From: a bacterium
GTDB taxonomy: Bacteria; Patescibacteriota; Minisyncoccia; UBA11713; 2-01-FULL-45-33
Reading direction: 5' to 3'
NCBI GenBank assembly: GCA_030648495.1
Contig: JAUSHV010000030.1
Location: forward strand, 1 to 34,897
Length of the DNA: 34,897 nt
The position numbers were made by a program, and so were the translations under genes. Shown here piece after piece: positions 1 to 34,897 of the stretch. The notes under the pieces are model-generated. The model searched no databases. It was not told the origin of the DNA and worked only from the letters and a program-made list of their open reading frames with translations. How positions within the stretch are numbered: the stretch's first letter is position 1; each line of letters starts with the position of its first letter.

Positions 1-186
1 TCCAAAAAAGGCAGATATTTCTTTGGTTGCTCCAAATGGCCTAAGTGTGATTTCGTCGCCTGGGCGCTCCCCGGATCTCCCGAAGATATAAAACAAAAAG
101 AAAGGGCGGCTGCTAAAGCCGCAGCCGCAGAAAATTCTGGAGAAAAAGAAAAAGCCCCCGAAGAGGCTTTCAATACGCCGATGTAG
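1..186 (+). CDS. topA: DNA topoisomerase I, C-terminal fragment (5'-partial)
   Basis: Frame 1 reads SKKGRYFFGCSKWPKCDFVAW...PM*, matching the topoisomerase I C4 zinc-ribbon repeat (GrFyGCsnyPkC.f..W), followed by a charged tail. TAG at 184-186. Not in the ORF track. Confidence 0.8.
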   Translation, partial: SKKGRYFFGCSKWPKCDFVAWALPGSPEDIKQKERAAAKAAAAENSGEKEKAPEEAFNTPM

Positions 187-1228
187 GCGTACGGTGATGA
201 GGTTGTTTGGAATCTCTGCCGGAAATCCATTCGATTAGATCGAGAGGAAGTATGGTCCAATAAGCAGGATGGTCGAGAAACAAGCCTTCATTTAATCTTT
301 CTAAAATTTCATAGTTGGTTACGGTGTCCGCGGCGCGAATAGCAATTTCATCAAGGCTATGCCTATGAATAACAGCCCCTGAATCAACTTTAGCAGCCAA
401 TTTGGAATTATATACCAAAACGCCTTGATGCCTTTTGGCTTTGGGTATTTCGTAATCTGCAATCGCGGCAATTTGCCCGATATTTGAAAGTTCTTTAAGA
501 GTGCTTCCTTCTTTTTTGGCACGACCTTGATAAAGTACTGGAGCGAGTTTGGCTAGTTTATAGAAACGGAAAATATATGCTTCATCTAATGGTGGAAAAT
601 AAGTATTCATCACCGAAACATCTCCGCCAAAGGACGTCGGGAAACGATGCACTAACAAAGTCACTAGCCTTGCGGCGTCCCACCCGGCCTCTTCATAGAT
701 ATTAATCGGGTCTCCTGCAAACTTAGTTTTTAAAACATCAATGAGCTCTCTGATATTCCAAAAGCGCCATTCCAAAAAAGGGATGTCCGTCACTCCGCAA
801 AAAAATTTCCGTGCGGTTTCCAAATTTTCAAAATGAGGTTCAAGCAGCTCCGCAGTAATCGGCAATTCCCCAAAAGCCCGTAGAAAACATCTGTCCATTG
901 CAAAAGCGCCTGAAAAATTTTTGCCTCCCGGATTTTCAACTTCGAATTTTTTTGGAAATTCCGGAAGCCAATAAGCAAAATTGATTGCTCCGGTCACAAT
1001 TACCCACCTTGCAAAAGCCGTATCAGATGCCGGATAAAGCCCGGGAATAGTCCAATGCTCTATTTTTTTGCCTTGCAATTTCAACCACAAAACATATTTA
1101 TTCAGCGCTTCGTCTGAAATATGCACCCTTGAAGCGAGGGTTTCGGGCCATTTTTTTTGAAGTTTACGCCAATTCTTGACCACTTCCTGATCGCACGGCA
1201 AATAATTTGTTAGCATCAAAATTCTCAA
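170..1228 (-). CDS. Queuosine salvage family protein (DUF2419/QNG1-like Q-nucleotide N-glycosylase)
   Basis: Motifs AINFAYW, FYKLAKL (cf. FxKRAQL), IADYEIP (cf. FADYRVP), EIAIRAA and C-terminal PHHRT. Start uncertain: TTG 1228 or ATG 1216. Confidence 0.75.
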   Translation of the reverse strand: MRILMLTNYLPCDQEVVKNWRKLQKKWPETLASRVHISDEALNKYVLWLKLQGKKIEHWTIPGLYPASDTAFARWVIVTGAINFAYWLPEFPKKFEVENPGGKNFSGAFAMDRCFLRAFGELPITAELLEPHFENLETARKFFCGVTDIPFLEWRFWNIRELIDVLKTKFAGDPINIYEEAGWDAARLVTLLVHRFPTSFGGDVSVMNTYFPPLDEAYIFRFYKLAKLAPVLYQGRAKKEGSTLKELSNIGQIAAIADYEIPKAKRHQGVLVYNSKLAAKVDSGAVIHRHSLDEIAIRAADTVTNYEILERLNEGLFLDHPAYWTILPLDLIEWISGRDSKQPHHRTPTSAY

Positions 1229-1297
1229 ATCTAGCTATAGATTAACAAATACCATGTCATTGTCAATTGATAATTCGCGCGCTAAAATATTATTACA

Positions 1298-3010
1298 ATG
1301 TCTTGGGAAGAATATGAAAAAAAACTTACCGAACTCGGCTATAAAGAAGCTGCGGTAGAAAAAATAAAACCTGTTTTTCTATTTGCCGGGAAAACACATG
1401 AACATGAAAAAAGGGAGTCGGGAGAGCCATATTTCATCCATCCCATAGCCGTATCTTTGAGCATTGCTCATCTAAAGCTTGATGCGGATACAATATCGGC
1501 CGCACTTCTGCATGACGTTGTAGAAAACCAAGGAGTAAAAATAGAAACGATAAAAAAACAATTCGGGCCTGAAGTGGCTTTTTTAGTTGAAGGAGTTACC
1601 AAGGTAGACAAGGTCCGCTACCGCGGTGTAGAGCGCGCGATAGAATCATTAAGAAAAATGTTCCTGGCTTTGGCAGAGGACATCCGCGTCGTCATCATCA
1701 AACTCATGGACAGAAAACACAATATGGAAACGCTTGGGCCTTTGCCGCCTGACAAACAAAAAAGGATTGCTCTCGAAACCCTGGAACTCTATGCTCCCTT
1801 GGCCGACCGTCTGGGAATGTGGGAGATAAAAGCAAAATTGGAAGATCTGGCGTTCCCATACATTTATCCTGATGAATACAAATGGCTGCAAGACCAGATT
1901 AAAGAAAGAAAAGCGGTGGGCGAAGAATATTTAAAAACATTAAAACCCATAATCGAAGACGCGTTAAAAAAAGAAGGTATCGAAAAAATGCGTATTGTTT
2001 ACCGCGCCAAAAATCTTCTTTCAATCTGGAGAAAGCTTCTCCGGAACGAAATGAATTTCGACCGCATCATGGACCTGATCGCCATGCGGATTATCGTGGA
2101 TTCGGTGGAAGAGTGCTACAAAGCTCTGGGTATTTTGCATAAAGTGTGGAAACCTGTTCCGGGCCATATAAAAGATTTCATCGCGCTTCCAAAGCCAAAC
2201 GGCTACCAAAGCTTGCATACTTATGTCTTCGGCCCGGGGAAAAAAATTGTAAGCTTCCATATAAGAACGGAGGCTATGAATGAAGAAGCCGAACATGGCA
2301 TCGCTGCGCACTGGTTCTATGAAGCAGGCGGGAAAAAAGCGATCACCAAAAAGATGGACGAACAAAAATTCGCATGGGTCCGCCAGCTGCAGGAATGGCA
2401 GAAGGAACATGCTGACGGAGGAAGCGCCGAAACTTTATCGGCGCTCAAAATTGATTTTTTTAAGAACAGGATATTTGTTTTCACCCCAAAGGGCGATGTA
2501 ATAGACCTTCCTGAAGGAGCCACGCCAATCGATTTTGCCTACCATGTACATTCGGAAATCGGAAACAAAATGTCCGGAGCCAAAATTAATAATAAAATGG
2601 TCCAGTTTTCGCATAAGCTCGCCTCCGGAGACACGGTCGAAATATTGACTCAAAAAAACAAAAAACCGACCAAAGATTGGCTGGAATTCGCAAAGACATC
2701 TTTAGCCAAAGGGCATATCAGGTCTTTTTTAAGAAAAGAAGGAATTCTAGAGGTGCCGGCCAAGAAAAAAGAGAAATTCGAAGCCGTAATGACAGTAAAA
2801 GATCGGTTAGGGCTTCTCCGCGACATCACAACTGTGTTTTCTAATTTGAATATTAACATTGTCGGGACAAAATCAGGCGCTCTTACCCGCGAACATCACC
2901 GCATTACAATCGGCTTTTTACCAAACAAAAAAATATCTCACACAAAAATCCTCACCTCGCTCAAGCAAATCAAGAATGTTGAAAGCGTGGCGATTAAAGA
3001 GATAAAATAG
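1298..3010 (+). CDS. rel: RelA/SpoT homologue (HD, synthetase-like, TGS, ACT domains), short form
   Basis: RESGEPYFIHP, LLHDVVE, YAPLADRLG, PKPNGYQSLHT, GIAAHW, TGS (FTPKG...ATPIDFAY.VHS) and C-terminal ACT (DRLGLLRDIT). Confidence 0.93.
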   Translation: MSWEEYEKKLTELGYKEAAVEKIKPVFLFAGKTHEHEKRESGEPYFIHPIAVSLSIAHLKLDADTISAALLHDVVENQGVKIETIKKQFGPEVAFLVEGVTKVDKVRYRGVERAIESLRKMFLALAEDIRVVIIKLMDRKHNMETLGPLPPDKQKRIALETLELYAPLADRLGMWEIKAKLEDLAFPYIYPDEYKWLQDQIKERKAVGEEYLKTLKPIIEDALKKEGIEKMRIVYRAKNLLSIWRKLLRNEMNFDRIMDLIAMRIIVDSVEECYKALGILHKVWKPVPGHIKDFIALPKPNGYQSLHTYVFGPGKKIVSFHIRTEAMNEEAEHGIAAHWFYEAGGKKAITKKMDEQKFAWVRQLQEWQKEHADGGSAETLSALKIDFFKNRIFVFTPKGDVIDLPEGATPIDFAYHVHSEIGNKMSGAKINNKMVQFSHKLASGDTVEILTQKNKKPTKDWLEFAKTSLAKGHIRSFLRKEGILEVPAKKKEKFEAVMTVKDRLGLLRDITTVFSNLNINIVGTKSGALTREHHRITIGFLPNKKISHTKILTSLKQIKNVESVAIKEIK

Positions 3011-3020
3011 AAGCGTTTTT

Positions 3021-3878
3021 TTACGCGATAGAAATTTGCGTCGGGAGAATTTTGTCGGAGATAGATTTTAGTTCCTCTTCGGAAAAAAATTCAATGGAGA
3101 TTTTGCCTGAGTTGCCTTTGGCTTTGCGCTCAATGTGAACGCGCGTGCCCAAAGCATTCTCCAATTTTTGCTGGAGATTCCGCGTATCCGGGTCAAGCGC
3201 CGCGCGCGCGCGCTCAACAGCTATGCTCCTCGCCGCCCTTTCAGCTTCCCTGACCGAAAGATTACTCGTTAAAATATTCGAATAAAGCTGTTTTTGATCT
3301 TCGGGATGGTCGGTAAGCATCAATAATGGCCGCGTATGCCCTTCTGAAATTTTACCTTCGGCCACGGCCTGCTGCATATCTCCCGGCAAAGTAAGAAGAC
3401 GTAGAGTATTCGCAACTACTTCCCTGCTTTTGCCTATTTTCTCCGCAACTTCGCGTTGAAGCATCCCGAACTCGTCAATCAATTTTTTAAACGCCCGCGC
3501 TTTTTCCATTGGGTTCAAATCCTCTCGCTGAAGATTTTCAACAAGTGCCAATTCCAGTTTCACTTTATTTGAAGTGTCATCGCGGATGATGACCGGAATT
3601 TGTGCGAGCCCAATCAGCTTCGCGGCGCGGAGCCTCCTCTCGCCCGCCAAGAGTTCGTATTCAACGGCTAACCTTGACCCCGCATCGGAGCCTATTTTTT
3701 CTTTTCTCGTCACTACAATAGGTTGTAAAACACCGTATTCCCTGATGGATTCAGCGAGGTCTTTTAGCGCGCCTTCCTCAAATTCCCGTCTTGGCTGATA
3801 AGGGTTGGGCACTATCCTGTCCAGCTCTATCCAAAATACGGATTCTTTTCGTTTTTCTTGTATATTTTGTTGGTCCAT
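3021..3878 (-). CDS. parB: ParB/Spo0J chromosome partitioning protein
   Basis: PNPYQPRR, GVLQPIVV, AGERRLRA, ALVENLQREDL and HTH. Start set at ATG 3878 because the longer ORF runs through the tRNA. Confidence 0.93.
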   Translation of the reverse strand: MDQQNIQEKRKESVFWIELDRIVPNPYQPRREFEEGALKDLAESIREYGVLQPIVVTRKEKIGSDAGSRLAVEYELLAGERRLRAAKLIGLAQIPVIIRDDTSNKVKLELALVENLQREDLNPMEKARAFKKLIDEFGMLQREVAEKIGKSREVVANTLRLLTLPGDMQQAVAEGKISEGHTRPLLMLTDHPEDQKQLYSNILTSNLSVREAERAARSIAVERARAALDPDTRNLQQKLENALGTRVHIERKAKGNSGKISIEFFSEEELKSISDKILPTQISIA

Positions 3879-3895
3879 AATTTTAATAATACCAG

Positions 3896-3976
3896 TGCCC
3901 GAGGTGGGAGTCGAACCCACATGCCTTGCGGCACACGATTTTGAGTCGTGCGCGTCTGCCATTCCGCCACTCGGGC
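3896..3976 (-). tRNA. tRNA-Leu(CAA), CCA not encoded
   Basis: GCCCGAG/CTCGGGC acceptor stem, D-arm TGGCGGAATGGCAGACGC, anticodon arm CACGA-CT-CAA-AA-TCGTG, long variable arm, T-arm GTGGG-TTCGACT-CCCAC, discriminator A. Confidence 0.97.
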
Positions 3977-3994
3977 AAATTATCCTCTGGGCTT

Positions 3995-4525
3995 TTACTT
4001 ATATTGTAGCTTTTTAAATAAAACTTCAAGTAGCCAGGCTGAAAAGATACCCACCACCGCTCCTACAAAAATATCCGACGGCCAATGGACGCCTGCAGCA
4101 ACACGGGCCAATCCCATCGAAACCGCCGCCAAAAAAAACAATATACTTGTTTTGGGGTAGTAATAGTAAACGGCAAAAGCCACCGCGAAAGAAAAGGCAG
4201 CGTGTCCCGATGGCATTGCTCCGCCGGTGCTTTCGCTTATCAATTGATGAACGCCCTGCAAAACAGCGAATGGACGAGCCCGGTCCCATATTAAAACTAT
4301 AATCGGCTTAAAAATAAATCTCGCTAAAATTCCTGCGGAGAAAGCATGTACAATGACCCATTTCACGCGCGTTTGATTTTTATCGAACACAAAGAATGCG
4401 AAAACCGCTACTATCATTACATAGAGCAGATATTCGGCTTTAAAAATTATCCCCCAGTCATAAAAATCATTTATCCCCGCCCACGAATTGAGCCAGCGGA
4501 AAATTGAAAGGTCAATTTGATACAT
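3995..4525 (-). CDS. PAP2-family membrane phosphatase (BcrC-like undecaprenyl-diphosphatase)
   Basis: K-x6-RP (KPIIVLIWDRARP), PSGH and ARVAAGVHWPSD motifs; hydrophobic helices. Confidence 0.9.
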   Translation of the reverse strand: MYQIDLSIFRWLNSWAGINDFYDWGIIFKAEYLLYVMIVAVFAFFVFDKNQTRVKWVIVHAFSAGILARFIFKPIIVLIWDRARPFAVLQGVHQLISESTGGAMPSGHAAFSFAVAFAVYYYYPKTSILFFLAAVSMGLARVAAGVHWPSDIFVGAVVGIFSAWLLEVLFKKLQYK

Positions 4526-4543
4526 AGCTATATCTTACCCCAC

Positions 4544-4572
4544 TTGACACTAAAAACAAACGGTGCTAGGGT
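4544..4572 (+). promoter_or_regulatory. sigma70-type promoter
   Basis: TTGACA (4544-4549), 17-bp spacer, TGn-TAGGGT (4567-4572). Confidence 0.6.
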
Positions 4573-4603
4573 GGTGGGAGAAGCAAAAAACAGGGAGGAA
4601 TAT

Positions 4604-4993
4604 ATGGGAGTAAGAATAGCCGATTATCCAGAAACGCCCAAAAATTCAGATAAAATAATGAAGGTGGCAAGATACCACGATCACGAAACAGTAGAAGAGG
4701 TAAATGTGTCGGAGTTGGCAAAGAACATATTGACCGCCGGTAGCAATGTCGCTGGGCGATACGCCTACGTAAAAGATTTCCCGCGCTTCGAATGTTCTAT
4801 CGGGATTCCTGACTTTGTAACGTTGGAAAAAAATATTACGGACTACTTCAGCAAGTATAATGCTGATTGCCTCAAAAGATTTGCCAAAAGAGAAACCGAG
4901 CATACTGCGGAGCGCGTAAAAAACTTAGCCGAAAAACTTGGAATTGCAGTCGAAGAAAGCAAACCAATCAGCGGCGTGCCAATGCTGGAATAA
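4604..4993 (+). CDS. Hypothetical protein (~129 aa)
   Basis: ATG 4604 preceded by SD-like GGGAGG; flanked by its own promoter and terminator. No motif recognised. Confidence 0.7.
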   Translation: MGVRIADYPETPKNSDKIMKVARYHDHETVEEVNVSELAKNILTAGSNVAGRYAYVKDFPRFECSIGIPDFVTLEKNITDYFSKYNADCLKRFAKRETEHTAERVKNLAEKLGIAVEESKPISGVPMLE

Positions 4994-5001
4994 ATTATCA
5001 T

Positions 5002-5033
5002 CCTCGGACTTGTGTCCGAGGGTTTTATTTTTT
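5002..5033 (+). terminator. Intrinsic terminator
   Basis: CCTCGGAC-TTGT-GTCCGAGG followed by a T-rich tract, between convergent genes. Confidence 0.75.
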
Positions 5034-5843
5034 CGTCAACTCCACCAAATTTTTAAAAAGCATGGCGACGGTAAGAGGACCGACGCCGCCGGGGACGGGA
5101 GTAAAGAGTGATGCTTTTTCAGAAATTTTTGGATCCATGTCGCCGACAACTTTGCTTTTTGATTCTGAAGTTCCGCAATCTATTGCAATAACTCCTTCTT
5201 TTACCATTTCCATTTTTATAAAATTCGGTTTGCCAACGCCTGAAATTAAAATATCGCAGTTTAGTGTATATGCCTTAGAATCAAGAGTATTTTCGTCTAT
5301 AACAGTTACGGCAGCACCTTGATTTATAAGCCATGCCGCAACCGGCTTCCCAACTAAACGCCCTGCTCCCAAAACCACTGCGCGTTTCCCACGCGGTTCC
5401 ACAGAATTTTTTTCTAATATTAACTTAACCGCTCCGACAATCGGAGGCAAAATTTTAGAACGCCCGGATGTAAAAAGCCCGATACTTTTTGAAGAAAGTG
5501 TGTCCGGGTCTTTTTCCGGAATTATCGCATCCAAAATATATTGGGTGTTAATTTGTTTTGGCAGAGGCAACTGGACTATAACTCCCGTATTTTCTTTAAC
5601 ATGAATTACCTCTGAAATTTTTTCGCGCAGCTTGGTCGTGGAAATTTCCTCCGACAATTTATAAACTCTTACATCAATTCCGACTGCGCTGCCGAACTTC
5701 TTTTTTTGCTCCAAAAATTTTTCGGTAACCGGGTCGTTGCCCACTTGAATAACCGCTAACCTGATCTTTTTATCAAATTTTAAAACCTCGCTCGCAAGCG
5801 AGGCCTTTATTTCTTCCGCCAATTTTTTGCCATCAACGATCAT
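5025..5843 (-). CDS. folD: Methylenetetrahydrofolate dehydrogenase/cyclohydrolase
   Basis: MIVDGKKLA, GVIVQLPLP, GRLVGKP, VVGD, TPVPGGVGPLTVAML. Confidence 0.93.
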   Translation of the reverse strand: MIVDGKKLAEEIKASLASEVLKFDKKIRLAVIQVGNDPVTEKFLEQKKKFGSAVGIDVRVYKLSEEISTTKLREKISEVIHVKENTGVIVQLPLPKQINTQYILDAIIPEKDPDTLSSKSIGLFTSGRSKILPPIVGAVKLILEKNSVEPRGKRAVVLGAGRLVGKPVAAWLINQGAAVTVIDENTLDSKAYTLNCDILISGVGKPNFIKMEMVKEGVIAIDCGTSESKSKVVGDMDPKISEKASLFTPVPGGVGPLTVAMLFKNLVELTKK

Positions 5844-7000
5844 GATTTTGTTAAAATCCTATCGATCCTTTCCGCAATCTTCACCATATCTTTTTCTTTC
5901 ATTCCTTGGGTTGTAACCGCGGCCGTGCCGACACGGATGCCCGATGGGTCGAATGGGGAGCGTGTATCGTATGGAATAGTATTTTTATTTACTATGATTC
6001 CTTTTTTCTCCAAAAGTTCTTCCGCTGCCTTTCCGGAAATCTCGCGCGCCCAGGTATCCATTAAAAACAAATGCGAGTCTGTGCCGCCGGAAATTATCCT
6101 CCAACCCAATTTGTTAAGTTCCTTTGACAAAGCTCTCGCATTTTTCACAATCTGTTTTGCATATTTTTTGAATGCGGGACTTGTCGCTTCTTTTAGAGCT
6201 ACTGCAACAGCCGCAATTTGATTTACATGCGGACCGCCCTGCAAGCCGGGAAAAACGGCTTTATCGATGGCTTGAGACAATTCTTTTTTTGAAAATATTA
6301 TCGCGCTCCTTGGCCCCCGCAGAGTTTTATGAGTAGTTGTCGTGACGATATCCGCATATGGAAACGGGGAGGGATATGCGCCTCCGGCAACAAGGCCGGC
6401 GAAATGAGACATATCAATCATTAAAAGCGCCTCAACTTCGTCCGCAATTTTTCTTAATTTTTTAAAATCAATAATGCGCGAGTAGGCCGTGAATCCGGCA
6501 ACGATTAATTTTGGTTTTTCTCGCTTAGCTATTTTTCTAATTTCATCGTAATTTAACAACTCCGTTTTTTTATCTACTCCGAAATGAATCCATTTCCAAA
6601 GCTTGCCGGTCGCGCTCACAGAGTGTCCGTGTGTTAGGTGTCCTCCCATCGGAAGCGACATGCCCATTATTTTTGCCCTAAGCGGCACCAGTGCCAGATA
6701 AACCGCGAGGTTTGCGGGAGAACCGGAATAGGGCTGGACATTAACTCCCCACTTTGCAGAAGATAATCTAAAAAGTTTTAATGCCCGCCCTTTCGCCAAA
6801 TTTTCAACTTTATCTACTATTTCATTTCCGCCATAATATCTCTTGCCCGGGTAACCCTCAGCATATTTATTTGTAAAAACCGAACCAAGCACCTTCAAAA
6901 CATCCTCCGAAACATAATTTTCCGACGCGATTAAATTAATCACGTCCTTTTGCCGCCTCTCTTCCAGCTTTATTAACCGCCCAATTTCTTTGTCTCGCAT
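5840..7000 (-). CDS. glyA: Serine hydroxymethyltransferase
   Basis: LIASENY, NKYAEGYPGKRYYGG, GGHLTHG, TTTTHKTLRGPR (PLP lysine). Confidence 0.97.
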   Translation of the reverse strand: MRDKEIGRLIKLEERRQKDVINLIASENYVSEDVLKVLGSVFTNKYAEGYPGKRYYGGNEIVDKVENLAKGRALKLFRLSSAKWGVNVQPYSGSPANLAVYLALVPLRAKIMGMSLPMGGHLTHGHSVSATGKLWKWIHFGVDKKTELLNYDEIRKIAKREKPKLIVAGFTAYSRIIDFKKLRKIADEVEALLMIDMSHFAGLVAGGAYPSPFPYADIVTTTTHKTLRGPRSAIIFSKKELSQAIDKAVFPGLQGGPHVNQIAAVAVALKEATSPAFKKYAKQIVKNARALSKELNKLGWRIISGGTDSHLFLMDTWAREISGKAAEELLEKKGIIVNKNTIPYDTRSPFDPSGIRVGTAAVTTQGMKEKDMVKIAERIDRILTKS

Positions 7001-7007
7001 TTTCGTA

Positions 7008-7976
7008 TTATAGCAACGAAATTAACACTTTAGCGAGTTTTTGGCGGGGATTGTGACGGATGAATGGCCCGTCGTCCAAAAGGTCGGCAAAAATATATTT
7101 TGAACTATTATTGTTAGAAACCGAGCTTCTAACAATTGGGGGGTCGATAAATTCCGCCTTTTCTTTTTTGTATCTTTTAAGCACTTTTGCGTGTGGTTTT
7201 CTATTGTTGAAAACGGCATAATCTAAACCGCCGTGCCCTAAATATTTTTCTATCTCGCCTATAAAATCCTCCGCTTTAAAATCATGCGTCTCTCCGAATT
7301 TAGTCATAAGATTACAAACATAAACTTTTTTTGCCTTTGATTTTTTTAACGCCTCCGGAACCCCTTTAACCAAAAGGTTTGGTATGAGGCTGGTATATAA
7401 ATCGCCGGGTCCTATGATGACCAAATCTGCTTCCAAAATCGCATTCTTTGCAGCGGCGTTAATTTTGGCAGAGGGGCTTAGCCAAACTTTTTCTATTTTT
7501 GCGCGCAATTTGGTTTTAGGAATATCTATATTTGTCTCGCCTTTTATTATTTTGCCGTCTGAAAGTTTTGCATTGAGCCTTACGTTGTCCAAAGTAACCG
7601 GCAATACTCTGCCGCGGACATTGAGTACGCGCGAAGCTTCAAGCACCGCGGAGGCAAAATCTCCTTTAATTTTTTCTAATGCGCTTAAAAAAATATTTCC
7701 GAAACTGTATCCGGCCAGTCCACCGCTTTCAAATCTATAATTGAAAAGTTTGCGCAATGTTTCGCTTTCCTGGGAAAGCGCGACTAAAGCCCGCCGCACA
7801 TCTCCGGGCGGCAAAACGCCATATTGGTCGCGCAAAATGCCTGTTGACCCGCCGTCATCAGCCATTGAAACGATAGCAGTAAGATCCAAGGGGTAACCCT
7901 TTAGAGCCGAGAGCACCATAAAAGTCCCCGTACCCCCGCCGATTACCACCACTTTCTTTTTTTTGGATTGCGACAT
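7008..7976 (-). CDS. yvcK: YvcK/GlmR (UPF0052) family protein
   Basis: VVVIGGGTG, ADDGGSTG.LR, PPGDVR, IGPGDLYTSLIPNLLV, NLMTKFGET. Confidence 0.9.
   Translation of the reverse strand: MSQSKKKKVVVIGGGTGTFMVLSALKGYPLDLTAIVSMADDGGSTGILRDQYGVLPPGDVRRALVALSQESETLRKLFNYRFESGGLAGYSFGNIFLSALEKIKGDFASAVLEASRVLNVRGRVLPVTLDNVRLNAKLSDGKIIKGETNIDIPKTKLRAKIEKVWLSPSAKINAAAKNAILEADLVIIGPGDLYTSLIPNLLVKGVPEALKKSKAKKVYVCNLMTKFGETHDFKAEDFIGEIEKYLGHGGLDYAVFNNRKPHAKVLKRYKKEKAEFIDPPIVRSSVSNNNSSKYIFADLLDDGPFIRHNPRQKLAKVLISLL
7110..7136. repeat. 27-bp palindrome inside yvcK, in frame (IVRSSVSNN)
   Basis: ATTGTTAGAA-ACCGAGC-TTCTAACAAT, with perfect 10-bp arms. Confidence 0.7.
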
Positions 7977-8015
7977 ATAACTATATTAGAACGACTTTGA
8001 AAAAGAAGGAGTAAC

Positions 8016-9002
8016 ATGCGAAGAAGTTCAAGCTACCACGATACTAGTTGGGCGGAGCTGTATAAATTTGGCGTAAAGTTCGCCTATCCTGAAAAGCCTG
8101 ACCGGTATAATATCGACGATTCTGTCCGGTTTGGCGAGGGCGTTATTATCTGGCCTGATGTGATTTTGGACGGAAACATTACCATCGGTAAAAATTCCGA
8201 AATAGGCAAAGGCGCCGTCATCATCGGGACAATATACATCGGCAACAATGTTAAGATTAAAGACTATATTAAAATAACCGGTGAAGGATATATTGGAGAC
8301 AACTCCGAAATCGGACACGACATCCATAACCCAAAAATCGGCACGAATTGCAAAATTGGCGACGCCGTAATCATTGACTCGATAATTTCCGACAACTGCG
8401 AGATAGGCACGCGAGGACACGCTGTAATTGAAAGATCGTTTCTCGGAACAGGTGTGAAAGCGAAGCACTCTTGCGGAATCAGAGATGCTTACATCGATTA
8501 TGACGTCAACATCAGCGAATTTGTTACCATCGCAAATCTTGCCGCGGGGAAAAAAAGCAGGACGAAAATCGGCAGCCGGACAATGATAGGCGTTGCGGTA
8601 AGAATTATGGGCGGCTCCGAAATAGGAGAAGAATGTTATATCGCCGACGGCGCGAGAGTGGATGGCACTCTTGCTCCGCGCACTTATTTCAATCCGGGCC
8701 GAGCATTAAAGAATACGCAATTCTGCGCTAGGCAAAGCAATTGCTCCTGGTATTTGGCAGGAATGTATCTTGTGCTGAAACGGGCAATTGGTCCGAAAGA
8801 GAGAATCTCTTTTCATGTAAAAGCATTTCAAAAATGCTGGCAAGACGGCGATGCGCTTAAAGAATGGTTAAAAACGCCAATTTTGCATTTGGGTGGCAGA
8901 ACGCCGCTTGAAGCTTTACAAACCGACGGCGAAAAAAACTTTGATTGTATCCTCGGTGAATGCAAATGCTCGAAACCGGAAGAAAAACCAGCACAAAAAT
9001 AG
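8016..9002 (+). CDS. GlmU C-terminal-like left-handed beta-helix protein with a C-terminal Xre/MbcA/ParS-like domain
   Basis: Hexapeptide repeats; GlmU-like segments YNIDDSVRFGEGVIIWPDVILDG and KHSCGIRDAYIDYDVNIS...KKSRTKIG; tail ALKEWLKTPILHLGGRTPLEALQT; SD AAGGAG. Confidence 0.7.
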   Translation: MRRSSSYHDTSWAELYKFGVKFAYPEKPDRYNIDDSVRFGEGVIIWPDVILDGNITIGKNSEIGKGAVIIGTIYIGNNVKIKDYIKITGEGYIGDNSEIGHDIHNPKIGTNCKIGDAVIIDSIISDNCEIGTRGHAVIERSFLGTGVKAKHSCGIRDAYIDYDVNISEFVTIANLAAGKKSRTKIGSRTMIGVAVRIMGGSEIGEECYIADGARVDGTLAPRTYFNPGRALKNTQFCARQSNCSWYLAGMYLVLKRAIGPKERISFHVKAFQKCWQDGDALKEWLKTPILHLGGRTPLEALQTDGEKNFDCILGECKCSKPEEKPAQK

Positions 9003-9034
9003 TGATTGTGCGATGTACCCGCCGCACCATATTG

Positions 9035-9062
9035 ACCAATCTCTTCGGAGATTGGTTTTTTT
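9035..9062 (+). terminator. Intrinsic terminator
   Basis: ACCAATCTC-TTCG-GAGATTGGT followed by a T run. Confidence 0.85.
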
Positions 9063-9068
9063 GCCTAC

Positions 9069-9091
9069 TGACATAAACTCGGTTTAGGTCA
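9069..9091. repeat. REP-like palindrome, copy 1
   Basis: TGACATAAAC-TCG-GTTTAGGTCA; 22/23 identical to 9533-9555. Confidence 0.8.
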
Positions 9092-9125
9092 TTTTGGGCT
9101 AATCCCATTCTACATTTTGTTACTG

Positions 9126-9148
9126 ACTTGGACACCGAGTGTCCAAGT
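9126..9148. repeat. REP-like palindrome with a different arm sequence
   Basis: ACTTGGACAC-CGA-GTGTCCAAGT; perfect 10-bp arms and the same ACCGAGT centre. Confidence 0.8.
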
Positions 9149-9222
9149 GCTCAAGATTTTTATAATCTGTGCTAATTTTTGGAGCCTGCCACGCTCCTTT
9201 TTGCGGGATCAAGTTTTTGGAC

Positions 9223-9252
9223 TTGACAGATTGTGGCTTAATATGCTATACT
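9223..9252 (+). promoter_or_regulatory. sigma70-type promoter
   Basis: TTGACA (9223-9228), 18-bp spacer, TGn-TATACT (9247-9252). Confidence 0.65.
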
Positions 9253-9276
9253 TAAAAACAGAAAGTGAGGTGTCCT

Positions 9277-9456
9277 ATGGATTTTGTAAAGGGAATGTCA
9301 TTAGTTCTTTTCATTTTGGGCGGGGCGCTAAGCGTTCTTGTGTCTATCAAGAACAATCAATTCATGCTCGCCGCAACTATCATTGTTGTAATGTTTGCAG
9401 TAGTCTTACTGATTTGCGATTGGGATAAGGTTTCTGCAAAATTACGCCGACATTAA
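9277..9456 (+). CDS. Small two-helix membrane protein (59 aa)
   Basis: SD GAGGTG before ATG 9277; two hydrophobic segments and a basic tail; own promoter and terminator. Confidence 0.7.
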   Translation: MDFVKGMSLVLFILGGALSVLVSIKNNQFMLAATIIVVMFAVVLLICDWDKVSAKLRRH

Positions 9457-9476
9457 TTGCCTGCACAACTCCCACC

Positions 9477-9509
9477 GGGACCATTTCGTATGGTCCCCTT
9501 TTCTTTTTT
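9477..9509 (+). terminator. Intrinsic terminator
   Basis: GGGACCAT-TTCGT-ATGGTCCC followed by a T-rich tract. Confidence 0.75.
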
Positions 9510-9532
9510 CCAAAAATTAGCATCGATTCTCA

Positions 9533-9555
9533 TGACCTAAACTCGGTTTAGGTCA
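9533..9555. repeat. REP-like palindrome, copy 2
   Basis: TGACCTAAAC-TCG-GTTTAGGTCA; perfect 10-bp arms. Confidence 0.85.
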
Positions 9556-9564
9556 ATGGACTTT

Positions 9565-10260
9565 TTATATCTCTTTTATTTGGCGGGCGCGTAAAACATC
9601 TTCTGCTTTTTTGATGTCTTCCGGATATCCGATGGGAAGCCAAAAGTCTGCTTTCACCGCGAACATTTCATAGTCGCGCACCATCTGCGAGAGCGAATCC
9701 GTTATATAGTATTCGCCGTTGGGATGCTGTTTGGCGGGATAATTGAAAATTTTTGAATCAAGCACCTTAACCCCTGTGGAAGCAAGGTTGGATGGCGGCA
9801 CGATAGGTTTTTCAATAAGATCCAAAACTTTCCCATTGTCATCAGCCGTGATAACTCCGAATTTGCGGGGGTCTTCAACTTCTTTGACCATTATAGATAA
9901 CGGGTGCGCCAAACATTTTTTAATATCTTCTTTTGATTGAAGGTCGTCGGCATAAAGCATCAAAAAACGTTCATCGTGCAGAAACCGACGCACAAGCCAC
10001 AAAGCGTGCGCGGTACCCAATTTTTTGGGCTGATGCACATAAGTTATTTTTTTCCCGCCGAACGACTCGCTAAAATAATTCCTTATCTGGTCCTCCAAAT
10101 ATCCTACAACCATTATTACCTCGTCTATCTCATCAGGCAACGCATCAAAAATGTGATGCAAAAGCGGTCGGCCCAAAATCTCTATCATCGGCTTTGGACG
10201 CGACACAGTTAAGGGACGCATCCTCAAACCTTCTCCCGCGGCCAATATTACAGCTTTCAT
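9565..10260 (-). CDS. Sugar-phosphate nucleotidyltransferase (GlmU N-terminal/NTP_transferase family)
   Basis: MKAVILAAGEGLRMRPLT..RPKPM, Q.KKLGTAHA, LIEKP, GEYYITD. Start set at ATG 10260. Confidence 0.88.
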   Translation of the reverse strand: MKAVILAAGEGLRMRPLTVSRPKPMIEILGRPLLHHIFDALPDEIDEVIMVVGYLEDQIRNYFSESFGGKKITYVHQPKKLGTAHALWLVRRFLHDERFLMLYADDLQSKEDIKKCLAHPLSIMVKEVEDPRKFGVITADDNGKVLDLIEKPIVPPSNLASTGVKVLDSKIFNYPAKQHPNGEYYITDSLSQMVRDYEMFAVKADFWLPIGYPEDIKKAEDVLRARQIKEI

Positions 10261-10264
10261 ATTA

Positions 10265-10693
10265 TTATTTTTTAACCAGCAAAGAATTAGCTTTTTTAAT
10301 AGTATTTTTATTATTCTCATGCTTCAAAATTTTAAGCGCTTCGCGGTATGTAAACCAGCCATAGCCGTCGTGCTCCTCTGAAACGGCGACTTCTTGCTTC
10401 CTGCTTTGCGCAAGATAAAATATGACAATTTTAAAAATCCGTTTTTTATCCCTGAAAAAAAAGAATCTGTCCGTAACCCGGAACTGATCTTTTAAAACCA
10501 AATCGTTTTTACCCAAGCCTGTCTCTTCTTTAACTTCACGAAACGCCGCATCCATTCCTCTTTCGCTTTGTTCGAGCTTCCCTTTTGGAAAATTCCAATA
10601 TCCTCCGCCATGGTACATCAGCAGATATTTAATACCTTCTCTGGTATTTCTATATATAACTAATCCGGCTGAAATCTCCCTATCTGCTGTCAT
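10265..10693 (-). CDS. NUDIX hydrolase (Ap4A hydrolase-like)
   Basis: Nudix box GKLEQSERGMDAAFREVKEETGL; WNFPKG; SEEHDGYGW. Confidence 0.9.
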   Translation of the reverse strand: MTADREISAGLVIYRNTREGIKYLLMYHGGGYWNFPKGKLEQSERGMDAAFREVKEETGLGKNDLVLKDQFRVTDRFFFFRDKKRIFKIVIFYLAQSRKQEVAVSEEHDGYGWFTYREALKILKHENNKNTIKKANSLLVKK

Positions 10694-11645
10694 TTTTTTG
10701 TTTTTTCCACTCTACTTTTAATTTTTGATTTACTGCATCATACAAAGCACTTTCGAAACCGCCTTTATTCTCCGGATTCGAGTATAAATTTTTCATTTCG
10801 TCAAAGCTAAATAGTGCACCAACTTCCCGCAACATCTTCAATTGTTCCAAGGAGTCATCTGATTTCTTTTTAAAATCCTTACTAAAATATTTCCCAACTA
10901 ACGTTTCGAACATTGCTCTCAAAACCAATTCGTCGCCTACCTTTTTATCGAACATATGTCGCCTAAGGGCCTCACTACGCGAATCGAAGACTATGGGCGT
11001 GTCGCCAAATTCTCTTTTAACATCATAGGCTTTTTTATCCAATTCGTGAAATAATCCTGTATGAAAAGCGCCTAAAGACAATAATAATTTCAACTGCTTT
11101 TTATTTTGAAGTTCCGGATATTTTTCAACAACTTCCCGCATTTTTGGTTCTAATTGCAATATCATGTATTCCTCTCGTTTTTTTTCGAAAACAGCTTCTT
11201 TTAGTAAAAAATCTTTAGTGTACTCCAAATCTTCTTCAAAGTTTTGTAATTTTGGTTTGAATAAAATTTCTCTATATTCTTTTATAAGATCGTGGTCGAG
11301 CGGCACATCCACAAAAACCACCGGTTTATGAGAACCGTAAATAATTTCAAATCTCTTGAGATGATATCCATACATTTTCGAATCATCTAGATGCAGCTCT
11401 ATTACGGCTTCGGCAGGGGTTTTCCTGCCATCCGAAACCGCCTGATAAGTTTCTAAAACTTTGAGGGAAGTACCAATCCATTCTGGGACATAAATATCCG
11501 CTTCCAAAAATTTTTCCTGTAATTCGCCTATATCCTTGGCATTACCGTGCGCCGAATAATAAATCTCAATAGACAACGGCGGTAGCTCGCGATTTTCTGG
11601 TTTCTTAGTATCCGATTCTAATTGTATACCTGCCTCTTCTTTCAT
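10680..11645 (-). CDS. Hypothetical protein with weak TraB/Tiki/ChaN-like motifs
   Basis: 321-aa ORF in operon context; YSAH, ADIYVPE, KREEYM, LLLSLGAFH. Confidence 0.7.
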   Translation of the reverse strand: MKEEAGIQLESDTKKPENRELPPLSIEIYYSAHGNAKDIGELQEKFLEADIYVPEWIGTSLKVLETYQAVSDGRKTPAEAVIELHLDDSKMYGYHLKRFEIIYGSHKPVVFVDVPLDHDLIKEYREILFKPKLQNFEEDLEYTKDFLLKEAVFEKKREEYMILQLEPKMREVVEKYPELQNKKQLKLLLSLGAFHTGLFHELDKKAYDVKREFGDTPIVFDSRSEALRRHMFDKKVGDELVLRAMFETLVGKYFSKDFKKKSDDSLEQLKMLREVGALFSFDEMKNLYSNPENKGGFESALYDAVNQKLKVEWKKQKNDSR

Positions 11646-11652
11646 ACTTATA

Positions 11653-13503
11653 TTATTCCACAGTTACGGATTTAGCCAAATTACGCGGCTTATCCACATC
11701 TAAACCAAGTAAATCGGCGGTGTGATACGCGAAAAGCTGGAGTGGAATTACGGAAAGTAGGGGGGAGAGCGCCTCAAGTGTCTCTGGGATAAAAACAACA
11801 TCATCCGCGAGCTTCTTAATTTTTTCATCTCCTTCGGTCGCCACAGCAATAATTTTTCCGCCTCTCGCGCGGATCTCCTCTATGTTTGATATGGTTTTTT
11901 CATAAACCGCGTCTTTGGGAACAAGCGCGAAGACCGGAAAATTTTCATCAATCAATGCGATCGGTCCGTGTTTCATCTCTCCAGCCGCATAACCCTCGGC
12001 ATGCTTATAAGAAATCTCTTTAAGTTTAAGTGCGCCTTCCATGGCTACCGGAAATTGATATTTTCTGCCAAAATAAATAAAGTTTTTATATTTTAAATAT
12101 TTTTTAGCAAGTTTTTTTATTTCTTTATCCTTTTTTAAAATTTGTTCCATCTTGCCCGGCATTAATTTAAGTTCCGGAAGAATCTTATTCACTAACGTCT
12201 CCGGTAAAGTGCCTCGATTACCGGCAAAATAAAGCGCTATCAATGAAAGCGCGCCGACTTGGGAAATAAAAGCTTTGGTTGAAGCAACTCCGATTTCTGG
12301 TCCTGCGTGATTATAAACCCCGGCGTCCGATTCCCGCGCAATTGTTGAACCAACCGTGTTTACGATGCCCAAGGTCAATGCCCCGCGCTTTTTTGCCTCT
12401 CTTAAGGCCTGCAAGGTATCGGCCGTCTCCCCGGATTGAGAAATTAAAATCACGGCGTCTCCCTCTCCTATAGCCGGGTTTCCGTAACGGAATTCCGAGG
12501 CGTGCTCAACCGAGGCTGGTATTTTCGCAAACTCTTCAAAATAATATTTGCCGATGAGCCCGGAATAATAAGAGGTTCCGCAGGCTGTTATTATAATTCT
12601 TTTGATATTTTTTAATTTTTTCTCGAGATCTTTTAGGCCCCCGAGTTTAACTTTTCCGATATCCGACAAAATTCTTCCGCGCAAAACATTTCTCAAAGCT
12701 TCGGGCCCTTCAAAAATTTCTTTTTGCATAAAATGCTTATAGCCGCCTTTCTGGGCACTTTCCAAGTCCCAATCAATTTTATCTATCGATTTATTGAGAA
12801 TTTTTTTTGAAAAATTATATATTTTCAAATCCTCCGGCGTGAGAACCGCCATTTCATTGTCATGTAAATAAACAACATTTTTTGTGTGTTCCACTATTGC
12901 CGAGGCATCGGAAGCAATCAGATATTCCTTTTCTCCCAATCCTAAAATAATCGGCGAGCCTCGGCGGGCGACAACGATTTTCCCCGGATCGTTTTTAGAA
13001 ATAAGAGCAAGTCCAAAAGTGCCGATAACGTGCCTTAGCGCTTCAGGCAAAGCGTCTTCAAGAACGACCTTCCCATTCCCCATTGTAAGCTCGCGCTCAA
13101 CCAAATGCACCAAAACTTCGGTGTCCGTCTCCGACCTGAAAACATGTCCCTCACGGGTCAGGGCCTCTTTCAGCTCTGCATAATTTTCTACAATACCGTT
13201 ATGTACCAAAAATATATTTTCAGCGCAATCGGCGTGAGGATGCGAATTTTTATCCGAAGGTTTGCCGTGCGTCGCCCAACGGGTATGTCCAATCGCCGTG
13301 TGGCTCTCCCAAGATTTCTCTGAAAGCCTTGTTTCTAGCGCGGCGACGCGGCCTGTGGTTTTTTCCCAAAGAATTTTGCCGCTCCCTTGATCCCACAAAG
13401 CTACGCCGGCAGAATCATAGCCGCGATACTCCAGCCTTTTTAAACCCTCAAGCACAATTGGCAAGGCGCTTTTTTTGCCGATATATCCCACGATTCCGCA
13501 CAT
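11653..13503 (-). CDS. glmS: Glutamine-fructose-6-phosphate aminotransferase
   Basis: Starts MCGIVGY (catalytic Cys); LEYRGYDSAG, GHTRWATHG, SQSGETADT, DKPRNLAKSVTVE. Confidence 0.98.
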   Translation of the reverse strand: MCGIVGYIGKKSALPIVLEGLKRLEYRGYDSAGVALWDQGSGKILWEKTTGRVAALETRLSEKSWESHTAIGHTRWATHGKPSDKNSHPHADCAENIFLVHNGIVENYAELKEALTREGHVFRSETDTEVLVHLVERELTMGNGKVVLEDALPEALRHVIGTFGLALISKNDPGKIVVARRGSPIILGLGEKEYLIASDASAIVEHTKNVVYLHDNEMAVLTPEDLKIYNFSKKILNKSIDKIDWDLESAQKGGYKHFMQKEIFEGPEALRNVLRGRILSDIGKVKLGGLKDLEKKLKNIKRIIITACGTSYYSGLIGKYYFEEFAKIPASVEHASEFRYGNPAIGEGDAVILISQSGETADTLQALREAKKRGALTLGIVNTVGSTIARESDAGVYNHAGPEIGVASTKAFISQVGALSLIALYFAGNRGTLPETLVNKILPELKLMPGKMEQILKKDKEIKKLAKKYLKYKNFIYFGRKYQFPVAMEGALKLKEISYKHAEGYAAGEMKHGPIALIDENFPVFALVPKDAVYEKTISNIEEIRARGGKIIAVATEGDEKIKKLADDVVFIPETLEALSPLLSVIPLQLFAYHTADLLGLDVDKPRNLAKSVTVE

Positions 13504-13519
13504 ATTATAATTGTAAAAC

Positions 13520-13547
13520 AAAAAAGCCGGCGTTATGTAACGTCGGC
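13520..13547 (-). terminator. Intrinsic terminator after the GDPD gene
   Basis: Minus strand GCCGACGTTA-CA-TAACGCCGGC followed by TTTTTT. Confidence 0.65.
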
Positions 13548-13548
13548 A

Positions 13549-14250
13549 TTATTGAATAACAGCTAGAGAAAGCTGGGATAAAACCTCGCGCGCATAAGCC
13601 GGGGCATCGGTAAAAATACCATCCAGGTCCCACTGCCAAGCTAAATAAATATCTTCAAATTTATTCACGGTAAAAGCATAAACTGAAAATCCACGCGTTC
13701 TAAAATACATTACATCTTCCAAAGAAAGTCCTTCGAATTGCAAATGCACGCTTTTTGCTCCTAAATATTTTGCGCAAAAGGCGACAAACCATCGCGGAAT
13801 TTTAATTTTGTTTTGATCCCACAAAAGCCCAATTCGCAGCCGCTTATTGCGCCTTCGGAACTTAAAAAGCTCTAACCACTTAAAAGATGAAAATATAATA
13901 TGGTCGCGGAATCTCAATTCTCGTGTCATATCTAAAACTTTTTTTATGAGCCAGCTTTCTTTTATTTCAAGATACAAATCCAATTTTTCTCCAAGAAACA
14001 TTTCCGTATCCGAAAGCGGCAGATAAGCTCCTTGAATTTTTATTTGAAGAAAATCTTCAAAGGCAAGAGTATTTTCGCACTGTTCTTTTTTCTTTATTGC
14101 GTCATGTGAAAGAGCCAGGCGTCCGCAAAACCTACACCCTCTTAAATCGGTTTCTACCGCGTCCGCGCCAACTTCGGCAGCCGCCTCAAATGCCGCGCGA
14201 GTATTTTCTGTTTCAGCGAGCGACGCTCCGCGATGAGCGATTATGAGCAC
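13549..14250 (-). CDS. Glycerophosphodiester phosphodiesterase (GDPD)
   Basis: IIAHRGAS...ENT..AF, VETD, SHD, LEIK, FSSF, AFTVN, DGIFTD. GTG 14250, overlapping the pgsA stop, chosen as start. Confidence 0.88.
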   Translation of the reverse strand: MLIIAHRGASLAETENTRAAFEAAAEVGADAVETDLRGCRFCGRLALSHDAIKKKEQCENTLAFEDFLQIKIQGAYLPLSDTEMFLGEKLDLYLEIKESWLIKKVLDMTRELRFRDHIIFSSFKWLELFKFRRRNKRLRIGLLWDQNKIKIPRWFVAFCAKYLGAKSVHLQFEGLSLEDVMYFRTRGFSVYAFTVNKFEDIYLAWQWDLDGIFTDAPAYAREVLSQLSLAVIQ

Positions 14251-14783
14251 ATTGAGCCTTTCTGACACTTCTGCCCAAAAACATCGTATGCGTATTTTAA
14301 GAGAGACGCCGCGGCCAAAAACAAAATAGGGAGAAACATCATTAAACCTAAAATATTCCATTCGGCGCCCGCCAGAAGAAATGAAATCCCGGCATATTCA
14401 GCCACAACTTTTGCTTTGCCCAATATATTCGCCGAAATATCCCTTTTTGCGGAAAGCCTCAATAAGACCATCAGTATTTCACGAATTGTCAGCAACATCG
14501 GCGCAAACAAAGATATGTCCCCAGCCCAATAAAACATCCAGAAAATCGGCAAAACTAAAAATTGGTCAGCCAAGGGATCCAAAGCCATTCCCCAGCTCGA
14601 GCCTGTATTTTGGCGCCGCGCAATAAAACCATCCAAAAAATCCGTAAAAACAAAAAAGAGGAATACCAGCCATGCAAATCCAAAACCGTTTTTATAAAGC
14701 CAAATTGTAATCAGTGCCCCAAATAAAAGACGAAATAGACTTATTGCGTTCGGCAAAGTCCAAAATTTTTCGCTGATTATCAT
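14241..14783 (-). CDS. pgsA: CDP-alcohol phosphatidyltransferase (PgsA-like)
   Basis: TLPNAISLFR and the signature TDFLDGFIARR...G..LDPLAD. Confidence 0.85.
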   Translation of the reverse strand: MIISEKFWTLPNAISLFRLLFGALITIWLYKNGFGFAWLVFLFFVFTDFLDGFIARRQNTGSSWGMALDPLADQFLVLPIFWMFYWAGDISLFAPMLLTIREILMVLLRLSAKRDISANILGKAKVVAEYAGISFLLAGAEWNILGLMMFLPILFLAAASLLKYAYDVFGQKCQKGSMCS

Positions 14784-14828
14784 TGCGCGCCTCAAAGAAA
14801 TTCTCTAAGAAACTTAGCACACCTTAAT

Positions 14829-14855
14829 AAAAAAAGCGAGGCTATTGAGCCCCAC
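14829..14855 (-). terminator. Intrinsic terminator
   Basis: Minus strand GTGGGGCT-CAAT-AGCCTCGC followed by a T run, immediately after the small ORF stop. Confidence 0.7.
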
Positions 14856-14990
14856 TTACTTATTAAGTCTCCACCAGGATTTCTGATATTCGTTGTTCAA
14901 AAACAAAAATCTATACGTGACCCTCATACATGCGTACCCAAATAAACTTACCGCTATAATCAGCAAGCCAAATAAAAACATTGAATCCAT
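14856..14990 (-). CDS. Small single-pass membrane protein (44 aa), not in ORF track
   Basis: MDSMFLFGLLIIAVSLFGYACMRVTYRFLFLNNEYQKSWWRLNK*; SD AAGGA just after the leuS stop; terminator follows. Confidence 0.65.
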   Translation of the reverse strand: MDSMFLFGLLIIAVSLFGYACMRVTYRFLFLNNEYQKSWWRLNK

Positions 14991-14999
14991 GTTAATTCC

Positions 15000-17900
15000 T
15001 TAAACCACAAAATTTATTAGTCTCTTCGGGACGAAGATGACTTTTCGTGGTTTTTTATTATCTAGCGCAAGCTTAACTTTTTCGCGTTCCAAAGTCAAGC
15101 GCTCGGCTTCAGCCTGCGAAATATTTATCGGCACTTCAAATTTGTCGCGCATTTTGCCATTTACTTGGACAATGAGTTCAAATGTATCTTCTTCAAGTAA
15201 TTTTGGATCAAATTCCGGCCACTTCTCCAAATGAATGGATTTCCAGCCCGAGGCTGGTCCGCCTTGGGCGGATTTACTCCTCATCTTATTCCAAATTTCT
15301 TCTGTGAGATGTGGGGCAAACGGAGAAAGTAATTTTAGAAAAATAGAAAAAACACCATCCACCTTCGCCCCCTCCCCCTTCTCCATATCACTCAACAAAA
15401 TCATCAACGCCGAAATCGCCGTATTAAATTTAAAATCCTCAATATTTTCCGAAACTTGTTTGATGGTTTTGTTAGTGGCTCGCACAAGTCTCGCGCTTTC
15501 AGTTGTCTCGGCACCAAAATTTGCAAGGACACGCATATCCCGCTGCTGCGGGATTGCTCTGCTCGCGCCGTCGCGCTGCGCAAGGTCTTGCAAATCTTGT
15601 GCCTTCGCCAAACTTTTTTTCGCGCTCGCTTCTGCCAAATTCCAAACCCTATCCAAAAACCGCTTAATCCCCAAAATACCGTGCGGGTCCCACGGATATG
15701 AGCCAACTTCGCCGTAGGGACCGATAAACGCCAAGTACATCCGCACCGTATCGCTCCCAAATTTTTTGATATATTCGTCGGGGTCAATCACATTGCCCTT
15801 GGATTTCGACATTTTCTGCCCATCAGGCCCTAAAATTATTCCACGGTTTCTTCTTTCTCTATACGGCTCATCGCCTAATTCTTTGGGAATTAATCCCAAA
15901 TCAAACATTGCCTTATACCAAAAGCGTGAATACAAAAGGTGCATTGTTGTGTGCTCCGCGCCACCGGAATAAAGATTAACCGGCATCCACGCTTTTATTT
16001 TCGCCTCATCGGCAAACGCATCTGCGTTTTTTGGATCGCAATACCTCAAAAAATACCAAGAAGAATCCACAAAAGTATCTAGCGTATCGGTTTCGCGCTT
16101 CGCCGGACCACCGCATTCCGGGCATTTTACTTTCAACCACTTTTCCGCTTTAGCCAAAGGAGATTTCCCTTCGCCAGTCGGCAAATAATCTTTTATTTCC
16201 GGCAAGACCACGGGCAAATCTTTATCTTGCACCGCTTGGACCCCGCATTTAGGGCAATGAATTACCGGTATCGGCACTCCCCAATAGCGCTGCCTTGAAA
16301 CAACCCAGTCGCGAAGCTTGTATTGTGTTTTTATTTTTCCCCCGACAAATTTTGTAATTTCATTTTTTGCTTTTGCAGAATCCATTCCATCAAAACTTCC
16401 TGAATTTATAAGCTCGCCGGCACCTTCCCAGCATTCCGCCTCAATTGCAATTGAAGCCGGTGCTCCCGAGGCAATAGAATCGGCATTTTGTAAAAAATGC
16501 TGTAAAACCGGATTGATAACTTTTCTAATTGGCAATGCAAATTTTTTCGCGAATTCGAAATCGCGCTCGTCGTGCGCTGGGACGGCCATAATTGCGCCAG
16601 TTCCGTAGCCGCCCAAAACATAGTCTGCTACCCAGACTGGAATCTCCTCGCCGTTCGCCGGATTAATTGCCTTAATACCTTTTAGCTCCACACCGGTTTT
16701 TTCTTTGGCCCCTTGTTGGCGCTCGAGCTGGGTTTTTGATTTTGCTTTTTTTAAGTATTCGTCGATTTCTTTTTTGTTTTCAAATAAAGATTTTTCATTG
16801 CCCATTGCAATAAATGGGTGCTCCGGAGCAAACACTAAATAAGTCGCTCCAAACAAAGTGTCCGGGCGCGTAGTAAAAACTTTTATACTTGGCGTGAAAA
16901 GTTTTTTAATACCTTCGATAATTGGCAAAAGCTCTTTCATTTCCTCGTCTTCTGATTGTTCCAGAACATATTTGCCGGTAGCTCTAGACATGTAAAGCGG
17001 GCGCAAAGGTAAACTTGGATCCATTGCTCCGTGCGGCTTATCCGTAAGAATAACCGGTCGCCGAGCTTCAACATGGATTGCAAATTTTTCTGAGGTTACC
17101 AGGCATAATGAATTTCTCCATTCGGCGTCCACCTTTCCTCCGCGCTCAGCTGCAATTTTTTTATAATATTCAAGCATTAACGCACCAATCTCCTCAACGC
17201 TCAAAGATTTTTCGTCTTTACCATTTAATGCGTTTCTTTTTACCATCATGGGGTCAATTTCTGCGCCATCAATGAAAAAACCGCTGTCGTCGGCCAAAAC
17301 CGATAGTTTAGTTTTTCCAGCCAAAGCCCGTGCTTTTTTCTCCGAATTTTCAGCTAAAGTTTTTCCGTCCTCCAAAACATCAAAATCTTTAATGCCAATT
17401 TCTTTAGGTGACTTAAGTTTTATCGCGAGGCCGGCAGCTTTAAAGAGCTTCTGCATGCGCTTGAGCTTTCCTTGATTATTTGAAGCAAAAACAACCTCTC
17501 CTGAATAAGTTGGGGTGCCTGTAATTTCAAACTCAATTTCCGCTCCTTCCGATTTTCCAATCCAATTTCTCTGCGCTTCTTTTATTTCTTCTTTCCAATT
17601 TAATTTTGCGAGCCCGGAAAGAAGCCGTTCGGCATAATCCGTAATTTTAAGCATCCATTGCTTCATTTCTCGCTGAACTACTTCCGAACCGCACCGCTCG
17701 CACTTGCCTCCGACAACTTGTTCATTTGCGAGCACCGTTTTGTCTTTCGGACACCAATTTACCGCCGTGACGGCTTGGTAAGCCAAACCTTTTTTTAAAA
17801 ATTGTAAAAATATCCATTGCGTCCATTTGTAATATTCCGGGTCAGCTGTAATCACTTCGCGGCTCCAATCAAAAGAAGCGCCCATTGAGCGCAATTGTTT

Positions 17901-18239
17901 TCTCATATAATCAATATTTTCATAGGTCCATTTTTTCGGATTTATCCCGCGCTTAATCGCAGCGTTTTCAGCCGGCAGACCAAACGCGTCAAAACCAATC
18001 GGGAAAAGAACATTTTTTCCTTCCATTCTTTTTTTACGCGCAAAAATATCGGGTATTGGAAAAGCGTACCAATGCCCGGCATGAATATTTCCGGACGGAT
18101 AAGGAAACTCTATTAAAGTATAAAAATTTCCGGCCCTAGGCCGGCCAGCCTTGGGCTGGTCTTTCACTTCATAAATCTTAGATCGCTCCCATTCTTTCTG
18201 CCATTTCTTCTCTATTTTTTTGTGGTCAAAGCTAGGCAT
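15000..18239 (-). CDS. leuS: Leucine-tRNA ligase with inserted HAM1-like domain
   Basis: FPYPSGNIHAGH (HIGH), GFDAFGLPAENAA, TTRPDT and GTGAIMAVPAHD.RD (editing), SRQRYWG.PIP, KMSKS. Confidence 0.96.
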   Translation of the reverse strand: MPSFDHKKIEKKWQKEWERSKIYEVKDQPKAGRPRAGNFYTLIEFPYPSGNIHAGHWYAFPIPDIFARKKRMEGKNVLFPIGFDAFGLPAENAAIKRGINPKKWTYENIDYMRKQLRSMGASFDWSREVITADPEYYKWTQWIFLQFLKKGLAYQAVTAVNWCPKDKTVLANEQVVGGKCERCGSEVVQREMKQWMLKITDYAERLLSGLAKLNWKEEIKEAQRNWIGKSEGAEIEFEITGTPTYSGEVVFASNNQGKLKRMQKLFKAAGLAIKLKSPKEIGIKDFDVLEDGKTLAENSEKKARALAGKTKLSVLADDSGFFIDGAEIDPMMVKRNALNGKDEKSLSVEEIGALMLEYYKKIAAERGGKVDAEWRNSLCLVTSEKFAIHVEARRPVILTDKPHGAMDPSLPLRPLYMSRATGKYVLEQSEDEEMKELLPIIEGIKKLFTPSIKVFTTRPDTLFGATYLVFAPEHPFIAMGNEKSLFENKKEIDEYLKKAKSKTQLERQQGAKEKTGVELKGIKAINPANGEEIPVWVADYVLGGYGTGAIMAVPAHDERDFEFAKKFALPIRKVINPVLQHFLQNADSIASGAPASIAIEAECWEGAGELINSGSFDGMDSAKAKNEITKFVGGKIKTQYKLRDWVVSRQRYWGVPIPVIHCPKCGVQAVQDKDLPVVLPEIKDYLPTGEGKSPLAKAEKWLKVKCPECGGPAKRETDTLDTFVDSSWYFLRYCDPKNADAFADEAKIKAWMPVNLYSGGAEHTTMHLLYSRFWYKAMFDLGLIPKELGDEPYRERRNRGIILGPDGQKMSKSKGNVIDPDEYIKKFGSDTVRMYLAFIGPYGEVGSYPWDPHGILGIKRFLDRVWNLAEASAKKSLAKAQDLQDLAQRDGASRAIPQQRDMRVLANFGAETTESARLVRATNKTIKQVSENIEDFKFNTAISALMILLSDMEKGEGAKVDGVFSIFLKLLSPFAPHLTEEIWNKMRSKSAQGGPASGWKSIHLEKWPEFDPKLLEEDTFELIVQVNGKMRDKFEVPINISQAEAERLTLEREKVKLALDNKKPRKVIFVPKRLINFVV
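15243..15272. repeat. Double-hairpin element in frame in leuS (SAQGGPASGW)
   Basis: CCAGCC-CGA-GGCTGG followed by TCCGCC-TTG-GGCGGA. Confidence 0.8.
15510..15603. repeat. ~94-bp nested inverted-repeat element inside leuS
   Basis: Imperfect arms GGCACCAAAATTTGCAAGGAC ... GGTCTTGCAAATCTTGTGCC; inner hairpin ATCCCGC-TGCT-GCGGGAT. Confidence 0.7.
18130..18159. repeat. Double-hairpin element in frame in leuS (QPKAGRPRAG)
   Basis: CCGGCC-CTA-GGCCGG followed by CCAGCC-TTG-GGCTGG. Confidence 0.8.
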
Positions 18240-18254
18240 AAAACTTTTTAATCT

Positions 18255-19319
18255 TTAAATTTTTAAATTATCCAACTCCTCTTTAGAGAACGCGGCCAAC
18301 CCTTCTGTGACTTTTATAAAAATAGCTAATTTTTCTTCCCGTGACATGTACTGTTCGGGTCCTCCGCTTGGTTTTCCCTCTTTAAGCCAATGCTTAAAAT
18401 ACTCTCCAAAATTCCCCAATTCGGCTATTCTTACCATAACAATATCCTCAACTTGTTTTTTTATATAACTTTCAAAATCTCCTAATTTTTGTTTAGCCTC
18501 AACCATAGAGGCTTCTTTTTTTCTATATTGTGGGCCGTGCCCATGCAACATAGTTGTAAACTGAATACCTACATTGCGTTTGTTTTCTACAAATTCTTTT
18601 CTTGACATATCTTCAGATTCCAAAGCAATTCCGCGTCGCTTTCTCAAAAAAAGCTTAAAGTCATATTTGAGCACGGTATCTTCCAAGGCATTGGCTTTTT
18701 CCACTCTCATCCCCAATTCCTGGTTATTGTATTCCAGTCTTGTCAAAAATTCTGTAATCATTTTTTCGGCCAATACTCCCCCTATTCCAGCCCTTAATTT
18801 CACCGGATTTCTTAGTTCTTTGGTCCTTTTTTCAAGATACTCAACGGGCATGCCCGTAACGTTATGTGCGACTTTGTATGTACTAACAAGCTCGTTGTCA
18901 TAAATTTGCCCTACTTTATTTTTAACTTCATTCACTAACAAAGTTTTAATTATTTTTCTCCGTAAATCTTTAGGAAAATCACCATCCACCCTATATTTGA
19001 CTCCCCAGGCATAATCGCCAATTAAATCTCCTAGAGTAATATCCTTTTTACTGCCTCCCTCATCTTCCACGAATAAATCGCTTGAAGCTTTATTATAATA
19101 AACCGTCCTTCTTTCTCTGTCTTTATCAATTGAAAGATCCTTGCCTGCATCTAAAGCAGAAAAATCTGTATGGAGCTCCGCCATAACTTTTCTTTTTTCC
19201 AATTCAAAATGCTGTGAGGCAGCCCCTAAATCTTTTTCTTCTATTGCAATGCCGCCTTCAAGCCCATGCTCCGGCAAAATTTTTGATTCTCCTATTTCTG
19301 GCCGGCGCGGAGCTTCCAT
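18255..19319 (-). CDS. Hypothetical protein, possibly PD-(D/E)xK-like fold
   Basis: Long ORF with LAEKM, EDTVLKYDF and GIQFT segments. ATG 19319 preferred as start. Confidence 0.7.
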   Translation of the reverse strand: MEAPRRPEIGESKILPEHGLEGGIAIEEKDLGAASQHFELEKRKVMAELHTDFSALDAGKDLSIDKDRERRTVYYNKASSDLFVEDEGGSKKDITLGDLIGDYAWGVKYRVDGDFPKDLRRKIIKTLLVNEVKNKVGQIYDNELVSTYKVAHNVTGMPVEYLEKRTKELRNPVKLRAGIGGVLAEKMITEFLTRLEYNNQELGMRVEKANALEDTVLKYDFKLFLRKRRGIALESEDMSRKEFVENKRNVGIQFTTMLHGHGPQYRKKEASMVEAKQKLGDFESYIKKQVEDIVMVRIAELGNFGEYFKHWLKEGKPSGGPEQYMSREEKLAIFIKVTEGLAAFSKEELDNLKI

Positions 19320-19339
19320 AGAGCTAATTTTAATACATC

Positions 19340-19367
19340 TTGACACATATTTCTATAGAGCTATATT
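19340..19367 (+). promoter_or_regulatory. sigma70-type promoter
   Basis: TTGACA (19340-19345), 16-bp spacer, TATATT (19362-19367). Confidence 0.55.
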
Positions 19368-19399
19368 GAAGCCAGATTTAGCTTGAAAAGGAGAAAAAA

Positions 19400-19624
19400 A
19401 TGCGAAAAGGAATGGGAGTAATCAACGAGATTTTGAATCAGGTTGGGGGACTCCTCGCTAAGGATAAATTTCATCATCTTCACGAACCGACCAAAAAAGA
19501 GATTGTGGATGGTATCGAAAAAATCTTGGAAAAAAATCTTTTGGAGAGAAATTTGCTTCACAATCCGGCTAATCTTCTTGAACAAATGTCCCGGGTCAGC
19601 CAAGGCTGGGACGGCGAGTATTAA
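19400..19624 (+). CDS. Hypothetical protein (74 aa)
   Basis: SD AAGGAG upstream; 9-bp gap to the ALDH gene. Confidence 0.65.
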   Translation: MRKGMGVINEILNQVGGLLAKDKFHHLHEPTKKEIVDGIEKILEKNLLERNLLHNPANLLEQMSRVSQGWDGEY

Positions 19625-19633
19625 GGAGGAAAA

Positions 19634-21235
19634 ATGAAAAGAAACCTAGGAGAAACAAAAGCTAAGGCCGATCATATTATTAATGGCATTAGTGTTTTTT
19701 ATGGAAAAACCGCATTCGAAGTCTACAATCCATCAAATGGAAAAGTCCTTGGTCTTTCTTCGAGTCTATATGAACCAAACCTAGACTACATCGAAGTTGC
19801 TGGGCGTGAAGCACAAAAATGCTGGTTCTATGATGTTGAAGAGCAGGAAAAAGAAACTGTTTTCCGCGCAATAATCAAAAAAATCGAGGAACACCGAGGG
19901 GAGCTTGTGCGGACAATGATCTTGGAAGGCGGAAAACTCTGGCGCTGGGCCGATGCTGAAGTACAAGAAACAATAGATACTTTGTGGCACTACCATGGAG
20001 AGATTTCGCGAAACCACACACATGACGGTTTTGTGCACTGCCAGCTGAAAGACAAAAACGCCTACTCCGTTCGAGTCCCATATGGATTGATTTACGGAAT
20101 TACTCCGTGGAATTTTCCGTTAGCAATTCCTTTCTGGAAAATCTGTGGAGCTCTTGCGGGCGGCAACGCCATTGTTATTAAAGCGGCGGAGCAAACACCA
20201 TTTATCGCATACTATGCCGTAAAACTTGTTTTGGAAGCAATAAAAGAAGTTATTACTGATTCAAGGCAAGTAAAACTCCGTGGATTAGTACAACTTGTAC
20301 AAGGGCTTGGCGAAACGTCAGGCAAACTGCTTTTGGAAAATCTTAACTACGACAAAGTTGCCTTTACCGGTGGAGCTGAAACCGGAAAAATTATTGCTGC
20401 GACCTCTGGTGCGATCCTTAAGCCTTGCCATTTGGAACTCGGCGGACATGCGGCGATGGTTGTACTCGATGATTTTGATATAGACCTTGCAGTAGCAGAA
20501 GCCATCAATGCCAATCTCGGAGACTCAGGCCAACGTTGCGTTTCCGCACGAGCTGTCTTTGTTCAAGAAAATAAGTACAACGAATTTTTTGTTAAATACT
20601 GGGAACGGGCAAAAATGCGCAAGATGGGTAATCCAATGAATTTCGAAACTGAAATGGGACCCCTAATCAGCAAAGAGCAGCTTCTGCACGTAGATAATCA
20701 GATTGAAAAAACCAAAAAAGTCGTAGGAAGAAATCACTGTTATGTGGGAGGAAGAGGCAGGTTAGAAGAAGATTTAAGCAATGGTTATTATTATTCACCA
20801 GTAATTTTCCTAGAAGTTCCATACGGAGTAACCGCTATGGATGAAGAAATTTTTGGTCCTGTGATTGTAATCAATCCATTGCCGGGCAAAAACCGCGAAG
20901 AAGCCTTTTGGAATGGCGTGGAACTGGTTAACAAATCAGCCTATGGGCTTTCCAACGCCTTGCTTACTAACGACAGGCGTCTTTCTTCCCGAGCACCATG
21001 GTATTTTAAAACAGGGCTTTTGTATATTGGAAGAGGCACAACCGGAGCGGAACTCAACAAATATTTTGGCGGAGTAAAAGCTTCTGGATGGGGCAAGGAA
21101 GGCAAAGGACTAGAAGATTGGACGCAAGTCGTACAAGTTTATGACGACTACCACGGCAAAGCCCGTATGGCCCAAGCCGGAGCTGATAAAAAAACAAAAC
21201 GGTTAATTACAAACTCAAGATCTCCTTTAGAATAA
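19634..21235 (+). CDS. Aldehyde dehydrogenase family protein
   Basis: ITPWNFP, FTGG..TG, LELGG (catalytic Glu), GQRCVS (catalytic Cys), EEIFGP, FGGVKASGWGKEG; SD AAGGAGG. Confidence 0.93.
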   Translation: MKRNLGETKAKADHIINGISVFYGKTAFEVYNPSNGKVLGLSSSLYEPNLDYIEVAGREAQKCWFYDVEEQEKETVFRAIIKKIEEHRGELVRTMILEGGKLWRWADAEVQETIDTLWHYHGEISRNHTHDGFVHCQLKDKNAYSVRVPYGLIYGITPWNFPLAIPFWKICGALAGGNAIVIKAAEQTPFIAYYAVKLVLEAIKEVITDSRQVKLRGLVQLVQGLGETSGKLLLENLNYDKVAFTGGAETGKIIAATSGAILKPCHLELGGHAAMVVLDDFDIDLAVAEAINANLGDSGQRCVSARAVFVQENKYNEFFVKYWERAKMRKMGNPMNFETEMGPLISKEQLLHVDNQIEKTKKVVGRNHCYVGGRGRLEEDLSNGYYYSPVIFLEVPYGVTAMDEEIFGPVIVINPLPGKNREEAFWNGVELVNKSAYGLSNALLTNDRRLSSRAPWYFKTGLLYIGRGTTGAELNKYFGGVKASGWGKEGKGLEDWTQVVQVYDDYHGKARMAQAGADKKTKRLITNSRSPLE

Positions 21236-21244
21236 TAGTTTTTT

Positions 21245-21268
21245 AAATACGTATTTAAATACGTATTT
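21245..21268. repeat. Tandem duplicated 12-bp palindrome between convergent genes
   Basis: AAATACGTATTT x2; the whole 24-mer is also palindromic. Confidence 0.7.
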
Positions 21269-21269
21269 T

Positions 21270-22082
21270 TTATTTTAACCCGAAAACCTTTATCGCGTTT
21301 TCTGTTGTAATCCGCGCGACTTCTTCAAAATCTTTGCCTAAAATCCTTCCGATTTTTTTGGCGACTTCCTCAACATACAAAGGTTCGTTGCGCTTGCCAC
21401 GATATGCTTGCGGGGCGACATATGGCGCGTCTGTCTCCAAAACAATTCTTTCCAATGGAATATATTTTACTAATTTTTCATAAGCTCTCGCGAAAGTAAG
21501 GGCCCCGCCGAAAGAAAATAAAAATCCCAAATCCATCAATTCTTTGGCGTCTTCCACGGTTCCGGAAAAAAAATGGATGACGCCAGGGTTATCCAAAAGC
21601 TTATTTTTCTCCTCTTTAAAAATAGATATCAAATCGGCAAAAGCTTTTCCGCTCGACTCCCCTTCCTGCAACTTTCCATGGTCGCGACAATGAATCATCA
21701 GCGGTTTTTTAATTTCAAAAGAAAGTTCAATTTGTTTTTTAAAAACCTCCGCTTGTTGCGCTTTTGTCTCCTCCGTCAAATGATAATAATCCAATCCGCA
21801 CTCGCCTATGGCTACGACTTTGGAGTCCTCAGCTAATTTTTTATAATATTCGTAATCAAAAAAACTTTCCTCGATGGAAACGGGATGAAGCCCCACGGTC
21901 GCAAATATGCCCTCGTAATCATGTGTGGTTTTTATTGCATCCGTTGAAGTATCTTTTTGAACACCAACATTAATCATCCAAATTCCAGCGTCCAGCGCGC
22001 GACGGATGACAGCGTCGCGGTCTTTTCCATATGCGGCGAAATGCGTATGAGTATGAACGTCAATTAATTTTGGTGTATTCAT
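21270..22082 (-). CDS. tatD: TatD family DNase
   Basis: IDVHTH, GLHP, AIGECGLDY, IHCR, IHFF, LETDAPY..P..YRGKRNEP. Confidence 0.94.
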   Translation of the reverse strand: MNTPKLIDVHTHTHFAAYGKDRDAVIRRALDAGIWMINVGVQKDTSTDAIKTTHDYEGIFATVGLHPVSIEESFFDYEYYKKLAEDSKVVAIGECGLDYYHLTEETKAQQAEVFKKQIELSFEIKKPLMIHCRDHGKLQEGESSGKAFADLISIFKEEKNKLLDNPGVIHFFSGTVEDAKELMDLGFLFSFGGALTFARAYEKLVKYIPLERIVLETDAPYVAPQAYRGKRNEPLYVEEVAKKIGRILGKDFEEVARITTENAIKVFGLK

Positions 22083-22090
22083 TTTTTTTC

Positions 22091-22186
22091 AGTAAAATTA
22101 TGCAGCTTCTTCGCTTTCCTCGCCTCGCTGCTGCTCGCTCAGGGTTGCCTGCTGGCAAAACCCGCTCAGAATCTCATAATTTTACT
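22091..22186. repeat. ~96-bp MITE/REP-like inverted-repeat element
   Basis: AGTAAAATTATG ... CATAATTTTACT (perfect 12 bp); internal TCGC repeats and GGGTT-GCC-TGCT-GGC-AAAACCC hairpin. Confidence 0.7.
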
Positions 22187-23753
22187 TCTTCGTTAACCTC
22201 GGAAATAAATGCGGGACTTCTTTTGCTATGAACTTCGTCCATGGTTCTTCTGAAGCCGGGTCCACGCCTAAAGCAACGAGGATTTTGTCCGCAGTCTCCG
22301 GCAAAAACGGCTTTAACATCCATGCCGCGGAGGCTAAAGAATAAGCCAGATGCCAAAGAATTATTTTTACATCTTCAGGCTTATCTTTCATCTTGTAAGG
22401 CTGATAATTTTCAATATATTCATCAAGCCGGTGTAAGAACGCAAAAACTATTTCGCTAGCCGAAGAAATCTCATATTTTTCCATCTCTTTTTTATAGGCT
22501 GGCCAGATAAAGCTATCTGCAAGATGCGAAGGAGAAATTTCTTCAAAAGACGCTTCACCTTCAGGAGTCCCCAAAAAATCTAAATTTTTTCTTATCGGGA
22601 AACGCTGAAGAGAAACATCGTCCGGCTTTGTAATTTCCGGAAAAACAGACATCATCTTTGCCACACGCGCTACGACATTGCCTAGGCCGTTGACCAAAGA
22701 GCCTTCATAAACTCTTTCAAGATTTTCCTCTGTGTAATCGCCGTCGGCAAAAGTGGATATTTCATGAGTTAAATAATATCTAACCGCTTCTTTTCCATAT
22801 TTTTCGAGTAACGGCAAAGGGTCGACGACATTGCCAGTTGATTTCGACATCTTCTCCCCTTTTATGTTTATAAATCCGTGGATGAAAATGACTTGCGGCA
22901 AAGACAACCCGGCAGACATCAGCATTGCCGGCCAAAAAATAGTATGAAATTTGGATATATCTTTCCCGACCATATGAACATCCGCCGACCACCACATAGA
23001 GAACCGCTCCGCATTTCCACGCGGTTCACCGTAGCCAAGAGCAGAAATATAACTTGAAAGGGCATCGCACCACACATACATTGTTTGGGTTGTATCTTCA
23101 GGAACTGGGACGCCCCAAGAAATATCTTTTGAAGGCCTAGAGAAGCTAATATCGCCGATGTCATGTAGCATATTTAAAGTCTCTGTTTTCCGCCAGCCAG
23201 GCAAAATCCGGAATTCATCAGTTTCTATTTTTTTCCTAAGAATATCTTTGTATTTTGTAAGTTTAAAAAAATAATTTTCTTCCTCAATCTGTTCCGGGGC
23301 TTTCTTGTGGTCAACACATATTCCGCCTTTTAAGTCTTTGTCCGTCACAAAGGCTTCGTGTCCCACGCAGTAAAGCCCTTTATAGCGGCTTTTATAAATA
23401 TCTCCTGCTTGATTCAATTTTTGCCATAGCAACCGGGCGCCCGGCCAATGGCGTTTTTGATCAGTTGTTCTGATAAAATCATCATTAGAAATATTTAATT
23501 TCAACAATAGATCTTGAAAAAGTTTTGATTTTTCATCAACAAATTTTTTTGGAGTCTTCCCGGCGGCTTCCGCGGCACGCATGACTTTCGCACCGTGTTC
23601 GTCGGTGCCTGAAAGAAAAAAAACATCTTTCCCGCGGAGCCTTTGGTGCCTGGCAATAACATCCGCCTGCACGGATTCAAGAGCATGCCCCAAATGCGGC
23701 GCGGCATTGAGATAAGGAATGGAAGTGGTTATATAAAATTTTTCTTTTGCCAT
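22182..23753 (-). CDS. metG: Methionine-tRNA ligase
   Basis: FYITTSIPY.N..PHLGH, GTDEHG, YVWCDAL, GKDI.KFH, KMSKS. Start at ATG 23753. Confidence 0.96.
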   Translation of the reverse strand: MAKEKFYITTSIPYLNAAPHLGHALESVQADVIARHQRLRGKDVFFLSGTDEHGAKVMRAAEAAGKTPKKFVDEKSKLFQDLLLKLNISNDDFIRTTDQKRHWPGARLLWQKLNQAGDIYKSRYKGLYCVGHEAFVTDKDLKGGICVDHKKAPEQIEEENYFFKLTKYKDILRKKIETDEFRILPGWRKTETLNMLHDIGDISFSRPSKDISWGVPVPEDTTQTMYVWCDALSSYISALGYGEPRGNAERFSMWWSADVHMVGKDISKFHTIFWPAMLMSAGLSLPQVIFIHGFINIKGEKMSKSTGNVVDPLPLLEKYGKEAVRYYLTHEISTFADGDYTEENLERVYEGSLVNGLGNVVARVAKMMSVFPEITKPDDVSLQRFPIRKNLDFLGTPEGEASFEEISPSHLADSFIWPAYKKEMEKYEISSASEIVFAFLHRLDEYIENYQPYKMKDKPEDVKIILWHLAYSLASAAWMLKPFLPETADKILVALGVDPASEEPWTKFIAKEVPHLFPRLTKK

Positions 23754-23754
23754 T

Positions 23755-24798
23755 TTAGAGTTTCGGTTGTTTACGCAAGGCAACGTCATTTAAATATTCA
23801 ACCAAGACGGCGGCAACCGGCACCGAAAGAATTACTCCGACAACTCCTCCAAGCTCCGCCCCGACAACAATGGAAATGATCGCGAGTAGGGGCGGAACAC
23901 CCACGGTTTTTCTAACAACCAAAGGATATATCAAATGATTCTCGAACTGCTGGACTAAAACATAAAGAAGCAGGACCAACAAACCCAAAAGCGGACTTTG
24001 TATCCAGGCAATGGCAACCGCCGGTAAAGCGGCCATTATTGGCCCGAATACGGGGATTATCTCAAATACTGCGGTAAGGATTGCAAGCAAGATTGCGTAC
24101 TTAACGTCCAAAATGGTAAGCCCTAAAAATACGATGACTCCGACGAGCACGCCAAGAAGTATCTGTCCCTGAAGCCATCGGCCTATTTTTCTTTGGGAAC
24201 GCTGCCAGAGGTCCAAAATATATTCTTCATGTTTCAAGGGCGTAACAATGCGCAAAAAATTCTCTATCCCATGTTCCTGCACTGAAAGATAAAATGAGAT
24301 GACTATTAAAAGAATGAAAGATATGACTCCACCAAAAAATGACGCGCTCACGGAAAAAACACCGCGAGAAAACGTCGATACTTGGGATTCCAACGAGGTT
24401 GCGATGCCTTTAATTATATCGTTGAACGCCAATGGAGCGCCGGGGAAAAACGTATATATCGGGCCCTTTGGTCCCAAAGTGTCTTCTATATAATTCGGCA
24501 AACCGTTAATAAATCCGATAATATCTCCCAAGAGTGGCGGGATAACCAGATAAATTATCATTGAAAAAAACGCGAAAGCGCCAAGATAAATAAAAATGAC
24601 GCCCAAAACCCGTGGTATGCCAAAACGCTTAAACCAATGGTTCAACGGTTCAATGGAAGACGCGATGACAATAGAGATTAAAATAACCACCACTATATCT
24701 CGCAGCAGCCAGGTCACCCACAACAAAATTACCAAAAATGCCGCTTTCAGCATTGTTGAAAAGGAAATTTCTATTAGTTGTTGTTCTCTTCCCGGCAT
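23755..24798 (-). CDS. AI-2E (PerM/UPF0118) family transporter
   Basis: Multiple transmembrane helices; IPVFGP, VQQFENHLIYP, GVVGVILSVP. Confidence 0.9.
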   Translation of the reverse strand: MPGREQQLIEISFSTMLKAAFLVILLWVTWLLRDIVVVILISIVIASSIEPLNHWFKRFGIPRVLGVIFIYLGAFAFFSMIIYLVIPPLLGDIIGFINGLPNYIEDTLGPKGPIYTFFPGAPLAFNDIIKGIATSLESQVSTFSRGVFSVSASFFGGVISFILLIVISFYLSVQEHGIENFLRIVTPLKHEEYILDLWQRSQRKIGRWLQGQILLGVLVGVIVFLGLTILDVKYAILLAILTAVFEIIPVFGPIMAALPAVAIAWIQSPLLGLLVLLLYVLVQQFENHLIYPLVVRKTVGVPPLLAIISIVVGAELGGVVGVILSVPVAAVLVEYLNDVALRKQPKL

Positions 24799-26064
24799 TT
24801 AAATTTGCTTTAATATTTTTAAAAAACCTGCGTTCGACTGTTCCCTACCGACTACTGCGAGTGCTGAGCGCGAGGGTTGAAAAAGTTCCCGTGCTAATAA
24901 TTTTATTTCTGAAGAAGAAACGCCGTCCAATTTTCTCAAATTTTCTTCCGGAGTCATGATTTTCTTACCGAAAATCACCTGCTCACCGAAATAAGATGCG
25001 AGAGAGCTCGAACTCTCAAGCGATATTTTGGTGGATCCACGAATATAATCTTTAGCTCTCTTCAATTCTACAGCAGTAACGCCGTCGGTTTTAATCTTTT
25101 GAAGCTCGTGCACAATAACATCCAGCGCAGTTTCAGTTTTGTCATGCGGAACCCCGGCACTTATCTCAAAGTATCCGCTACCGGCATAAAGCGTTGAGCC
25201 GGCGCCGATATAATACGCAAGCCCCAGCTTTTCACGGACTTCCGTAAAAAGCCTTGAAGAAACATTCCCGCCCAAAACTACGCCGATCATGGAGAGAACG
25301 AACCGCTTCGGATGATACATATTATAACCCTCCAACCCCAAAACCAAATTTGAGCTTTCAACTTCTTTATTTTCCACAAGCACTTTTGCGCCAGTACCCA
25401 AGCTTTTTGTCGGCGCTCCCGACCTTGCCTTTCCCTTTTTTAAAGTTTTAAATTCATGTTCTATCTTTTTTTCGGCGTCTGGCGGGTATGCGCCGGCGAC
25501 CACGACAACGGCGTTAGAAGCAACATATTGCGAATAAAAATAATCCAGGAAGTCTTTGCGCTTGAAAGAATTTACCGTCTTCTCATCTCCGGCTATTTCC
25601 CAGCCGGCCGGCTGATCGCCCCAAAGAAGCTGTTCAAAGATATTCGCGGTTCTCGAAACCGGGTCGTCGTTCCGCATTCTTATTTCCTGTATTACAACGC
25701 CTTTTTCCTTTTCTATTTCCTCGGCTGAAAGTAAAGGCCCGGTTAAAATATCTGAAACAATGTCCAAACTTTTATCAAAATATTCTTTTGCAGCTTTTAC
25801 ATAATAGCCGGTTATTTCTTTAGACGTGAAAGCATTATGCTGGGCGCCGATAGAGTCCAATTCCCTGTGTACTTGCCCGGGCTCGGGGCGGTCTTTGGTG
25901 CCTTTAAAAAACATATGTTCCAAAAAATGTGATATGCCGTTTATTCTTTTTGTCTCATATTGCGAACCGGTGCCGACTAAAACAAGAAGCGTAAAAATTT
26001 CCGTATTCTTCATCGGAATCGTCAGAATTTTCAATCCTGAAGATAATTTTTTGAGCTTATACAT
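24799..26064 (-). CDS. M16 (pitrilysin) family zinc peptidase
   Basis: GISHFLEHMFFKGT (HxxEH), NAFTS, SSRLFTEVREKLGLAY. Confidence 0.95.
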   Translation of the reverse strand: MYKLKKLSSGLKILTIPMKNTEIFTLLVLVGTGSQYETKRINGISHFLEHMFFKGTKDRPEPGQVHRELDSIGAQHNAFTSKEITGYYVKAAKEYFDKSLDIVSDILTGPLLSAEEIEKEKGVVIQEIRMRNDDPVSRTANIFEQLLWGDQPAGWEIAGDEKTVNSFKRKDFLDYFYSQYVASNAVVVVAGAYPPDAEKKIEHEFKTLKKGKARSGAPTKSLGTGAKVLVENKEVESSNLVLGLEGYNMYHPKRFVLSMIGVVLGGNVSSRLFTEVREKLGLAYYIGAGSTLYAGSGYFEISAGVPHDKTETALDVIVHELQKIKTDGVTAVELKRAKDYIRGSTKISLESSSSLASYFGEQVIFGKKIMTPEENLRKLDGVSSSEIKLLARELFQPSRSALAVVGREQSNAGFLKILKQI

Positions 26065-26114
26065 TTAAACTCACTTTAACACTATTTATTTAAAATAAAA
26101 AGGACCAAAGATAG

Positions 26115-26148
26115 ACAAAAACAACCCGTATGTGCGGGCTGTTTTTGT
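26115..26148. terminator. Terminator-like hairpin after the AIPR gene
   Basis: ACAAAAACAACCCGTA-TG-TGCGGGCTGTTTTTGT, a long imperfect stem. Confidence 0.6.
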
Positions 26149-26164
26149 TTTGTCGAATAATACT

Positions 26165-27385
26165 TTAGAGGTGTCTCCTGAGAACAACATTTTCGACTAT
26201 TGCGTAACATAAACGCCAAGTTGCCGCATCTTTCCCTAGAGCGTTAGGATTCTTCAGCGATAAGGCTTGTTCTCCGACAACCGTAATCAAGTCTTCTTCA
26301 AGGTCAGCAAGCATCTTGAACGGATCATCTTTCCAGACGCACTTTTCTTTCTCAACGCGAACAAGGTTACGGAAGCTTGCAAGAATCGGATAAATGAAAC
26401 CGCTCGGGATACGAAAGTCCGACTCTTCATTTGTGAAAATGAGCTCTTCCTTCGGGCCCCGCTCTACTTTATCTACGCCCTTTAGTTTTCCGAACTTGCC
26501 GCCTTTTTCTCCGTCGGCACCTTTCTTGCTCTTGTTATAGACGACTGGTAGCCGAAGATAGATGCGGTCTCGCAACTCAAGTATCTCTGGTAGCAGCGAG
26601 ATATACTTTTCAAGCCGGAAATTGTTTTCCTTCTTATTATTCTCTTTAAAGTAATCTACAACTGCAGCCCGAGAAGAGTAGGCTTTTATCGGATGTGTTT
26701 TTTCGTTGTAACCCTCTGCGTCAAAACATATCAGGTACGATAGAATTTCCTTAATATCGATATCCTTTGGCGTATCACCCAATGCTTCTTCATATTGTTT
26801 GTAAAAGATACGCGGGGCATATGATTTGTCCTTGAGTACAGCTTTGATTTTGTCGAAGCTCCCGAGAAGTTCAAGTGTGCTTTGTTCTTGAACGGGGGTC
26901 GAGTTGTTCCTGGCTTCTATAATAGGTACTACTTCCTCTCTCGTCTTGAATCCCTCAAGACACTCGATTGTTACAAATGCATCTATTTCCTTGCGTTCCT
27001 CTTCTGACAGGCCATCGACATGATTCCTAATCACCCGATATGAGTGACCGCCATCCGCCAAACCATTCATGGCCGGATCAGAAAACTGAAGTTCAACTGT
27101 ATTAGATTTATTGTCAAATCTAACTTCGTCAGCGAGGACGAGAAGTCCACGATTTTTGAAATAAAAGTCTGAGGGCTTATCTCTCAAGCTGTCGCGTATT
27201 TCCTTTGGAACGCGGATCAACTCTTTGGGATCACGAATATTAAGCGCACGCCACTCATTGAGCTCGGCGGGCACATCCGCGACATTTACCACTAGATAGT
27301 ACTTGCCTTTCCCTTTTTCGTCAGCAGGGGTAGGCTGTTTACGAAACGAATAAACGGGGAATTTAATGATTGTTGCTTTGGACAT
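26165..27385 (-). CDS. AIPR-family (abortive infection phage resistance) protein
   Basis: N.RDP, PSDFYFKNRGL, GLADGGHS, IIEARNNSTPV, GFIYPILASFR and NPNALGK motifs typical of AIPR. ATG 27385 chosen. Confidence 0.82.
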   Translation of the reverse strand: MSKATIIKFPVYSFRKQPTPADEKGKGKYYLVVNVADVPAELNEWRALNIRDPKELIRVPKEIRDSLRDKPSDFYFKNRGLLVLADEVRFDNKSNTVELQFSDPAMNGLADGGHSYRVIRNHVDGLSEEERKEIDAFVTIECLEGFKTREEVVPIIEARNNSTPVQEQSTLELLGSFDKIKAVLKDKSYAPRIFYKQYEEALGDTPKDIDIKEILSYLICFDAEGYNEKTHPIKAYSSRAAVVDYFKENNKKENNFRLEKYISLLPEILELRDRIYLRLPVVYNKSKKGADGEKGGKFGKLKGVDKVERGPKEELIFTNEESDFRIPSGFIYPILASFRNLVRVEKEKCVWKDDPFKMLADLEEDLITVVGEQALSLKNPNALGKDAATWRLCYAIVENVVLRRHL

Positions 27386-27418
27386 TTTAGCTTTTGTTAG
27401 TTGCGAATAATTTTGCGG

Positions 27419-27576
27419 CAAATAAAAAGCCGCGAATCCGCGGTCTCACAAAAGCTCACGTCTATAGCCATGAAGCTCTCGCTTGACGGTGCCCAGAACT
27501 TTCGCCATTTCTAGCTATGCCCTACGACTACTGTAGCCGAAGCTACCAGCAACTGACTCTTGCGGAGAAGATCAAT
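27419..27576 (-). ncRNA. Candidate structured leader or ncRNA upstream of AIPR, family not recognised
   Basis: Closing stem 27554-27568/27444-27458; hairpins with TTCG, GAAA and GAGA loops; 3' terminator ACCGCGGATTCGCGGC-TTTTT; upstream promoter. Confidence 0.6.
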
Positions 27577-27582
27577 AAATCC

Positions 27583-27610
27583 ACTCTAGCAGATTAAAAA
27601 AATAATGCAA
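27583..27610 (-). promoter_or_regulatory. sigma70-type promoter for the RNA/AIPR unit
   Basis: Minus strand TTGCAT, 16-bp spacer, TGn-TAGAGT. Confidence 0.5.
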
Positions 27611-27644
27611 GCCCTAAGCAGGCGCCCGCCATCCACAAGCCTCA

Positions 27645-27673
27645 TTGACTTTTAATGTCAGATTTGATATATT
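27645..27673 (+). promoter_or_regulatory. sigma70-type promoter with no downstream ORF
   Basis: TTGACT, 17-bp spacer, TGn-TATATT. Confidence 0.55.
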
Positions 27674-27689
27674 AGCTATATCACCAACG

Positions 27690-27737
27690 GAAAAGATCAC
27701 CCTATAAGGTTTCGTCCTTATGGGGCCTTTTCTTTTT
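27690..27737. terminator. Probably bidirectional terminator
   Basis: CCCTATAAGG-TTTCGT-CCTTATGGGG flanked by GAAAAG and CTTTTCTTTTT. Confidence 0.75.
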
Positions 27738-27747
27738 AGGTTCAAAA

Positions 27748-28173
27748 CTATTTACTATCAACAATATAGGCGGATAAAAAGGTTTCTATTGCGCTTATGG
27801 TTGCGTCTTTTATTTTTGGGTTGCTTTCGGCTACCCATTTTGCAAAGTTATAAAGCTCCTGATTATCCACCTTAAGCCATTTCTTGTTCAAAGATAGAAA
27901 ATAAAACAAAGTTGTCATGGCAATGCGCTTGTTGCCGTTCTGAAAAGGATGGTTTTTGATCATCAAGTAGAAAAGGATTGAGGATTTTTTTATTAATCCT
28001 GGATAGAGTTGTTTGCCTGCGTATGTCTGGAATGGCGCGGCAATGGATCGCTCGAGCGTATTTGTAAAGCGCGTACTGAAATCCGGAATGGGTTCAGACC
28101 ATTGCATGGTTTCCCTGGCTAATCTATGAGCCACATACTCAATATCCTTAATGCCTACTCGTTCTATGACCAT
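27748..28173 (-). CDS. Fic/Doc family toxin
   Basis: IKNHPFQNGNKRIA (Doc-type, K before R); APFQTYAG..LYP. Confidence 0.9.
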   Translation of the reverse strand: MVIERVGIKDIEYVAHRLARETMQWSEPIPDFSTRFTNTLERSIAAPFQTYAGKQLYPGLIKKSSILFYLMIKNHPFQNGNKRIAMTTLFYFLSLNKKWLKVDNQELYNFAKWVAESNPKIKDATISAIETFLSAYIVDSK

Positions 28174-28176
28174 AAA

Positions 28177-28458
28177 TTATTCTTTACCGAGAAGACGCAA
28201 GGTTTCCCCATATTCCTTAACTACTCTTTCGACCGCTTGCTTAATCTCCTTTTTTTTATTTTTCGTTAAAATTCTTGGGCCACCCTTATGCATAAGGTCA
28301 TTTACATATTCCGTTGAAATAGCGTAAGAACGCCCGATCTTGATAGCCGGGACTTGTCCTTTTTTTATACGCTTAAAAACTGCCACATGGCTTATGCCAA
28401 GCATCTTTGCCAACTCTGTTACAGATACATATATAGCCTTTTTCCCTTTATTTTCCAT
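28177..28458 (-). CDS. Excisionase-like HTH protein, putative antitoxin
   Basis: YVSVTELAKMLGIS...IKKGQVPAIKIGRSYAI (HTH_17-like); C-terminal helix VVKEYGETLRLLG; 3 bp upstream of the toxin gene. Confidence 0.8.
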   Translation of the reverse strand: MENKGKKAIYVSVTELAKMLGISHVAVFKRIKKGQVPAIKIGRSYAISTEYVNDLMHKGGPRILTKNKKKEIKQAVERVVKEYGETLRLLGKE

Positions 28459-28486
28459 AATAAACCCTTATTAACCGCTAATATTG

Positions 28487-28517
28487 ATAGGTTAACAAGT
28501 ATTAACCTATTAGTCAA
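28487..28517 (-). promoter_or_regulatory. Promoter with overlapping palindromic operator
   Basis: Minus strand TTGACT-17 bp-TAACCT overlapped by ATAGGTTAA-N6-TTAACCTAT (28487-28510); extra half-site TTAACC at 28471-28476. Confidence 0.7.
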
Positions 28518-28535
28518 ATGACGTTAATAGAAACC

Positions 28536-30284
28536 CTAAACCAGCCCAACCTGGAGTTCGTAGAGGTTACGATAGATGCCGGCGGGTTTTTGCATCAGCT
28601 CGTCGTGGTTTCCGGTTTCGACAATCGCTCCCTTGTCTAATACGATAATCTTGTCTGCTTCACGCACAGTGCTTAGGCGATGCGCGATTACAAATGTAGT
28701 CCGTCCTTTCATAAGCTCCGCCAAAGACTCCTGGATATATTTTTCTGATTTTGAATCCAAGGCTGAAGTCGGCTCGTCCAAAATTAAAATCCGTGGATTT
28801 CTCAAAAAAGCGCGCGCCAAAGCAACGCGCTGTTTTTGGCCCATTGAGAGCTTAATGCCCCGTTCGCCTACCATCTGGTTGTATTTTTTAGGAAAAGCGC
28901 CAATAAATTCATCGGCATGGGCAAATTTTGCCGCCTCCGAGATATCTTCTTCCGAAGCACCGAAACTTCCGTATTTTATATTATTTTTAATCGTATCGTT
29001 GAAAAGCAAAATTTCCTGAGAGACCATCGCAATATTTGAACGTAAAAATTTAAGGTCCAAATTTTTTATATTATGCCCGTCAATAAAAATCTTCCCGCTC
29101 TGCGCCCAAAAATACCCGGACATAAGATCTATCAGCGTGCTTTTGCCTACTCCCGATTCGCCTACCAAAGCAATCTTTTGGCCCAATCCCGCTTTAAAAG
29201 AAATATTATTTAAAATATTTCCCTGCTTTTTTGAGTAATAAAAATTTACGCCCCTAAATTCAACCTCTCCTTTTATGTCAGAGAGCAAAATGGCGCTCTC
29301 CGGAAAATATTTTTCTTCCGGTAAAGATAAGATTTTTTCTGCTCTTTCTAAGGCCACAACGCCGTTTTGGATTGTTCTCCAGTTGTTTCCCAATACGACA
29401 AATGGCCCGAAAAACATCGCAGCGTATCCGTTGAACATAACGAGTTGACCGATAGTCATCTGCCCTTTTTGGATGAAAGAGACCGAAAAAATAAAAACAA
29501 TGAGCTGAACTAAAACCACGAGTGCTTTTTGCGAAAAATCGAGCTTGCTCCAGAGTTTTTGCATGCTATACCAGATTTTAAAAGCCCTTGTAACAAAGTT
29601 CCTGTATAATTTTTTCTGTTCGTATTTTTCTGCCGTGGCCTGTTTGACTGATTGCACATTGAGTACCGCGTCATACGCGTCACCATAGGCAATGTTGTAA
29701 GCCCTGTGCATTGTGAAAGACATGTCCGCTATTTTTGGAGCAGTTTTAAATAAAACGAAACAATATACCGCAACTCCGGCTAAGAGTGCGAGCGCCAAAA
29801 CCGGCTGTATATAGAAAGCGAAACAAAGGGCAAAAATAATACTTAAAAACTGGGGAAGAAGATTGATGACAACATTGCCTACAATATTAACAAGCCAATT
29901 TGAAGCGCGAGATATGCGGTTCGCAACCTCCCCCATCTTGTGCGTTTTATGGAAAGACATCGGAAGAAGAAGTAGCTTTCCGTGCCCTTGCGTAAGATAC
30001 TCGCTTTCCAAAAGCCCTTCAATCTCTTCACGCATCAGGAATGATCTCCAGTCCATTATGCTTCCTGCGGAGCGGATAATTAGCCACACACCGATAAAAT
30101 AATATACCTGTTGGGTTTGTATTGTGTCCACGATTTTACCCGCTAAAAAAGGCACTGCTGCGTTGGAAAACGCGGAGACAACGGATAGAGCGCTCAAGAC
30201 AAAAACAGCCCTTTTGTGGGGCCGTAAGTATTTAAGGATTATCCGCCACCCCTCAATTAAATTTTCCTTCTTCAACTTCGCCAC
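28536..30284 (-). CDS. ABC exporter, fused permease and ATPase (MsbA/MdlB-like)
   Basis: N-terminal transmembrane domain; GESGVGKST, LSMGQKQR, ILILDE, IAHRLST; GTG start. Confidence 0.93.
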   Translation of the reverse strand: MAKLKKENLIEGWRIILKYLRPHKRAVFVLSALSVVSAFSNAAVPFLAGKIVDTIQTQQVYYFIGVWLIIRSAGSIMDWRSFLMREEIEGLLESEYLTQGHGKLLLLPMSFHKTHKMGEVANRISRASNWLVNIVGNVVINLLPQFLSIIFALCFAFYIQPVLALALLAGVAVYCFVLFKTAPKIADMSFTMHRAYNIAYGDAYDAVLNVQSVKQATAEKYEQKKLYRNFVTRAFKIWYSMQKLWSKLDFSQKALVVLVQLIVFIFSVSFIQKGQMTIGQLVMFNGYAAMFFGPFVVLGNNWRTIQNGVVALERAEKILSLPEEKYFPESAILLSDIKGEVEFRGVNFYYSKKQGNILNNISFKAGLGQKIALVGESGVGKSTLIDLMSGYFWAQSGKIFIDGHNIKNLDLKFLRSNIAMVSQEILLFNDTIKNNIKYGSFGASEEDISEAAKFAHADEFIGAFPKKYNQMVGERGIKLSMGQKQRVALARAFLRNPRILILDEPTSALDSKSEKYIQESLAELMKGRTTFVIAHRLSTVREADKIIVLDKGAIVETGNHDELMQKPAGIYRNLYELQVGLV

Positions 30285-30290
30285 AACTTA

Positions 30291-31640
30291 TTATAACATG
30301 GCTTTGAAATATTCGCTAAGTTCCGAAATATTTTTCCGTTCCTGTTTTCCGGTATCGCGGTCGCGGACTGTAACGGTGTCTTTGAGTTCAGGTTTTTCGC
30401 CCAACGTGTCAAAATCTATCGTTACGCACCAAGGCGTGCCGATTTCGTCTTGGCGGCGATAGCGTTTGCCGATATTGCCGTTGTCGTCGAACATCATCTG
30501 TGGGATTTTTTTCTTGAGCGTGGTATAAATTTCTTTTGCTTTCGCAACTAAATCGGGCTTGTTTTTCAAAAGTGGAAACACCGCAACTTTTATTGGCGCG
30601 ATTTTGGGATTTAATTTTAGAAATATTCTTGATTCACCTCCAAGCTCATCCTCCGAATACGCTTCAAGCAAAACAAACAAAACCGCGCGATCTACCCCAC
30701 CGGAACATTCAATATCCCAAGGAATATATCTCTCTTTTGTTTCTTCATCAAAATAAGAAAGATCTTCTTTTGAATATTCCGAATGTCTTTTCAAATCCCA
30801 ATCGCCCCTGTGGTGAATCCCCCATGCCTCAAGCCACCCGCCAAACGGCGTATTGTATTCAATATCCCAGGCGTCTTTGGCATAGTGCGCCCGCTCGTCC
30901 GGAGCGTGTTGGCGCAAGCGCAAACTTTCTTTTTTAAAACCGAGACCCAAATACCAATTAAACGCGAAATTTTTCCAATATTCAAAAGTTTCCGTGCCGG
31001 TTTTCTCATCCGGCTTTATATAATATTGAAGCTCCATTTGCTCAAATTCGCGCTGACGAAAAAGAAAGTCGCGCGGGGTAATTTCGTTTCTAAAGGCTTT
31101 CCCGATTTGTCCGATGCCAAACGGTAATTTCGGATGCATAGAATCCAAAACGTTTTTAAAATTCACATGCACTCCTTGGGTAATCTCGCCCCTCAAATAA
31201 ACTTGTGAAGCGGTCGCCTCCGAAGCTCCGAGCTTTGTCTCAACAAGCAAATTGAACACGCTCGGCAGAGACCACCCCATTTTTTCCTTTTCTTTTTTGT
31301 GTGTGTTTTCGTGTTCTGCAATCGCTTCCGGCTGGTCCGCCCGCGCTCTTTCATGGCAAATTTTGCATTCAACCAAAGGATCAGTAAAAAGTTCGGTATG
31401 TCCCGAAGCCTCCCAAACACGCGCGGGCATCAAAATCGCGGCGCTCATCCCATACACATCTTCACGCTCGGCAATAAATTTATCCCAAAAGTATTGTTTG
31501 ATATTGTGCCTCAACTCCACGCCCATTGGGCCGTAATCATAAATCCCCGAAAGCCCTCCGTAAATCTCGCTCCCGGGAAAAATAAACCCCCGCCTCTTAG
31601 CCAGGCTCACAATTTTCTCTAGTTTTTCTGTATCTTTCAT
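30291..31640 (-). CDS. glyQS: Glycine-tRNA ligase (alpha2 type)
   Basis: KRRGFIFPGSEIYGG, GKAFRNEITPR.FLFR.REFEQME, NIGKRYRRQDEIGTP. Confidence 0.96.
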   Translation of the reverse strand: MKDTEKLEKIVSLAKRRGFIFPGSEIYGGLSGIYDYGPMGVELRHNIKQYFWDKFIAEREDVYGMSAAILMPARVWEASGHTELFTDPLVECKICHERARADQPEAIAEHENTHKKEKEKMGWSLPSVFNLLVETKLGASEATASQVYLRGEITQGVHVNFKNVLDSMHPKLPFGIGQIGKAFRNEITPRDFLFRQREFEQMELQYYIKPDEKTGTETFEYWKNFAFNWYLGLGFKKESLRLRQHAPDERAHYAKDAWDIEYNTPFGGWLEAWGIHHRGDWDLKRHSEYSKEDLSYFDEETKERYIPWDIECSGGVDRAVLFVLLEAYSEDELGGESRIFLKLNPKIAPIKVAVFPLLKNKPDLVAKAKEIYTTLKKKIPQMMFDDNGNIGKRYRRQDEIGTPWCVTIDFDTLGEKPELKDTVTVRDRDTGKQERKNISELSEYFKAML

Positions 31641-31648
31641 ATTTATGT

Positions 31649-33556
31649 TTACGGCGCGACTTTCTTCTGCTGGAATCCGGCGCGTGGATCATCTTGTAAA
31701 TCAATGGTCTTCTTGGGCGCTAATGACGAAAGGTCAACTCCTGTGAAATTATCTTTTCCGGTAACTTTTGCGTCGGTGACTAAAATAGGCGCTGTGCCGA
31801 CTTGGTCCTCACCAGGCACCAGACCAACATGGAACGAAATTTGCATGGCCGGTGTCAAAAATCCGGTTCCCGCGGGGACCCTGCCCAGTTTCCACTGAAG
31901 CTCTCCTGTATTCTGGTCATAAGTCAGATTGGAATTTGCAGGAACAAATATATTTTTAAAATTTATATAAGGCGGCAAAGAAGAAGTTACCACAACATTA
32001 TCTACATCATTGACCATATTCGCAAGAGACCAGGTGATGGTATATGTAGTTTCAGACCCGACGCGCGGCGGCATCGGACCGGTATTCGGAATCGGAGCAT
32101 CAAAATAAAGTGCGCGCACGGAAAGTTGTAATTTAGAAGAAACTTTAATATCCATCATATCTTTTCCTCCCGTGTCCACCCCTTCAAAACCGGCGATAAT
32201 ACTATTGCTTTTGAAAGTCGGGCCGAGCGTAATGACCGGTCGTTGATCGTCTGGCTCCAACGGAAAACTGCTTTTTGTTTTAAAATCAAATTGTACTTTC
32301 CCCGAAGCGCCCGGCGGGATGCTTTTGAAATCCGGATTGCTTCCCGCATTCCAGACCAAGCTTTTTGTCGCATCCCTGAAAAAACCATTGTCCACCCGAA
32401 GCGAGCGCATATCTACAGACAAACTATCCATCCTCATTTCCAAGATTGCGTCATTGATTGAAACCGGAAGATTATTTTTCCAACTTATTTCAAATGGGAT
32501 CTGGTCTCCGGGAAAAGTAATATAAGTTTTTTGCCCTTTTGCCAAAATTGATATAGCCAAAAATGGAGAATGCAGCACTACCGAAGCAACCGTACTGTCG
32601 TATGCCGAAATGGTTATGTTGTCCGGAAGCATCACGCCCAGTAAGACCTGAAAATTTTGCGGTTCAAGCTCCGAACCGGAAATTTTTCCTTTGATTTTGA
32701 TAACTCCGTCCTGAGCCGGTTTTAAAGATCCAATGTACCAACCGAGAGTTTTTTGGCTCCCAAATCTTTTACTGTTATCTGCAAGGGGCGCGGGGTTTGC
32801 GGAGTCATATTGAAAGCCCTCCGGCATCAAAAGCTGTATGGATAAATTATTCAAATCCTTGTCTGACTGCGAATTGTAGCGAATCTCAAATTCCATCGTT
32901 TGTCCGATACGCAAATTCTCCGGAATATCTAAAGCAATGGTCACCGGGGAGCGCGCGATATTTAAAGTAAATGAGGCATCTTTGCCGAATGTCGCGGAGG
33001 AACCTTTGGGGCGGTACTCCAAAACTGCCGTAACTTGTTTCGAGCTTCCGCGCGCGCCAAAAACATAGGCATTGTAAGTTTGTGTAACCGATTCGCCCGG
33101 ATTAATAGTATTTAGATTCTGGCGGTTTCTGAAAACTCCTTCGGGCTTTTGCCCCAATAGCGGAGTTGACCCTTCGGGATAATTAAATACCAAGACCGCC
33201 TCTTCTATCGCGATGTTGTTTGCGTTTGTGACCCGCACCTGCCAGCTTATGCGGTCGCCGCTTCTAATCTCTTTGTCACCGACTATTTCCACTTTTACCG
33301 CCTGGATATTTAAAAAAGCATTAAATCCATAAAATTGGAAAAATAAAAAAATTCCGCCGCCGAACACTAACATAAAAATACCGAGCCACAAGAGCGCTTT
33401 TTTGCGTTTTAACGAATCAAGCAACGGTTCCGGCTCTTTTTGCCAAGCAACCCTATGCTCTTCGCGGTCTCTAGCAAGGTCGGGGGGGATCTTCCGTTCA
33501 TCAAAACCCTCCCCTTGCTTGTAAAGCCTTTTTCCTAGTTCTTCAAGATCGGCCAT
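31649..33556 (-). CDS. Membrane-anchored protein with tandem Ig-like (DUF11-like) beta domains
   Basis: One N-terminal transmembrane helix, then repeated beta-rich units ending W.IG.L.P / W.LG.V; GPMPPRVG.ETTYTITW. Confidence 0.75.
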   Translation of the reverse strand: MADLEELGKRLYKQGEGFDERKIPPDLARDREEHRVAWQKEPEPLLDSLKRKKALLWLGIFMLVFGGGIFLFFQFYGFNAFLNIQAVKVEIVGDKEIRSGDRISWQVRVTNANNIAIEEAVLVFNYPEGSTPLLGQKPEGVFRNRQNLNTINPGESVTQTYNAYVFGARGSSKQVTAVLEYRPKGSSATFGKDASFTLNIARSPVTIALDIPENLRIGQTMEFEIRYNSQSDKDLNNLSIQLLMPEGFQYDSANPAPLADNSKRFGSQKTLGWYIGSLKPAQDGVIKIKGKISGSELEPQNFQVLLGVMLPDNITISAYDSTVASVVLHSPFLAISILAKGQKTYITFPGDQIPFEISWKNNLPVSINDAILEMRMDSLSVDMRSLRVDNGFFRDATKSLVWNAGSNPDFKSIPPGASGKVQFDFKTKSSFPLEPDDQRPVITLGPTFKSNSIIAGFEGVDTGGKDMMDIKVSSKLQLSVRALYFDAPIPNTGPMPPRVGSETTYTITWSLANMVNDVDNVVVTSSLPPYINFKNIFVPANSNLTYDQNTGELQWKLGRVPAGTGFLTPAMQISFHVGLVPGEDQVGTAPILVTDAKVTGKDNFTGVDLSSLAPKKTIDLQDDPRAGFQQKKVAP

Positions 33557-33693
33557 ACCAGGTAGTAGAATTTCGCATTTTTAATAATTTAGCTTCATAC
33601 AACATAGCTTTATTATAACCTAAAATAAGCTACTTGCCACGCTTAACGTAATACTGTCGCCGAGCGACGATGCGAAATTTCACTACCTGGCAT
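33555..33693. mobile_element. ~139-bp MITE-like element with 24-bp terminal inverted repeats
   Basis: ATACCAGGTAGTAGAATTTCGCAT versus the reverse complement of 33670-33693, ATGCCAGGTAGTGAAATTTCGCAT (21/24); inner GTCGC-CGA-GCGAC. Confidence 0.6.
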
Positions 33694-33696
33694 AAT

Positions 33697-33972
33697 TCAA
33701 TTAGAATTTTTCTTAAAATAAAAATATTCTTTAACGCGCCTTTTTATAAGCCTGGCGCCCTGATTTGTTTTTAAATATTTTTCTCTTCTTTTAGCATCAT
33801 CCTCATTCAGACAAGCTTCATAATAAATCACGCGCCACGGCCGATAAGGCTTAGTTGAAGTATTGAGGCCGTTATTATGCTCTCTTAGCCGTTTTACTAA
33901 ATCGGTTGTATATCCAATATATAAATTGTCGTTTTCGATGCTTTCCAGTAAATATACGTAGTAATATTTCAT
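33697..33972 (-). CDS. Stand-alone GIY-YIG nuclease
   Basis: YYVYLL...LYIGYT.DL.KRL.EHN.G...T..YRPW...YYE...A..REKYLK. Confidence 0.92.
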   Translation of the reverse strand: MKYYYVYLLESIENDNLYIGYTTDLVKRLREHNNGLNTSTKPYRPWRVIYYEACLNEDDAKRREKYLKTNQGARLIKRRVKEYFYFKKNSN

Positions 33973-34454
33973 ATATCTGCGAGTTTTAAAACTTTATTTA
34001 CGAACTCTGTTTTACCCTCAATATACCCAGATGTGCCGTCCACACTCTTATTTAATAGCGACTCTTTTAGGATTTCGTATTCTTTCGCAATTTCCGGATG
34101 CTCTATCAAATAATCTCTGAATAGTATTTGCCTTCTCCGGAATGAAACGGTAGGAATAGTTATTGAAAGATGATAAGCATCATTCTTTTCAAAAAAATAT
34201 CTTTCCGAAGATGATTTTTGCTGATAATAAACATATCCGATGTCGGAAAGCCTTTGTATCAAGTCTTCTATTTTATCAAAAGAATCCACCATTGCCGCGA
34301 TATCGATTATCGGCTTAGCTTTCATATTCGGAATCGAAGTACTGCCTATATGCTGAATATCTGTCACCGCTCCGACTAAAACTTCGCGAATTTTCTCCGA
34401 TTCAATTTTGTACAAAATCTGCCAATTTTTTGAATAAGGCTCTAATTTGTTCAT
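33969..34454 (-). CDS. GrpB/UPF0157 family nucleotidyltransferase-fold protein
   Basis: IQHIGSTSIP..KAKPIIDI, FRDYL..HP, Y..LK, YIEGKTEFV; ATGA overlaps with both neighbours. Confidence 0.9.
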   Translation of the reverse strand: MNKLEPYSKNWQILYKIESEKIREVLVGAVTDIQHIGSTSIPNMKAKPIIDIAAMVDSFDKIEDLIQRLSDIGYVYYQQKSSSERYFFEKNDAYHLSITIPTVSFRRRQILFRDYLIEHPEIAKEYEILKESLLNKSVDGTSGYIEGKTEFVNKVLKLADI

Positions 34455-34897
34455 TGTTTTAATTGAGGCCAAAGCTTTACTATTTTTTCCTCGTGTTCAG
34501 GGGGCAAAGAGTCGCCGTGGCCTTCGTGTTTGAAAATTTCACGAAGAAATTTTACGGCGTTTTCTTCGTTTGGGTTAGGTTTTCCAAAAAATCGCAGGGC
34601 GATGGAAAAAAGCTCTTCGTCTTTAGAGCCCGGCAAGATAATTTTATCCAAGGTCTGTAAAATTCGCCCTGCGACGGAAATATGTTCAGAATCTAAAAAC
34701 CAATCATCATATCTGCTCAATATTTCGGCATCAGTCAGTGTTGGAAGCCGTTCCCCGTTCTTCACAAAAGAAACCCTGATATGGTTCAAGATATCAATAT
34801 GAGCGTTGAGCTTTGAAGTAGTCTTCCTTGCGCCTTTTGCCAAAATGTCTATTTTTCCAAAATCACGGCTCAAAATCCTTACCAAAAAATCCGCCTC
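34451..34897 (-). CDS. recO: DNA repair protein RecO (5'-partial, short C-terminus)
   Basis: EADFLVRILSRDFGKIDILAKGARK..SKL (RecO N-terminal OB fold); frame open to the window edge. Confidence 0.82.
   Translation of the reverse strand, partial: EADFLVRILSRDFGKIDILAKGARKTTSKLNAHIDILNHIRVSFVKNGERLPTLTDAEILSRYDDWFLDSEHISVAGRILQTLDKIILPGSKDEELFSIALRFFGKPNPNEENAVKFLREIFKHEGHGDSLPPEHEEKIVKLWPQLKQ

Follow-up and report, generated by a model that had tools for sequence, protein, structure and literature searches.

Proteins of the AIPR/AbiU1 family are widespread yet barely understood. Published accounts treat them as single-gene proteins of abortive infection or as linked to RM systems, with a nuclease-like model (PMC3506569; PMC13064643), and the literature on the family, as far as it was consulted, gives both their mechanism and their trigger as unknown. 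The window analysed here, a contig of 34,897 nucleotides from an ultra-small bacterium (824-kb assembly, 96% complete), contains an AIPR gene, and a sequence-only reading had proposed that the stretch directly upstream of it gives rise to a structured RNA. This raises the question of whether such an RNA forms a unit with the AIPR gene and what it might do there. An RNA welded to the gene would offer a handle on how AIPR is kept harmless and maybe on how it is switched on.

The RNA unit and its linkage to the AIPR gene

The locus comprises the following features, given in the order in which they would be transcribed:

27583..27610, minus strand: candidate promoter, -35 element TTGCAT (27610-27605), 16-nt spacer, extended -10 element TGcTAGAGT (27591-27583)
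27553..27575, minus strand: P1, 5'-terminal hairpin, UUGAUCUUC / AAGAGUCAG, with the invariant loop UCCGC (27566-27562)
27529..27551, minus strand: P2 hairpin, UGCUG-G-UAGC-UUCG-GCUA-CAGUA, with a one-base 5' bulge followed by UAG
27491..27528, minus strand: P3, long hairpin, GUC-G-UAGGGC ... GUUCUG-GGC, with a variable apical hairpin (GCUA-GAAA-UGGC here)
27444..27482, minus strand: 3' domain (less certain), in which GCGAGAGCU (27482-27474) can pair with AGCUUUUGU (27456-27448)
27420..27443, minus strand: intrinsic terminator, CCGCG-GAUU-CGCGG (27443-27430), then C and UUUUUAUUU (27428-27420)
27380..27419, minus strand: read-through spacer, GCCGC (27419-27415), a variable stretch, CUAACAAAAGC (27400-27390) and AUG (27385-27383)
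26165..27385, minus strand: AIPR gene, 406 aa, short stand-alone form

Homologous loci were collected by an AIPR homologue search, which was positive in 12 of the class's 401 genomes, this one among them, and by a metagenome scan, which yielded four close relatives. A pattern derived from the RNA matched twice in species-representative genomes, both times adjoining an AIPR gene, and had no match in viral contigs; a viral scan with a profile returned two loci. Once identical copies were removed, five distinct RNA variants remained. All five lie directly upstream of AIPR genes that are 78-87% identical to the AIPR gene here (one of them is cut by a contig end), so that the proposed linkage between the RNA and AIPR holds for every distinct variant. 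Identity across the variants is distributed as follows:

RNA: 0.78-0.90
AIPR coding sequence (nucleotide): 0.69-0.77
third codon positions: 0.34-0.46
flanks (115 nt upstream, 150 nt downstream): about 0.1-0.46

The RNA is thus more similar between variants than the coding sequence that follows it, and the flanks are unrelated, which bears out the suggestion that selection acts at the level of the RNA. Since RNA identity is high where third codon positions and flanks have diverged, the RNA and the AIPR gene move as one cassette. The neighbouring genes differ at each variant locus.

Within this genome the RNA is single-copy; a putative second copy on contig C38 (15.7 bits) turned out to be the 3' end of a 380-aa coding ORF, thiolase-like by eye, together with its terminator. 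A genome of the same genus has the ABC-transporter and M16-peptidase genes adjacent to each other without the cassette, and the roughly 2.4 kb comprising an HTH gene, a Doc gene, the RNA and the AIPR gene are therefore extra here. The 19 remaining genomes of the order lack the AIPR gene, and a DNA similarity search of 60 relatives did not turn up the RNA in any of them. Across a sample of the phylum, 3 of 401 genomes gave a match, among them this genome and one already known, and the sole new locus is truncated; the family of genome G204 yielded no further homologue. An apparent instance of the RNA without AIPR (genome G042, 21.3 bits) aligns over a small hairpin and a terminator only.

A transcript from the candidate promoter would start near position 27576. 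The pattern TTGCnn-N16/17-TGnTAnnnT stands at the identical place in all five variants, and in the alignment the spacer and the surrounding bases diverge. A consensus promoter scan does not pick the TTGCAT/TGcTAGAGT site, and by hand count only 7 of the 12 hexamer positions match the consensus. The promoter that had been called is thus present as sequence and its pattern is kept in every variant, but by consensus it would be weak, and the one observation that argues for it is this conserved position. The roughly 150 nt 3' of the promoter hold no credible ORF, the longest minus-strand ORFs being 20-24 aa, and because homologues differ from one another by indels of 1-2 nt, the RNA is unlikely to be coding.

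At the other end of the unit, a terminator scan lists a terminator-like site at 27443-27430 with five G-C pairs and the tail CTTTTTATTT. On the minus strand this GC-rich hairpin, with an energy of -8.5 kcal/mol, runs into CUUUUUAUUU, so that it lies directly before a U tract in the manner of an intrinsic terminator. From the end of the U tract to the AIPR ATG (27385) there are 34 nt, and the terminator with U tract described earlier about 35 nt before AIPR is accordingly found where it was placed. Across the five variants its stem is invariant and its loop variable, and in distant leaders, brought in through the 8-sequence alignment described below, compensatory changes are seen at 2 of the 5 terminator pairs. 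In the read-through spacer GCCGC and CUAACAARAGC are conserved and the bases between them vary, with an overall spacer identity of 0.50-0.80. Downstream of the terminator there is also a second, weak promoter-like pattern, TTGCCG-N16/17-TAACAA, whose spacing is acceptable by eye in four of the five variants; it may be a promoter between the terminator and the AIPR start, which would count against reading the RNA as a leader. The HTH gene and the Doc/Fic gene lie upstream on the same strand and have a bidirectional terminator of their own at 27700-27725, and the terminator of the RNA is therefore not that of the upstream operon.

The gathering-score scan of the window against Rfam 15 returned only one tRNA located elsewhere, and at E <= 10 a scan of 27300-27760 left the folded part (27576-27460) unmatched. 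On the minus strand it listed a single row (E 4.2, 27459-27339), a chance-level match of a mammalian lncRNA model without base pairs, which covers the terminator and spacer. A match to the trpB motif (25.7 bits against 59) was set aside, as it lies on the other strand, over the terminator of the Doc gene. Fourteen related loci likewise gave no Rfam match at E <= 0.1. The RNA, for which no family had been recognised from its sequence, represents a structured family so far missing from the catalogue, here encountered in ultra-small (CPR) bacteria.

Fold of the RNA in close variants and distant leaders

The sequence-only reading had drawn the RNA as one closed domain, with an outer stem enclosing a long UUCG hairpin and a second arm that carries two tetraloop hairpins. 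Folding energy no better than that of shuffled controls had been named as an outcome that would speak against the RNA, and for the single sequence this is what was found (z -1.18, with 24 of 200 shuffles folding at least as well). We consider this result outweighed by covariation: the comparison across variants rescues structure that single-sequence folding does not show.

In all five variants P1 is a local hairpin with 9-10 pairs, and one-base indels in the alignment hit both of its strands together. The UUCG hairpin of the earlier drawing (27551-27529), which is our P2, is 100% paired in all five variants and includes one G-C/A-U double change. P3 likewise has a one-base 5' bulge and then UAG, and its apical loop is GAAA, UUCG or AUUUG depending on the variant. 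The 3' domain has 13 pairs that are 100% paired, 11 of which never vary, and it is less certain than P1, P2 and P3.

Apart from the UUCG hairpin, the drawn fold was borne out only in part. The outer stem is 95.5% paired in the variants, shows no covariation, and has a C-G pair (columns 14/134) that is broken in three of the five; moreover, its 5' strand forms P1, which competes with the outer stem, and in the structural ensemble its 3' strand AGCUUUUGU forms 7.5 of 9 expected pairs with GCGAGAGCU, versus 0.9 with the 5' strand. The second arm (ATAGCTA/TGGCTAT) is only 73.5% paired in the five variants and the GC-GAAA-GT hairpin only 70%; the GAAA loop is instead part of GCUA-GAAA-UGGC, where homologues have UUCG or AUUUG in its place. 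The AAGC-GAGA-GCUU hairpin is possible, but invariant. In place of a closed domain, the data support successive hairpins in a row, from P1, P2 and P3 through the 3' domain to the terminator, without a multi-stem junction. A three-way junction closed by GUCRUAG/CUAUAGAC fits the five close variants and was discarded; distant leaders favour the long P3 instead.

These distant leaders were reached with a covariance model built from the five close variants and, for one of them, with a second model:

leader L006: 31.9 bits, E 8e-10, covariance model of the five variants
leader L005: 19 bits, covariance model of the five variants
leader L007: 58 bits, second covariance model

The models thereby extend to leaders of AIPR genes that are only 44-48% identical. 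Aligned across all eight sequences, P2, P3 with its 9 pairs and the terminator add up to 23 pairs, which are 97.3% paired and of which 13 have changed on both sides; both this alignment and one of 7 sequences were fitted to the structure of the model and lean towards it. None of 500 shuffles matched the 23-pair result, and slid controls gave at most two both-sided pairs. The both-sided changes fall on 4 of 9 pairs in P2 and on 7 of 9 pairs in P3, where 98.6% of the cells are paired. CCGC/GCGG elements recur along the transcript, in the P1 loop UCCGC, in the terminator (CCGCGG..CGCGG) and in the GCCGC after the U tract, and they are kept in all five variants; alternative pairings among them are possible and rest on invariant bases only.

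The AIPR protein and the leaders of its relatives

The gene downstream of the RNA is a member of the AbiU1/AIPR family: its product scores 88.9 bits with Pfam PF10592 (cut-off 25, E 6.4e-25) over residues 49-374, and all 51 aligned relatives match the profile too. At 406 aa it is shorter than lactococcal AbiU, for which an alignment note in PMC13064643 gives about 570-590 aa. Its N-terminus, MSK..IKFPVYSF, is conserved among the variants from residue one, and 254 proteins match AIPR at E <= 1e-10, roughly 20 of them with 65-87% identity. Searched against Pfam at E <= 10 the protein gave AIPR only and no endoribonuclease of the ToxN/AbiQ/CptN/TenpN type; PADLOC reported only a weak AbiU match, the protein atlas only AIPR clusters, and a sequence search of the PDB nothing meaningful. 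The AlphaFold model is confident (mean pLDDT 88.2, pTM 0.61). Foldseek returned no match at E <= 0.001, and a full-library structural aligner gave the following fold matches:

PadC (ParB-like): Z 6.8, rmsd 3.0, 100 aligned; model residues 18-165
pNOB8 ParB-N: Z 5.7; N-terminal domain
sulfiredoxin: Z 5.0; N-terminal domain
SspE: Z 4.8; model residues 169-395
DndBCDE-DndI entry: Z 4.1; model residues 171-404
BrxU / GmrSD: Z 3.9; model residues 28-401

All of these lie below Z 8 and are therefore leads only. As leads, they suggest that the N-domain of AIPR is ParB/DUF262-like and that the protein does not have a ToxN-type RNase fold. The residues D111-G-G-H114 are invariant among AIPR relatives, and we take this stretch to resemble a DGQHR-type motif. 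A link between AIPR and DndB has been reported (PMC3506569), with which the fold matches of the model would agree; they also fit the D111-G-G-H114 stretch. The accounts of AIPR in PMC3506569 and PMC13064643, in the sections devoted to the family, mention no RNA partner for it.

To place the RNA in the wider family, the leaders of other AIPR genes were read as nine classes, of which A, B and C are homologous; classes D to I share no detectable sequence with these three. By one fixed rule, a terminator-like site occurs within 100 nt upstream in 8 of 19 AIPR loci, and in 7 of the 19, drawn from classes A, B, C, D, E and G, the terminator tail ends at most 40 nt from the start. The corresponding control rates, from 654 ORFs of this genome, are 13.8% for 100 nt and 9.8% for 50 nt. 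Three further leaders (L007, L008 and L032) show a hairpin and a U run by eye that fail the fixed rule or lie farther away. In a k-mer comparison the sole word shared among classes is the U-tract TTTTAT, present in six of the nine, and GUAGG, which had been noticed by eye as a shared word, is not among the top k-mers.

Units of promoter, leader and terminator, either homologous or analogous to the one here, thus precede distant AIPR genes as well. The linkage to AIPR is not family-wide. Of six short AIPR genes examined on Firmicutes plasmids, five have a divergent gene for a small HTH regulator upstream and no such RNA leader, so that the RNA accompanies one branch of the AIPR family and not the whole. 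The sixth plasmid gene (Pusillibacter) does have a promoter-leader-terminator unit. That an HTH regulator stands in the place of the leader fits a regulatory role of the RNA.

A one-base 5' bulge with (U)AG after it, the feature of P2 and P3, recurs in two or more hairpins in five of the nine classes. There are 12 such sites, compared with 3.9 +/- 2.0 in shuffles, and none of 200 shuffles reaches 12; among 654 non-coding windows of this genome only 2.6% have at least two. The motif was defined after seeing the data and three of the five positive classes are kin, and CTT nearly equals TAG after the bulge (11 versus 12 sites). A bulged-(U)AG hairpin shared among AIPR leaders may accordingly be taken as a lead only.

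Possible roles of the RNA at the AIPR gene

A transcript that reads through the terminator would contain the AIPR start region, UCUAACAAAAGC..AUGUC, to which the stretch 27464-27444 (UAGACGUGAGCUUUUGUGAGA) is complementary. In the read-through leader, the minimum-energy fold forms this start-region duplex in all five variants. The number of shuffles that reach the energy of the duplex varies between loci:

window, shorter leader: 46 of 500 (not significant)
window, longer leader: 4 of 300
locus L015: 26 of 500
locus L016: 0 of 500
locus L017: 9 of 500
locus L010, an unrelated leader of like layout: 8 of 300

When leaders and start regions were swapped among the variants, no preference for the own partner was seen, and the duplex shows no covariation because both of its strands are nearly invariant. 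Masking of the start codon as a general rule was abandoned: of the 11 AIPR loci examined for it, 8, from classes B, C, D and F, show no significant effect.

On balance, we lean towards reading the RNA as the repressive leader of a two-part mobile cassette, which would stop most transcripts and, in this class, mask the start codon. The conserved promoter would start an RNA that folds into P1, P2, P3 and the 3' domain and then reaches the GC-rich terminator with its U tract. As the terminator sequence suggests, most transcripts would stop there, giving an RNA of about 150 nt, with the AIPR message confined to read-through. In these longer transcripts the stretch before the terminator would pair with a 20-nt region that includes the AIPR start codon, as the complementarity in this class indicates, and translation would be held down as well, because the start region is paired. 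Termination and start masking together would therefore keep the potentially harmful AIPR very low, a two-step scheme that experiments have demonstrated for the AbiD1 leader and for RCd22/AbiF. The least supported step concerns the bulged hairpins P2 and P3, which exceed what a terminator needs and would likely be the handle by which a partner tunes the switch; this partner may be AIPR itself, a phage factor or a host factor. We also note that simple attenuation does not account for the retention of P1-P3, with compensatory changes, in distant classes; this speaks against the repressive-leader reading.

It is this conservation of P1-P3, beyond what a terminator needs, that is best explained by a type III-like antitoxin, in which the terminated RNA, made in excess owing to the terminator, would bind AIPR via its two bulged hairpins and keep it inactive until phage infection halts host transcription, upon which the RNA would decay and release AIPR. 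We regard such an arrangement, the chief rival reading, as doubtful though worth entertaining; it would be compatible with effects in cis, by analogy with RCd22/AbiF. The gene order of promoter, RNA, Rho-independent terminator and gene, kept in all five variants, is the order of type III toxin-antitoxin (TA) loci and is as in ToxIN and RCd22/AbiF (PMC12373285). AIPR is the sole protein that travels with the RNA, bulged-(U)AG hairpins are enriched in the leaders, and DUF3800 genes are likewise associated with 11 unrelated RNA motifs, several of them terminator-ended (PMC5737381). The tandem direct repeats expected of type III antitoxins, on the other hand, are missing: Tandem Repeats Finder returned no rows at a minimum score of 30, and the sole direct repeat in the RNA is 9 nt long and present in two copies. 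By Pfam, AIPR is not an RNase of the ToxN/AbiQ type, and its structural matches, to ParB and sulfiredoxin-like folds (Z 6.8-5.0) and to SspE, a DndBCDE-DndI entry and GmrSD-type proteins (Z 4.8-3.9), point to NTP and DNA rather than RNA. The motif is moreover post hoc and nearly equalled by CTT, and classes A, B and C are homologous and therefore not independent. The five plasmid homologues without such a leader speak against an antitoxin role too, and also against the idea that the RNA is an obligatory cofactor.

That idea, in which the RNA is a cofactor or guide loaded into AIPR, and the related one of a riboswitch-like leader that would sense a small molecule or a phage product and thereby open the terminator, seem improbable to us. 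A structured domain followed by a terminator and then the gene is the classical riboswitch layout, and alternative CCGC/GCGG pairings, whose elements are kept in all five variants, are possible, but these pairings involve invariant bases only, the hairpins stand in a row and form no multi-stem junction, and Rfam offers no match. The RNA is furthermore a tiny sequence class that changes with its protein, whereas one would expect a ligand pocket to remain the same from host to host. More improbable by far is that an unrelated small RNA or a chance structure merely adjoins AIPR, for instance a housekeeping RNA missed by Rfam. SRP RNA (RF00169) and 6S RNA (RF00013) were indeed not found anywhere in the genome, and single-sequence folding is unremarkable. 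The housekeeping idea was dropped, however, because the candidate is absent from 60 relatives in which such an RNA would be expected to be conserved; it is also single-copy, in other lineages it occurs only adjoining AIPR genes, and on its own strand nothing in Rfam matches the folded part (27576-27460) at E <= 10.

A broader proposal, which we consider unlikely, is that short AIPR proteins as a group are RNA-partnered effectors, with fast-diverging leaders that carry two or three bulged-(U)AG hairpins each and serve as antitoxin or sensor. If true, this would amount to a new class of RNA-protein toxin-antitoxin system, made of a non-repetitive structured RNA and a ParB/DUF262-like NTP-dependent enzyme instead of an RNase.

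The arrangement of promoter, RNA and terminator is known for other defence genes, and as far as found none has been described for AIPR; in the literature searched, no link of AIPR/AbiU to ncRNA was found. One close layout is that of RCd22/AbiF from the C. difficile phage phi027, which as here has a sigma-70-type promoter, two hairpin motifs and a Rho-independent terminator, no evident promoter before the gene, and a gene start about 170-190 nt from the start of the RNA (PMC12373285). RCd22 is 100-130 nt long, compared with about 150 nt for the RNA here; it lowers AbiF expression by termination, acts in cis and in trans, and has been shown to bind the protein (PMC12373285). Lowering of expression by termination is thus experimental for RCd22, whereas for the AIPR leader it is proposed by analogy. 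The proteins differ as well, AIPR being ParB/DUF262-like by its model and AbiF Abi_2/HEPN-like, and the RNA matches neither the abiF motif nor any other Rfam family.

A second parallel is AbiD1 of Lactococcus lactis, where a terminator just upstream of the gene gives a 50-nt short transcript, read-through is needed, translation is inefficient, and phage Orf1 and cold act as activators (PMC2661086). The AIPR leader would resemble it as an abortive-infection gene with a terminator just upstream, a dominant short transcript and translation held by structure; it differs in its RNA of about 150 nt with three conserved hairpins and in belonging to another protein family. Type III TA systems (ToxIN, AbiQ, CptIN, TenpIN) share with the locus the gene order, a terminator that sets the ratio of RNA to toxin and a link to phage defence (PMC12373285), but here there is no tandem repeat array and AIPR is not a ToxN-family endoribonuclease. 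Should the leader act as proposed, the design of RNA, terminator and toxic gene seen in ToxIN, AbiF and AbiD1 would extend to a protein of quite different predicted fold. The DUF3800 RNA motifs I-XI (PMC5737381) offer a precedent for one protein family with several structurally unrelated RNAs, as is seen for AIPR; those motifs lie on either side and strand of the gene, whereas the AIPR leaders are upstream and on the same strand in all RNA-bearing loci seen in this analysis.

The HTH-Doc pair and recurrent elements of the leader

The segment of about 2.4 kb that the window carries in excess of a same-genus genome holds two gene modules together, the RNA-AIPR cassette and an HTH-Doc pair:

27748-28458, minus strand: HTH_17/excisionase-type gene (93 aa), then Doc/Fic gene (141 aa)
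27700-27725: bidirectional terminator of the HTH-Doc pair

The 141-aa Doc/Fic gene product matches TIGR01550 DOC_P1 (E 2.4e-13), and the two genes, equipped with their own bidirectional terminator, look like a type II toxin-antitoxin pair. Within the leader RNA of the cassette, short CCGC/GCGG elements recur:

27415-27443 and 27562-27566, minus strand: UCCGC in the loop of the 5'-terminal hairpin P1, CCGCGG..CGCGG in the terminator and, past the U tract, GCCGC

In the predicted read-through folds of all five variants of the leader, the downstream GCCGC is paired with the 3' arm of the terminator, all of these bases being invariant.

Gene neighbours of AIPR at other loci

Several AIPR cassettes are adjoined by DNA methyltransferase genes: at locus L022 this is an N6_N4_Mtase gene, and at three other AIPR-bearing loci (L007, L011 and L012) the coding sequence upstream appears methylase-like, as judged by eye only. 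These methyltransferase neighbours fit the published link of AIPR to restriction-modification systems. On Firmicutes plasmids (loci L024-L027 and L029), the short AIPR genes have as their partner a divergent helix-turn-helix regulator gene of 73-93 aa, and at two of these loci an Fst type I toxin gene lies just downstream. The positions of individual neighbours, at L022 and at L013, are:

L022, 3572-4072, plus strand: N6_N4_Mtase gene beside the AIPR cassette
L013, 2824-3922: five consecutive tRNA genes, immediately preceding the AIPR leader

At locus L008, which carries one in-frame TAG, the AIPR gene opens with 18 bases (ATGACATTTAAATTTAAA) of which a second copy lies within the last ~90 bases upstream of the AIPR start, directly after the U tract of the leader; this duplication gives rise to a small ORF ahead of the gene, in which the N-terminus of the AIPR protein is repeated.

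Housekeeping RNAs and leucyl-tRNA synthetase

Neither the bacterial small SRP RNA (RF00169) nor 6S RNA (RF00013) gave a match at E <= 1 in the whole 96%-complete genome to which the window belongs; its RNase P RNA was detected on contig C40. The window itself encodes a synthetase:

15000-18239, minus strand: leucyl-tRNA synthetase gene (1079 aa)

Residues 249-333 of this protein match the Ham1 family (ITPase-like) of Pfam, and this match, internal to the synthetase, would represent an unusual insertion or fusion.
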